A stretch of 64,000 bases of DNA from an uncultured Gemmatimonadales bacterium (GTDB taxonomy: Bacteria; Gemmatimonadota; Gemmatimonadetes; Gemmatimonadales; GWC2-71-9). Position 1 is the first letter of the stretch; the number at the start of each line of letters is the position of its first letter. The notes under the pieces were generated by a model that searched no databases, was not told where the DNA came from, and was given only the letters and a program-made list of their open reading frames with translations. Made by a program: the position numbers and the translations under genes. The stretch covers positions 448,001 through 512,000 of the forward strand of contig CAVSQW010000015.1 in assembly GCA_963730185.1 (NCBI GenBank). The letters run 5' to 3'. Below are positions 1 through 64,000 of this stretch, piece by piece.

Positions 1-1
1 C

Positions 2-277
2 AACGCCTGCCGGGTCTTCGACGAGCGCTGTATCCGGGGCACCGAGGCCGACGCGGCCCAATGCACTCACTGGCTGGAGCGGAGTCCGGCGCTGGTCACG
101 GCGCTCGCTCCCAAGATCGGCTACGCCGAGGCCGCCAAGCTGGCCAAGGAGGCGATCGCCACCGGGCTCACGGTGAAGGAGCTGGTCACCAAGAAGAAGG
201 TCCTCGAGGGCCAGGAGCTCGAGGCGGTGCTCGATCTCCGCGCCATGACCGAGCTCGGCGTTCCCGGGGAGAAGTGA
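2..277 (+). CDS. fumC: Class II fumarate hydratase / aspartase family, C-terminal fragment truncated by the window edge
   Basis: Manual frame-2 translation NACRVFDERCIRG...SPALVTALAPKIGYAEAAKLAKEA...LDLRAMT matches the fumarase C-terminal LVTAL.P.IGY motif; stop TGA at 275-277. Confidence 0.8.
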   Translation, partial: NACRVFDERCIRGTEADAAQCTHWLERSPALVTALAPKIGYAEAAKLAKEAIATGLTVKELVTKKKVLEGQELEAVLDLRAMTELGVPGEK

Positions 278-330
278 AGCTCTCGCGACCAGACCGGCGG
301 GGCTTCCGCTCCGCGGAAAGGATTCGATCC

Positions 331-1998
331 ATGAAGCGAATCGTCGTCACCCTCGCCCTCGGCGCGGCCCTGGTGGCCGGATCCGGAGGCGCCCTCACGG
401 CCCAGACCGTGGAACTCCACATCGGGCCCGGTCTCCTCGACGGTCCGGCCACCGGCCGGATGTTCGTCATCTTCTCGCGCGACGGCAGCCGCGAGCCCCG
501 CTTCGAAGCCGGGAGCTACAACGGCGGCGTGCCCTTCTTCGGCGTCGACGTCAGCGACCTCGCCGCCGGCCAGCCGGCGACGATCGACGCGTCGACCCTG
601 GGCTTTCCGGTCAAGAGCCTCAAGGACATTCCCGAGGGCGACTACTACGTGCAGGGCGTCTTCAACGTCTACACCAAGGTCACCCCCAAGCACGGGAAGA
701 CCATCTGGGTCCACTGGGACCAGTGGGAGGGCCAGCGCTGGAATCGCTCGCCCGGGAACCTGGTGAGCGAGGTCGAGAAGGTGCACTACGATCCCAACGG
801 CTCGAACCTCCAGGTCATCCTCACCAAGAAGCTGCCGCCGGTCGAGGTCCCGCCTGACACCAAGTGGGTCAAGCGGATCAAGATCCAAAGCAAGATGCTG
901 AGCGACTGGTGGGGCCGGCCGGTCTACGTCGGCGCCACCGTGCTACTACCCAAGGGCTTCGACGAGAACCCGTCCAAGAAATACCCCGCCATCTACATCC
1001 AGGGGCACTTCGGGGAGGGCGCCCCCTTCGGGTTCGACCCGGACGGCCGGGTCGAGACCGCCGCCCAGCGGGACTCCCGGCTGGAGCGGACCAGCCGCGA
1101 GACCGGCCGGGAGTTCGCCCAGTCGTGGATGAGCGACGACTTTCCCCGGATGGTGGCGATCTCCTTCCAGCATCCCACGCCCTACTACGACGACTCGTAC
1201 GCGGTCAACTCGGCCAACGACGGCCCCTACGGTGACGCCATCATTCAGGAGCTGATCCCGTACCTGGAGGCCAAGTTCCGGCTGACCCCCAGCCCCACGG
1301 CGCGCTACCTGACCGGCGGCTCGACCGGTGGCTGGGAGGCCCTGGCGCTTCAGATCCATCACCCCGACTTCTTCGGTGGCACCTGGGCGATGTATCCCGA
1401 CGCGGTGGATTTCCACCGCAACCAGATGATCAACAACTACGCCGACTCCAACGCCTTCTTCCCGAACGTGGAGCCGAACCAGTGGCTGATCCCGGAGCGG
1501 TACATGGCTCGGGAGCAGGACGGTCAGCCTCGAACGACCGTTCGGCAGTTGGCCCGGCTGGAGGAAGTGCTTGGCTCGCGGGTCAGGGGCGGCCAACAGC
1601 TCCAGGCCTACGACGCGGTGTACGGCCCGGTGGGCGAGGACGGCTACCCCAAGCCGCTGTTCGATCGCAACACGGGGACGATCGACAAGTCGGTCGCCGC
1701 CTACTGGCGTGACCACGGCTACGACCTGACCTACTACGTCAAGCAGAACTGGAGCAAGATCGGGAAGGACCTGGCCGGGAAGATCCACGTCTACGTCGGC
1801 GACATGGACAACTACTACCTCAATCTGGGTGTCTACGACCTCCAGGAGGCCCTGGCGACGGTCACCGAGCCGAAGGCCGACGCCGTCTTCGAGTTCGGCC
1901 GGCCGATGAAGCCCCACGGGTGGCAGCCGTTCACCAACGCCGAGATGGTCCGGATGATGGCCACCATGTCGAAGCATCGGCCCGCCGCGGATCAGTGA
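331..1998 (+). CDS. Secreted alpha/beta-hydrolase (putative esterase)
   Basis: ATG at 331 begins a signal peptide (MKRIVVTLALGAALVAG...TAQ); GGSTGG nucleophile elbow; C-terminal His in KPHGW. Confidence 0.8.
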   Translation: MKRIVVTLALGAALVAGSGGALTAQTVELHIGPGLLDGPATGRMFVIFSRDGSREPRFEAGSYNGGVPFFGVDVSDLAAGQPATIDASTLGFPVKSLKDIPEGDYYVQGVFNVYTKVTPKHGKTIWVHWDQWEGQRWNRSPGNLVSEVEKVHYDPNGSNLQVILTKKLPPVEVPPDTKWVKRIKIQSKMLSDWWGRPVYVGATVLLPKGFDENPSKKYPAIYIQGHFGEGAPFGFDPDGRVETAAQRDSRLERTSRETGREFAQSWMSDDFPRMVAISFQHPTPYYDDSYAVNSANDGPYGDAIIQELIPYLEAKFRLTPSPTARYLTGGSTGGWEALALQIHHPDFFGGTWAMYPDAVDFHRNQMINNYADSNAFFPNVEPNQWLIPERYMAREQDGQPRTTVRQLARLEEVLGSRVRGGQQLQAYDAVYGPVGEDGYPKPLFDRNTGTIDKSVAAYWRDHGYDLTYYVKQNWSKIGKDLAGKIHVYVGDMDNYYLNLGVYDLQEALATVTEPKADAVFEFGRPMKPHGWQPFTNAEMVRMMATMSKHRPAADQ

Positions 1999-3227
1999 CC
2001 CAGGCGTCGTCCGACGCGATGGCACCGGGGGGCGGGTCGGCGACCCGCCCCTTCGTCATGCTGGGGCTGATCGCCCTGGTCGAGCTGTTGGGGATGGCCG
2101 GCTGGTTCGCCGGGGGCGCCGCCGCCCACGAGCTCGCGCTTCGCTGGCAGCTCGATCGGGTCGACGTGGCCTGGCTCACCTCCACCGTGCAGCTCGGGTT
2201 CGTGACCGGAACCCTGATGGCGGCGGTGCTCAATCTTCCCGACCTGATCCCCAACCGTTGGTACCTGGCTGGGTCGGCCGCGGGGGCGGGGCTGGTCAAC
2301 GCCAGCCTGCTGCTCGTGGACGGGTTCGGTCCGGCGCTCGTGACCCGGTTCTTCCTGGGGTTCTTTCTGGCGGGGGTCTACCCACCCGCCATGAAGATGG
2401 CCGCCACCTGGTTCCGGAGCCGGCGGGGCTTCGCGATCGGCACCGTGGTCGGCGCGCTCACCGTCGGCAAGGCCTCGCCCTACCTGGTCGAGGCGCTGGG
2501 CGGCCTGGGGCTCGAGGCCGTGATCGGAAGCACCGCCGCCGCCGCCCTGGTGGCGGCCGGGCTGGTCGCCGGCCTCTACCGAGACGGCCCCCACGCCTTC
2601 CCCCGCCGGCCGTTCTCCTGGCGGCTGGTGGGCGACGTGGCCCGGGTGCCCGAGCTCCGGCTGGCCACCGCCGGGTATCTCGGCCACATGTGGGAGCTCT
2701 ACGCCTTCTGGGGCTTCGTGGCCGCCTACTGGACGGCTTCGCTGGCGGCCGGCGGCCGCCCGCCGGCGCCAACGCTGGTGGGCGCCCTCACCTTCGCCAG
2801 CATCGCCATCGGGGTGGTCGGCTGCGTGTGGGGCGGCGTTGCCGCCGACCGGGTTGGGCGCGAGAAGGTAGTGCTCTGGTCGCTCGCGGTGAGCGGGACC
2901 GCGGCCGTGGTGTCGCCCCTGGTGTTCGGTCGGGCCCTCCCGATAACCCTGGCGGTGATCCTGGTCTGGGGCGTGGCCGTCATCGCCGATTCGGCCCAGT
3001 ACAGCGCGCTGGTCACCGAGCTGGCTCCACCCCACGCGGTCGGCACGGCCCTCACGCTCCAGACCTCGATCGGGTTCCTCCTGACGATGGCCGCCATCCA
3101 GTCCGTCGCCCTGCTCGGCGGCCCCGCCACGCCATGGGCCTTCCCGATGCTGGCTCTGGGCCCGGTGGCGGGCGCGGCCGCGATCTGGCGTTTGGCCGTG
3201 AGGAGGAGACGAGGGGAGACGGGGTGA
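1995..3227 (+). CDS. MFS transporter
   Basis: About 12 hydrophobic segments; GVAADRVGRE (MFS motif A-like); GTGA overlap with the upstream stop. Confidence 0.85.
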   Translation: MTQASSDAMAPGGGSATRPFVMLGLIALVELLGMAGWFAGGAAAHELALRWQLDRVDVAWLTSTVQLGFVTGTLMAAVLNLPDLIPNRWYLAGSAAGAGLVNASLLLVDGFGPALVTRFFLGFFLAGVYPPAMKMAATWFRSRRGFAIGTVVGALTVGKASPYLVEALGGLGLEAVIGSTAAAALVAAGLVAGLYRDGPHAFPRRPFSWRLVGDVARVPELRLATAGYLGHMWELYAFWGFVAAYWTASLAAGGRPPAPTLVGALTFASIAIGVVGCVWGGVAADRVGREKVVLWSLAVSGTAAVVSPLVFGRALPITLAVILVWGVAVIADSAQYSALVTELAPPHAVGTALTLQTSIGFLLTMAAIQSVALLGGPATPWAFPMLALGPVAGAAAIWRLAVRRRRGETG

Positions 3228-3393
3228 GACGGGGAGGGACGGGGAGCGACGCGGGGAGGCTCGCGATTCGCGGGACGACGAGCCGCGAGGACCCTCGTAA
3301 TCCTGTCGCCCCCCATCTCCCCCCATCTCCCCCCCATCTCCCCCAATCTCCCCCCCATCTCCCCCCATCCCCTCCGTCTCCCCCCGTCCCCCC
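3201..3393. repeat. Inverted pair of ~10-bp tandem arrays: G-rich (GGGGNGAGAC-like x5, 3201-3250) and C-rich (RTCTCCCCCC-like x~8, 3305-3393)
   Basis: Read directly from the sequence; the two unit types are approximate reverse complements. Confidence 0.85.
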
Positions 3394-3417
3394 GAACATT
3401 CGCTATATTCCCCCGAC

Positions 3418-3876
3418 ATGCGGATCACTACATGGACCGAGTACAGTCTCATCATCACCCTCCATCTGGCCCGGAGGGGGAACGAGACCAGTCCCGTCGC
3501 CGCCCGTGAGCTGGCCGAGTCCGAGCGGCTGCCGGGCGACTACGTCGAGCAGATCCTGCTCCGGCTCCGCCGGGCGGGGATCGTCGAGAGTGTGCGAGGC
3601 GCCCGGGGCGGCTACTTCCTGTCCCGCGATCCCGGCTCCATCTCGGTCCGCGACGTCATGACCGCCTCAGAGCACCAAACCTTCGAGATGAACTGCGACA
3701 CCCATCCGGTCGACGCCGAGCGGTGCTCGCCGGGGAGCGGCTGCGCCATCCGACCGGTCTGGCAGACGTTGCAGCAGCGGATCGACGACTTCCTGGGGAG
3801 CGTCTCGCTGGCCGACCTCCTACGCGACGCCCCGTCCACGCCGGACCTGGTCCCGCTCGAGTCGCCATCGGCCTGA
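3418..3876 (+). CDS. Rrf2 family transcriptional regulator (IscR/CymR-like, three Cys)
   Basis: YVEQILLRLRRAGIVESVRGARGGYFL winged-HTH signature; C..C..C cluster before RPVW. Confidence 0.9.
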   Translation: MRITTWTEYSLIITLHLARRGNETSPVAARELAESERLPGDYVEQILLRLRRAGIVESVRGARGGYFLSRDPGSISVRDVMTASEHQTFEMNCDTHPVDAERCSPGSGCAIRPVWQTLQQRIDDFLGSVSLADLLRDAPSTPDLVPLESPSA

Positions 3877-3913
3877 CCGCTCCGATCGTCCCGCCGGCCT
3901 GTTTTCTCCTGGC

Positions 3914-5043
3914 ATGCCCGAGCTCGACCACGAATCGCTGATCCGGTATTCGCGCCACCTGACCCTGCCCGAGGTCGGGGTCGAGGGCCAGGCGCGCCTT
4001 CGGGGGGCCCGGGTGCTATTGGTCGGGGCCGGCGGACTCGGGTCGCCCGCGGCCCTCTACCTGGCCGCGGCCGGAGTCGGCACGCTGGGGCTGGTCGAGT
4101 TCGACCGGGTCGACGCCACCAACCTCCAGCGCCAGGTCCTCCACGGCACCAGCTGGATCGGGCGGCCCAAGCTCGAGTCGGCGGTGGCCCGGCTTCATGA
4201 CCTCAATCCCGACGTGACCGTCGAACCCATCCCCGAGAGGCTGACCTCGGCCAACGCCCGGAAGATCGTGGCGGACTATCAGCTGACGCTCGACGGGAGC
4301 GACAACTTCCCGACCCGCTACCTCGTGAACGACGCCTCGGTCCTCCTGGGCAAGCCTTACGTCTACGGCAGCATCCTCCGCTTCGACGGCCAGCTCTCCG
4401 TGTTCGGCGCGCCGGGGGGCCCTGCTACCGCTGTCTCTTCGCGGAGCCGCCGCCGCCCGATCTGGTGCCGAGCTGCGCCGAGGCGGGCGTGCTGGGGGTG
4501 TTGCCTGGCGTCGTCGGCACCCTGATGGCAACCGAGGCGATCAAGCTGATCCTCGGCGTCGGGGAGCCGCTGGTCGGGCGCCTGGTCCTCTACGACGCTC
4601 TCAAGGCGCGCTTCCGGGAGCTGGCCGTCCGGCGCGACCCCGCCTGCGCCGTGTGCGGCGACCGGCCCACGGTCCGCGAGCTCCAGGACTACGAGGCCTT
4701 CTGCGGGGTGCTCTCGGGGAACGACGGCGCGGTGGAGATGTCGGTGGACGACCTGGCCCGCCGGCGCGAGGCCGGGAGCGCGCCCCAGATCGTGGACGTG
4801 CGCGAAGGGTGGGAATGGGGGATCGCCCGGATCGAGGGATCCCGGCACATTCCCCTCGGCGAGCTGGCGGGCGGCCTCGGATCCCTCGACCCCCGCCGCG
4901 AGGTGGTGACAGTCTGCCACCACGGCGTCCGCTCGCTGGCGGCCCAGCAGCTCCTGAGCGGCGCCGGGTTCAGGGCCTGGAGTCTCGCGGGCGGGATCGA
5001 TGCGTGGGCTCGCGCCGTCGAGCCCACCATGGCGCGGTACTGA
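3914..5043 (+). CDS. moeB: MoeB/ThiF adenylyltransferase with C-terminal rhodanese domain (apparent frameshift ~4420)
   Basis: RYSRHL, GAGGLG, NLQRQ; GPCYRC is restored by adding one C at 4420-4422; PSCAEAGV and rhodanese CHHGVRS lie in the second frame. Confidence 0.88.
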
Positions 5044-5052
5044 GCGCCGCCG

Positions 5053-6081
5053 TCAGGGCTCGCCCGGCTTCCGCTTCAGAAATCGGTAGTTCTCCAGTGT
5101 CCGGATATCCAGGACCACGCGCCGGTCCGGGTTGCGATTGGTGGTCCGGCAGGCGGCCCGTCCCTCGACCACCAGGGTGGGGGCGATCGGCGTGAAGTCG
5201 ACCACGCAGACCGAGCTGATGACCGGCGCCTTCTCTCGAAGGTGGATCAGGCTGATCTCGGCCCGCCGGAGCACCGACGTGGCGGCGTCGAGGCTCAGCG
5301 TGCCCTCCCAGTCCGGCGACGTGGTGCCGGGATCGGGAACGAATCGGACTTGATCCACCGGGGTCTCGCCGATCGAGTCGGTGCCCGCGTACCAGAAGCA
5401 GTGGTGCTTCTGGAACTCGGAGCGGGCCACGTCGGAGACGCTCATCAGCTGGACCAGGCCGAGCGCGTTTACCACCTCACCCGCCCGATACACGTCGAGA
5501 TGGCGGCTCGGCGCGGTATACCGCCTGACGAACGGGCGGTGCCGGTTGCCGCCCACGTCCTCCGTCTGGGTCAGGTGCTGGGTCTCGACCTCGAAGGGGT
5601 ACTCGTGTTCGAGCGTGGCGATCCGGTCCACGTTGGCCCGGACCCGCTCCATCACGCCGCCCTCGGCGGCCGCCGCGGCCAATCCCGGTGTACACCGGGC
5701 GGGGTCGCCGTGGACCACGATCTCGGGGAGCTCGAGGCGGCGCCGGGCGATCACCAGGGTCACCGTGCCCGGGGCGTCGGCGTCGTCCACGACAGCGAGG
5801 TCGGCCTCCACGGCGGCATAGCCGATCTGCTGCACCCTGATCCGATAGGTGCGCCGGTCCAGGCCGGCGAGCGTAAACCGGCCCGATTCGGCGGCGAAGA
5901 GGCGCCGCGATGGGGAAGGGAGGATGATCAGCGCGTAGGGGACGGGCGCCTGGGTCAGGCTGTCGATCACGCGCCCGTGAACGGCGCCGTCCTGGCGGCG
6001 GACCCGAAGCTGCGCCAGCGCCGGATGGGCTCCGATCAGCGCCAGCGCGCCAACCGCCAAGACTCGCCACGACCACACCAT
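5053..6081 (-). CDS. Exported protein with carboxypeptidase-regulatory-like N-terminal domain
   Basis: Signal peptide ending ALA-Q, then GRVIDSLTQAPVPYALI...SGRFTL...IRVQQIGY...LPEIVV; start placed at the ATG just past the tRNA. Confidence 0.7.
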   Translation of the reverse strand: MVWSWRVLAVGALALIGAHPALAQLRVRRQDGAVHGRVIDSLTQAPVPYALIILPSPSRRLFAAESGRFTLAGLDRRTYRIRVQQIGYAAVEADLAVVDDADAPGTVTLVIARRRLELPEIVVHGDPARCTPGLAAAAAEGGVMERVRANVDRIATLEHEYPFEVETQHLTQTEDVGGNRHRPFVRRYTAPSRHLDVYRAGEVVNALGLVQLMSVSDVARSEFQKHHCFWYAGTDSIGETPVDQVRFVPDPGTTSPDWEGTLSLDAATSVLRRAEISLIHLREKAPVISSVCVVDFTPIAPTLVVEGRAACRTTNRNPDRRVVLDIRTLENYRFLKRKPGEP

Positions 6082-6085
6082 CGAG

Positions 6086-6169
6086 TGCCGAAGGGGGGAT
6101 TCGAACCCCCACGGGCTTGCGCCCACTGCGCCCTGAACGCAGCGCGTCTACCAGTTCCACCACTCCGGC
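6086..6169 (-). tRNA. tRNA-Leu (anticodon CAG), CCA not encoded
   Basis: Acceptor stem GCCGGAG/CTTCGGC+A; anticodon arm CTGCG-TTCAGGG-CGCAG; long variable arm; T arm GGGGG-TTCGAAT-CCCCC. Confidence 0.95.
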
Positions 6170-6179
6170 AGGACGGGAA

Positions 6180-6208
6180 ATTGTAGAAGCCCGTCGGCCG
6201 GATGGCAA
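6180..6208 (-). promoter_or_regulatory. Sigma70-type promoter of tRNA-Leu
   Basis: TTGCCA-17 nt-TACAAT on the minus strand, 10 nt upstream of the tRNA. Confidence 0.75.
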
Positions 6209-6371
6209 TGCGGCGGTCGCGCCACCCGGGCCGTCGAGCGGCCCGGCGGCCATGGGGTCGAGCCCCCGGCGGCCGTCCTCGACCGATCGCTCGGGCGCCG
6301 GTCCGCGGTCCGGAAGTCGGGCCTCGTGTTCTGCGAGCCCGGCTCCTGGAGCTGGCCCTGGAGCCGAGCCG

Positions 6372-6400
6372 TTGCCTAACGGAGCCCCGTTGCCTATCTT
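6372..6400 (+). promoter_or_regulatory. Sigma70-type promoter of smpB operon
   Basis: TTGCCT-17 nt-TATCTT, 18 nt before the ATG. Confidence 0.6.
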
Positions 6401-6418
6401 GCTGCCAGAGCGTGAGTT

Positions 6419-6904
6419 ATGAGCCAGCAAGCTAACAAAACCGCGGAGGAGAACGGACGGGTCTCGGTGGCACGAAATCCGCGGGCGACTCACGACTACC
6501 ACGTGATGGACACGATGGAGGCGGGGATCGTCCTCACCGGCACCGAAGTGAAGAGCCTGCGGCAGCGGAAAGCCTCGATCAAGGAGGCCTTCGGAGTCCT
6601 CCGTCGTGGTGAGGTTTGGCTCGAGGGGATGCACATCACGCCGTACGAGCAGGGCAACCGGTACAACCACGAGCCGGTTCGCTCGCGGAAGCTCCTCCTG
6701 CATCGCCGGGAGATCGAGCGGTTGATCGGCTCGGTGGAGCAGAAGGGCTTTGCTCTGGTTCCGCTCGAAGTGTATTTCCGGAAGGGGCACGCGAAGGTGA
6801 CGCTGGCGTTGGGCAAGGGCAAGAAGACCCACGATCGACGGGAAGACCTCAAGCGGCGGATCGCGGACCGGGAGGTCGCCCGGGCGCTCCGAGGGCGGGG
6901 CTGA
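6419..6904 (+). CDS. smpB: SsrA-binding protein
   Basis: EAGIVLTGTEVKSLR, RKLLLHRREI, GKGKKTHDRRE motifs. Confidence 0.97.
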   Translation: MSQQANKTAEENGRVSVARNPRATHDYHVMDTMEAGIVLTGTEVKSLRQRKASIKEAFGVLRRGEVWLEGMHITPYEQGNRYNHEPVRSRKLLLHRREIERLIGSVEQKGFALVPLEVYFRKGHAKVTLALGKGKKTHDRREDLKRRIADREVARALRGRG

Positions 6905-8158
6905 TGATCGGCCTGGCCCTCGCTGTCGCGTTGGCGTACCCGCCGGTGGTGGCGCCACCGCCGCCCCCCATCGCGGCGCCGATGACGCTTCTGGTCGCCA
7001 CCGCGCGCGGCGACATCCGGGTGGCCGTCCATCTCGATCCCGAGTTCGGCCCGGTGGTGTCCGCTCCGATCCTGATCCCGGCCCTGGGCGGGCGGCTGGC
7101 CGTCGACGGGGCCTGGGCCGAGGTCGAAGTGGCCCGGCAGCCGTTCCGGCTCCTGTTGGGAGCCCCGGTCTACGCGATCGGCAAGCTGATCAAGCCGCTG
7201 GTGGGCGCCGCCATGGTTCGCCGTGACACCCTCCTGCTCCCGATCGATTTCGTCACCCGGGTCATTCCCGCCGAGCTGAAAGAGCGCTACCGCTACGAGC
7301 CCGAGGCCGGGCGATTGGTGGAATTGGCCGGCCGCACGGCCGGCCCGGCCCTCCTGGCGGCCGCGAAGGACCCCAACCGGCTGCCCAACGGCCTCCGGAA
7401 AGGCCACGTCGTCACCGTCGACGCCGGTCACGGCGGGGTCGACCCCGGGAATCCCGGACTCTTCTTTCCCCGGGGGGTGACCGAGTCCGACGTGACCCTG
7501 CAGGTCAGCCTCCTCCTCCGCGAGGAGCTGCTCAAGCGGGGTATCGGCGTAATCATGACCCGCACCACCGACACCCTGATCGACCTGGGCCACCGGGGCA
7601 GCTACTGCAGCGGCCGGTGCGATCTCTTCGTGAGCATCCACGTCAACTCGCTGCCCCGGCGGGCCGGATACACGAGCGTCCGCGGGTTCGAGACCTACTT
7701 CCTCGCCGAGGCCAAGACCGAGGACGCCGCCCGGGTGGCCCGGATGGAGAACGAGGCCGTTCGCTTCGATGCGTCGCGCCCAGGAGCTCGAGCAGGGCAA
7801 CGGCCTCGATTTCATCCTCAAGGACCTCCAGCTCAACGAGCACCTTCGCGAATCGGGCCGGCTGGCCGAGCTGATCCAGTCGCACATGGCCGAAGTGCAG
7901 ACCGGCCCGGATCGGGGGGTGAAGCAGGGCGGACTGATGGTGCTCACGACCGCCCGCCGGCCCGCCGTGCTGGTCGAGCTCGGTTACGCGACCAACCGCC
8001 AGGACGCGGCCCTGATGACCGCCCGCCGGTCGCAGCGGAACCTGGCGTCGTCGATCGCCGACGGGATCGTGTCCTACCTCCTCGAGTACGAGCGGCGGGC
8101 CGGTCTGGCCTCGCCTGAAGCGGAAGCGCGGGCCGGATCCGGAGCGGGCCGCGAGTGA
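6904..8158 (+). CDS. N-acetylmuramoyl-L-alanine amidase (Amidase_3; apparent frameshift ~7775)
   Basis: VDAGHGGVDPG, LFVSIHVNS, GFETYFL, ARMENE in frame 1; PAVLVELGY in the second frame. Confidence 0.88.
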
Positions 8159-9033
8159 CGGCGCCTCCGGCGACCGGACCCATCACCCTCGTCGGCCTTT
8201 CATTTCAGAATCCCATCCTCCTCGCCGCCGGCACTGCCGGCTTCGGCCGGGAGCTGGCCGGGACGATCGACCTCGATGCCCTGGGTGGTCTCGTGACCAA
8301 GGCCGTGTCGTTGGCGCCCCGCTCGGGCAACGCCGCGCCTCGGGTGGGTGAGTTTTCCGGGGGCATGGTCAACTCGGTAGGGCTGGCCAATCCCGGCCTG
8401 GCCCGGGTCGTGGCCGACGAGCTGCCCTGGCTCGCAGCGCACCTCGATCGGGCCCGGGTCCTCGCCAACGTGGTCGGCTTCACCGACGACGAGTACGGTC
8501 GGGTGGTCGAGGGTCTCGAGGCCGCTCCGTCGCTGGCGGGCTACGAGCTCAACCTCTCCTGCCCGAACACGTCCGCCGGAGGGATCGAGTTCGGCGCCGA
8601 TCCGGAGGCGGTGGCGCGGATCGTCGCCGATTGCCGGGGTCGGACCCGGCGCCCCCTGTTCGTGAAGCTCTCGCCCGCGCTCCCCGACATCCCCGGGCTG
8701 GCGGCGGCCGCGGTTGCCGCCGGCGCGGATGGCATTAGCGTAGTGAATACCATGCCCGGACTGATCTTCGAAGGCTCCCATCCCCGGCTCGGCAACGGTC
8801 ACGGCGGCGTGAGCGGCCCGGCCCTGCTGCCGGTCGGGCTGCTGGCGACCGCGCGGGTCCGGCGGCGGCTTCCCGAGGTGCCGATCATCGGAGTCGGCGG
8901 CGTGACCACGCTCGAGCACGTCGACCAGTATCTCCGGGCGGGCGCCAACCTGGTGGCGATCGGGACTGGCGGGCTGGCCGCGCCCCGCCTCCCCGAGCGG
9001 CTGGCTCGCGCCTGGATGGCCCGTCGTGGCTGA
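8155..9033 (+). CDS. pyrD: Dihydroorotate dehydrogenase, class 1 catalytic subunit
   Basis: NSVGLANPG, ELNLSCPN, VKLSP, GGVSGPA. Confidence 0.92.
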   Translation: MTAPPATGPITLVGLSFQNPILLAAGTAGFGRELAGTIDLDALGGLVTKAVSLAPRSGNAAPRVGEFSGGMVNSVGLANPGLARVVADELPWLAAHLDRARVLANVVGFTDDEYGRVVEGLEAAPSLAGYELNLSCPNTSAGGIEFGADPEAVARIVADCRGRTRRPLFVKLSPALPDIPGLAAAAVAAGADGISVVNTMPGLIFEGSHPRLGNGHGGVSGPALLPVGLLATARVRRRLPEVPIIGVGGVTTLEHVDQYLRAGANLVAIGTGGLAAPRLPERLARAWMARRG

Positions 9034-9709
9034 GCTGATCCTGGCCCTGGACCGGCCCGACCCGGACGACGCCCGGGCGATGGTGGAGCGCATTGGCGGG
9101 CTGGAGTGGGTGAAGATCGGGTCGGTCCTCTTTACCCGGGGCGGGCCCCCGCTGGTGGGATGGCTCCGCGATCGGGGGCACCGAGTCTTCCTCGACCTCA
9201 AGTGGCACGACATCCCCAACACGGTGCGCGGAGCGGTAGCCAACGCCCGGGTCATGGGGGTCTCGATGATCACGGTCCACACGCTCGGCGGCCGGGCCAT
9301 GCTGGAGGCCGCGCGCGACGCCGCCGGCTTCGATCTCCAGGTGGTCGGCGTGACGGTGCTGACCTCACACGACCTGGCCGGATATACCGAGGCGGTCGGC
9401 TGCCGGCCGGCCGGGCTCGCGGACGAAGCCGGCCGGTTGGCGACCCTGGCCCGCTCAGCTGGGCTGGACGGGGTGGTCTGTTCGCCGCTCGAGGCGGCGG
9501 CCCTTCGCGCCACCTTGGGGCCCGAAGCCTTGCTGGTTACCCCCGGGATTCGGGCCGCCGGGTCCGCCCCCGGCGATCAGGCGCGTGTGGCCACCGCGGC
9601 GGCCGCCGTCCAGGCGGGGGCCAGCCACCTGGTGGTGGGCCGTCCGGTGCTCGAGGCCGCCGATCCCGGCCTGGCGTGGGCGGCCCTCCGGGCGGAGGTG
9701 GCCGGATGA
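9026..9709 (+). CDS. pyrF: Orotidine-5'-phosphate decarboxylase
   Basis: FLDLKWHDIPNTV, VTVLTS, VTPGIR, VVGR. Confidence 0.95.
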   Translation: MAELILALDRPDPDDARAMVERIGGLEWVKIGSVLFTRGGPPLVGWLRDRGHRVFLDLKWHDIPNTVRGAVANARVMGVSMITVHTLGGRAMLEAARDAAGFDLQVVGVTVLTSHDLAGYTEAVGCRPAGLADEAGRLATLARSAGLDGVVCSPLEAAALRATLGPEALLVTPGIRAAGSAPGDQARVATAAAAVQAGASHLVVGRPVLEAADPGLAWAALRAEVAG

Positions 9710-10137
9710 TCTCGGGGCTGGCCCGGTGGGGAATCGCTGGCGCGGCCGTCCTGGCGCTGGCGGCGGCGCCGGGGCGCCAGTCCGACCTCGCCGGTCTGGC
9801 CGAGGAAGTCCGCCAGGCCTTTCTCCATCACACCTTCTCCGAAGTGCTGTCCGACGCTCAGGACGTCCGCCTTCGGCTTCCCGGCCAGCCGGTCGGATCG
9901 GGCGTCCGGGGCGATGTCGCGGCCGCGGCCCTGGACGCCTACACCCGGCGCCACCGGGAGTTGGAGGTCGACGTGCTGGGTGCCGCGGTGGTCGCGCCTG
10001 GGCACGGCTATGTGGAGCTCCGACGCCGATTTCGAACGGTCGCCGTGGACCAGGAACAGGTCCAGCGGATCCTCCTGAGCGGCCGGCTGGTGAACGACCG
10101 CTGGCGGGTCGTGGAGCTCTGGATCGTCGACCAGTAG
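9706..10137 (+). CDS. Exported hypothetical protein
   Basis: ATGA overlap with the pyrF stop; signal-like N-terminus; coding-like composition. Confidence 0.6.
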   Translation: MISGLARWGIAGAAVLALAAAPGRQSDLAGLAEEVRQAFLHHTFSEVLSDAQDVRLRLPGQPVGSGVRGDVAAAALDAYTRRHRELEVDVLGAAVVAPGHGYVELRRRFRTVAVDQEQVQRILLSGRLVNDRWRVVELWIVDQ

Positions 10138-10175
10138 GGTGGTCGCGGGGCAGGCCGTCTTGGGTTCCTCTCCTC

Positions 10176-10204
10176 TTGCAATAAGTCCAATGGCGGGATA
10201 GCTT
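10176..10204 (+). promoter_or_regulatory. Sigma70-type promoter of rpmJ-alpha operon
   Basis: TTGCAA-17 nt-TAGCTT. Confidence 0.65.
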
Positions 10205-10244
10205 TGCAAGCTCCCCTGAAACCGGGCGTCCTGGAGAGGGAACA

Positions 10245-10361
10245 GTGAAGGTACGGTCGAGCGTCAAACCCATTTGCGAGCACTGTAAGGTGATCCGGCG
10301 CCGAGGCGTGGTTCGGGTCATTTGCAAGCGCAATCCCAAGCACAAGCAGCGGCAGGGGTAA
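10245..10361 (+). CDS. rpmJ: 50S ribosomal protein L36 (Zn-binding type); absent from ORF track
   Basis: Manual translation [41 protein letters not shown] start with a purine-rich SD-like leader. Confidence 0.97.
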
Positions 10362-10364
10362 GGC

Positions 10365-10745
10365 ATGGCTCGTATTGCGGGTGTGGATCTTCCACGAGAC
10401 AGGCGGGTCGAGACGGCCCTGACGTACATCTATGGCATCGGGTTGCCGACCAGTCGCCGACTGGTGACGGATTCGGGGATCAGTCCCGAAACCCGGGTCC
10501 GCGATCTCTCGGACGCCGAGGTGGCTCGGCTCCGGCAGATGATCGAGCGAAGCGTGAAGGTGGAAGGCGCGCTCCGGACCGAGATCGCCATGAACATCAA
10601 GCGACTGATGGACATTGGGTCCTACCGGGGTGCTCGGCATCGCCGGGGCCTCCCGGTTCGCGGCCAGCGGACCCACACCAATGCCCGGACCAAGAAGGGT
10701 CCCCGGCGGGCGATTGCCGGCAAGAAGAAGGCGACGAAGAAGTAA
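10365..10745 (+). CDS. rpsM: 30S ribosomal protein S13
   Basis: [29 protein letters not shown]. Confidence 0.98.
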
Positions 10746-10748
10746 GCT

Positions 10749-11270
10749 ATGACTGCACCGGAAACTCCCGAGAAGGCCCCGGCACCGAAAGAGCCGGCCG
10801 CGTCGCCGCCGGCTGCCGCGTCGACCGCTCCGGCTCCAGCCGCGCCGGCTCCAGCCGCGCCGGCGGCGGCCGCCGCCACGTCGACACCGGCCCCCAAGGG
10901 GGCCAAGCGCTCCCGGAAGGTGGTCGAGTCGGAGGGCGTCGCCCACATCATGGCGACCTTCAACAACACGATCGTCACGATCACCGACGCCAAGGGCAAC
11001 ACGGTGGCGTGGGGCACCGCGGGCAAGGCCGGCTTCAAGGGCTCCAAGAAGTCCACGCCCTTCGCGGCGACCGTGGCGGCCGAAGGGGTGGCGCGCGACG
11101 CGCTGAACCTCGGGGTGCGCCGGGTTCACGTGCTGGTGCAGGGGCCGGGCAGCGGCCGCGAGTCGGCTATCCAGGCCCTCGCCTCGGCGGGGCTCCGGGT
11201 GGTCTCGATCAAAGACGTGACGCCGATCCCCCACAACGGCTGCCGGCCTCCGAAGAAGCGCAGGGTCTGA
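10749..11270 (+). CDS. rpsK: 30S ribosomal protein S11 with Ala/Pro-rich N-terminal extension
   Basis: [37 protein letters not shown]. Confidence 0.97.
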
Positions 11271-11273
11271 TCC

Positions 11274-11913
11274 ATGGCTCGTTACTCCGGTCCCGCGTGC
11301 CGGCTTTGCCGCCGCGAAGGCACCAAGCTGTTCTTGAAGGGCACCCGCTGCTTCACCGAGAAGTGCGCCGTGGAGCGCCGGAGCTACGCGCCCGGCCAGC
11401 ACGGCATGGGTGGTGGCCGGGGGAGTCGGAAGATGTCCGAATACGCCCGCCAGCTCCGCGAGAAGCAGAAGGTCAAGCGGGTCTACGGGCTCAATGAGAA
11501 GCAGTTCCGGAATACCTTCGAGACCGCCGCCCTGCAGCCGGGCGTGACGGGCACCAATCTGCTGGTCGCCCTCGAATCGCGGCTCGACAACCTCATCTAC
11601 CGGATGGGGTTCACCACCAGTCGCCGGGGTGCCCGGCAGCTCGTTCGCCACGGCCACGTCGAAATCGACGGCCGCCGGGTCGACGTGCCGTCGTATCACG
11701 TCAAGCCGGGTCAGGAAATCCGGGTGGCGGCGGGCAGCCGGGAGATGGTGCCGATCAAGGTGGCGCAGGACATGGCGAAGCCGCGGAGCGCCGGTGTCGT
11801 GGCTCTCCGTGGACGATCAGAAGCTCGTCGGCCGGATGACGAGCTGCCCACGCGCGAGGCGATCCCGATCACCGCGCAGGAGCAGCTCGGTCGTCGAGCT
11901 GTACTCGAAGTGA
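11274..11913 (+). CDS. rpsD: 30S ribosomal protein S4 (apparent indels ~11780-11890)
   Basis: CRLCRREG, QLREKQK, LESRLDN; conserved end VVELYSK* appears in another frame, stopping at 11913. Confidence 0.95.
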
Positions 11914-11926
11914 GCGTGGGACCTCG

Positions 11927-12992
11927 ATGACGATCGATCTGACCGGCCTGGTTCGCCCGCACCTCGTCGAGATGACGAAGCGGGAGGACAATCCCAACAT
12001 CGCCGAGTTCCGGCTCCAGCCGCTGGAGCGGGGCTTCGGCTACACGCTCGGCAACTCCCTCCGGCGAATGCTCCTCTCCTCGCTCCGAGGGACCGCCGTC
12101 TGGGGCTTCCGGCTCGACGGCGTGGTGCACGAGCACCAGACCGTCCAGGGCGTGCTCGAGGACGTGCACCAGATCGTGCAGCGCCTCAAGGCGCTGACCC
12201 TGGTGCTCGACCCCGACATCGACGAGGCCGTACTCCGGATTCGCCGCGAAGGCAAGGGCCCGGTCTACGCCCGCGACATCCAGGAGAACGCCAACGTCAC
12301 GGTGCGTGAATCCCGACCACCTGCTGTTCACGCTGCAGGAAGATCGGGACATCAGCTGCGAGCTCTACGTCAACAAGGGCGGGGTTACGTCGAGTCCGAG
12401 CTGCACCCGCTCGACCGCTCGCTGCCGGTCGACCTGGTCCGGATCGACGCGATCTACAATCCCGTCCGGCGGGCGAACTTCACCGTCAGCCGAGACCCGA
12501 GTCGGTCAGCGCACCGACTACGACCGGCTCGCCGTCACGGTGGAGACCAACGGCACCATCACCCCCGAGGACGCGATCGCCTATGCGGCCGCTCTGGCCC
12601 AGGAGCACTTCCGCTACTTCGTGGAGTTCGGCAAGGTCCCGACCGCGCGCCCGAGTGCCACGCCCGAGACCGTCATCGGTCGGCCGGCGGGCTGGCCCTG
12701 ACCCTGGGCCGCCTGATCGACGACCTCGGACTCTCCGTCCGGACCCTCAACTCGCTCAAGAACTCCAACATCCGGACCCTCAAGGATCTGGTGGAGTACA
12801 GCGAGGAAGAGCTGCTCGACGTCAAGAACGTGGGCGAGAAGGCCGTGGCCGAGATCGGCGACCTGCTGCGGCAGGAGGGGCTCGATTCGGGATGACCTTC
12901 GAAGAGATCGAGGGCGAGCTCCGGGTGCTCGACGCCGGCGTCGCTGCCGAGCCTCGGCCGCCGGCGACGGTGCCGGAGAAGGGACCGCCTGA
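11927..12992 (+). CDS. rpoA: RNA polymerase alpha subunit (several apparent indels; 3' end approximate)
   Basis: PLERGFGYTLGNSLRR, IDAIYNPV, RVGQRTDYDRL and LSVRTLNSLK distributed across frames. Confidence 0.93.
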
Positions 12993-12995
12993 CCC

Positions 12996-13352
12996 ATGCG
13001 GCATCGCGCCAAGGGACGCCAGCTGTCCCGGACCTCGGAGCCACCGGCGGCGTTGCTCCGGAACATGGCCATCAGCCTGTTCATGCACGAGCGGATCGTG
13101 ACGACCACGGCCAAGGCCAAGGAGCTCCGGCCCTTCGCCGAGCGGCTCATCACCCTGGCGCGGCGGGGAGACCTCCACGCCCGGCGCCTGGCCGAGCGGA
13201 AGATCCAGGACCGCGAGGCCCTGACCCGGCTCTTCGCCGAGATCGGCCCCCGGTTCGCCGGCCGGCCCGGCGGCTATACCCGGATTCTCAAGCTGGGCCA
13301 CCGGGTGGGCGACGGCGCCGAGACGGCGCGGATCGAGTTGCTTGCCGAGTGA
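12996..13352 (+). CDS. rplQ: 50S ribosomal protein L17
   Basis: MRHR, TTTAKAKELR, RPGGYTRILKLGHRVGDGA; EPPAAL in place of the usual EHRRAL suggests a compensating +1/-1 indel pair ~13040-13052. Confidence 0.97.
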   Translation: MRHRAKGRQLSRTSEPPAALLRNMAISLFMHERIVTTTAKAKELRPFAERLITLARRGDLHARRLAERKIQDREALTRLFAEIGPRFAGRPGGYTRILKLGHRVGDGAETARIELLAE

Positions 13353-13377
13353 TGGCAGGTCCCGACTTCCGGACAAC

Positions 13378-13408
13378 GAAAACGGGGACCCTCGGGTCCC
13401 CGTTTTTT
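13378..13408. terminator. Bidirectional intrinsic terminator between convergent rplQ and rpmB
   Basis: AAAACGGGGACC-CTC-GGGTCCCCGTTTTTT. Confidence 0.85.
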
Positions 13409-13429
13409 CTGTCGGCGGCCGCGGCCCGC

Positions 13430-13621
13430 TCAGGCCGCTTTGGTCACCTTGCCGCTCCGAATGCAGCGGGTGCAGACCCGGACCCGCTTGGGCGCCCCGT
13501 CGACCATGGTCCGGACGGTCTGGAGATTGGGCATCCACCGCCGCCGCCGCTTGTTGTGGGCGTGGCTGACATGGTTGCCGGTCGCCGGACCCTTGCCGCA
13601 AATGGTGCAAACCCGTGCCAT
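13430..13621 (-). CDS. rpmB: 50S ribosomal protein L28
   Basis: [34 protein letters not shown]...[11 protein letters not shown]. Confidence 0.97.
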
Positions 13622-13667
13622 GACGTACCCCTCGTGCGTCCTGTGTCTACTGCTGAAAGAGCCCAGA

Positions 13668-13696
13668 AATATAAGCCTCATGCTATTTTGAGACAA
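13668..13696. promoter_or_regulatory. Overlapping divergent promoters (rpmB on minus, gmd on plus)
   Basis: Minus strand TTGTCT-17 nt-TATATT; plus strand extended -10 TG-C-TATTTT at 13681-13689. Confidence 0.55.
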
Positions 13697-13716
13697 CCAC
13701 GGAGGCAAGAGGTCGG

Positions 13717-15613
<1,897 letters not shown>

Positions 15614-15630
<17 letters not shown>

Positions 15631-18600
15631 CCTCCGGTCGATTCTCCTCATCGGATCCGGCCCGATCGTGATCGGACAGGGTGCCGAGTTCGACTACTCC
15701 GGCACTCAGGCGGCGCGGGCTCTCAAGGAAGAGGGCTACCGGGTGATCCTGGTGAATTCCAACCCGGCCACCATCATGACCGATCCGGAGGTCGCCGACC
15801 GGACCTACATCGAGCCGGTGACCCCGGAATGGGTGGAGAAGATCATCGCCCGGGAACGGCCCGACGCCCTCCTGCCCACGATGGGCGGTCAGACCGGCCT
15901 CAACGTGGCGATGGAGCTCTACCGGAGCGGGGTGCTCCAGAAGTACGGGGTCGAGCTGATCGGCGCCAACGAGCGCGCGATCCGAATCGCCGAGGATCGG
16001 AACGAGTTCGCCAAGGCCATGCGGCGGATCGGCCTCCGGACGCCGGAAGGGGTGACGGTCACGTCGGTGGAGGAGGGCCTGGCCGCGGTCGAGCGGACCG
16101 GGTACCCCGCCATCCTCCGGCCCTCGTACACGCTGGGCGGCACGGGCGGGGGGATCGCCTACAACCGGGAGGAGTTCGAGACCATGCTCCGCCGGGGGCT
16201 CGAGGCCTCGCCGGTCGGGTCGGTCCTGGTCGAGCGGAGCGTGATCGGGTGGAAGGAGTACGAGCTCGAGGTGATGCGTGACGGGGCCGACAACGTGGTC
16301 ATCGTCTGCTCGATCGAGAACATCGATCCGATGGGCGTCCACACCGGCGACTCGATCACCGTGGCCCCCGCGATGACGCTCTCGGACCGCGAGTACCAGG
16401 CGATGCGCGACGCCTCCTGCAAGGTGATCCGCGAGGTGGGGGTCGCGGCCGGCGGCTGCAACATCCAGTTCGCGGTGAGCCCGACCACGGGTGAGCAGCT
16501 GGTGATCGAGATGAACCCCCGGGTGTCTCGGAGCTCGGCCCTCGCCTCCAAGGCTACCGGCTTTCCGATCGCCCGGATCGGCACCAAGGTGGCGGTCGGC
16601 TATCGCCTGGACGAGCTGCCCAACGACATCACCAAGACCACTCCGGCGAGCTTCGAGCCGGTGCTCGACTACGTGGTGGTCAAGATCCCCCGGTTCGCGT
16701 TCGAGAAGTTCCCGGCGGCCGATCCGACCCTCACGACCCAGATGAAGTCGGTGGGCGAGGTGATGGCCATCGGGCGGACGTTCAAGGAGGCGTTCCAGAA
16801 GGGCTTCCGGGGCCTGGAAACGGGGCGGACCGGCTGGGTGGTCGGCGAGACCCTGGCCGACGACCGCCTCAACGACGGCTCGACCGAGGCCATCCTCGGC
16901 GCCATCCGAACGCCGACCCCGGAGCGGGTCTTCCAGATCAAGCGCGCGCTGCTCCGCGACGTGCCGGTCGAGCGGATCGCGGAACGTTCCCTGATCGACC
17001 CGTGGTTCATTCAGCAGATGCGGGAGCTGGTAGAGGCGGAGCGGGACTTCGTGGACCGGTGGACGGCTGCCCGGGCGGCCGGCACGGCGGCTGGTGACCT
17101 GCCGCCCGTCGGCCCCGCCATTCGTCAGTTGGTCCGGCGGATGAAGCGGTTCGGGTTCTCGGACGCGCAGCTGGGCGAGCTGGTGGGCCTGGACGAGCGC
17201 GAGCTCCGCGCACTTCCGCCACGAGCTCGGCATCCGGCCCGCCTACAAGATGGTCGACACCTGCGCGGGCGAGTTCCCGTCGAAGACGCCCTACCTCTAC
17301 TCGTCGTACGACGAGGAGAACGAGGCGGCCGCGGTCGGCGACAGGACGGTGATCATCCTGGGGAGCGGGCCCAACCGGATCGGCCAGGGGGTGGAGTTCG
17401 ACTACTGCTGCGTCCGGGCGGTGATGGCGCTCCGGGCGATGGGGTACCGGACGGTGATGGTCAACTCCAACCCCGAGACCGTGTCAACCGACTTCGACAT
17501 GTCGGACGCGCTCTACTTCGAGCCGCTCACCCTGGAGGACGTCCTCGAGATCGTCCACCTGGAACGGCCCCTCGGCGTCGTGGTGCAGCTCGGGGGCCAG
17601 ACCCCCCTGCCGTCTGGCCCGGGGGCTCGAGGCGGAGGGGGTGCCGATCCTGGGTACCTCGCCCGAAGCGATCGATGCGGCCGAGGACCGGGGCCGGTTC
17701 GAGGCGCTGGCCCGGGAGCTCGGCGTGGAGCAGCCCAAGAACGGGACCGCCCGCTCCCTCGCCGAGGCGCTGACGGTGGCCGACGGGGTCGGTTACCCCG
17801 TGCTGATCCGTCCGTCGTACGTCCTCGGCGGCCGGGCGATGCAGATCGTTTACGACGCCGAGTCGCTCCGCGAGTTCTTCGAGGAGGCGGTGCGGGTCGC
17901 CCCGGGGCATCCGGTGCTGATCGACCAGTTCCTGGAGGACGCCTTCGAGGTCGACGTCGACTCGCTCTCCGACGGCGAGCGGTGCATCGTGGGCGGCGTG
18001 ATGCAGCACATCGAGGACGCCGGCATCCACTCCGGCGACTCGGCCTGCGTGATGCCGCCCTATCTGGTCACCGAGGAACAGGTCGACGAGATGAAGGAGT
18101 ACACCCGCGCAGTTTGCGCTCCAGCTCGGCGTGGTGGGCCTGATGAACGTCCAGTACGCGGTCCGGCACGGGAAGGTGTACGTGCTCGAGGTGAACCCGC
18201 GGGCCTCGCGGACCATTCCCTACGTCTCCAAGACCACCGGTGTCCCGCTGGCGAGCCTGGCGGCCCAGGTGATGGTCGGGAAGACGCTGTCCGAGCTGGG
18301 CGTGGTCGACGACGTGGTCCATCCGTACGTGACCGTCAAGGAGGCCGTCTTCCCCTTCACCAAGCTGCAGGGCGTCGATCTCGTGCTCGGGCCGGAGATG
18401 CGCTCCACCGGCGAGGTGATGGGCATCGCCGACTCGCTTTGGGATGGCCTTCGCCAAGAGCCAGGTGAGCGCCGACGGCAGCCTGCCGCTGGGTGGCGCG
18501 GTGCTGGTGACGGTCAACGACCACGACAAGGCCACCGTGGTGCCGATCACCCGGCGCTTCCACGAGCTGGGCTTCCGGATCCTCGCCACCGAAGGCACCG

Positions 18601-18920
18601 CCCGTTACCTCCGGGCGCGGGGGGTGCCGGCGGAGCGGGTCCTCAAGGTGCACGAAGGACGCCCCAACCCGGTAGACCTCCTGGTCTCGGGCCAGGTGCA
18701 GCTGCTGGTCAACACCCCGCTCGGGAAGCTGACCCAGCGCGACGACTACATCCTCCGGCGAGTCGCCCTCCAGCACCGAGTGCCGTACACCACCACCATG
18801 TCGGCGGCGGCGGCGGCGTGCGACGCGATCATCGCCCTCCGGAGCCGGACCGGCGAGGTGCGCTCGCTTCAGGAATGGCACGCCATGGCCCGGGAGTTCA
18901 TGGCCGAGACCGCGGCGTGA
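15614..18920 (+). CDS. carB: Carbamoyl-phosphate synthase large subunit (apparent indels ~17210, ~17610, ~18110, ~18435)
   Basis: [59 protein letters not shown] and the MGS domain spread over successive frames. Confidence 0.95.
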
Positions 18921-19876
18921 CCACGGCGCGGGACCCGGACTTCGTCGCCGAGCTGGGGCGACGGGTCGGGGGGCGGGTGCGGGTGGACGAGCCGCTCGCC
19001 CGCTACAGCACCTACCGGATCGGTGGGCCGGCCACGGTGCTCCTGCCGGCCCGGGCCGAGGACGTCGGGGGGGCGCTGGCGCTGGCCCACGATCGCGGGG
19101 TGCCGTGGTTCGTGTTGGGGCTCGGGTCGAACGTGCTCCTGCCCGACGAGGGGATGGAGGCGCTGGTGATCCGCCTGGGCAAAGGGCTCGACCGGATCGA
19201 CGCCCAGGGCGACCGCTGGCGCTTCGGCGCGGGGCTTCCGGCGCCGCTGGCGGCCCGCAAAACGGCCGAGGCAGGGTGGGGTGGGCTGCACGTCATGGTC
19301 GGCGTGCCGGGCACGGTGGGGGGCGGGGTGTACATGAACGCCGGCTGCCACGGTGGCCAGTGGTCGGACGTGGTGGAGACCGTGGTGGCGGTCGACCCGA
19401 GTGGCGCGTCGCGGGTGTTCGCCCGGTCCGAGATCCCGTTCCAGTATCGCCGGAGCGGCCTGGACGGCTGGGTGGTGCTCGAGACGGCCGTCCGGCTGGT
19501 CTCGGCCGATCGCGAGGAGCTCAAGGCGGAGGTCACCCGGCTCTTCGAGTGGCGGCAGCGGGGGACTCCGTTCAATCAGCCCTGCTGCGGGAGCGTGTTC
19601 AAGAACCCCGCCGGGGCGGAAGGGCGCACGGCCGGCCAGCTGGTCGAAGCGGCCGGGCTCAAGGGCCAGACGATCGGGGGAGCGCGGGTCTCGCCGATGC
19701 ACGCCAACTACATCGTGAACGTCGGCGGGGCCACCGCGGCCGACGTCCGCGCCCTGATCGACCTGGCCCGACGCGAGGTCGGGGCGCGGTTCGGGGTGGC
19801 GCTGGAGACCGAAGTGAAGCGGATCGACCCCGCGGGGCGGGCCATCGAGGCGACGGGAGAGGAGAGGGCCGGGTGA
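18917..19876 (+). CDS. murB: UDP-N-acetylmuramate dehydrogenase
   Basis: [45 protein letters not shown]. Confidence 0.95.
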
Positions 19877-20460
19877 GTGAGCGGGACTATTTCGTGCACG
19901 AGTCGAGCTACGTCGACGAGGGCGCCGTAATCGGTACGGGGACCAAGGTCTGGCACTTCAGCCACGTGATGCCGGGGGCCGTGATCGGCCCGAGGTGCAA
20001 TCTGGGCCAGAACGTGGTGGTGATGCCGGGCACCCGGATCGGGGCGAACGTGAAGATCCAGAACAACGTCTCGATCTACGAGGGCGTGGAGCTCGAGGAC
20101 GACGTGTTCTGCGGTCCGAGCTGCGTGTTCACCAACGTCATCAATCCCCGGAGCCACGTCTCCCGGAAGCACGAGTACCTCCGCACCCTGGTGCGGCGGG
20201 GCGCGTCGATTGGGGCCAACGCGACGATCGTGTGCGGGGCGACGATCGGCGACTACGCCTTCATCGGGGCGGGCGCGGTGGTCCGCGGCGACGTGCCGGC
20301 CTACGCGCTGGTGGTGGGGGTGCCGGCCCGGCGGATCGGGTGGGTCTGCCGGTGCGGCGTCCGGTTGGTGGTACGTGGCGGGGCGGCCGACTGCGCCGAC
20401 TGCGGCGCCTCCTACCGCGAGGAGGGAGGCCTGATCCGGCCCGTTGACTCGGCTGGATGA
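19873..20460 (+). CDS. Hexapeptide-repeat N-acetyltransferase (WbpD/WlbB-like)
   Basis: [36 protein letters not shown]. Confidence 0.85.
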
Positions 20461-20582
20461 GATAGTCTAAACTTATTGCTGGTAATGATTTGCGGTAATT
20501 CAATAGCTCGCGTTCTGCGCCCGGAAGCGGCTGGGAGCTCGGGCTCGTCGTTTGTGGGGCCAGGTGGTCCGAGGAGGCATCC

Positions 20583-21698
20583 GTGAACGTTCCGTTGCTG
20601 GATCTCAAGGCGCAGTACGCCAGCATCAAGGACGAGGTAGACCGGGCGGTCGCATCGGTGATCGAGCGGCAGGCGTTCATCATGGGACCGGAGGTCGGTG
20701 AACTCGAGACCCGGGTGGCGGCGCTCTGTGGGGCGAAGCACGGGATCGGGTGCGCCAGCGGCACCGACGCCCTCCTGCTGCCCCTCAAGTCGCTCGGCCT
20801 CTCGGCCGACGACGAGGTGATCGCACCGAGCTTCACGTTCTTCGCGACCGCCGGGGCCATCCACAACGCCGGGGGCAGGCCGGTCTTCGTCGACATCGAG
20901 GCGGACACCTTCAACGTCGATCCGGACGCGATCGAGGCGGCCATCACCCCCCGGACGCGGGCCATCGTCGTGGTCCACCTCTTCGGCCAGATGGCCAGGA
21001 TGGAGCGCATCCTGGCGATCGCGGACCGTCACGGCCTGCCGGTGCTGGAGGACGGCGCCCAGGCGATCGGCGCCCGGCGGCGGATCGACGGCGACTGGAA
21101 GCTGGCCGGTCAGCTGGGCTGGGCGGGGACCTTCTCGTTCTTCCCGAGCAAGAATCTCGGCGGCTTCGGCGACGGCGGCATGATCGTGACTCAGGGCGAC
21201 GAGCTGGCCGCCCGGCTCAAGAAGCTCCGGCTCCATGGCGGGGCGAAGCAGTATCACCATGAGGAGGTCGGCACCAACAGCCGACTCGACACCCTCCAGG
21301 CGGCGGTGCTTCTGGCCAAGCTGCCGCACCTGGCGGAGTGGAGTGCCGGTCGGCGTGAGCGCGCGGCCAGGTACGCCCGGGCTTTCGAGGGCCATCCCCA
21401 TGTCACTACGCCAGTTACAGGCCAAGACAACGAGCACATCTTCCACCAGTACACCCTGCGGGTCCCCCGACGGGATGAGCTGCTGGCCCATCTCAAGTCG
21501 GGCGGCATTGGATGTGCAGTGTACTACCCGGTCGGCCTTCATCTTCAGCCATGCTTCGCGGACCTGGGCTACGGCCCGGGCTCGCTGCCGGCGACGGAGG
21601 AGGCGATGCGAACCGTGATTTCGTTGCCGGTCTATCCGGAGCTGACCGACGCCCAACAGGACGCCGTGGTCGACGCCGTGAGGGGATTTTTCGGGTGA
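20583..21698 (+). CDS. DegT/DnrJ sugar aminotransferase (WbpE-like)
   Basis: ASGTDAL, EDGAQAIGA, SFFPSKNLGGFGDGG, NSRLDTLQAA. Confidence 0.9.
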   Translation: MNVPLLDLKAQYASIKDEVDRAVASVIERQAFIMGPEVGELETRVAALCGAKHGIGCASGTDALLLPLKSLGLSADDEVIAPSFTFFATAGAIHNAGGRPVFVDIEADTFNVDPDAIEAAITPRTRAIVVVHLFGQMARMERILAIADRHGLPVLEDGAQAIGARRRIDGDWKLAGQLGWAGTFSFFPSKNLGGFGDGGMIVTQGDELAARLKKLRLHGGAKQYHHEEVGTNSRLDTLQAAVLLAKLPHLAEWSAGRRERAARYARAFEGHPHVTTPVTGQDNEHIFHQYTLRVPRRDELLAHLKSGGIGCAVYYPVGLHLQPCFADLGYGPGSLPATEEAMRTVISLPVYPELTDAQQDAVVDAVRGFFG

Positions 21699-22705
21699 GC
21701 CGTCTCAAGGTTGGGGTCATCGGGGCCGGCGCCTGGGGGCGCAATCACGTCCGCACCTTGGCCGGCCTGCCCGAGGTCGAGCTGGCCGCCGTGGCCGATC
21801 TCAACGAGGGGGTCCGGGAGCGGACCGCCCGGGCCTACCCGGGCACGCTGGTGACCGATTCGGTCGACAGGTTGTTGAGCGCGGTCGACGCCGTGGTCGT
21901 GGCCTCGACCGCGCGGACCCATGCCGCGCTGGCGCTCCAGGCCATCCGGGCCGGCAAAACGGTGCTGGTGGAGAAGCCGTTCGCCCTGGGGGTCGCCGAC
22001 GCCGAAGCGGTCGCGGCCGAGGGCGCCCGGCTCGGGGTGCCGGTGCTGGTCGGGCACCTGCTGGAGTTCCACCCGGTGGTCGATCGGCTCCGGTCAATGA
22101 TCGTCACGGGCGCGCTGGGCGAGGTGTACTACCTGTATTCCCAGCGGGTGAACCTGGGTCAGGTGCGTCCCGACGAGAACGCCCTCTGGAGCTTCGGGCC
22201 GCACGACATCTCGGTCGCCCTCTACCTGATGGGCGAGGCCCCGGTGAGTGTCACCGCGCAGGGGCACTCGTACCTGCAGCCGGGGATCGAGGACGTGGTG
22301 TTCCTGGTGATGATGTTCCGGTCGGGCGTGGTGGCGCACGCCCACCTGTCCTGGCTCGACCCGCACAAGGAACGTCGGCTGACGGTGGTCGGCTCGCGGC
22401 AGATGGCGGTGTTCGACGACATGGCGCCGCGGGAAAAGCTCCGGCTCTACGACAAGGGCGTGGATCGCCCACCGGAGTACGGATCGTACGGCGAGAGCCT
22501 GGCGGTCAGGGAAGGGGACATCTGGATTCCGAAGCTGTCGAACGCTGAGCCACTCGGGCTCGAGCTCCGGCACTTCGTCGGGGTCGCACGGGGCGAAGCG
22601 CCGACGCGAGCGGACGCGAACGACGGCGTACGGGTGGTACGCGTGCTCGAGGCGGCCGGCCGCTCGCTCGCGGCGAACGGCGCGCCCATCACCATTGAGG
22701 CATGA
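21695..22705 (+). CDS. Gfo/Idh/MocA oxidoreductase (WbpB-like)
   Basis: GAGAWGRNH, LVEKP, SFGPHDIS, SWLDPHKER. Confidence 0.85.
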   Translation: MSRLKVGVIGAGAWGRNHVRTLAGLPEVELAAVADLNEGVRERTARAYPGTLVTDSVDRLLSAVDAVVVASTARTHAALALQAIRAGKTVLVEKPFALGVADAEAVAAEGARLGVPVLVGHLLEFHPVVDRLRSMIVTGALGEVYYLYSQRVNLGQVRPDENALWSFGPHDISVALYLMGEAPVSVTAQGHSYLQPGIEDVVFLVMMFRSGVVAHAHLSWLDPHKERRLTVVGSRQMAVFDDMAPREKLRLYDKGVDRPPEYGSYGESLAVREGDIWIPKLSNAEPLGLELRHFVGVARGEAPTRADANDGVRVVRVLEAAGRSLAANGAPITIEA

Positions 22706-22709
22706 GGCC

Positions 22710-24005
22710 ATGGCGTCTCTCGCGGAACAACTGATTGCAAAGGCGGAACGGCGCGACGCGCTGTTCGGGATCGTGGGGCTGGGTTACGTCGGGCTGCCGC
22801 TCGCGGTCGAGCTGGCCAAGGCCGGCTACAAGGTGCTCGGCTTCGACGTGAGCCAGCGGGTGGTCGACGGCCTCAACGCCGGGAAATCGCACGTCAAGGA
22901 CATCACCGACGCCCAATTGGCGGAGGCGGTCGAGGCCGGCCGTTTCTCGGCGACGACCGACGGTGCCGCCCTCGCGGCCTGCGACGCGATCTCGATCTGC
23001 GTACCGACCCCGCTCTCGAAGTTCAAGGACCCCGACGTCAGCTACATCGTGGCGGCCACGGAGACGGTCAAGGCCGTGCTCCGGCCCGGGCAGGCGATCA
23101 TCCTCGAGAGCACGACCTACCCGGGCACCACCCGGGAGATCATGCTCCCGGCGCTGGAATCGACCGGGCTCAAGGTGGGCGAGGATTTCTTCCTGGCCTT
23201 CAGCCCCGAGCGGGTCGATCCCGGTAACGAGACCTACCGGACCAAGAACACCCCGAAGGTGGTCGGCGGGATCACCCTCGATTGCCAGCGGGTGGTGATG
23301 GCCCTCTATCAGCCGTCAATCGACACGCTGGTGCCGGTGTCGACGACCGAGGCGGCCGAGCTGGTCAAGCTCCTCGAGAACACCTTCCGGAGCGTGAACA
23401 TCGGTCTGGTGAACGAGATGGCCATCGTCTGCGACAAGCTGGGCGTGGACGTCTGGGAAGTGATCGAAGCCGCGGCCACCAAGCCGTTCGGCTTCATGAA
23501 ATTCCTCCCGGGCCCGGGACTGGGCGGGCACTGCATCCCGATCGATCCCCACTACCTCGCCTGGAAGATGCGGGGCCTCAACTACAAGACCCGGTTCATC
23601 GACCTGGCCGGCGAGCTCAACACCGAGATGCCGGTCTTCTGGGTCCGAAAGGTGGCCGACGCGCTGAACGAGGCCGGCCGGGCCGTCCGGGGGTCCTCGG
23701 TCCTAGTGCTCGGCGTCGCCTACAAGCGGGACATCGAGGATCTCCGGGAAAGCCCGGCGCTCGACATCATCCGCCTGCTCCAGGGCCAGGGCGCCCGGGT
23801 CTCCTATCACGACCCCTACGTCCCCGAGTACCGGGAGGACGGGCACAGCCTCCGGTCGGTGCCATTGACCTCGGAGACGCTCGCCAAGGTCGACTGCGTG
23901 ATGATCGTGACTGACCACACCAACGTGGACTACGGCCTGATCCGCCAGGAAGCCAAGGTCGTCGTGGACACTCGGAACGCGCTCAAGCGCGTGATGGGAA
24001 GCTGA
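22710..24005 (+). CDS. UDP-N-acetylhexosamine 6-dehydrogenase (WbpA-like)
   Basis: [45 protein letters not shown]. Confidence 0.9.
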
Positions 24006-24008
24006 GCC

Positions 24009-25317
24009 ATGCGGGTTACCGTCATCGGGAGCGGGCTACGTCGGGCTGGTGGCCGGCGCCTGCTTGGCCGAGACCGGCAACGACGTGGTCTGCGCCGACG
24101 TCGACCTCGACAAGATCGAGCGGCTCCGTCGGAACGACATCCCGATCTACGAGCCCGGCCTCGAGCCAATGGTCCGGCGGAACCAGGCCGAAGGCCGGCT
24201 CGAGTTCACCGGCGACGTGGCCGAAGCCGTGCACCATGGGCGGGTGATCTTCATCGCGGTGGGTACGCCCCCCGGCGAGGACGGCTCGGCCGACCTGCAA
24301 GCACGTGCTGGCGGTGGCCACGGCCGTCGGCAAGCACATGACCGAGCCCAAGATCGTGGTCACCAAGTCGACCGTGCCGGTGGGCACCGCCGAGAAGGTG
24401 CGGGCCGCGATCCAGGCCGAGACCGAACATCGGGTTCTCGGTCTGCTCCAACCCGGAGTTCCTCAAGGAAGGCGCGGCGATCGAGGACTTCATGAAGCCC
24501 GACCGGGTGGTGGTCGGGGTGGATTCCGACGAGGCCCGGGAGGCGCTGGCGCAGCTCTACGCGCCCTTCGTCCGGACCGGTAACCCGATCCTGTTCATGG
24601 ACATCCCCTCGGCCGAGGTCACCAAGTACGCCGCCAACGCGATGCTGGCCACCCGGATCTCGTTCATGAACCAGATGGCGCACCTCTGCGAGCTGGTGGG
24701 TGCCGACGTGGACCTGCGTCCGGCAAGGGCATCGGCAGCGACCAGCGGATCGGCTCGGCGTTCCTCTTCCCGGGGCCCGGGTACGGCGGCTCGTGCTTTC
24801 CGAAGGACGTCAAGGCGCTGATCCGGACGGCCAAGGACCTGGGCATCGGCTCCGGTGCTCTGGGAGGCGGTCGAGGCGGTCAACGAGCGCCAGAAGCTGG
24901 TGTTGCTCGACAAGGTGCACGCGGCGTTCGGTGGCAGCCTGGCGGGCAAGCGGATCGCCGTCTGGGGCCTGGCCTTCAAGGCCGAGACCGACGACATGCG
25001 GGAGAGCCCCTCGATCCCGCTGATCGAGCGGATCCTGGCGGCGGGCGGCGTCGGTCACCGCCCACGATCCCAAGGCGATGGACGTGGCCCGGGACCTGTT
25101 TGGCGACCGGGTGCAGTTCGGCAAGGACCCCTACGATGCGGTGGCCCGGGCCGAGGCGCTGGTGATCGTGACCGAGTGGCTGGTCTACCGGAACCCCGAC
25201 TTCGACCGGCTCCGCAACGAGCTGACCCGGCCGATCATCGTCGACGGCCGGAACCTCTTCGACCCCGACCGGATGGCCCGTCTGGGCTTCACCTATCGCG
25301 GGATCGGTCGGGGGTAG
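24009..25317 (+). CDS. ugd: UDP-glucose 6-dehydrogenase (about 6 apparent indels)
   Basis: [52 protein letters not shown] and [15 protein letters not shown] recovered from shifting frames. Confidence 0.88.
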
Positions 25318-25319
25318 GC

Positions 25320-26255
25320 ATGCGCGTGCTGATCACCGGCGCCGCCGGGTTCCTAGGCTCGCACCTGACCGACCGCTTCCTCGCCGACGGCCACGAGGTC
25401 GTCGGGATGGACAACTTCATCACCGGCTCGCCCGACAACCTCAAGCACCTCGAGGGCGACGATCGGTTCGAGTTGATCGAGCACGACGTCTCCAAGTACG
25501 TCTCGGTCGACGGGCACCTCGATGGGGTGCTGCACTTCGCGTCGCCGGCCAGCCCGATCGACTATCTCCAGCTCCCCATCCAGACCCTCAAGGTCGGCTC
25601 GCTCGGCACCCACAACACCCTGGGGGTCGCCAAGGCGAAAGGCGCTCGGTACTTCCTGGCGTCGACTTCGGAGGTCTACGGCGACCCCCAGGTCCATCCC
25701 CAGCCCGAGAGCTACTGGGGCCACGTCAATCCGGTCGGTCCGCGGGGGGTCTACGACGAGGCCAAGCGGTTCGCCGAAGCGATGACCATGGCCTATCACC
25801 GCTATCACGGGGTCGAGACCCGGATCGTCCGGATCTTCAATACCTACGGGCCCCGGATGCGCCCGTACGACGGCCGGGTCGTGTCGAATTTCGTGGTGCA
25901 GGCGCTCAAGGGAGAGCCCCTCACGGTCTACGGCCAGGGGAACCAGACCCGCTCCTTCTGCTATGTCTCCGACCTGATCGAGGGGATCTACCGCCTCTTC
26001 CAGAGCGACCGGGTCGACCCGACCAACATCGGGAATCCGGCCGAGTTCACCGTGCTCGAGCTGGCCAGGCTGGTGAAGGAGATGACCGGCAGCGCCTCCC
26101 CGATCGAGTACGAGCCCCTCCCGACCGACGATCCCAAGGTCCGCCGGCCCGACATCACCATCGCCCGTGAGGTCCTGGGCTGGGAGGCCAACGTCGACCT
26201 CCGCCAAGGGCTGGTTCGGACCATCGATTACTTCCGGTCCGTCGTCGGCGCATGA
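25320..26255 (+). CDS. uxs: UDP-glucuronic acid decarboxylase (UDP-xylose synthase family)
   Basis: [45 protein letters not shown]. Confidence 0.88.
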
Positions 26256-27220
26256 CCCGGGTGCTGGTGACCGGGGCGGCCGGTTTCATCGGCTCGCACC
26301 TGGCCGAGGCGCTAGTGGCCCGGGGCGACGAGGTGATCGGGGTCGACTGTTTCGATCCGTTCTACCCCCGCCCGTACAAGGAAGCCAACCTGGCCCGGCT
26401 CCGCCGCGAAGCCGGCTTCCGGCTGGTCGAAGCCGACGTGGCCGAGGTCGACACCGTGACCGGCCTGCTGACGCCCGATACGGTGGTGGCCCACCTGGCG
26501 GCCAAGGCGGGGGTCCGGCCCTCGATCGCCGACCCGGTGGGGTACGCTCGGACGAACGTCCAGGGCACGGCCGCGGTGGTGGAGGCCATGCGCCGGGCCG
26601 GGGCCACCCGGCTGGCCTTCGGATCCTCCTCCTCGGTGTACGGCAATTCCACGCCGGCCCCCTTCCGGGAGGATGCCGAGGCCCTCTGCCCGGTGTCTCC
26701 CTACGCCGCCACCAAACGGGCCGCGGAGCTGCTCCTGGTGGCCATGGCACCCCTGGTGGGTCTCAAAGTGGCCTCACTCCGCTATTTTACTGTGTTCGGC
26801 CCCCGGCAGCGTCCGGATCTCGCGATCCACGGGTTCACCCGGCGGATGCTCCAGGGGGAGTCGCTGACGCTCTTCGGCGACGGGAGCCAGGCCCGCGACT
26901 ACACCTACTGCTCGGACATCGTGGCAGGTACGGTGGCGGCCATCGATTGGACGGCGAGCGCTCCGGTCGGCGTCGAGCACTTCAATCTCGGGGGACATCG
27001 ACCCGTGCCGCTCCGCGATTTGGTCGCGGCGCTGTCCGGGGCGCTGGGAATCACCCCCCGGGTTCAGTGGCTCCCGATGCAGCCGGGGGACGTCGAGTTG
27101 ACCTACGCCGACCTGACCAAATCGGGCTCGGTACTGGGGTTCGCCCCTCGGGTCGGCTTCGACGAGGGGATCGCCCGTTTCGTGGAGTGGTGTCGAAACT
27201 TCTATGAAAGTCAGCACTGA
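26252..27220 (+). CDS. NAD-dependent epimerase (UDP-glucuronate 4-epimerase-like)
   Basis: [45 protein letters not shown]. Confidence 0.85.
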
Positions 27221-27911
27221 GCATCTGCTCCAGCAGGCCCGTGAGCGCTTCACGGTCCAGGACTATTACGGCGCAGTGCATCTGCTCGACGAGATCCTCG
27301 AAGGCGGTCGTGCCTTCGCGGACGCTCTGCATTTGCGGGGGGTCTGCCTCTCGCTGCTCGGTCAGACCGAGCGCGCCCTGGAGGACTTCGACCAGGCCCT
27401 CGAGCTGAACCCCCGCTACGTCGACGCCCTGGTCCATCGGGGAGTGATCCTGGTGGAGCTGGGCCGCACGGCCGAAGCCGACGCCTCGTTTCAGCGGGCC
27501 GCGGCGCTGGGGCAAGGAGCCCTGGGCGGCTTCTCGCGGCCGGTCGCCGCCCGGCTGGCCAACATGCACGCTACGCTGGGCGACGCCTACGCCGACGCCG
27601 GCGCGCTCCATCCGGCCATCGAGCAGTACCGGCGGGCCGTCGAGCTCGGCCCGGATTTCCACGATCTTCGCTACCGGCTCGCCCGCTTCCTGCTCGACGT
27701 GGGCCGGCCGCTCGAGGCCCGCGAAGAGCTGGAGCGGATCGTGAGCGTCCAGCCCGATTTCATCGACGCCCAGGCCACCCTCGGCTTGGCCCACTACCTC
27801 TCCGGCGATGCCACCGGGGCTCAGGAGATCTGGGCCCAGTGTCTTCGGCGCCGCCCGGACAACGCCCGCGTGGGGGCCTATCTGGCGATGGCGGAGCGGC
27901 TGGTTTCGTGA
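27204..27911 (+). CDS. Tetratricopeptide repeat protein
   Basis: Repeated TPR-like helical hairpins (ALEDFDQALELNPRY, AIEQYRRAVELGPDF). Confidence 0.85.
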   Translation: MKVSTEHLLQQARERFTVQDYYGAVHLLDEILEGGRAFADALHLRGVCLSLLGQTERALEDFDQALELNPRYVDALVHRGVILVELGRTAEADASFQRAAALGQGALGGFSRPVAARLANMHATLGDAYADAGALHPAIEQYRRAVELGPDFHDLRYRLARFLLDVGRPLEAREELERIVSVQPDFIDAQATLGLAHYLSGDATGAQEIWAQCLRRRPDNARVGAYLAMAERLVS

Positions 27912-28822
27912 GGCTCCGCTTCCTGATGGGGATGGCCATGCTGGTCTCGGGATGCAGCTTCGCCGCCGCCGACCACGAGCGTCTGGGTGACGAGGCCTTC
28001 CGCGATGGCCAGTACGCCAAGGCCCTGGCCGAATATCAGGCCGCCCAGAAGAGCGGGCCCCGGAGCCGGGTCTGGGCCAAGGCCGGCCTGGCCGCGCTCA
28101 AAGCGCCCGATCTCGGCGCCGCGATCGACGCCTACCGCGAGCTCGCGACCTCCGATCCAAGCCGGGCCACTGAAGCCGCCGTCGGCCTCGAGCACGTGGT
28201 CGACGCCGCGACCCGGGGAGGCGACGGCCAGGCGGCCATCGTGCCCCGAGCGGTCCGGGCGCTCCGAGAGGTCGCGCCCACCCGCCCCTTGGGGCGGCTC
28301 GCCCAGGTGTCCGTCAGCGGGCCGGCGGTCGGCCCGGCGGAGTTCGCGAGCCTGGCACCCGCGGCCCTCGCGACGGCGCCCAACGCCAGCGCGGTCGACT
28401 CGCTCCTGCTCCGCTACGCCAACGCCCAACGGACCACCACGGCCTGCGACGGTGCCGCGCGGAGCTACCAGAGCGTGCTCCGACGGACCGAGCGGTCCCG
28501 GGTTCGAACCGAGGCCCGGGAGGGATTGGCGTTCTGCGCCCTGGTGCTCGGCCTCGACGCGCTGACCACCCAGCAGGCCGATCAGGCCGAGCGCTGGTTC
28601 GAGGCCGTGCTCTCGGTGGAGTCGGGAACCCCGCGCAGCTGGCGGGCCCAGATCGGGCGGGGGGACGCCCGCCTCCTGCGAGGCGACGCGATCGGGGCGT
28701 CGGTGGCCTATCAGTCGGTGCTGGCGGGGGCGTCGGTCCCCGACAGCCTTCGGACCATGGCGGCGACCCGCCTCAACGAGCTGGGCTCGGCGTCGGCCGG
28801 CCCTTCGGGAGGCGGGGCATGA
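27908..28822 (+). CDS. TPR-like lipoprotein
   Basis: Lipobox LVSG-C; TPR-like helices; GTGA overlap. Confidence 0.7.
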   Translation: MRLRFLMGMAMLVSGCSFAAADHERLGDEAFRDGQYAKALAEYQAAQKSGPRSRVWAKAGLAALKAPDLGAAIDAYRELATSDPSRATEAAVGLEHVVDAATRGGDGQAAIVPRAVRALREVAPTRPLGRLAQVSVSGPAVGPAEFASLAPAALATAPNASAVDSLLLRYANAQRTTTACDGAARSYQSVLRRTERSRVRTEAREGLAFCALVLGLDALTTQQADQAERWFEAVLSVESGTPRSWRAQIGRGDARLLRGDAIGASVAYQSVLAGASVPDSLRTMAATRLNELGSASAGPSGGGA

Positions 28823-29619
28823 TCCGTCGATTCGCGTTGCTGGCCCTGGCCCTGGTGGTGCTCGGCGGGTGCTGGCCCTTTGGCCACGGCAAGAAATCGG
28901 CGGCCCCACCGCCGGTGCTCGCCAACTCCCCTCGGACCATCGACTCACTCTGGCAGGTGGGGGTGGGCGAGTTCAACAACGGACATTGGGGCGACGCGCG
29001 GAAGGCCTTCGATCGGGTCGGCACCGGGCTGGCGGCCACCGACCCGCGCTACTCCAGGCTCCGGTTCTTCCAGGCCGAGATCGCTTTGGCGGAGGGGACC
29101 GAGCTCGATGCGGTCCGGATCTTTCGCCGGATCGCCGACGAGACGCCCCAGGATTCGTTGGCGCCCGACGCGCTGCTCCGGGCCGGTGACGCCTACGCGG
29201 CGCTCTGGCGGAACCCGGAGCTCGATCCGACCTACGGGCAGACGGCGCTCGGCGTCTACCAGGAAGTGATCGCGCGCTATCCCAGCTCCGAGGCCGCCAA
29301 GCGGGCGCAGCTGGGCGTGAGCGAGCTGAACGAGCAGTTCGCGTTCAAGGAGTATCGGAGCGCGCTGTTCTACTACAAGTTCAAGGCGTACGAGTCCGCG
29401 ATCCTCATGCTCCGGAGCGTCGTCGCGGACTACCCCCGGGCCGAGATCGTCCCGGACGCGCTCGGGAAGCTGGTCGAAGCCTACCAGAAGCTCGGGTACG
29501 AGGAAGACCTCAAGGAAGCGTGCGGCTACATCGCCCGCTTCCACCCCGAGCCGGGCGGCCCCATCCGGCTCTGTCCGGCGACCCAGGCGGCGGATTCCAC
29601 GGCACCCGGCGCTCACTGA
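28819..29619 (+). CDS. bamD: Outer membrane protein assembly factor BamD
   Basis: Lipobox LGG-C; PELDPTY, ARYPSSE, ALFYYKFKAYESA, VADYP. Confidence 0.8.
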   Translation: MIRRFALLALALVVLGGCWPFGHGKKSAAPPPVLANSPRTIDSLWQVGVGEFNNGHWGDARKAFDRVGTGLAATDPRYSRLRFFQAEIALAEGTELDAVRIFRRIADETPQDSLAPDALLRAGDAYAALWRNPELDPTYGQTALGVYQEVIARYPSSEAAKRAQLGVSELNEQFAFKEYRSALFYYKFKAYESAILMLRSVVADYPRAEIVPDALGKLVEAYQKLGYEEDLKEACGYIARFHPEPGGPIRLCPATQAADSTAPGAH

Positions 29620-30189
29620 ATGCACCTGGTCGTCTTCGGGGGATCATTCGACCCGATCCACCACGGGCACCTGATCGTCGCCGGCGCCGCGCGCGAAGAG
29701 CTCGACGCCGATTCGGTGCGATTGGTGCCGACCGGCCAGCAGCCCTTCAAGGTGGGCCGACACCGGGCGCCGGCCTCTGACCGCCTCGCCATGGTCGCGC
29801 TCGCGGTCGACGGTCGGACCGATCTGGTGGCCGATCCCTGCGAGGTGAACCGGGACGGCCCCTCGTACACCGTGGACACGCTTCGAGCCTATGTCGAGCG
29901 GTTTCCCGGGGCGAGGATGAGCCTGGCGGTCGGTCTCGACGCCATCGCGCTGTTCGATTCCTGGCGCGAACCGGCCGAAATTCGGTCACTAGCGGAGGTG
30001 GTCGCACTGGTCCGATTGGGGGAGGACGTCCCTCGAGGGCTGGCGGCGCGGGTCGTCACCGTGCCCCGAATCGATATATCATCCACTGAAGTGCGCGAGC
30101 GGGTCCGCCGGGGGCGATCGATCCGCTATTGGGTCCCCGAGTCGGTGGACCGTTACATCGCGGCCCACGCCCTGTACCGGGAAACGTAA
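29620..30189 (+). CDS. nadD: Nicotinate-nucleotide adenylyltransferase
   Basis: FGGSFDPIHHGH, SYTVDTL, ISSTEVR. Confidence 0.95.
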   Translation: MHLVVFGGSFDPIHHGHLIVAGAAREELDADSVRLVPTGQQPFKVGRHRAPASDRLAMVALAVDGRTDLVADPCEVNRDGPSYTVDTLRAYVERFPGARMSLAVGLDAIALFDSWREPAEIRSLAEVVALVRLGEDVPRGLAARVVTVPRIDISSTEVRERVRRGRSIRYWVPESVDRYIAAHALYRET

Positions 30190-30192
30190 CTG

Positions 30193-33390
<3,198 letters not shown>

Positions 33391-33397
33391 GCCCCGG

Positions 33398-33429
33398 CGG
33401 GGCCGGAGATGATCCGGCCCCGTTTTCTT
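33398..33429 (+). terminator. Intrinsic terminator after secA
   Basis: CGGGGCCGGA-GATGA-TCCGGCCCCG-TTTTCTT. Confidence 0.75.
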
Positions 33430-33489
33430 GTCACCCCGGGGCGGTGTCACGACACCCGGGTTCACCGGTTCGGGGCCTACTTTGGGCGG

Positions 33490-34176
33490 ATGACCCCGCC
33501 CGTGCGTTCCCTTGCCGCCGAAGTCGACCGGCCCCGCGAGCGCCTCTGGCGCGAGGGGGCCGCCTCATTGACTGCCGCCGAGCTGCTCGCCATTCTGATA
33601 GGAACCGGCACGACTCGGCAGGGGGCGCTCCAAGTGGCGTCCTCCCTTGCCGATACGGCCGGGGGATCGCTCCGGCGGCTGGCCCGGCGGAGCCCCGCCG
33701 AGCTGATGCGGACGGGTGGGATCGGGCGGGCCAAGGCCAGTCGGGTGGTCGCCGCGCTCGAGCTCGGGTACCGGATGGCCCGGGAGGCCCGACCGGCCTC
33801 GAGCCGGATCCGCTGTCCCGAAGACGCGGTGCGGGCGGTGAGCGATCGACTGCGGGACCTCGAGGTCGAGGAATTCCACATCCTCGCCCTGAGCAGCCAA
33901 CACGACCTGCTCAAAGCGGTCCTGGTGACCCGCGGCGTCCTGGACGGCTCGCTGGTGCATCCGCGGGAAGTGTTCCGGGCCGCCATGGCGGAAGCGGCCG
34001 CGGGGATCATCCTGATTCACAACCACCCGAGTGGCGATCCCACGCCCTCGGCGGAGGATCGGGCGGTTACCCGGCAGCTGGTCGCCGCGGGTGAGGTCGT
34101 GGGGATTCCGGTGCTCGACCACGTGATCGTGGCCGGCGACCGGTGGACGAGTTTCGCGACGCAGGGGTTTCTGTGA
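33490..34176 (+). CDS. radC: RadC (JAB domain) protein
   Basis: RPRERL, AELLAIL, VHPREVF, HNHPSGDPTPS.ED, LDHVIV. Confidence 0.93.
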   Translation: MTPPVRSLAAEVDRPRERLWREGAASLTAAELLAILIGTGTTRQGALQVASSLADTAGGSLRRLARRSPAELMRTGGIGRAKASRVVAALELGYRMAREARPASSRIRCPEDAVRAVSDRLRDLEVEEFHILALSSQHDLLKAVLVTRGVLDGSLVHPREVFRAAMAEAAAGIILIHNHPSGDPTPSAEDRAVTRQLVAAGEVVGIPVLDHVIVAGDRWTSFATQGFL

Positions 34177-36329
34177 CCGAGGCGGTGGTCGACAAGGCAG
34201 GCGAGTTCCGGGCGGCGGTCGAGCGACACGCCGACCGGCTCGATCTCGACTTGATCGATCGGGCGCTCCGCTTCTCCAGCTCGGCCCACCGGGGCCAAAA
34301 GCGGATGTCCGGCGAGGAGTTCGTCTCCCACTCGATCGCGGTCGCCACCATCCTGGTCGGCCAGCTCCTCGACTCCACCTCGATCGCGGCAGCCCTCCTC
34401 CACGACGTCGTGGAAGACTCGGAGGTCAGCGTCGACGACATCTCGGCCGAGTTCGGCACCGAGGTGGCCGAGCTGGTCGACGGCCTCACCAAGATCTCCC
34501 ACCTGACCTTCCGCTCCCGGGCCGACGAGCAGGTCGAGAACTACCGGAAGCTCCTGATCTCGATCGCCCGGGACGCCCGCGTCATCATCATCAAGCTGGC
34601 CGACCGGCTCCACAACATGCGGACCCTGGAGCACCTGCCGGCCGAGCGGCGGGCCCGGATCGCGACCGAGACCCGCGAGATCTATGCCCCCTTGGCCCAC
34701 CGGTTCGGGATGGCACGGGTCAAAGCCGAGCTCGAGGACCTGGCCTTCAAGTTCCTGGAGCCCGAGGAGTACTCCTCGCTGGCCCGCCAGGTCGCGTCCA
34801 AGCGGGCGGAGCGGGAGTCCATGGTCGAGGCCCTCAGGCAGCCGCTCGACGAGGAGCTCCGGCGGAGCGGGATCAAGGAGTTCGAGGTCACCGGCCGGCC
34901 CAAGCACCTCTGGTCGATCTACCAGAAGATGAAGAAACGGGGCACCCCGTTCGACGAGGTGTACGACATGATGGCGCTCCGGGTTACGGTCGCCACCGTC
35001 CCCGAGTGCTATCACGTCCTCGGCGTGCTGCACCATACCTGGACGCCGCTCCAGGAGCGGATCAAGGACTACATCGCCAGCCCGAAATCGAACGGCTACC
35101 AGTCCCTCCACACCACGATCTTCGGTCCCAACGGCCAGCTCTACGAGGTTCAGATCCGGACCCACGAGATGCACCGGACCGCGGAGTACGGCATCGCGGC
35201 TCACTGGCTCTACAAGGACGACCGGCCCAAGCGCGACGAGCTCGACGAGCACTTCGAGTGGTTCCGCCAGCTGCTCGAGCTCCAGCAGGACGCCCACAGT
35301 CAGGAAGAATTCCTCGAGTTCCTGAAACTCGATCTCTACCAGGACGAGATCTTCGTCTTCACCCCGGAAGGCGACGTCAAGCAGCTGCCCAAGGGTGCCA
35401 CCGCGATCGACTTCGCGTTCCACGTGCACACCGAGGTCGGTCTCCACTGCCAGGGCTCCAAGATCAACGGCCGGATCGCGCCCCTCCACCGGGAGATCAA
35501 GAACGGCGACACGGTCGAGATCCTCACTTCGCCCAACGCCAAGCCGAGCCGGGACTGGCTGAGCCACGTGCGGACCGGCCGGGCCCGCCAGAAGATCAAG
35601 CAGTGGATCCGGCACGAGGAAGAGACCCTCAGCGTGGGCCTCGGCAGCGACATCCTGGCTCGGGAGATCCGGCGGCGGCGGCTCACCATGCCCGACGGCG
35701 CCCAGCTGGAGCAGGCCGGGAAGACCCTCGGCCTGGCCGACGGCAAAGCCCTGGAGACCGCGATCGGCCGGGGCGACCTGGCGATCGGCCAGGTCATGCG
35801 GGCCCTGTTCCCGGCCTTGACCGAGGAGGACCTCCGGGAGCCCAAGCCGACCGTATTCGGCCGGATGCTCAACCGGATCCGCCTGGGGCGGGGGATCCGG
35901 ATCCAGGGTATCGACGGGATGCTGGTTCGCTACGCCCAGTGCTGCCAGCCCGTGCCCGGCGACCCGGTGGTGGGCTACGTGACCCAGGGGCGGGGCATCT
36001 CGATCCACCGGGCCGACTGCCCCAACCTGCTCAACCTGAAAGAGGGCGACCGGCGGGTCGAGATCGACTGGCAGGAGCAGGAGGGCGAGTCGTACGCCGT
36101 CCGGCTGGTGGTGAGTGCCCTGGACCGGCGGGGGCTCTACGCCGACATCCTCCAGGCCATCAGCGAAACCGGCACCAACATCCGGCGGGCCGACCTCCAC
36201 ACCAAGGACGGCGGGGCCTTCGGGACCGTCTTCGTGGAGGTGGAGAACCTGCCCCACCTGGCCAAGGTGCTCAAGGCCGTCCGGCGGGTGAAGGGGGTGC
36301 AGACGGTGGATCGGAGGGAGGTCGGATAG
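34173..36329 (+). CDS. relA: Bifunctional (p)ppGpp synthetase/hydrolase (Rel)
   Basis: LLHDVVED hydrolase motif, KLADRLHNMRTL, GRPKH, NGYQSLHT, then TGS and ACT domains. Confidence 0.95.
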   Translation: MTEAVVDKAGEFRAAVERHADRLDLDLIDRALRFSSSAHRGQKRMSGEEFVSHSIAVATILVGQLLDSTSIAAALLHDVVEDSEVSVDDISAEFGTEVAELVDGLTKISHLTFRSRADEQVENYRKLLISIARDARVIIIKLADRLHNMRTLEHLPAERRARIATETREIYAPLAHRFGMARVKAELEDLAFKFLEPEEYSSLARQVASKRAERESMVEALRQPLDEELRRSGIKEFEVTGRPKHLWSIYQKMKKRGTPFDEVYDMMALRVTVATVPECYHVLGVLHHTWTPLQERIKDYIASPKSNGYQSLHTTIFGPNGQLYEVQIRTHEMHRTAEYGIAAHWLYKDDRPKRDELDEHFEWFRQLLELQQDAHSQEEFLEFLKLDLYQDEIFVFTPEGDVKQLPKGATAIDFAFHVHTEVGLHCQGSKINGRIAPLHREIKNGDTVEILTSPNAKPSRDWLSHVRTGRARQKIKQWIRHEEETLSVGLGSDILAREIRRRRLTMPDGAQLEQAGKTLGLADGKALETAIGRGDLAIGQVMRALFPALTEEDLREPKPTVFGRMLNRIRLGRGIRIQGIDGMLVRYAQCCQPVPGDPVVGYVTQGRGISIHRADCPNLLNLKEGDRRVEIDWQEQEGESYAVRLVVSALDRRGLYADILQAISETGTNIRRADLHTKDGGAFGTVFVEVENLPHLAKVLKAVRRVKGVQTVDRREVG

Positions 36330-36388
36330 GGAGTCGGGAATTGGGAGTCGGGAGTAGGGAGGGAGTAGGCGGTAGGGAGTAGGCGGAA
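36329..36388 (+). repeat. G-rich heptamer tandem array (GGGAGTA/GGGAGTC-like, ~8 units)
   Basis: gggagtc gggaatt gggagtc gggagta ggga gggagta ggcggta gggagta ggcggaa, starting at the last base of the rel stop codon. Confidence 0.85.
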
Positions 36389-36478
36389 CGGTGGCGGGGC
36401 GGGGTTTGGGTACGGGGGGTGGAAAAATGGTTGGGGGAGGGGGTGTTGGCGGGTTAGCTTGAACGCCCTCGGACTGGA

Positions 36479-36895
36479 GTGACCGTGCCGAAGCCGACCG
36501 TCGTTCGAACCCATCGGGATCTCGTGGTCTGGCAGAAGAGCCTCGACCTCGCGGTCGAGGTCCATGCCTTGGCGGCCGCGCTCCCGCCCGACGAGCGGTA
36601 CGGGCTTCAGGAGCAGCTCCGGCGGGCAGCGGCGTCGATCCCGGCGAACATCGCCGAGGGGGCGGCGCGAGCCCACACCCGCGAGTACCTTCAGGCCCTT
36701 CAGATCGCGCGAGCCTCGGCCGCGGAGCTGGATAGCCATCTGGCCTTGGCCGAACGCCTCGGCTACCTGCCGCGTGGCTCCGTGGCCGACCTGACGCTGC
36801 TGCCCGAGGTGGGGCGCTTGCTCACCGGTCTGATCCAAGCGCTCCGAGCCCGGCAGGAGCGGCGGACCGTGCGCGGGTCCGCCGCCCGACCCTGA
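36479..36895 (+). CDS. Four helix bundle protein (23S rRNA IVP / Avd-like family)
   Basis: HRDLVVWQKS, P.DERYGL..QLRRAAASIPANIAEG, FL/YL..ARAS..EL family signature. Confidence 0.92.
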   Translation: MTVPKPTVVRTHRDLVVWQKSLDLAVEVHALAAALPPDERYGLQEQLRRAAASIPANIAEGAARAHTREYLQALQIARASAAELDSHLALAERLGYLPRGSVADLTLLPEVGRLLTGLIQALRARQERRTVRGSAARP

Positions 36896-36913
36896 ACCAG
36901 AATTGCCGCCGCC

Positions 36914-36960
36914 CCACTACTCACCACTCCCTACTCACCACTCCCTACTCCGAGTCCCTA
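36914..36960 (+). repeat. C-rich heptamer tandem array (TACTCAC/CACTCCC), inverted relative to 36329-36388
   Basis: tactcac cactccc tactcac cactccc tactccg. Confidence 0.8.
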
Positions 36961-36962
36961 TC

Positions 36963-37364
36963 ATGCGCTGGTTGCTCAAGACCGAGCCCACCACCTTCAG
37001 TTACGCCGACCTGGTTCGCGAGAAGCGTTCCGTCTGGGACGGCGTCGCCAACCCGGTCGCGCTGAAGCACCTCCGCGCCATGCAGGCCGCCGACGAGGTC
37101 TTCATCTACCACACCGGCAAGGAGAAGGCTGTCGTCGGAATCGCCAAGGTCGTCAAGGGCGCCTATCCCGACCCCAAGGCCGGCGATCCCAAGCTGGTCG
37201 TCGTCGACCTGGTGCCCGTTCGGCCCCTCGAGGGCCCGGTCACCCTCGCCGCCATCAAGGCCGATCCCCGCTTCGCCGGGTGGGAACTGGTCCGGCTGCC
37301 CCGGCTCTCGGTGATGCCGGTGAGCGACGACCAATGGAAGTGGATCACCGCCATGGGTCTCTGA
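36963..37364 (+). CDS. EVE domain protein
   Basis: WLLKTEP..FS, WDGVAN, FIYHTG, RLSVMPV. Confidence 0.92.
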
Positions 37365-37439
37365 CCCGGCCGCGCCCTCCCGGGGGGCCCGAATGCTCCC
37401 CGCCTCGGGCACCCGCAAGGCCGCCGTCCACACCGGAAG

Positions 37440-37637
37440 CCCCCACTCCAAAGTCCTCCCACTCTCCACCCCCAACGCGCTCCCTCCCACCTCCCCCTCC
37501 GCCCTCCTCCCTCCCACCTCCGACCCCCTCCCTCCCTCCCTCCCTCCCTCCCGCTCCTCCTTCCTCCCCCCTACTGCCAACTCCCAACTCACTCCCTACT
37601 CCCTACTCCCAACTCTCTACTCACCATCCTCCCCTCT
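37440..37637 (+). repeat. C-rich low-complexity tract ending in TACTCCC/AACTCCC heptamer array (37572-37624)
   Basis: Read directly; tactccc is the exact reverse complement of gggagta. Confidence 0.8.
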
Positions 37638-37671
37638 AGCCCCCGAACAAAGGCCGATATACTTTCCGGCC

Positions 37672-39723
37672 ATGTCGCGATTCGAAGTCGAAGCTCCGTT
37701 CGCTCCCGCCGGTGACCAGCCCCAGGCCATCTCCGCCCTGGTCGACAGCCTGACCCGCGGCCACAAGCACCAGACCCTGCTCGGCGTGACCGGCTCGGGC
37801 AAGACGATGACCCTCGCCCACGTCATCGCGCACTACGGGAAGCCCACGCTGGTCATGTCGCACAACAAGACCCTCGCCGCGCAGCTCTACGGCGAGCTCA
37901 AGCAGTTCCTGCCTCGGAACGCGGTCGAGTACTTCGTCTCGTACTACGACTACTACCAGCCCGAGGCCTACGTCCCGGCCACCGACCTCTACATCGAGAA
38001 GGACGCCTCGATCAACGAGGACATCGAGTCGCTCCGGCTCCGGGCCACGTCGAGTCTCATGGAACGGGAAGACGTGGTGATCGTCGCGACGGTCAGCGCC
38101 ATCTACGGCCTGGGCGACCCGATCACCTATCGGAGCAACATGTTCTCGCTCCGGGTGGGCGAAGAGAAGGGGCGGGATCAGATTCTCGCCGACCTGGTCG
38201 CGGTCCAGTACACCCGGAACGACGTCTCGTTCGGTCCCGGCACCTTCCGGGTCAGGGGCGACACCGTCGAGATCTATCCGGCCTACGACGAGCAGGCCGT
38301 GCGGGTCGAGCTCTGGGGCGACACCATCGAGCGGATCTCCAAGGTCCATCCGACCACGGGTACGACCATCAGCCAGCTGGCGCAGTGCGCCATCTACCCG
38401 GCCACCCACTACGTCACCGAGCGGCCGGCGGTGGAGCGCGCCGTCCGGGCCATCCGGGCGGAGCTGGCGGAGCGGTTGCTCGAGTTCCGGACCGCCGGGC
38501 GGCTGCTCGAGGCGCAGCGTCTCGAGTCGCGGACCAACTTCGACATCGACATGCTGCTCGAGATCGGGACCTGTCCCGGGATCGAGAACTACTCCCGGCA
38601 CCTGAGCGAGCGGCGCCCGGGCGACCGGCCGGCCTGCCTGTTCGACTACTTTCCGGCCGATTTCCTGGTGGTGGTGGACGAGTCGCACGTGACCCTGCCG
38701 CAGATCGGCGGGATGTCCAACGGCGATCGGGCCCGGAAGGAGACGCTGGTCGAGTACGGCTTCCGGTTGCCGTCGGCGCTCGACAACCGCCCGCTCCGTT
38801 TCGACGAGTTCGAGCGGCTGGTGCCCCAGTTGCTCACCGTGTCCGCCACCCCTGGCGAATACGAGCTCGGGCTCTCGGGGCCGAACGTGGTGGAGCAGAT
38901 CATCCGACCGACCTTCCTGGTCGACCCGCAGGTCGAGATCCGGCCGGTGAAGGGGCAAGTCGACGATCTGTTGGGTGAGATTCGGGAGCGGGTGATCCGC
39001 CATGACCGGGTGCTGGTGACCACGCTCACCAAGCGGATGTCGGAAGACCTGACCGATTACCTCCAACAAGTCGGGATCCGGGTGCGCTATCTCCACTCCG
39101 ACATCGACGCCATCGAGCGGATGGAGATCCTTCGGGGACTCCGGCTGGGCGACTTCGACGTGCTGGTGGGCATCAACCTGCTCCGCGAAGGGCTCGACCT
39201 GCCCGAGGTGTCGCTGGTGGCGATCCTCGACGCCGACCAGGAGGGTTTCCTCCGGAGCGATCGCTCGCTGATCCAGACCGTCGGCCGCGCCGCCCGGCAC
39301 GTGAACGGCCTCGGGATCCTCTACGCGGACCGAGTGACCGGGTCCATGCGCCGAGCCCTCGACGAGATGGACCGGCGCCGGACGATCCAGCTCGCCTACA
39401 ACGAGACCCACGGTCTGACGCCCACCTCGATCGTCAAGTCGACCGAGGAGGTCCGGCTCACCACCCACGTGGCCGATGCCCGGACCGAGAAGCCCACCCG
39501 TGAGAAGCGGACGCTGTTCGACGATCTTCGCGACCCGGCCCGGCGAGCGGCCGCGATGCAGGCCCTGGAGCAGCAGATGCGCGAGGCGGCGGCCAACCTG
39601 GAGTTCGAACTGGCCGCCATGCTCCGCGACCAGCTCAACGAGCTCCGGGCCCTGGATTCCGGGAACGTCGCCCGGCCGACGGCCGGACCGCCCCGGCGCC
39701 GGGCCCGGTCGGGGAGTCGTTAG
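37672..39723 (+). CDS. uvrB: Excinuclease ABC subunit B
   Basis: [39 protein letters not shown]-terminal UVR domain. Confidence 0.97.
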
Positions 39724-40169
39724 GTGCCTCGCCGATCCGATCTTGGGGCAACCCCGGTGCATCGGACGCTGACCGAGGCCGAGCTGGTGGCCTGGGGTGA
39801 GGCGCTGGGCCGGGATCTTCCCCCGGACAGGTCCTCTGGCTCCAGGGCGACCTCGGCGCCGGCAAGACCACCTTGGTGCAGGCCATCGCCCGGGCCCTCG
39901 GCGTGGCTCACCCCGCCACCAGCCCCACCTACGACCTGGTCCACCGGTACGAGGCGCCCCGAGGGCCGATCTATCACGTGGATTGCTACCGGCTTCGCCG
40001 CCCCGACGACGCGGCTGACCTCGACTGGGAGACCCTCGCGAGCGGAGACCTGCTGCTGGTGGAGTGGCCGGAGCGGGCGGAGGCCTGGGCCCCGCCGCCC
40101 ACCCGCCGGATCGGCTTGGCCCACGCCGACGACCCCGACGTCCGGATCCTGACCACGGAGGCACCGTGA
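39724..40169 (+). CDS. tsaE: t6A biosynthesis ATPase TsaE (apparent frameshift ~39830; start uncertain)
   Basis: LQGDLGAGKTT, TSPTY, YHVDCYRL, LVEWPER. Confidence 0.88.
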
Positions 40170-40891
40170 CCGCGCTCCTCGCCATCGACTCCGCATCGGC
40201 CCGGCTGTCGATCGCGGTGCGGGGGCCGGACGGCACGCTCGCGGAGCGGGAGCTGGTCGGAGCGCGCCGGCACGCGGGCCGGCTCGGCCCGCTGGTGGTC
40301 GAGGCGTTGGCCGAGGTCGGCGCCGATCTCGGCCAGCTCGAGGGCGTGGTGGTGAGCGACGGGCCGGGGAGCTTCACCGGACTGAGGGTCACCGCGGCCT
40401 TCGCCAAGGGGCTGGCCCGGACTCGAGGGCTCCCACTCTGGACCGCGTCGACCCTGCTGGTCCGCGCCGTCGGCGCGCCCGGCGCCAGCGGGGGCGGGCT
40501 CGTCGCCGGCGTGGGATCGGCCCTCCGGGGCGAGCTGTACGTCGGGGTCTACCGGGTTATGGGCGAGGCGGTCGAGACCCTCCTCGCGCCGAGGGTGACC
40601 GGCCCCGCGGCGGCGCTCCCCGGCATCGGCGCGGTCGACCTGGTGGTCGGGGACCTCGAGCCGGACCAGCTGGAGGCGTTTCCTTGGGCCCGGACCGCCC
40701 GCCGCATCGGCCCGCCGGCCGGGCTTCCCAGCGGCCGGGTGCTGCTCGGATTGGTGGGCCTGCTGGGCGGGGCGCGGCCGATTGCCGAGCCGGCCGGGTG
40801 GGAGCCCACCTACGGCCGGCCGGCCGAGGCCCAGGCCAAGTGGGAGAGGGAGCATGGACGACCGCTGGTCGTTCCGTCCCGCGACGGCTGA
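40166..40891 (+). CDS. tsaB: t6A biosynthesis protein TsaB
   Basis: LLAIDSA, GPGSFTGLRV, EPTYGR. Confidence 0.92.
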   Translation: MTALLAIDSASARLSIAVRGPDGTLAERELVGARRHAGRLGPLVVEALAEVGADLGQLEGVVVSDGPGSFTGLRVTAAFAKGLARTRGLPLWTASTLLVRAVGAPGASGGGLVAGVGSALRGELYVGVYRVMGEAVETLLAPRVTGPAAALPGIGAVDLVVGDLEPDQLEAFPWARTARRIGPPAGLPSGRVLLGLVGLLGGARPIAEPAGWEPTYGRPAEAQAKWEREHGRPLVVPSRDG

Positions 40892-41321
40892 CGACGCGGC
40901 CCTCGTCGCCGGGGGAGAGCAGGCCTGTTTCGCCGATCCCTGGCAGGAAGACGGGATCCGTGAAATGTTGCAGGAAGAAACGGTGATCGGGGTTCTGGTC
41001 GACGATCCGAGGGCGAAATCACGCCTTGCAGGATACCTCCTGGCCCGGACGATCGCGGGGGAGGGTGAGGTGCTGACGTTGGGGGTCCATCCGGAGTACC
41101 GTCGGGGCGGCCTGGGTCGGGCGCTCCTGGCGGCGGGTATCGCCCGGATGGTGGCGGCCGGCGCCCGGGTGGTGTTTCTCGAGGTCAGGGAATCGAACCG
41201 AGCGGCGCGGGCACTGTACGAATCGGCCGGGTTCCGCCCGGCGGGTGTCCGCCCCCACTACTATCGTCGTCCGCGCGAGAACGCGCTGGTGCTTCGGTGG
41301 GCCGCCGACGCCCTGGCGTAA
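40854..41321 (+). CDS. rimI: Ribosomal protein S18 alanine N-acetyltransferase
   Basis: GNAT motifs RRGGLG, FLEVRESN, YY..P.ENA; follows tsaB. Confidence 0.88.
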   Translation: MDDRWSFRPATADDAALVAGGEQACFADPWQEDGIREMLQEETVIGVLVDDPRAKSRLAGYLLARTIAGEGEVLTLGVHPEYRRGGLGRALLAAGIARMVAAGARVVFLEVRESNRAARALYESAGFRPAGVRPHYYRRPRENALVLRWAADALA

Positions 41322-41348
41322 AACCGGTCCACGTTAGCGTATCTTTGG

Positions 41349-41377
41349 TTGACCTAACAACTTAGCGGTCCTATAGT
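41349..41377 (+). promoter_or_regulatory. Sigma70-type promoter of ssb
   Basis: TTGACC-17 nt-TATAGT; GGAGGAG SD before the ATG at 41428. Confidence 0.8.
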
Positions 41378-41427
41378 TTGGCTGGGTCAGCCGCAAACTC
41401 GACCGTCAGTGTCACCTGGAGGAGTCC

Positions 41428-41907
41428 ATGAGCCGCAGCCTGAACAAAGCCACCCTGATTGGCAACCTCGGTGCCGATCCGGAAGTCCGCAGCACCTCGA
41501 ACGGCGGGCGGGTAGCGACCCTGTCCGTGGCCACGAGCCGCCGGTGGCGCAATCAGTCGGGGGAAATGCAGGAAAAGACCGAGTGGCATCGGGTTGTGCT
41601 CTGGAACAACAAGGGCTCAAATCTTGCTGACGTGGCCGAACGCTATTGCAAGAAGGGCGACAAGGTCTACGTCGAGGGCAGCATCGAATACCGGAGTTGG
41701 CAGGATCGCGAGGGCCAGACGCGGTACACCACCGAGATCTCGGCCCGCGAGTTGATCATGCTGTCCGGTCGGGGTGGCTCAGACGGAGGCGAGTCGTATT
41801 CGCCGTCGAAGGCGACGGCCGGGGCGCCGGTGGCGCCGCCGAAGGACCAGTCCTTCGAAGACTTCCCGGAGGCACTCGATGCTGAGGATGACGATCTGCC
41901 GTTCTAG
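41428..41907 (+). CDS. ssb: Single-stranded DNA-binding protein
   Basis: [23 protein letters not shown]-terminal DDDLPF. Confidence 0.97.
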
Positions 41908-43096
41908 AGTGTTCGTCGCCGTTTTGGCTTTGGCTGCGGTCGTCGGCCCGTTGTCGACGGCCTCGGCCCAGGCGGCGGCGAAGCCCCAGACCTACACGGT
42001 CAAGCGGGGCGACACGCTGATGTCGATCGCTCGGGAGATGTACGGCGATGCGGCGCGCTGGCAGGAGATCTTCAAGGCGAATTCCGGCCATCTCTCCGAT
42101 CCGCAGAAGATCTATCCCGGCATGGTGCTGACGCTTCCGGCGGCAGGTGGCGCCGCCGCGGCCCCGGCCAAGCCGGCCGAGGAGCCCAAGGCCGCCCCGG
42201 CCCGAGCCGAGCCGCCCAAGGCCCAACCGTCCCGGCAGGAGCCGCCGCGTCGCGAGATCCAGACGCCGCAGCCTCAGCCCGAGCGTCCGGCGATCGTGAT
42301 CCAGGAACCCGAACAGCGGCCCGAGCCGGCTCACGACTCGCTGTTCGTTCGGAGGCGTGGCGTTGACGCCTATACGGCCCTGCGGACCTACCGCGAGCAG
42401 CCGTACCGGCCGCTCCGGCCGGGCGAGTTCTTCAGTGCGGGGTTTCTCACCGAGGACCAGACGCTGCCGTTCGGCCGGGTGCTGGGCGCCGTGACTCCCG
42501 AGCAGATCCGCAACCTGACCGAGCGCGGCACCGTGATGCTCGGAACCACGATCGCCATTCGGCCGCCCGAGGGCGCCCAGTACGCGGTCAACGACTCCCT
42601 GATGATCTGTGAGACTTTCCAGGGTCCCAAGGGCTATGGCGACATCGTCTACCCCACCGGCATGGCCCGGGTCACCGGCCAGAACGACGGTCAGGCGATC
42701 GCGATCGTCGTGTCGGTGTACGGCGCCATCCGGAACGGCCAGTTCGCCCTGCCGGCGGAGAAGTTCGTCCCCGGCGGCAACTCGCGGGCGCAGCCCGTCA
42801 CCAACGGGGTCACCGGCACCATCCTCGGTCAGCGCGAGCCGCGGGAGCTCAAGCACCCGCAGGACTTCATCTTCATCAGCGTCGGCAAGGCCGACGGGGT
42901 GGCGCGAGGCGACATCTTCGAGGTACGTCGGGACGCGCATGCCCGGGTGGGCGCGGCCGACACCATGGACGAGCTGATGGCCACCCTTCAGGTGGTCCAT
43001 GTCCGGGATCATTCGTCGACCGCCAAGATCATCAACGTCGTGTCGCCGGACATCGCCCCCGGAACCCGGGTGGTGCAGGTGGCCAAGCTGCCCTGA
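41888..43096 (+). CDS. Exported LysM peptidoglycan-binding protein (TsaP-like architecture)
   Basis: Signal peptide ASA-Q; Lys[10 protein letters not shown]...IYPGMVL; Pro-rich linker; C-terminal [13 protein letters not shown] beta domain. Confidence 0.8.
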
Positions 43097-43127
43097 TCGG
43101 GCTGCCGGGTGCGGGGAATCAGTCAAG

Positions 43128-43159
43128 CGAGGCCGGGGGCGACCCGGCCTCGTCGTTTT
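43128..43159 (+). terminator. Intrinsic terminator after LysM gene
   Basis: CGAGGCCGGG-GGCGA-CCCGGCCTCG-TCGTTTT. Confidence 0.65.
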
Positions 43160-43304
43160 GGCGGCACCAAGCCTCGTCACATCCGGGCCCGGTCCTACTA
43201 TCTTCCCACGCTGTGACGATTTGCGGCGCTCGCGCGTCTCACTCCGAGCGGGTGCGGCCGGAGTCGCCGACGCGCCGGACCCATAGAACCCTCGAGGAGC
43301 CGGA

Positions 43305-44024
43305 ATGGTTCTGACGCTGCAAGCCACGACGCAGGTCCCCGCCAGCGTCTGGGAGCTGGTCCTCTACTCCAGTCTCGAAACCAAGATCGTCCTCGGCGTC
43401 ACGCTGGTGTTCTCCTTTTTCTCCTGGTTCTTGATCGTCTTCAAGGGGTGGCAGTTCCGGCGTCTGCGGCGCCAGGGGGAGCGCTTCTTCCTGGCCGTGG
43501 AGGCGGCTCCCAAACTCCAGGATGCCTACCGGGTGGTCGCCAAGCTTCCGGCCTCGCCGTTCCACCGGCTGTTCCGCGAGGGGATGACGTTCTACAACGA
43601 GATTCGGCCCGGGGTGGTGCTCGATGGGCCGCCGCCTCAGCACCGCGCCTTCGAGCCCACCCAGCTCGAGGCCTTCAAGATGGTGCTCGGCAAGGAGGTC
43701 GCGACCGAACGCGACCAGGCCGGCCGGTTCGTGCCGTGGCTGGCGACCATCGGGAGCGTCAGTCCGCTCCTGGGTCTGCTGGGGACGGTGCTGGGCGTCA
43801 TGGACGCCTTCATCGGGATCAGCACCAAGGGGTCGGGCAACATCTCGGCCGTGGCGCCCGGCGTCGCGGAGGCCCTGATCACCACGGTGGCCGGCCTGGC
43901 TGCGGCGATTCCGGCCGTCATGGCCTACAACTACTTCGCCGGGAAGACGAGCCAGTTCGAGGGCGACCTCGAAGGGTTCGGCGCCGCGCTGGTGGGTTGG
44001 ATGGCGCGTGAGGGGTGGCTCTAG
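43305..44024 (+). CDS. tolQ: TolQ (MotA/TolQ/ExbB family)
   Basis: LATIGSVSPLLGLLGTVLG, APGVAEALITT..GL..AIPA; tol-pal context. Confidence 0.9.
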   Translation: MVLTLQATTQVPASVWELVLYSSLETKIVLGVTLVFSFFSWFLIVFKGWQFRRLRRQGERFFLAVEAAPKLQDAYRVVAKLPASPFHRLFREGMTFYNEIRPGVVLDGPPPQHRAFEPTQLEAFKMVLGKEVATERDQAGRFVPWLATIGSVSPLLGLLGTVLGVMDAFIGISTKGSGNISAVAPGVAEALITTVAGLAAAIPAVMAYNYFAGKTSQFEGDLEGFGAALVGWMAREGWL

Positions 44025-44025
44025 C

Positions 44026-44457
44026 ATGGCGGGCGGGTTGGGGAGCGGGCTCGGTGGGCGGCGGCGGCTCGTGCCGAACGCCGACATCAACGTCACCTCG
44101 TTGGTCGATATCGCCTTCGTTCTCCTGATCATCTTCATGATCACCGCGCCGATCATGCAGGGCGGGGTGGACGTGGAGCTCCCCAAGGCGGAGGCCCGAC
44201 CGATCACGTCGAAGGACGGCGTGGTGGTCAGCGTGGATCGGCAGGGCCAGATCTGGGTCGACAACATCCGGGTGTCGTATCCCGAGCTTCAGGCGAGCAT
44301 CCGGCGCCTGGTGGATCAACGGAACACGTCGAGCGTCTACGTTCGGGGTGACCGGAACGTCCCATACGGTACCGTCGTCCGGGTGCTGGCGGCGCTGCAC
44401 GACGCGGGCATCACGTCGGCGGGCCTGGTCACCGAGGAGGAAGACGTCCGCCGATGA
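44026..44457 (+). CDS. tolR: TolR (ExbD/TolR family)
   Basis: INVTSLVDIAFVLLIIFMITAP, VRGDRNVPYG. Confidence 0.9.
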   Translation: MAGGLGSGLGGRRRLVPNADINVTSLVDIAFVLLIIFMITAPIMQGGVDVELPKAEARPITSKDGVVVSVDRQGQIWVDNIRVSYPELQASIRRLVDQRNTSSVYVRGDRNVPYGTVVRVLAALHDAGITSAGLVTEEEDVRR

Positions 44458-45143
44458 GGTTCCGACGGACCGTGGCCATGCCCCGGGGCGGCTTTGCGGT
44501 GGGGCTCGTGGGGACGACGGTGGTGCACCTGGCGGCGCTGGCCGCCTTGGTGGCGAGTGTGATGCTCCGGCCGAAATCCTACCAGCCGACGATCTACTCG
44601 GTCGAGCTGGTGGCGGCCCCGGCGCCGACCCGCGCGCCCAAGCCCCGAGCCGAGACGCCGCCGGCGCCGCCCCCGCCGCCGGTGGCGCCGACCAAGCCCG
44701 AGGTGAAGAAGGCACCGGTACCGAAGCCCAAGGTGCCGAAGAAGATCGATCCCAAGGTGGAGCCGACCACCAAGCCCGTGACCCAGGAGGTCCCGAATCC
44801 CGGGGCGACGCCCAGCACCGGCAACGACGTCGACAACGTCCGGGTGGAAGGGAAGGTCTTTCCTTTCCCGGACTATCTCCGCCGGATCGTGAACGAGATC
44901 CTCCGGCGCTGGTCGGCCCCGACCGGCCTGCCGCTCTCGGCGGAAGTGAGTTTTACCATCATGCGGGACGGTTCGGTGACGAACATCAGAGTCGTGCGAT
45001 CCTCACGGAACTACACCTTCGACCTCGAGGCCGAGGGGGCGGTCGAGCAGGCCGGTGGAGACAAGGCCTTCGGGCCCCTGCCGACCGGTTGGCCGCAGGA
45101 GACCCTCGACGTGGCTTTCCACTTCACCCCGAGGGAGCGCTAA
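44454..45143 (+). CDS. TolA/TonB-family energy transducer
   Basis: N-terminal TM helix with His; Pro/Lys-rich linker; TonB_C-like domain (FTIMRDGSV...SS...FD). Confidence 0.8.
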   Translation: MRFRRTVAMPRGGFAVGLVGTTVVHLAALAALVASVMLRPKSYQPTIYSVELVAAPAPTRAPKPRAETPPAPPPPPVAPTKPEVKKAPVPKPKVPKKIDPKVEPTTKPVTQEVPNPGATPSTGNDVDNVRVEGKVFPFPDYLRRIVNEILRRWSAPTGLPLSAEVSFTIMRDGSVTNIRVVRSSRNYTFDLEAEGAVEQAGGDKAFGPLPTGWPQETLDVAFHFTPRER

Positions 45144-46462
45144 TGCGTCGTTGGCTGATCCTGGGACTGCTCGGCGTGGGGTTGGCGGGCCCGGCCACTG
45201 CGCAGGTACCGGACTCCTCGCGAGCCCAGGCTCGCGACACAGTCGTCCTCTACGGCAAGTACAACCCGGCCGTGCGGCCGGCCATCGTGATCCTGCCAGG
45301 GCCGGGGATCGACTCGGTCCGGTCGATCTTCGCGCGCGACCTCGATTTCAGCGACCGGTTCGAAATCATCGCCCTGCCGGACGGTGGGGCGCCGGTGGCG
45401 GCCACGGATAGCGCGCTGATCAACTACGAGCTGTATCGGACACTTCGCGCCTCGCTGGCAGTCGAGCTCTCAGGCGAAAGTGGAAATGTTACCATCCGTC
45501 TCTTCGATCTTCTCAACGAGCGGGTTCGGAACGAGATGACCGTGCCGGTGGACGGCTCCGGGGTGGGCGAGGCCCGGATGTCGGTGCACCGGATGTCGGA
45601 CGACGTGGTGGGGTGGATCACCGGGCGCTCGGGCGTGGCGGCGACCCGGATTCTGTACCTCAACCGGGTCGACGCCCGGGTCTATCGGGTGGACAGCGAC
45701 GGATACGGCGCGGTGCCGGTGACGCCGCCGGGCCAGCTGGTGGTGTCGCCGACCTGGTCTCCGGACGGGTCGCGGCTGGCGTATACCCAGTTGGGCGGTC
45801 CGGGGCCGGGCGTGATCATGCTTCAGTCGATCGCCACCGGAACCAGGTTGGTGGTCCCGACGACCGACCAGGGGCAGAATATCACCCCGGCCTTTTCGCC
45901 TGACGGGCGGAGCCTGATGTTCTCGCGGATGACCGAGCAGGCGTCGAACCTCTACGCCGTGAACGTGGCCGACCTTTGCTGCGCGGAACGCCTGACGGCA
46001 GGCAGGTTTGCGCAAAATCTATCGCCCGTCTATTCTCCCGATGGCCGGCGCGTCGCGTTCGTCTCGAACCGGTCCGGGTCGCCTCAGATCTACTCGATGG
46101 CGGCCGACGGCACGGACCAGGATCTCCTGGTTCCGTACGACTTTGGATCTACCGGATCGTCGTATGCGCCGGACTGGTCACCTGACGGAACCACCATCGT
46201 GTTTCACCGGGAGTTCGACGGCGTGCCTCAGGTCGTCAGCTTCGATCTGGCCAGCCGGGTGGTACGTCAGCGAACCTCGTCGGGCCGGAACGAGGACCCG
46301 AGTTTCGCCCCCGACAGCCGCCATGTGGTATTCGTATCGAACCGGTCGGGACGAGGGCAGCTCTTCGTCATCGATCTCGAAACCGGTCGGGTCCGGCAGA
46401 TTATCACGCCTGGGGTGGCCCGCCTGCCCTCCTGGTCCCGTTCGCTCACACGTGGGAGATGA
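45143..46462 (+). CDS. tolB: Tol-Pal beta-propeller protein TolB
   Basis: DLDFSDRF plus repeated P.WSPDG (PD40) units. Confidence 0.88.
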   Translation: MRRWLILGLLGVGLAGPATAQVPDSSRAQARDTVVLYGKYNPAVRPAIVILPGPGIDSVRSIFARDLDFSDRFEIIALPDGGAPVAATDSALINYELYRTLRASLAVELSGESGNVTIRLFDLLNERVRNEMTVPVDGSGVGEARMSVHRMSDDVVGWITGRSGVAATRILYLNRVDARVYRVDSDGYGAVPVTPPGQLVVSPTWSPDGSRLAYTQLGGPGPGVIMLQSIATGTRLVVPTTDQGQNITPAFSPDGRSLMFSRMTEQASNLYAVNVADLCCAERLTAGRFAQNLSPVYSPDGRRVAFVSNRSGSPQIYSMAADGTDQDLLVPYDFGSTGSSYAPDWSPDGTTIVFHREFDGVPQVVSFDLASRVVRQRTSSGRNEDPSFAPDSRHVVFVSNRSGRGQLFVIDLETGRVRQIITPGVARLPSWSRSLTRGR

Positions 46463-47019
46463 CTGACATGCAGCTGCGATCCCTCGTTCTCGCCGGGCTG
46501 GTGTTTGCCGTCGCGTGCGGTAAGAAGAAGCCCGAGACCACGCCGGAGCCGACGTCCGGACCCGTTGCCCCGCCGCCCGCACCGGCGCCGGCCCCGCCCC
46601 CGCCGCCGCCGGCCGACAACTCCGCCGCCGAGGCCGCGATGCGGGCCGAGCTGATGGGCTCGCTCACGGCGCCGATCCACTTCGAGTACGATCAGGACGC
46701 GATCAGCTCGATGGATGCCGCGATCCTCGACCGGAAGGCCGCGATCATGCAGGCCAACCCGGGCGTCCGGATCCGGATTGCGGGTAACGCCGACGAGCGC
46801 GGCTCCGACGAGTACAACCTGGTGCTCGGCACCAAGCGGGCGACGGCGGCCAAGCGCTATCTCGAGTCCAAGGGGATTGACGCCGGTCGGGTCGACATCA
46901 TCTCCTACGGCGAGGAGCGGCCGGTCGACCGGGGCGAGAACGACGCGGCCTGGGCCAAGAACCGGCGTGACGACTTCGAGGTGGTGTCCGGCGCCGAGCG
47001 CCTGGTCGCGCCCAGATGA
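46459..47019 (+). CDS. pal: Peptidoglycan-associated lipoprotein
   Basis: Lipobox AVA-C; IHFEYD, GNADERGSDEYN, SYGEERP, NRR. Confidence 0.92.
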   Translation: MTDMQLRSLVLAGLVFAVACGKKKPETTPEPTSGPVAPPPAPAPAPPPPPPADNSAAEAAMRAELMGSLTAPIHFEYDQDAISSMDAAILDRKAAIMQANPGVRIRIAGNADERGSDEYNLVLGTKRATAAKRYLESKGIDAGRVDIISYGEERPVDRGENDAAWAKNRRDDFEVVSGAERLVAPR

Positions 47020-47813
47020 TCCGCCGGCTCGGCGTCGCGGGTCTCCTCCTGGTGGCGGGGTGCGCCACCAAGGGCAACGTTCGACGGGTGGAGACCCAGG
47101 TGGCCGTCCTCCGCGCCGAGACCGCGCGGCAGGACTCGGCCCGTGCCGCCGAGCTGTCCCGGATCATCCGGTTGCAGCAATCCATCCTGGACTCGCTGGC
47201 CGCGGGGCGGCAAGCCCTGCACGTGCTGGATGCCCGGCTGGGCAACGACTTGGTCGACATCCAGCGCCAGCTGCTCCAGGTCCAGGAGCTTGCCGGGCAG
47301 AGCCAGGCCCGGCTTTCCCGGTTGCAGGCCAATCTCGACGCTCGAGCCGCCGCCGCCCAGGTCGAGACCGCGAACGCGATGGCCGACTCGACCCATGCCG
47401 ATTCGGCCGCCGCGGCTCCGCCGCCCCCGATGCAGGCGCCCTCCGCCGATCAGATGTATCAGGGCGCGCTTCAGCAATTCCGCCGGGGCAGCGTGATTCT
47501 GGCGCGGCGGGCCTTCCTGGATTTCTTGAAGACCTACCCGGACCACCCCCTCGTCCCGGACGCGACGTACTACGTCGGTGAGACGTTCGAGACCGAAGCG
47601 CCCGATTCGGCGCTGGCCCGCTACAACGAGGTGGTCAAGCGCTTCCCGCAATCCACCCGGGCGCCGACCGCCCTGTACAAGATCGGGCTCATGGCCGAAC
47701 GTCGACAGGATGCGTCCACGGCACGCGCGACGTACCAGCGCGTCATTCAGCAGTACCCGCGGTCGGAGGAGGCCGACCTCGCCCGCGAACGATTGGCGAG
47801 CCTCAAGCCGTAA
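47016..47813 (+). CDS. cpoB: Cell division coordinator CpoB/YbgF
   Basis: Lipobox VAG-C; coiled coil; C-terminal TPRs; follows pal. Confidence 0.82.
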   Translation: MIRRLGVAGLLLVAGCATKGNVRRVETQVAVLRAETARQDSARAAELSRIIRLQQSILDSLAAGRQALHVLDARLGNDLVDIQRQLLQVQELAGQSQARLSRLQANLDARAAAAQVETANAMADSTHADSAAAAPPPPMQAPSADQMYQGALQQFRRGSVILARRAFLDFLKTYPDHPLVPDATYYVGETFETEAPDSALARYNEVVKRFPQSTRAPTALYKIGLMAERRQDASTARATYQRVIQQYPRSEEADLARERLASLKP

Positions 47814-47825
47814 GCAGGACCCTCC

Positions 47826-50800
47826 ATGGCGCGGTCCCTTGGCGAAATGCCGTTCCTCGATCACCTCGAGGAGCTCCGATCCCGAATCCTGAAGGCGCTC
47901 GCGGCGCTCATCGTCGGCGTGGGTCTCGGGATCTGGCTGGTGGATCGCTTCAAGCTGATCGACATCATCAAGGCGCCGATCACGCCGCTCCTTCCGACCG
48001 GCCGGCTGGTAGTGCAGGGGCCCACCGAGCCGATCATGATCCTGCTCAAGCTCGGGTTCGTGACCGGGCTGGTGCTGGCTTCGCCGGTGATCGTCTGGCA
48101 GATCTGGGCCTTTCTCTCGCCGGCCCTCTACGCCAAGGAAAAGAAGGCGGTCATCCCGTCGCTCTTCGCCGGGTTGGTCCTCTTCCTCACCGGCTCGATC
48201 CTGAGCTTCGTGTACGTGGTGCCCCGGGCCTTGCAGGTCTTGCTCGGGTTCCAGGCCGGCTCCTTCGAGAACCTGATCACGTTCGAGAAGTACTACGACT
48301 TCGTGCTCCAGGTGGTCCTGGCGATGGGGCTGTCGGCCGAGCTGCCGATGGTCATCATCCTCCTGGCGATGCTCGGCGTGGTGACGCCGAAGATGCTGGG
48401 CCGCTTCCGCCGCTACGCGATCGTGTTGTCGTTCGCCGCCGGCGCGGTCCTCTCGCCGGGGACCGACGTCTTCACGATGCTGCTGATGACGGCCCCCCTG
48501 ATTCTCCTCTACGAGGTCGGGTACCTCGGGACCGTGATCGTGCACCGGCGCCGGCTCAAGGCGGCCGCGCGCGCGGCCGCGATCGGGCTCCTGCTCCTCC
48601 TGGCCCTGGCGCCGAGTCGGGCGGAGGCGCAGCGGCCACCGGTGCAGCGGGCCCCACCGGGTCGGCAGGCCGTCGATTCCCTGGCCGACTCCCTCCGCAA
48701 CCGGCCGATCGACTCCGCCAGTGCCCGCCGTCTGGGGCTCCCCACCGCCCCGAGCCTCAGCTTCCCCGCCGCCGACTCCATCATCAACGCCCTGCTCGAT
48801 CTCGAGGGCTTCGAGACCACCCGCTACCGGGCCGACACCGCCCAGGTGAACGCCGTAACGCGGGGCATCAAGCTCGAAGGGCACGCCATGACCGAGCGGG
48901 CCGGCTCCACGCTCGAGGCCGGGATCATCACCTATCGGGAGGGGGACTGCCGGTTCGAGGCGGAGCGGGGCCCCCAGCTCTTTCAGGCGGGGACGGTGGT
49001 CGTCGGCTCGGGGGTCAAGTACGACACCTGCGTCCAGCGCGGTCTGGTGCAGAACGGACTGACTTCGTTTCCGCAGGGAGGGGCCAACTGGTATCTCCGG
49101 GGCAACATCGCGATGGACTCGTCGTCCAGTCGGGTCTACGCCAGCGCCCGGGAGGTGACCAGCTGTGATCTGCCCGAAGCCCACTATCACTTCTCCGCCC
49201 GCGAGCTCAAATGGATCAGCGGGTCGGTGATGGTGGCCCGGCCGGCGGTGCTCTACATCCGCGACGTCCCGATCGCCTGGATCCCGTTCCTTTTCCAGGA
49301 CACCAAGCGGGGCCGACGGTCGGGTATCCTGACGCCCCAGTTCGGTTTCAACGACATCGTCCGGCCCTCGCGCGGCTACAACCGGACCATCCAGAACATC
49401 GGCTACTACTGGGCCCCGAACGACTATCTGGACGTGCTCGGCCGGTTCGACTGGTTCTCCAACCGGTACATCGAATTCGGGCTCGAGGGACAGTACCGCT
49501 GGATCAACCAGAACATGCGGGGCGCGGTCAGCTATTCGAAGAGCAAGCAGATCGGCGCGGGCGGCGGGACCAACACCCGGATCGTCTGGAACAACTCCTG
49601 GACCCGGAACAACACCACGCGGATCAACTGGAACGTTGACTACTCCACCAATTCGCAGATCATCCGGAACAACTCGATCGACCCCCGGTTGGTGACCCAG
49701 GACATCCGGAGCTCGGGGACGATCAGCAAGCAGTACCGGTGGGGCAACCTCAGCATCGGCGGCACCCGGAGCCAGAGCGTGACCGACGGCAGCGGCCGCC
49801 AGACCCTGCCGTCGGTGACCCTGTCGCCCAAGCCGATCGATCTCGGAACGACCTTCACCTGGTCGCCCGACCTGAGCTTCACCATCGAGAACGCGTTCAA
49901 GCAGGCCCGGCCGTCGCTCCTGATTCCCCGCGACGACGGCACCGTCGACACCGTCAAGGTGACCGGCTCGAACCGGGCCGCCAGGTTCAATCTGAACACG
50001 CCCCTCCGGATTGGCGGGTTCAACTGGACCAACTCGATGACCTACATCGATTCGAGCTCGGTCGGCGCCCGGCAGGCGACGGTCCGGATCCCCGACGAGA
50101 GCACCGCCGACCCGACCGACTCGGTGACCGTGCGGCGGCTCAGCAACAGCGGGTTCGGCAGCGGCTTCAATTGGAACACCAGCATCAACCTTCCGATCCT
50201 CTTCCGGAACAGCTGGAAGGTGACGCCCTCGCTCGGCATCACCAACACCACCAGCGGCGACTTCGCGGTCCGGAACGCCCGGACCGACGGGCAGTGGGTG
50301 ACCCAGGGCAAGCGGTTTCAGTTCGGCGTCTCGATGGCGCCGACCTTCTACGGCTTCTTCGGCGGGATCGGCCCACTGGCCCGGATCCGGCACACCATTC
50401 AGCCCAGCCTGAGCTACGCCTACGCCCCCTCCGCCACGGTGCCGCTGGCCTACGCCCAGGCCGTGACCTCGCCGGGGCAAACGCCGCGGCTTCGGAGCGA
50501 TCCGACCCAGACGCTGACCCTGACCCTGAACCAGAACTTCGAGGCCAAGACCCGGCGCCCACCCGGCGACACCACCGACGCCAACGTCAAGAAGGTCCGG
50601 CTGCTGAGCATCCAGACCTCGCCCATCGGGTACGACTTCGAGCAGGCCAAGCTCCCCGGCCGGGCCGGCTGGACCACCAGCTCGCTGACCAATAGCTTGA
50701 TGAGCGATCTGGTGCCGGGGTTCAACTTCTCGATCACCCACGACCTCTGGAAGGGCGTGGTCGGGAGCGACACCGCGACGCTGAGCCCGTTCCTCGCCGG

Positions 50801-51335
50801 GGTTACCGCCAGCTTCTCCCTTTCGGGTCGCACCTTCGCGTCCCTCGGCAAGCTGCTCGGCCTCGGCAACGGCAACGCGACCCCGGACGCCGGCCCGGCG
50901 GCCCAGCCGACGGGGACGGGTTACCCCGACCCGTTCGGACCGGCCCAGGCGCTTCGCCGGGGCACCGGGTTCACCTCGGCCCAGAACTACACCCGGGGCG
51001 GGCAGGGCTTCAACATGTCGGTCAACTACACCTTGAGCCGCACCCGTCCGTCGGTCACCACGCCGAATCCAACCTCGCAGAGCAACATCGCGCTCAACTC
51101 GAGCTTCTCGCCGACTCGGTTTTGGCAGGTGAACTGGACCACGCAGTACAACGGCAGCCAGCATCGGTTCGAGTCGCAGCAGCTCAACTTGACCCGCGAC
51201 CTCCATGACTGGCGGGCGACCTTCTCGTTCACCCGCTCGCCCAACGGGAACTTCGCCTTCTCGTTCCTGATCATGCTCATCGACCTGCCGGACCTCCGGT
51301 TCCCGTACCAGCAGTCGACCATCCAGCCGCAATGA
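47826..51335 (+). CDS. tatC: TatC - internal signal peptide - LptD-like outer membrane protein fusion (1169 aa)
   Basis: aa 1-243 TatC (MPFLDHLEELRSRI, WQIWAFLSPALYAKEK, SAELP, LSPGTD, LLYEVG); aa 240-268 signal-like segment; remainder LptD-like (VTSCDLPEAHYHF, VPIAWIPF, RRSGILTP, GYYWA, beta strands, RDLHDW). Confidence 0.85.
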   Translation: MARSLGEMPFLDHLEELRSRILKALAALIVGVGLGIWLVDRFKLIDIIKAPITPLLPTGRLVVQGPTEPIMILLKLGFVTGLVLASPVIVWQIWAFLSPALYAKEKKAVIPSLFAGLVLFLTGSILSFVYVVPRALQVLLGFQAGSFENLITFEKYYDFVLQVVLAMGLSAELPMVIILLAMLGVVTPKMLGRFRRYAIVLSFAAGAVLSPGTDVFTMLLMTAPLILLYEVGYLGTVIVHRRRLKAAARAAAIGLLLLLALAPSRAEAQRPPVQRAPPGRQAVDSLADSLRNRPIDSASARRLGLPTAPSLSFPAADSIINALLDLEGFETTRYRADTAQVNAVTRGIKLEGHAMTERAGSTLEAGIITYREGDCRFEAERGPQLFQAGTVVVGSGVKYDTCVQRGLVQNGLTSFPQGGANWYLRGNIAMDSSSSRVYASAREVTSCDLPEAHYHFSARELKWISGSVMVARPAVLYIRDVPIAWIPFLFQDTKRGRRSGILTPQFGFNDIVRPSRGYNRTIQNIGYYWAPNDYLDVLGRFDWFSNRYIEFGLEGQYRWINQNMRGAVSYSKSKQIGAGGGTNTRIVWNNSWTRNNTTRINWNVDYSTNSQIIRNNSIDPRLVTQDIRSSGTISKQYRWGNLSIGGTRSQSVTDGSGRQTLPSVTLSPKPIDLGTTFTWSPDLSFTIENAFKQARPSLLIPRDDGTVDTVKVTGSNRAARFNLNTPLRIGGFNWTNSMTYIDSSSVGARQATVRIPDESTADPTDSVTVRRLSNSGFGSGFNWNTSINLPILFRNSWKVTPSLGITNTTSGDFAVRNARTDGQWVTQGKRFQFGVSMAPTFYGFFGGIGPLARIRHTIQPSLSYAYAPSATVPLAYAQAVTSPGQTPRLRSDPTQTLTLTLNQNFEAKTRRPPGDTTDANVKKVRLLSIQTSPIGYDFEQAKLPGRAGWTTSSLTNSLMSDLVPGFNFSITHDLWKGVVGSDTATLSPFLAGVTASFSLSGRTFASLGKLLGLGNGNATPDAGPAAQPTGTGYPDPFGPAQALRRGTGFTSAQNYTRGGQGFNMSVNYTLSRTRPSVTTPNPTSQSNIALNSSFSPTRFWQVNWTTQYNGSQHRFESQQLNLTRDLHDWRATFSFTRSPNGNFAFSFLIMLIDLPDLRFPYQQSTIQPQ

Positions 51336-51402
51336 CGGGCGCGGGCCCGTGGGACACTGGCGTCCGCCCCGATCGGCGGTCCGCATCCTGGGAGAGACAG
51401 CG

Positions 51403-52941
51403 ATGAGCGAAAGCGGCGCGGTGCTCGCGATTGACGGGCGGTCGCTCACCGTCGAGGACGTCGTCCGGTTCGCCCGGGCGCCCGAGACCCGGCTGGCGCT
51501 CGACCCCGGCGCGCGGGAGCGCCTCGCGGCCAGCCGGGCGGTCATCGAAGGCGCGATCGCCCGCGGCGACACCATGTACGGGATCAACACCGGGTTCGGC
51601 AAGCTCGCCAACGTCCGGGTCGGCCCCGAGTCGCTGGGGGCCCTCCAGGCCAACCTGATCCGGAGCCACGCCGCCGGCGTGGGCGACCCGCTCCCGGCCG
51701 AGGTGGTCCGGGCGATGATGCTGCTCCGGACCAACGTGCTGCTCCGCGCGACCAGCGGGGTCCGGCCCAGCCTGGCGCAGGCGGTGGCCGATCTGGCGAA
51801 CGCCGGGATCGTCCCGGTCGTGCCCGAGCAGGGGAGCGTCGGGGCCAGCGGCGACCTCGCGCCGCTCAGCCACCTGGCCCTGGTCTTGATGGGCGAGGGC
51901 GACGTCTTGACTGACGACGGGGGCTGCCGTCCGGCCGCCGACGTCCTGGCGGCCGCCGGACTCACCCCGGTTCGGTTCGCGCCCAAGGAAGGCCTGGCCT
52001 TCATCAACGGGACCCAGGCCCAGACGGCCCTGCTGGCTCTCCTGGTGCACGATGCCTGGGTGGTGTGGCGGACGGCGGTCGCGGCCGCCGCGCTCAGTCT
52101 GGAAGCCCTCCGGGGCACTCCTACGCCGCTCGATCCCCGGATCCACGAGGCCCGGCCCCATCCGGGTCAGATCCGGGCCGCCGCCCTGATGCGCGACCTC
52201 CTCGAGGCCAGTGAGATCCGGGAATCGCATCGGGAGAACGACCCCCGGGTCCAGGATGCCTACAGTCTCCGCTGCAGCCCGCAGGTGCTCGGAGCGGTGG
52301 CCGACGCGATCAGCTTCGCGGACCGGGTGGTGAGCGTCGAGCTCAATGCCTCGACCGACAACCCGCTGGTGTTCGCCGACGGCGACGTGCTCTCGGGCGG
52401 TAATTTCCACGGCCAGCCGGTCGCCCAGGCGCTCGACTTCCTGGGGATCGCGCTGGTGACCCTGCAGGCGCTGGCCGAGCGTCGGGTGGAGCGGCTGGTC
52501 AACCCGGATCTCTCGCAGGGTCTCCCGGCCTTCCTGACCCGCGATCCGGGGCTCCAGTCGGGCTTCATGATGGTCCAGATCACGGCGGCGTCTCTCGTGG
52601 CGGAATCTCGGACACTGGCCTACCCGGCCAGCATCGGGTCGATTCCGACCGACGCGAACCAAGAGGACTTCGTTCCGATGGGCATGGCGGCCGCGTTCAA
52701 GGTCCGGCGGATCCTGCTGAACGCCGCGCGGGTCGTGGCCGCGGAGTTGCTGTGCGGGGCCCAGGGGCTCGAGTTCCTGGCTCCCCTCCGTCCGGGTCGG
52801 GGGGTGGCTCGGCTCCATCGGGCCCTCCGGAGCGACGCCTGGGGGGTGGCTGCTCTGGGGGCCGATCGGCCCCCAGCGCCGGACCTGGCCCGTTTGGAGC
52901 GGGGAGTGCTCGCGGGGGCCTTCGATCCCGAGGGGCAATAG
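51403..52941 (+). CDS. hutH: Histidine ammonia-lyase
   Basis: YGINTGFG, GSVGASGDLAPL (ASG/MIO), KEGLAFING, QDAYSLRC, GGNFHGQP. Confidence 0.92.
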   Translation: MSESGAVLAIDGRSLTVEDVVRFARAPETRLALDPGARERLAASRAVIEGAIARGDTMYGINTGFGKLANVRVGPESLGALQANLIRSHAAGVGDPLPAEVVRAMMLLRTNVLLRATSGVRPSLAQAVADLANAGIVPVVPEQGSVGASGDLAPLSHLALVLMGEGDVLTDDGGCRPAADVLAAAGLTPVRFAPKEGLAFINGTQAQTALLALLVHDAWVVWRTAVAAAALSLEALRGTPTPLDPRIHEARPHPGQIRAAALMRDLLEASEIRESHRENDPRVQDAYSLRCSPQVLGAVADAISFADRVVSVELNASTDNPLVFADGDVLSGGNFHGQPVAQALDFLGIALVTLQALAERRVERLVNPDLSQGLPAFLTRDPGLQSGFMMVQITAASLVAESRTLAYPASIGSIPTDANQEDFVPMGMAAAFKVRRILLNAARVVAAELLCGAQGLEFLAPLRPGRGVARLHRALRSDAWGVAALGADRPPAPDLARLERGVLAGAFDPEGQ

Positions 52942-53038
52942 GGCCGATCGTCGGCTTGCTCGGCCCCATGGCGCGGTCCTATCTTACGGATTCGCAAATG
53001 GTTGACCGTCGCAATCAGCCGCCAGAGCCCCGAGCCGG

Positions 53039-55129
53039 ATGAACCTCGACAAGCTCAAAGAGTCGGCGCGCAAGTACGAGCAGGGCGGGCAATGGCGACA
53101 GGCCGTTGACGTCTACAAAAAGGCGCTCCGGGAGTTCGAGGAATCAGGCGAGGGGGTCCCCGACCCGTCGCTCTACAATCGCGTCGGCGACCTCGAGATG
53201 AAGAGCGGCGACTCGGGCGCGGCGGTCCGAGCCTACGAGCAGGCCGCCGATCTTTACACCGAGCAGGGCTTTTTTAACAACGCCATCGCCCTTTGCGGCA
53301 AGATTCTCCGGATCAACGCCAGCCGCACGGCCACCTACCTCCGCCTCGCCCAGCTGAACGCCCGCAAGAACTTCGTCGGCGAAGCCCGGAAGAACCTCCT
53401 CGAGTACGTGGACCGGATGGAGGCGCTGAACCACCGGGAAGAAGCCTTCAACTCGGTCCGGGTCTTCGCCGACCAGTTCACCGGCAACCCCGACATCCGG
53501 GTGATGCTCGTCGAGCTGCTCACCACCGCGGCCGACGGCCACGAAGGGCGGACCCAGTTCCGGAAGCTCGCCGAGGAGCTGGAGACCCGGGAAGGCGGCG
53601 TGGTCACGACCAATGGCGGCGACTTGACCCAGATTCCCGACGTCGACACGCCGGCGCCGTCGCCGATGGGGGCCGGGGCGGGCGACCTGGTGTTCATCGA
53701 CGTCGGCGCCTCCGGCCGGGTCCCCGACGCGGAGCCGGTCGAGGGCCTGGAGATTCACCGGCCGGACGAGGGCGACGCGGAGGGCTGGCGGCGCGACACC
53801 AGCCTGGTCGAAGGGCTCGAAGTCATCAGCGGCGGCGTCGACGACGATCCCGACGCGCCGGTCATCTCGGGCGCGACGCCGGCCGATCCCTTCGATGCCG
53901 ACGACCCCGACTCGATGCTGGACATCGACGCCTATCCGCCGGTGGAGGACCAGGGGGAGATCGCCCTGACCTCGGTGGACCTCGACGCGGATGCGGCCCG
54001 GGAGAGCCATCCCAGCGTAGCCATGCCCTTCGAGACGCTCGAAGACGCCACCCACGCCGATCCCCGGCAGGACGCCGTCGAGCCGGACCAAGGCACCGAC
54101 GAGGCGGATCAGGATCTCGTCTTCCTGTCGGTCGACGACGGCGAGGCCGACGACGCGCCGACGACCGCCTCGCCGACGTCGGCGGTGGACGACGATCCGG
54201 CGGTGGCGGCGCGCAGCCGGGCGCAGGTGCTGCTGGACGTGGGCGACCAAGGCGGGGCGGTGGCGGCGCTCGAGGACGCGGTCCAGCGGTTCGAGGCAAC
54301 CGGCCGCTACGACGAGGCCCTCGAGGTGGCCGATCGCCTGAGCCGGCTCGAGCCGTCGGCCGTGTTTCGCTACCAGAAGCGGGTGGAGCTGGCCTATCGC
54401 TGCGGCCGCCGCGACGTGATGCTTCAGGCCTATCTTGGCCTGGCCGACGCGCTCCTTCGGAACGGCGGTACCGACCACGCCGTGGTGGTGTACCGGCGGG
54501 TCCTCGAGCACGATCCCGGCAATGCCGTCGCCCGGGCCGCGCTGGCCAACCTGGCGCCGCCCCCGGCGGTGGCCGCCGAAGAGCCCGAGCCGCCGGCCGG
54601 GTCGTTCGTGGATCTGGGGAGCTTGATCCTCGACGAGCCCTCCAGTCGCGATACCCGGATCCGGGTTGGTCAGGCCGCCCCGATCGAAGACGAGGACCAG
54701 GCCTTTCTCGAAGCCCTGGCGCAGTTCAAGCGCGGGATCGACGAGAATCTCGATGCCGAGGATTTCCAGGCCCACTACGACCTGGGGATCGCCTTCAAGG
54801 AGATGGGACTCCTCGACGAGGCAATCGCCCAGTTCCAGAAGGCGCTCCGGTCGCCGGAAGGGCGGCTCAAGACCTCCGAGCAACTGGGGATCGCCTTCTA
54901 CGAGAAGAGCCGGTTCGCGATTTCCGAAGCGGTCCTCCGACGAGCGGTCGACAGCCTGCCCGGCGGTGACGAGGACAAGATCGGGCTGATCTACTGGCTG
55001 GGGCGGGCGGTCGAGGCGCAACGGCGTCAGGACGAGTCCGTCCGGTGCTACGAGCGGGTCCTGGCCGTCGACATCCGGTTCCTCGACGTGGGGGAGCGAA
55101 TGCAGCGCCTCACCGCGGAGCCCACATGA
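53039..55129 (+). CDS. Large TPR protein with acidic central linker (SgmX-like architecture)
   Basis: N-terminal TPRs; Asp/Glu-rich linker; C-terminal TPRs with AHYDLGIAFKEMGLLDEAIAQFQ. Confidence 0.8.
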   Translation: MNLDKLKESARKYEQGGQWRQAVDVYKKALREFEESGEGVPDPSLYNRVGDLEMKSGDSGAAVRAYEQAADLYTEQGFFNNAIALCGKILRINASRTATYLRLAQLNARKNFVGEARKNLLEYVDRMEALNHREEAFNSVRVFADQFTGNPDIRVMLVELLTTAADGHEGRTQFRKLAEELETREGGVVTTNGGDLTQIPDVDTPAPSPMGAGAGDLVFIDVGASGRVPDAEPVEGLEIHRPDEGDAEGWRRDTSLVEGLEVISGGVDDDPDAPVISGATPADPFDADDPDSMLDIDAYPPVEDQGEIALTSVDLDADAARESHPSVAMPFETLEDATHADPRQDAVEPDQGTDEADQDLVFLSVDDGEADDAPTTASPTSAVDDDPAVAARSRAQVLLDVGDQGGAVAALEDAVQRFEATGRYDEALEVADRLSRLEPSAVFRYQKRVELAYRCGRRDVMLQAYLGLADALLRNGGTDHAVVVYRRVLEHDPGNAVARAALANLAPPPAVAAEEPEPPAGSFVDLGSLILDEPSSRDTRIRVGQAAPIEDEDQAFLEALAQFKRGIDENLDAEDFQAHYDLGIAFKEMGLLDEAIAQFQKALRSPEGRLKTSEQLGIAFYEKSRFAISEAVLRRAVDSLPGGDEDKIGLIYWLGRAVEAQRRQDESVRCYERVLAVDIRFLDVGERMQRLTAEPT

Positions 55130-56115
55130 TCTCCGAGGCCGCGCCGGTGACCCTGGCCGAGCTCCAGGCTTCGGTGCAGGACGAGCTCGACCAGGTCCGG
55201 CGCTCGCTCGCCGACCTGGTCGCCGCCGACTTCGGCCTGATCGACGAGGTGAACTCCCATCTCCTCCGGATGCAGGGCAAGCTGTTCCGGCCCACGCTGC
55301 TGCTGCTCGTGAACCAGGCGACCCGGAGTCCCGATCCCCGCGCGGTTCGCCTGGCCGCGGTGGTGGAGCTGATCCACCTGGCCACCCTGGTGCACGACGA
55401 TTCGGTGGACCACTCGGTCCTTCGCCGGGGCATGCCGACGATCAACTCGCTGTTCAGCCACCAGGTCTCGGTGATCATGGGCGACTATCTGTACTCGCGC
55501 GCCGTGATCCAGCTGGTCGAGCTGGGCGACCTTCGGGCGCTCGGGGTGCTGAGCCGGGTCACCAACGAGATGACCATCGGGGAGATGCGACAGCTCCTGG
55601 CCCACGACCCGCTGACCTTCTCCGAGGAGAGCTACGACCTCCTGATCCGGGCCAAGACGGCGTCGCTCCTCTCGGGGGCGTGCGAGTGCGGGGCCCTGAC
55701 GGCGTCTCCGGAACGAACGGCCGCCATGGCCCGCTTCGGAAACGCCCTCGGAATGGCTTTTCAGATCGTCGACGACCTCCTCGACTTCACCGAGGTCGAG
55801 GCCGTTACCGGCAAGCCGTCCGGGCAGGACCTGAAGGAGCACAAAGTGACCCTACCGTTGATTCATGCCCTGCCGCGGCTCTCCCCAACGGAGCGGAACG
55901 ACGTGTCTGGCCTGATGAACACCCCCGTGCCGTCCCCCGATCAAATCGCGGTGGTGGTCGAGCACGTAGGGCAGGCGGGCGGACTCGACTACGCCCGTGA
56001 CCGGGCGATCCGGCATGGCCAGGAGGCCGAGCGGGAGTTGGAGCATCTTCCCGCGAGCCCAGCCCGGGAGCTGCTCCGGGCCAGCATCGCGTACGTGCTG
56101 GACCGCCGCCGCTGA
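55126..56115 (+). CDS. Long-chain polyprenyl diphosphate synthase
   Basis: GKLFRP, HLATLVHDD..D (FARM), KTA, FQIVDDLLD (SARM), GKP.G.DL. Confidence 0.92.
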   Translation: MISEAAPVTLAELQASVQDELDQVRRSLADLVAADFGLIDEVNSHLLRMQGKLFRPTLLLLVNQATRSPDPRAVRLAAVVELIHLATLVHDDSVDHSVLRRGMPTINSLFSHQVSVIMGDYLYSRAVIQLVELGDLRALGVLSRVTNEMTIGEMRQLLAHDPLTFSEESYDLLIRAKTASLLSGACECGALTASPERTAAMARFGNALGMAFQIVDDLLDFTEVEAVTGKPSGQDLKEHKVTLPLIHALPRLSPTERNDVSGLMNTPVPSPDQIAVVVEHVGQAGGLDYARDRAIRHGQEAERELEHLPASPARELLRASIAYVLDRRR

Positions 56116-56384
56116 TGAAAGGCCCCCGCCGCCCGCGTTTCTACGCGACCATCCTCGTCACCGGGTTCCTGCTGGGCGGCTTTCTGAACGCCTTCCTCCG
56201 GAAGGTGCTGCCCGACAGCCCGACCAAGGCCTTCTTCACCTTTTCCGTGCAGGGGGAGGTTGGCCCTGTCCCGATCAACCTGCTGGTGGTACACTTCACC
56301 CTCGGTCCGGTGGGCGTCGACATGTCACTCCTGAGTGTCGTCGGAGTCCTCCTGGCCTATCTGGTGGCGAAGTCGCTCTTTTAG
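56115..56384 (+). CDS. Small two-TM membrane protein (DUF4321-like)
   Basis: 89 aa; two hydrophobic segments around a beta hairpin; TGATG overlap. Confidence 0.6.
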   Translation: MKGPRRPRFYATILVTGFLLGGFLNAFLRKVLPDSPTKAFFTFSVQGEVGPVPINLLVVHFTLGPVGVDMSLLSVVGVLLAYLVAKSLF

Positions 56385-56399
56385 GCGGAGGCCGGCAGC

Positions 56400-56657
56400 A
56401 TGTTGGGCAACTTGGGTTTTTCGGAAATCATGATCCTCCTACTGGTCGTGCTCTTGGTGTTCGGAGCTCGCCGGCTACCCGAGATCGGGCAGTCCCTGGG
56501 CAAGGGGATTCGGGAGTTCAAGCGGAGTCTGACTGACACGCAGGAGGCGGTGACCAGCGGGATGGACGACCGGCCACAGGTGACCGGGCGTCACATCGAC
56601 GCGCCTCCCTCCCAGCAACAGCCGACCGGTAGCGAGCCGAAGCGGCTGTCGCAGTAG
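56400..56657 (+). CDS. tatA: Twin-arginine translocase TatA/TatE
   Basis: E..ILL..VLLVFGARRLPEIGQSLGKGIREFK. Confidence 0.93.
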   Translation: MLGNLGFSEIMILLLVVLLVFGARRLPEIGQSLGKGIREFKRSLTDTQEAVTSGMDDRPQVTGRHIDAPPSQQQPTGSEPKRLSQ

Positions 56658-56672
56658 TCGAATTGGTGGAGT

Positions 56673-56709
56673 CGAAAGAGGGGGCGGCCATCGGCCGCCC
56701 CCTCTTTCG
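56673..56709. terminator. Bidirectional terminator between tatA and the PPIase gene
   Basis: CGAAAGAGGGGGCGGCC-ATC-GGCCGCCCCCTCTTTCG, perfect 17-bp stem. Confidence 0.85.
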
Positions 56710-56728
56710 TGTGCTGGTTGCCGCCGGC

Positions 56729-58590
56729 TCAGAACTGGGCGGCGGAGGTCTGGGCGTTCTGGGCCGCAGTCTTGTAGACCTCGTTCCGGTAGTCGGCCAC
56801 CTTGGCCTTGTCGCGAAGCGCGGTCACGTAGGACTGGACCCGGCTCCGGCGGGCCGTCTGGAGGGCCTGGGCCCGGATCGACGGGAGATTCTTGGCGAAG
56901 TCCGCCGAGTCGGCCGGGAGGTGCTGCAACTGCTGGATCACGTAGACGGCCGGGCCGGCGGCGCCGGGGCCGCTGCCATCGACCTCGATCGGCGGGCTCA
57001 CCGCGCCCTGCCTGAGTCCGAAGGACGCCCCGATCAAGGCGGGGTCGGGTAGGGGGGCGGTCAGGCGGGCGAACGGCCCCAGCACCTGATAGCCGAAGCC
57101 CATGGTCTTGCTCGCCTGCTCCAGGCTGGACCCGGCGGCCGCTTTGGCCAGTTGCTCGCCCAACTCCCGCGCCTTGGCCAGCTTCTTGGACAGCTTCACC
57201 TTCTGCTCGACCTCAGTCTTGATCGCCTCGAACGCCGGGACGCCTTCCTGGTGGAGGCTGTCGAGCCGGAAGACGTAGAAGGCGGTCGGCGATTCGACCA
57301 CCGGACTCTGCTCGTCGGGCTGGGCCTGGAACGCCCAAGTCCCGGCGTCGGGTACGAAGCCGGCGCCAGGCACGAACACCCGGGCCCCCTTGGTCACGGG
57401 GCCGACCTGATGGATCGTGAGACCGAGGGCCCGGGCCGCGGTATCGATCGCGGCCCGGTCGAGCTTCTCGGCTGCCAGGGTCTCGAGCGAGTCGGCTTCG
57501 GCGTCGAGCTTGTCGCGATGCTCGCCGGTCACCTCGATCGGGATCAGAATGTGTCGGGCGTGGAAGCTGTCGGCCTTCCGGCTCTCGACCTTGATGAGGT
57601 GGAAGCCGAACTGGGTAAGCACCGGCTGGGAGAGGGAATTGAGGGGCAGCTTCGCCACCGCGTCGGCGAAGGCCGGCACCACCTGGCTCTTCCCCATCTC
57701 GCCCAGGTCGCCGCCCTCCGCGCCGCTCACCGTGTCGGCCGATTCGCGGCGCGCCACCTCGTCGAACGGCGTGCCACCCTCGATCTCCGTCCGAAGCGAC
57801 TCGGCCCGATCGAGCGCCGCGGCGGTGTCCGACGCCAGAGGCACCCGGGGAATCGAGACGTAGCTCAGGTAGGCGCTCTCGGGCTGCTTGAACTCGTCCG
57901 GGTGCGCGTCGTAGTAGCTCCGGGCCTCGTCGGGCGTGACCGTGGCGGCCTCGTCGGTGACATTCACGGCGGGGTCGATCTTGGCCAGCCCGATCTTCAC
58001 CTGCTCCCGCTCGTCGCGGTAACGCTCCCACAGAGCGGGGTCGGAGATGAAGACGTCGCCGACGACCGACCGGAACAGTTTGGCCTGGAGCAGTTGCTGC
58101 CGATACTGAGCTTCGAGACCGGGAATCACGGACTGGCCGATGGACGAGGCCAGCCAACGCTGGTATTTCTCAGGATCGAACTTGCCGTTGGTCTGGAGCT
58201 CGGGCAGCTGCTGCAGCTCGGGCAGGGGGATGTTCCGGATCGCCTCGGCGACCTCGTCGGGGGTGACGGTCAGGTCGTGGCGGGAGTATCCTGCTGGAAC
58301 AGGATCTCCTGGACCACCTGGTTCCAGACTTGGTCGCGGACCTGGTTGATTTCGTCGAGTCCCAGGTTCTCGTTGGTTCGCTGCTGCTGCTCGTTGATTG
58401 CGTTCTGGACGCGCTGGTCGAAGGTCCGAACGTCGATGGACCGGCCGTTGACTTTGCCGACCGTGGTCCGGGTGAGCAGCCCGCCGCCGCCGGAACCCAA
58501 GCCACTGAGGTCCCAGACCAGCCACATGAAAAAGGCGATGGTCAGGACGAGGATGATCGGTTTGGCGGCGTTTCGAAATGCTTGCATCAT
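56729..58590 (-). CDS. PpiD/SurA-like membrane-anchored parvulin peptidyl-prolyl isomerase (apparent frameshift ~58290)
   Basis: N-terminal TM and VGKVNG (SurA_N); parvulin motifs FDEVARRESAD..S...GGDLG, PV.TQFGFHLIKV, ARHIL. Confidence 0.85.
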
Positions 58591-58632
58591 CGGGAGATAC
58601 GCTCCGGGTCCCACGCGTGGAGTAAGCGCACA

Positions 58633-58712
58633 ATTCTAACGCCGGAGCCCGCCGCTCTCAAGCGAGCCGTTTGGCACGCCGATTGACAGGCTCTCGGTGC
58701 AGTGAGTAATGT
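58633..58712. promoter_or_regulatory. Divergent sigma70-type promoters
   Basis: Minus strand TTGAGA-17-TAGAAT (58661-58633); plus strand TTGACA-18-TAATGT (58683-58712). Confidence 0.7.
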
Positions 58713-58752
58713 TTCCTCAAATGCGACAACAACTTAGCCGATAGGCCCCAGG

Positions 58753-60612
58753 ATGGCGCCTTCCCGCGAGATCGAGAAACTGCAGCGCCGCTGGCAGGAA
58801 AACCCACTCGGGTTGACCTTCGCGCCGCTGGCCGAGGCCTATCGGAAGGAAGGGCTGTACGCCGACGCGTTGGAATTGCTCGAGATCGGCCTGACCCAGC
58901 ACCCCAACTACGTCCCCGCCCATATCGTCCGGGGCCGCTGTCATCTCGATACCCGATCGGACGCCGAGGCAGCAGCCGCCTTTCAGCGGGTGCTTGACCT
59001 CGACCCCGAGAACGTAATCGCCCTGAAGGGTCTGGCGGAGACATCCGAGCGCTCCAGCCGGTTCGAGGACGCGGCCAGCCACCTGGAGGTCCTGCTCGCC
59101 GTTGATCGCAACAACGACGATGCCCGGGCCCAACTGGATCGGGTTCGCTCGATGCTGGTAACTCCGTCGCCGGGGACGATCGACCCCGAGCCGGTGGTCA
59201 TCGGTGCCGGCCGGCCGGGCGCCCCCGAGCCCGACCAGCCGCCCCCGGCTTCGGAAGAGCTCGAAACCCCGGCACCCCCGATGGAGCCGTTCGTGGTGCG
59301 GGTTGACGCCGAGGAACCTACCGACCCCGGGGTCTCGCTCGAAGGGTCCGAGACCTTCGCCGCGCCCGAGGTGGTCACCCAGGGCGAAGGCCTGCCGCCG
59401 GCCGAACTGGCGGCCGCCGCCGCGGCGGCGGATGAGACGGTCGGGGCCGACCAGCCGGCCGACGAGCCGCTGGCGGACACGCAGGAGCCGGTTCGCGCCG
59501 AGGTGGTCGACGGCGAGGCTCACGACCTCGAGGTGGTGCTGTTCCAACCGGTGGAACTCATGGCCGGCGGCGCCAACGACTACCAGGTCCCGAGCGACGC
59601 CGACGATCTCCATCCGCGGGCCGAGTCCGACGGAGACCCGATGGACGGGATCGAGCTCGAAGGGGAGGGGTTGCGGATCGAGCTTGACGACCAGGCTCTC
59701 GGGGGCAGTGCCGAGGCCCCGGCTCCGGGCGCGGCGGGCGAGGCCAAGCCGAGCCGCGACGACGAGCCCGCCCCGGAAGAGCCGGCCATGGCCGAGGCCG
59801 TCGAGGAGCCGGCCGAGCCGGCTGAGCCGGCCGAGCCGGCTGAGCCGGCCGAGCCCGTCGAGTCGGCCGAGCCGGCGGAGCCCATCGTGCCGGATACCAC
59901 CGTCGACGAAGAGGCTGCGGTCGGCGTGCCGGAGCCCTTCGCATCCCTGGTCGAGGCGGCGGCAGCGCCGTCGCTCCCGGTGGAAGCCCCGCCCGAGCCC
60001 GCCCCCGTCGCGGCGCTTCCGCCGGCCGACCTCGACGGCGGCCCCGAGTTCGACGCCCTGGCCGACGAGGCCGAGCCCCCGGAGCCGGAGCAGTTGCTCA
60101 CCTCCGACGGGAACGACACCCCGGGCGACGAGCCCGAATTGGTGGTGACCGAGTCCATGGCGGAGGTTTTCCTCCGGCAGGGTCACCGGGAGCTGGCGTT
60201 GGCGGTCTATAGCCAGCTCGCGCAGCGTGACCCGCACAACCAGCGGATCCGCGAGGCCCGTCAGGCGCTGGAGACCGAGCTCCGGCCGGCGGCCGCTTCG
60301 GCCCTCCCCGCCTATGCCGCGGCACTCACCGGAGGCCAGTCCGTGCGAGGCTACTTCGAGCAACTCCTCGGCGCGGCCAAGCCGGGGCCGGGGCCCACGC
60401 TTGGCGCGGTGTTTGGCGAGGCCGCCGGCCCCGAGGCCGCCGATCCGGTGGAGGCCGGACCGAGCTACGACGAGTTCTTCCAGGACCGGGGCGGTCCGGC
60501 TGAGATCCCGCGTGCCCGGCCGACGCCGCCGCCCCGGCCGGCCCCAGGCGCCGGGCCGGAGGCCGAAGACATCGAGGAGTTCAACACCTGGCTCCGGGGC
60601 CTCAAGCGCTGA
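58753..60612 (+). CDS. TPR protein with long acidic Pro/Glu/Ala linker
   Basis: N-terminal TPRs (FAPLAEAYRKEG); second TPR VTESMAEVFLRQG; C-terminal EEFNTWLRGLKR. Confidence 0.8.
   Translation: MAPSREIEKLQRRWQENPLGLTFAPLAEAYRKEGLYADALELLEIGLTQHPNYVPAHIVRGRCHLDTRSDAEAAAAFQRVLDLDPENVIALKGLAETSERSSRFEDAASHLEVLLAVDRNNDDARAQLDRVRSMLVTPSPGTIDPEPVVIGAGRPGAPEPDQPPPASEELETPAPPMEPFVVRVDAEEPTDPGVSLEGSETFAAPEVVTQGEGLPPAELAAAAAAADETVGADQPADEPLADTQEPVRAEVVDGEAHDLEVVLFQPVELMAGGANDYQVPSDADDLHPRAESDGDPMDGIELEGEGLRIELDDQALGGSAEAPAPGAAGEAKPSRDDEPAPEEPAMAEAVEEPAEPAEPAEPAEPAEPVESAEPAEPIVPDTTVDEEAAVGVPEPFASLVEAAAAPSLPVEAPPEPAPVAALPPADLDGGPEFDALADEAEPPEPEQLLTSDGNDTPGDEPELVVTESMAEVFLRQGHRELALAVYSQLAQRDPHNQRIREARQALETELRPAAASALPAYAAALTGGQSVRGYFEQLLGAAKPGPGPTLGAVFGEAAGPEAADPVEAGPSYDEFFQDRGGPAEIPRARPTPPPRPAPGAGPEAEDIEEFNTWLRGLKR
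59806..59883 (+). repeat. In-frame 9-bp tandem repeat encoding (EPA)n
   Basis: gagccggcc/gagccggct units. Confidence 0.8.
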
Positions 60613-61050
60613 ATGCGGGTTACCGTCCTCAACGGCCCCAATCTCAACCTTCTCGGAACCCGCGAGCCGGAGCGCTACGGCCGGGCCACCCTGGCCGAGG
60701 TCGAGGCCCTGGTCCGGACCGAGGCCCAGGGCCTGGGGGCCGAGATCGACTGGTTCCAGAGCAATCACGAAGGTGCCCTGGTCGATCGGATCCAGGCCCT
60801 GGCCGGCGGGGTCGGCGGTCTGATCCTGAACGCGGGCGCCTACACCCACACCAGCCTGGCAATTCGGGACGCGCTACTCGCCGTCCAGGTCCCCTTCGTC
60901 GAGGTGCATCTGTCGAACCTGTTCGCGCGGGAGAGCCGCCGGCGGCGGTCGCTCTTCGGCGATCTGGCGATCGGGGTGATCACCGGCTTCGGCCCGACCG
61001 GATACCTGCTGGCCCTCCGGGCGCTCCATGCCCGCCTGGGCGATGTCTGA
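60613..61050 (+). CDS. aroQ: Type II 3-dehydroquinate dehydratase
   Basis: [34 protein letters not shown]. Confidence 0.96.
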
Positions 61051-62128
61051 GGCCGCGGCCCGCCGGCAGCGGGCCCTGCGCCAGAGCTGGTCGGAGCGGG
61101 AGCTGGACGGCCACCTGATCGTCGCTGGGGCCAACCTCCGCTACCTGACTGAGTTCACCGGCTCGTCGGGGCTCCTGGTGCTCACCGCCCAGGCGAGCGT
61201 GCTGGTCACCGACTTCCGCTACGCCACCCAGGCGCCGGTCGAGGCGGGCGACGCGGCTGAGGTGCGGATCGAGAAGAGTGACCTCTGGGAGGGCGTCCGG
61301 CAGGTGGTCCGAGCGCTGGGGGTGCGGCGGCTGGGAGTGGAGCGCGACCGGCTGACGCTGTCCGACGCGCGCCAGCTGGACGACCTCGGCGGGGCGGAGG
61401 TGGTGCCGACCACCGGGCTGGTGGAGCGGCTCCGGGAGTCCAAGGACCCGGACGAGGTCGCGGCCATCCGAGAGGCGGCGGTGCTGGCGGGCGACGCTCT
61501 GGCGTCGATCCTGAGCTTCATCCGCCCCGGGCGAACCGAGCTCGAGATCGCGGCCGAGTTGGAGGCGGCGCTCCGGCGGCGAGGCAGCGAATGGTTTCCG
61601 TTCCCGTCGATCGTGGCCTCGGGGCCGCGCAGCGCCTTGCCCCATGCCCGTTGCAGCACCCGGACGGTGGAGCGCGGGGAGTGGCTGGTGATTGATTTCG
61701 GGGCCCAGATCCGGGGGTATTGCTCGGATCTGACCCGGACCTTCGTCGTCGGCGCGCCGGCCACCGATCGGCAGCGGGAGGTGTACGAAGTGGTCCGCCG
61801 GGCGCAGGCCCGGGCGCTGGCGGGGATACAGGCGGGACTGACCGGTCGCGAGGCCGATGCCTTGGCCCGTGAAGTCATTGCGGCCGATGGGCTTGGGGCG
61901 GCGTTCGGGCACTCGCTCGGGCACGGTCTGGGGCTCGAGGTCCACGAGGCCCCGCGGCTGTCGCAGACCAACGACCGGCCGCTCCCGGCCGGCGCCGTGG
62001 TGACCGTGGAGCCGGGCGTCTATCTTGAGGGGTGGGGGGGCGTCCGGATCGAAGATGACATCGTGCTCAGGTCCGATGGGGCGGAATGCCTGTCGGACGG
62101 ACGCACCGAACTGGTCGAGCTGACCTGA
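61043..62128 (+). CDS. Xaa-Pro peptidase (M24B)
   Basis: NLRYLT.FTGS, TDFRY, DFGA...[32 protein letters not shown]. Confidence 0.92.
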
Positions 62129-62148
62129 ACCGTCGGTCCGAGCATTCA

Positions 62149-62691
62149 ATGACTCCAGAAGAGATCAAAGCGCTGGCCGAAGTGCTCGATAAGGTCCCCG
62201 GGATCAAGGGGATCGATTTCAAGGACGTCCGCCGGCTCACCGAGCTCCTGAGAGCCTCGCCCGAGATCGGGTCGATCGAGCTCAAGGGCTGGTTCGGCAC
62301 CGGGGTGGTGATCACCCGGACGGCGTCGCGGCCGGCCCAGGTCGCCCCGATGGCGATGCTGCCGGCCGCCGGCCAGGCGGCCCCGCCCGGGGCCGGCGCC
62401 CCGAGCGGCGGCGAGGCGGCCGACCCGCCCAAGGCGGCGGCCTCGAGCCTGAAGGAGATCAAGTCTCCGATGGTCGGCACCTTTTATGCTTCGCCCGAGC
62501 CGGGGGCCGAGCCGTATGCCAAGGCGGGCATGCGAGTCACGCCGGGGCAGACGGTGTGCATCATCGAGGCGATGAAGATCATGAACGAGATCGAGGCCGA
62601 ATTCGGGGGCGTGATCCGGGAGATCTGCGTGGACGACGCCCAGCCGGTCGAGTTCGGCCAGGTCCTCTTCCGGGTCGATCCGCATGCCTGA
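62149..62691 (+). CDS. accB: Acetyl-CoA carboxylase biotin carboxyl carrier protein
   Basis: IKSPMVGTFY; EAMKIMNEI biotinylation site; VEFGQ.LF. Confidence 0.95.
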   Translation: MTPEEIKALAEVLDKVPGIKGIDFKDVRRLTELLRASPEIGSIELKGWFGTGVVITRTASRPAQVAPMAMLPAAGQAAPPGAGAPSGGEAADPPKAAASSLKEIKSPMVGTFYASPEPGAEPYAKAGMRVTPGQTVCIIEAMKIMNEIEAEFGGVIREICVDDAQPVEFGQVLFRVDPHA

Positions 62692-63877
62692 ACCGGGCGG
62701 TCCCGACGGCCTGACCGGGCCGCCGCCGTTCAACTTCAAGCAGGCCATCTCGCAGATGGTCCAACGGCAGGCGTCCGACCTGCTGCTGAAGGTGGGCCGC
62801 CCGCCGACCATCCGGGTCAACGGAGACCTCCAGGCGCTCCCGATGCAGCCGATCCGCCCTGAGGAGCTCAAGCACCTCGCGGAGCAGATCATGACGCCCC
62901 GCCAGGTGAAGGAGTTCGCCGAGCGCAAGGAGGCCGACTTCGCGATCGGCGTGCCCGGCGTGGGCCGGTTCCGGACCAACATCTACCAGCAGCGGGGAAC
63001 CCTGGCGTTCGCCTTCCGGGCCATCCCCTACGAAGTGAAGACCCTGCGGGAGCTGATGCTACCCGACGTGCTGGAGACGATTTCGCTCAAGCCGCGGGGG
63101 CTGGTGCTGGTCACCGGCATCACGGGCTCGGGCAAGTCGACCTGTCTCGCCGCGATGATCAATCACATCAACCGCCACCGGCGGGTGAACGTCATCACGG
63201 TCGAGGACCCGATCGAGTTCCTCCACCGCGACCAGATGGCCAACATCTCGCAGCGCGAGGTCGGGAGCGACACCCTCACCTTCGGCGGCGCGCTCCGGCA
63301 CGTGCTCCGGCAGGACCCCGACGTGATCCTGATCGGCGAGATCCGCGACCAGGAGACGCTCGATACCGCGCTCAAGGCGGCCGACACGGGCCACCTGGTC
63401 TTCAGCACGCTGCACACCACCGACACGACCCAATCGATCAGCCGGATCCTGTCGTTCTACCCCCCGCACCAGCAGCAGGAGATTCGCTCGCTGCTCTCCA
63501 CCGCGCTCCACGCCATCATCTGCCTCCGGCTGGTGCCGCGGGCCGACGGCCGGGGGCGGGTGCCGGGTGCCGAGGTCCTGATCAACTCGGCGGCCGTGGC
63601 GGAGAACATCCGGAGCCTGGAGAAGTCGCTCAACATTCCCGACCTGATCTCCGAAGGGTCGATCAGCTACGGGATGCAGTCGTTCGACCAGTCCCTGATG
63701 CAGTGGTACAAGAAGGGCGTCATCAGCTATGAGAGCGCCCTGTTCTATGCCACCAATCCGAGCGAATTCGCGCTGCGGGCCGCCGGCGTCACGGCGGCGT
63801 CGGACCGGACCTTCGCCGAAATCGGCGGGTCGGGCGACACTCCGCCCGATCTGACCCGGGACGTGACGCCCTCCTGA
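62684..63877 (+). CDS. pilT: PilT/PilU family type IV pilus retraction ATPase
   Basis: ASDL, GRFRTN, Walker A GITGSGKS, EDPIE, LRQDPDVILIGE, TGHLVFSTLHT, GMQSFDQSL. Confidence 0.9.
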   Translation: MPEPGGPDGLTGPPPFNFKQAISQMVQRQASDLLLKVGRPPTIRVNGDLQALPMQPIRPEELKHLAEQIMTPRQVKEFAERKEADFAIGVPGVGRFRTNIYQQRGTLAFAFRAIPYEVKTLRELMLPDVLETISLKPRGLVLVTGITGSGKSTCLAAMINHINRHRRVNVITVEDPIEFLHRDQMANISQREVGSDTLTFGGALRHVLRQDPDVILIGEIRDQETLDTALKAADTGHLVFSTLHTTDTTQSISRILSFYPPHQQQEIRSLLSTALHAIICLRLVPRADGRGRVPGAEVLINSAAVAENIRSLEKSLNIPDLISEGSISYGMQSFDQSLMQWYKKGVISYESALFYATNPSEFALRAAGVTAASDRTFAEIGGSGDTPPDLTRDVTPS

Positions 63878-64000
63878 TTCAGAGGCGGCGGCCCCGTCGT
63901 CCGGATCCGCCCGAGCTCGCGGAATCCTCCCGACGGCGGACGCACGTCGAGCTACCGTTTACCGATCGCCGGCCGGCCCCAGGGGCTGGGCCTCGCAGCC

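What the first reader, a model, noticed from the sequence alone, without database searches (positions are those of the whole stretch)
47826..51335. TatC fused in-frame to an LptD-like barrel through an internal signal peptide: candidate inner/outer-membrane polyprotein
Seen: one 1169-aa ORF contains a full TatC (aa 1-243), then VHRRRLKAAARAAAIGLLLLLALAPSRAEA|Q (basic n-region, hydrophobic h-region, A-x-A site at A268/Q269, nt ~48630), then ~900 aa with LptD hallmarks (TSCD...HYHF, VPIAWIPF, RRSGILTP, GYYWA, beta strands). From 48538 to 48846 there is no TAA/TAG/TGA in any + frame and no ATG. A single indel artefact would therefore need TatC to carry a ~100-aa tail overlapping lptD. Known: TatC has 6 TM helices and a cytoplasmic C-terminus, and LptD is normally a separate Sec-exported OM protein. 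Inference: a seventh helix places the LptD part in the periplasm. Signal peptidase I could then release it, giving 1:1 TatC:LptD from one polyprotein. If uncleaved, the chain would tether the IM to the OM. The gene begins 12 nt after the tolQRAB-pal-cpoB operon, linking Tat, Tol-Pal and Lpt.
Basis: partly seen in the sequence, partly recalled or inferred. Interest (0 to 1): 0.9.

Follow-up and report, generated by a model that had tools for sequence, protein, structure and literature searches.

The report
TatC-LptD polyprotein gene in Gemmatimonadales
In this bacterium and most of its family, the inner-membrane export protein TatC and the outer-membrane LptD-family barrel are encoded as one long protein joined by a conserved internal signal-peptide-like segment, which signal peptidase likely cuts to release two ordinary proteins bound for two different membranes.

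Summary
Real, not an artefact. The 1169-aa ORF holds a full TatC (Pfam 1e-59) and an LptD_2 domain (1.6e-36); each is the only match in this 82%-complete genome. One open frame spans the junction in 119 of 150 family genomes; most other Gemmatimonadota keep adjacent, often overlapping genes. The junction keeps a signal-peptidase-I pattern (small-x-small, then Q) in 123 of 126 fused genomes, although the linker has otherwise diverged. A site picker blind to that residue finds Q in 108 of 126 junctions and in 144 of 328 signal-like N-termini of this genome (background 2.9%). Trees suggest about five independent fusions, several re-splittings, and three losses of the tatC half where a horizontally acquired tatC is present. 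Best reading (0.78): one chain, inserted into the inner membrane and cut by signal peptidase I into TatC (plus a short helix) and mature LptD. Cleavage is inferred, not shown; no fold was obtained. It works like Bradyrhizobium FbcH (recalled), but joins unrelated inner- and outer-membrane machines. Not found in ten literature searches; the scan had already noted this fusion in other genomes.

The parts
47826..51335 (+). tatC-lptD fused ORF, 1169 aa
   Evidence: fused in 119 of 150 family genomes
47826..48545 (+). TatC part (aa 1-240), six hydrophobic segments, only TatC match in the genome
   Evidence: PF00902 aa 12-224, TIGR00945; hydropathy; invariant residues kept
48546..48587 (+). basic segment aa 241-254: end of TatC, serving as n-region
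   Evidence: RR in 101 of 112 fused junctions but also in 38 of 48 unfused TatC tails
48588..48611 (+). hydrophobic core (h-region) aa 255-262
48612..48632 (+). c-region with predicted SPase I site A266-E267-A268 / Q269
   Evidence: -1 entropy 0.62 bit vs 3.37 at -2; shuffles
48534..48542 (+). two in-frame GTG codons (V237, V239), possible but unsupported internal starts
   Evidence: no SD motif here, no GTG enrichment across relatives
48630..51335 (+). predicted mature LptD-family protein (901 aa): Pro-rich linker, periplasmic domain with three conserved Cys, barrel region
   Evidence: PF19838; profile hits to solved LptD 7omm and 8h1r; Atlas 0.99; Cys 375/402/447
43305..47813 (+). upstream tolQ, tolR, TonB-C/TolA-like, tolB-like, pal, cpoB-like genes
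   Evidence: Pfam; gene names partly inferred from order
51349..52941 (+). downstream aromatic amino-acid lyase (hutH-like), also the neighbour in many relatives
56400..56657 (+). tatA, the only TatA/B/E match in the genome

Best explanation
One gene encodes TatC and an LptD-family barrel in a single frame, and the chain is likely cut by signal peptidase I at the retained internal signal peptide, which would give an inner-membrane TatC with a ~29-residue extra helix and a normal periplasmic LptD precursor starting at Q269. Inferred steps: TatC inserts its six helices; its cytoplasmic, basic C-terminus acts as n-region; the next hydrophobic segment re-opens Sec translocation so that the 900-residue part enters the periplasm; after cleavage LptD follows the usual chaperone/BAM route. 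The gene likely arose, more than once, when two translationally coupled neighbours lost the stop/start overlap.
For: Shown: single frame and both domains. Fused in 119 of 150 family genomes; the LptD parts are 40-98% identical, median 50%. The first Q after the h-region has a small residue at -1 and a small or aliphatic one at -3 in 105 of 112 loci, against 48.5 +/- 4.8 (max 65) in 2000 shuffles and 50 of 239 other linker Qs. The pattern is present in 123 of 126 fused genomes and 118 of 120 database proteins. A picker blind to +1 gives Q in 108 of 126 junctions and in 144 of 328 signal-like N-termini of this genome, against 2.9% background. No lipobox, 0 of 123. Two SPase I genes, LptE, LptC and LptF/G are in the genome. 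The state is reversible: 10 adjacent-split and 5 unlinked genomes among 141 examined in the family, nested among fused ones. Of 40 true splits, 21 have an A/G-TGA stop-start overlap.
Against: No cleavage, peptide, RNA or structure was observed. The site is inherited from LptD's old signal peptide, so young fusions would show it without selection; only the deep fused clades argue for maintenance. Related genomes are not independent, so the shuffle counts overstate significance. The site picker is my own heuristic, not SignalP, and noisy (false positives visible). A start codon with an SD-like motif lies in the junction of 11 of 123 genomes, against 0-5 in control windows. A type I glutaminyl cyclase (PF05096) was not found in this genome and in only 14 of 41 genomes.
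Confidence: 0.78

Rival explanations
1. The chain stays uncut (or is cut slowly) and tethers the LptD barrel to TatC across the periplasm.
For: The fusion dominates a whole family; a Pro-rich linker follows the hydrophobic segment; the uncharged run has a median of 18 residues, close to a short membrane anchor.
Against: The -1/-3/+1 pattern is kept. The halves were separated again at least five times and tatC was deleted from the locus in three lineages. Linker length and sequence vary freely.
Confidence: 0.08
2. Most LptD comes from an internal restart (GTG at the end of TatC helix 6); the long frame serves only to make TatC, whose tail is cut or degraded.
For: In-frame GTG at 48534 and 48540 would give a textbook signal peptide; SD plus start codon in 11 of 123 junctions.
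Against: No SD here; 46 of 112 fused loci lack any ATG/GTG/TTG between the end of helix 6 and the h-region; GTG share of Val codons there is 81 of 158 against 1398 of 2570 elsewhere in tatC. TatC would still be made as a fusion.
Confidence: 0.08
3. The arginine run is a twin-arginine signal, and the LptD part is exported by Tat or acts as a tethered ligand of TatC.
For: RR in 101 of 112 fused junctions.
Against: RR is in 38 of 48 unfused TatC tails too; only 6 of 112 resemble the Tat consensus; barrels cross unfolded through Sec (established knowledge).
Confidence: 0.03
4. Sequencing or assembly error joining two genes.
Against: 119 of 150 genomes, among them two single-contig ones (G105, G113); 120 of 120 listed homologues carry both domains; independent contigs bridge the junction without gaps.
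Confidence: 0.01

Closest known systems
Bradyrhizobium japonicum FbcH, cytochrome b-c1 precursor (Thony-Meyer, James, Hennecke 1991, PNAS 88:5001, PMID 1647023; seen only as a citation in PMC6976685; content recalled)
   Same: One gene; a polytopic inner-membrane protein followed by an internal signal sequence and an exported protein; processed into two proteins (recalled).
   Different: FbcH joins two subunits of one inner-membrane complex, and its cleavage was shown (recalled). Here the partners belong to unrelated machines, the second is an outer-membrane barrel, and cleavage is only predicted.
Adjacent tatC and lptD genes of other Gemmatimonadota (families f2, f3, f4-f10; e.g. L070-L076, L184-L195)
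   Same: Same order cpoB-tatC-lptD, same proteins; LptD has its own signal peptide, often ending in A-x-A-Q.
   Different: Two ORFs, 21 of 40 with an A/G-TGA overlap.
Bacteroidota LptD (PF19838; bioRxiv 10.64898/2026.10.03.756453, abstract and passages read)
   Same: Same Pfam family: the PF19838 control rings in B. thetaiotaomicron.
   Different: No TatC fusion is mentioned there ('tat' 0, 'gemmatimonad' 0 occurrences); its 27-strand barrel and lipoprotein-export role were not tested for this protein.
Bacteroidetes Q-rule (PMC5837995, passages read)
   Same: Q follows most predicted SPase I sites; 144 of 328 here by a crude picker.
   Different: The paper does not mention Gemmatimonadota; a cyclase was not identified in this genome.

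Membership tests
TatC (PF00902/TIGR00945) | Full-length profile match above cut-off | tested here: met
TatC (PF00902/TIGR00945) | Conserved N-terminal, loop and helix residues | tested here: met
   H13, E16, R18, P87, F96, P99, P174, P211, E230 in 123 of 123 fused; E172 in 115; functional meaning of these positions is recalled
TatC (PF00902/TIGR00945) | Stand-alone six-helix protein ending in the cytoplasm | tested here: not met
   frame continues into a seventh hydrophobic segment and LptD
TatC (PF00902/TIGR00945) | Tat transport activity | not testable with these tools
   TatA is present; the fused copy is the only match in this genome and 144 of 148 family genomes with a match have one
LptD | Match to an LptD profile | tested here: met
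   PF19838 126 bits vs cut-off 22.5; Atlas top hits all LptD; 7omm E 1.3e-4 and 8h1r E 0.0033. PF04453 not matched; NCBIfam PRK models far below cut-off
LptD | Periplasmic beta-jellyroll (LptD_N) domain | tested here: inconclusive
   no Pfam hit on aa 269-469; PF03968 E 4.7e-6 in fused relative P0173; the PDB profile hit covers this region
LptD | 26-27-strand barrel fold | not tested
LptD | Partner Lpt genes in the genome | tested here: met
   LptE, LptF/G, LptC
LptD | LPS insertion activity | not testable with these tools
   needs genetics or reconstitution
SPase-I-processed polyprotein (FbcH-like) | One ORF for two otherwise separate proteins | tested here: met
SPase-I-processed polyprotein (FbcH-like) | Internal n/h/c signal with small residues at -3/-1 and correct topology | tested here: met
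   (own heuristic; topology inferred from TatC's known six helices)
SPase-I-processed polyprotein (FbcH-like) | Cleavage demonstrated in cells | not testable with these tools
   no proteomics available
Tat substrate | Conserved twin-arginine consensus | tested here: not met
   6 of 112 loosely match; RR also in 38 of 48 unfused tails

The most novel reading that the evidence does not exclude
The chain is not (or only conditionally) cleaved, so the essential LPS insertase stays covalently tied to the Tat translocase: one natural polypeptide anchored in both membranes, with BAM folding a barrel whose N-terminus is held in the inner membrane.
Probability: 0.08. Interest if true: 0.9.

Novelty: new variant of a known kind. 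Interest (0 to 1): 0.62.

Why it matters
If the best reading holds, a whole bacterial family makes a normally essential outer-membrane barrel as the tail of a polytopic inner-membrane protein. That would be a natural case of an outer-membrane protein exported behind a membrane protein and freed by internal signal-peptidase cleavage, and of TatC working with an extra C-terminal helix. Repeated fusion and fission shows that such a merger is close to neutral. Practically, databases name these proteins only TatC, so LptD would be scored as missing in these genomes. The genome-wide Q at +1 suggests that the Q-rule extends to Gemmatimonadota.

Tried and rejected
Structure prediction: no model could be obtained, so the fold is untested. 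RNA: no RNA holder listed. Laying four metagenome runs gave only contigs of relatives, with no piece spanning the whole stretch. The FbcH paper is not held. Ten literature searches listed no paper whose title or abstract start describes a TatC-LptD fusion; the TatC survey PMC3827258 has no occurrence of 'fusion' or 'fused' (passages). Subscription journals are not searched and no supplements were read; the bioRxiv preprint's extended table on FCB phyla may bear on Gemmatimonadota. A search for other TatC fusions was swamped by this family: the top 120 held only these proteins or fragments plus two single-contig oddities (P0139, P0144), so fusions outside the phylum are not excluded. The promoter/terminator scan was at chance level (1 vs 0.5 and 7 vs 4.0). 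One pairwise comparison failed on wrong coordinates and was not needed. Rejected: assembly artefact, lipoprotein (SPase II) site (0 of 123), Tat signal, conserved internal start, LptF-LptG fusion (separate ORFs). No complex prediction was sent.

Full report
Observation. The ORF at 47826-51335 translates to 1169 aa without a stop. Pfam finds TatC at aa 12-224 (1.1e-59) and LptD_2 at aa 470-940 (1.6e-36). tblastn and profile searches of the genome (82% complete) give one TatC, one LptD_2 and no PF04453 match. TatA, two signal peptidases I, LptE, LptC and LptF/G are present. It missed two in-frame GTG codons at 48534 and 48540.

Not an artefact. With residues 1-450 as query, 119 of 150 family genomes (G000 not counted; counted by hand from the table) give one match across the junction. 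One of them, G086, is listed with a TAA inside the match but is in frame at the junction. Two of the 119 (G104, G169) are unpublished genomes; without the three unpublished ones the count is 117 of 147. All 120 listed homologues carry both domains and are named, where named, only TatC. Record titles place close relatives in Gemmatimonadales. Contigs from two soil studies cross the junction without gaps. Among the loci I fetched (a chosen, not random, set) the family had 126 fused, 10 adjacent-split and 5 unlinked of 141; family f2 had 2 fused of 14; f3 had 6 split and 2 unresolved; other families had 12 of 12 split. G154 and G149 were counted as fused from their junction sequence.

The junction. 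In 112 fused loci the first Q after the hydrophobic core has A/G/S at -1 and a small or aliphatic residue at -3 in 105 cases; shuffling the preceding eight residues gives 48.5 +/- 4.8 (max 65 of 2000), and other linker Qs give 50 of 239. Allowing the next Q, the pattern is in 123 of 126 genomes and 118 of 120 database proteins. Entropy alternates: 0.62 bit at -1, 3.37 at -2, 1.72 at -3 (computed on sites chosen by the pattern, so partly circular). A picker that ignores +1 lands before Q in 108 of 126 junctions, and before Q in 144 of 328 signal-like N-termini of this genome, against a 2.9% background. So the junction looks like this lineage's ordinary secreted-protein cleavage sites, reminiscent of the Bacteroidetes Q-rule (PMC5837995, passages; Gemmatimonadota not mentioned). 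A type I cyclase was found in only 14 of 41 genomes and not in G000; type II cyclases were not searched. Against an internal start: 46 of 112 loci have no start codon there, GTG is not enriched, and an SD motif with a start occurs in 11 of 123, not in G000 (controls 0-5, so a minority may keep one). Against a Tat signal: RR is also in 38 of 48 unfused TatC tails.

History. An LptD tree (165 rows, 647 columns, FastTree; loci with under 600 residues dropped; rooted on f10) puts split outgroups at the base and needs 13 changes of state against 39.4 in shuffled labels (four rows recoded from junction evidence). Splits nest among fused genomes: G009+G002, G121+G047, G022, G123, and G072+G138 with G081+G146. 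Fused genes also occur in G035 and G233 inside f2, and in P0172 and P0173, which group with f4 and f8 (second tree with 30 sampled fused rows). This suggests about five origins; the relation of f1 to f3 is unresolved (support below 0.6), so f1 may hold more than one, and no formal one-clade test was run. In five genomes (G049, G171, G044, G167, G112) lptD follows cpoB directly and the only tatC lies elsewhere. These tatC copies, with the second copy of G122, form a clade beside f2 genome G260 (support 0.996), consistent with horizontal gain. G171 keeps the first 19 codons of the old tatC in frame with the signal segment (0 of 500 shuffles reach the score), and G044 keeps them at DNA level, so the tatC half was deleted from a formerly linked locus. 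Among 40 true splits, 21 have an A/G-TGA stop-start overlap, which a small frame-shifting indel would turn into a fusion.

Mechanism. Shown: one frame, two intact domains, a conserved SPase-I-like site, reversibility. From established knowledge: TatC has six helices and a cytoplasmic C-terminus, and LptD crosses the inner membrane through Sec and is folded by BAM. Inferred: the seventh segment acts as an internal export signal, SPase I cuts after A268, TatC keeps about 29 residues (median 27 in relatives), and mature LptD starts at Q269. I give this 0.78, an uncut tether 0.08, an internal restart as main LptD source 0.08, Tat-dependent export 0.03 and artefact 0.01.

Comparison and novelty. 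The closest mechanism is Bradyrhizobium FbcH (citation seen in PMC6976685; content recalled; I noted it, before reading earlier scan notes). It works like FbcH but is not homologous to it, and membership of the class of processed polyproteins awaits a cleavage experiment. The LptD part belongs to PF19838, the family of Bacteroidota LptD, which a 2026 preprint links to surface-lipoprotein export (10.64898/2026.10.03.756453, abstract and passages); this was not tested here. Ten searches of the held library found no description of the fusion (listed under Tried and rejected). The scan's own look-up returned eight notes on the same fusion in other genomes, with the same reading; they are unchecked AI notes and not counted as support.

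Verdict. Real, family-wide and recurrent; a new variant of a known kind; interest 0.62. A specialist would be surprised by a natural inner/outer-membrane polyprotein, and it is easy to test, but the likely products are ordinary and the fusion seems close to neutral.

Noticed in passing
G000 genome-wide: 144 of 328 signal-peptide-like N-termini have Q right after the predicted cleavage site (background 2.9%), suggesting a Q-rule in Gemmatimonadota; crude heuristic, cyclase not identified here.
   Followed up: partly
L179 (G171), L180 (G044), L177 (G049), L176 (G167), L178 (G112), L093 (G122): A tatC that groups with family f2 occurs in these genomes; five have lost tatC from the cpoB-lptD locus, G122 keeps both the fusion and the extra copy.
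   Followed up: yes
L068 and L069 (G035): Fusion in family f2 with a longer acidic linker, plus a second tatC next to tatA.
   Followed up: partly
L095 (G154), L196 (G207), L082 (G165): Frameshift inside tatC while the junction to lptD stays in frame; assembly error or pseudogene not resolved.
   Followed up: no
G000:C14 about 54298-56212 (-), L203: The LptF-like protein has a long insert containing an A-E-A-Q motif followed by a proline run, like a c-region without a hydrophobic core.
   Followed up: no
P0139, P0144: Single-contig proteins with TatC plus PF01121 or PF09423 annotations; possibly chimeric.
   Followed up: no
window 53039-56657: A 696-aa TPR protein, a polyprenyl synthetase, DUF4321 and tatA follow the lyase gene.
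   Followed up: no
P0001 C-terminus, window about 51280-51335: The barrel part does not end in a terminal aromatic residue; relatives end similarly. How BAM recognises it was not examined.
   Followed up: no
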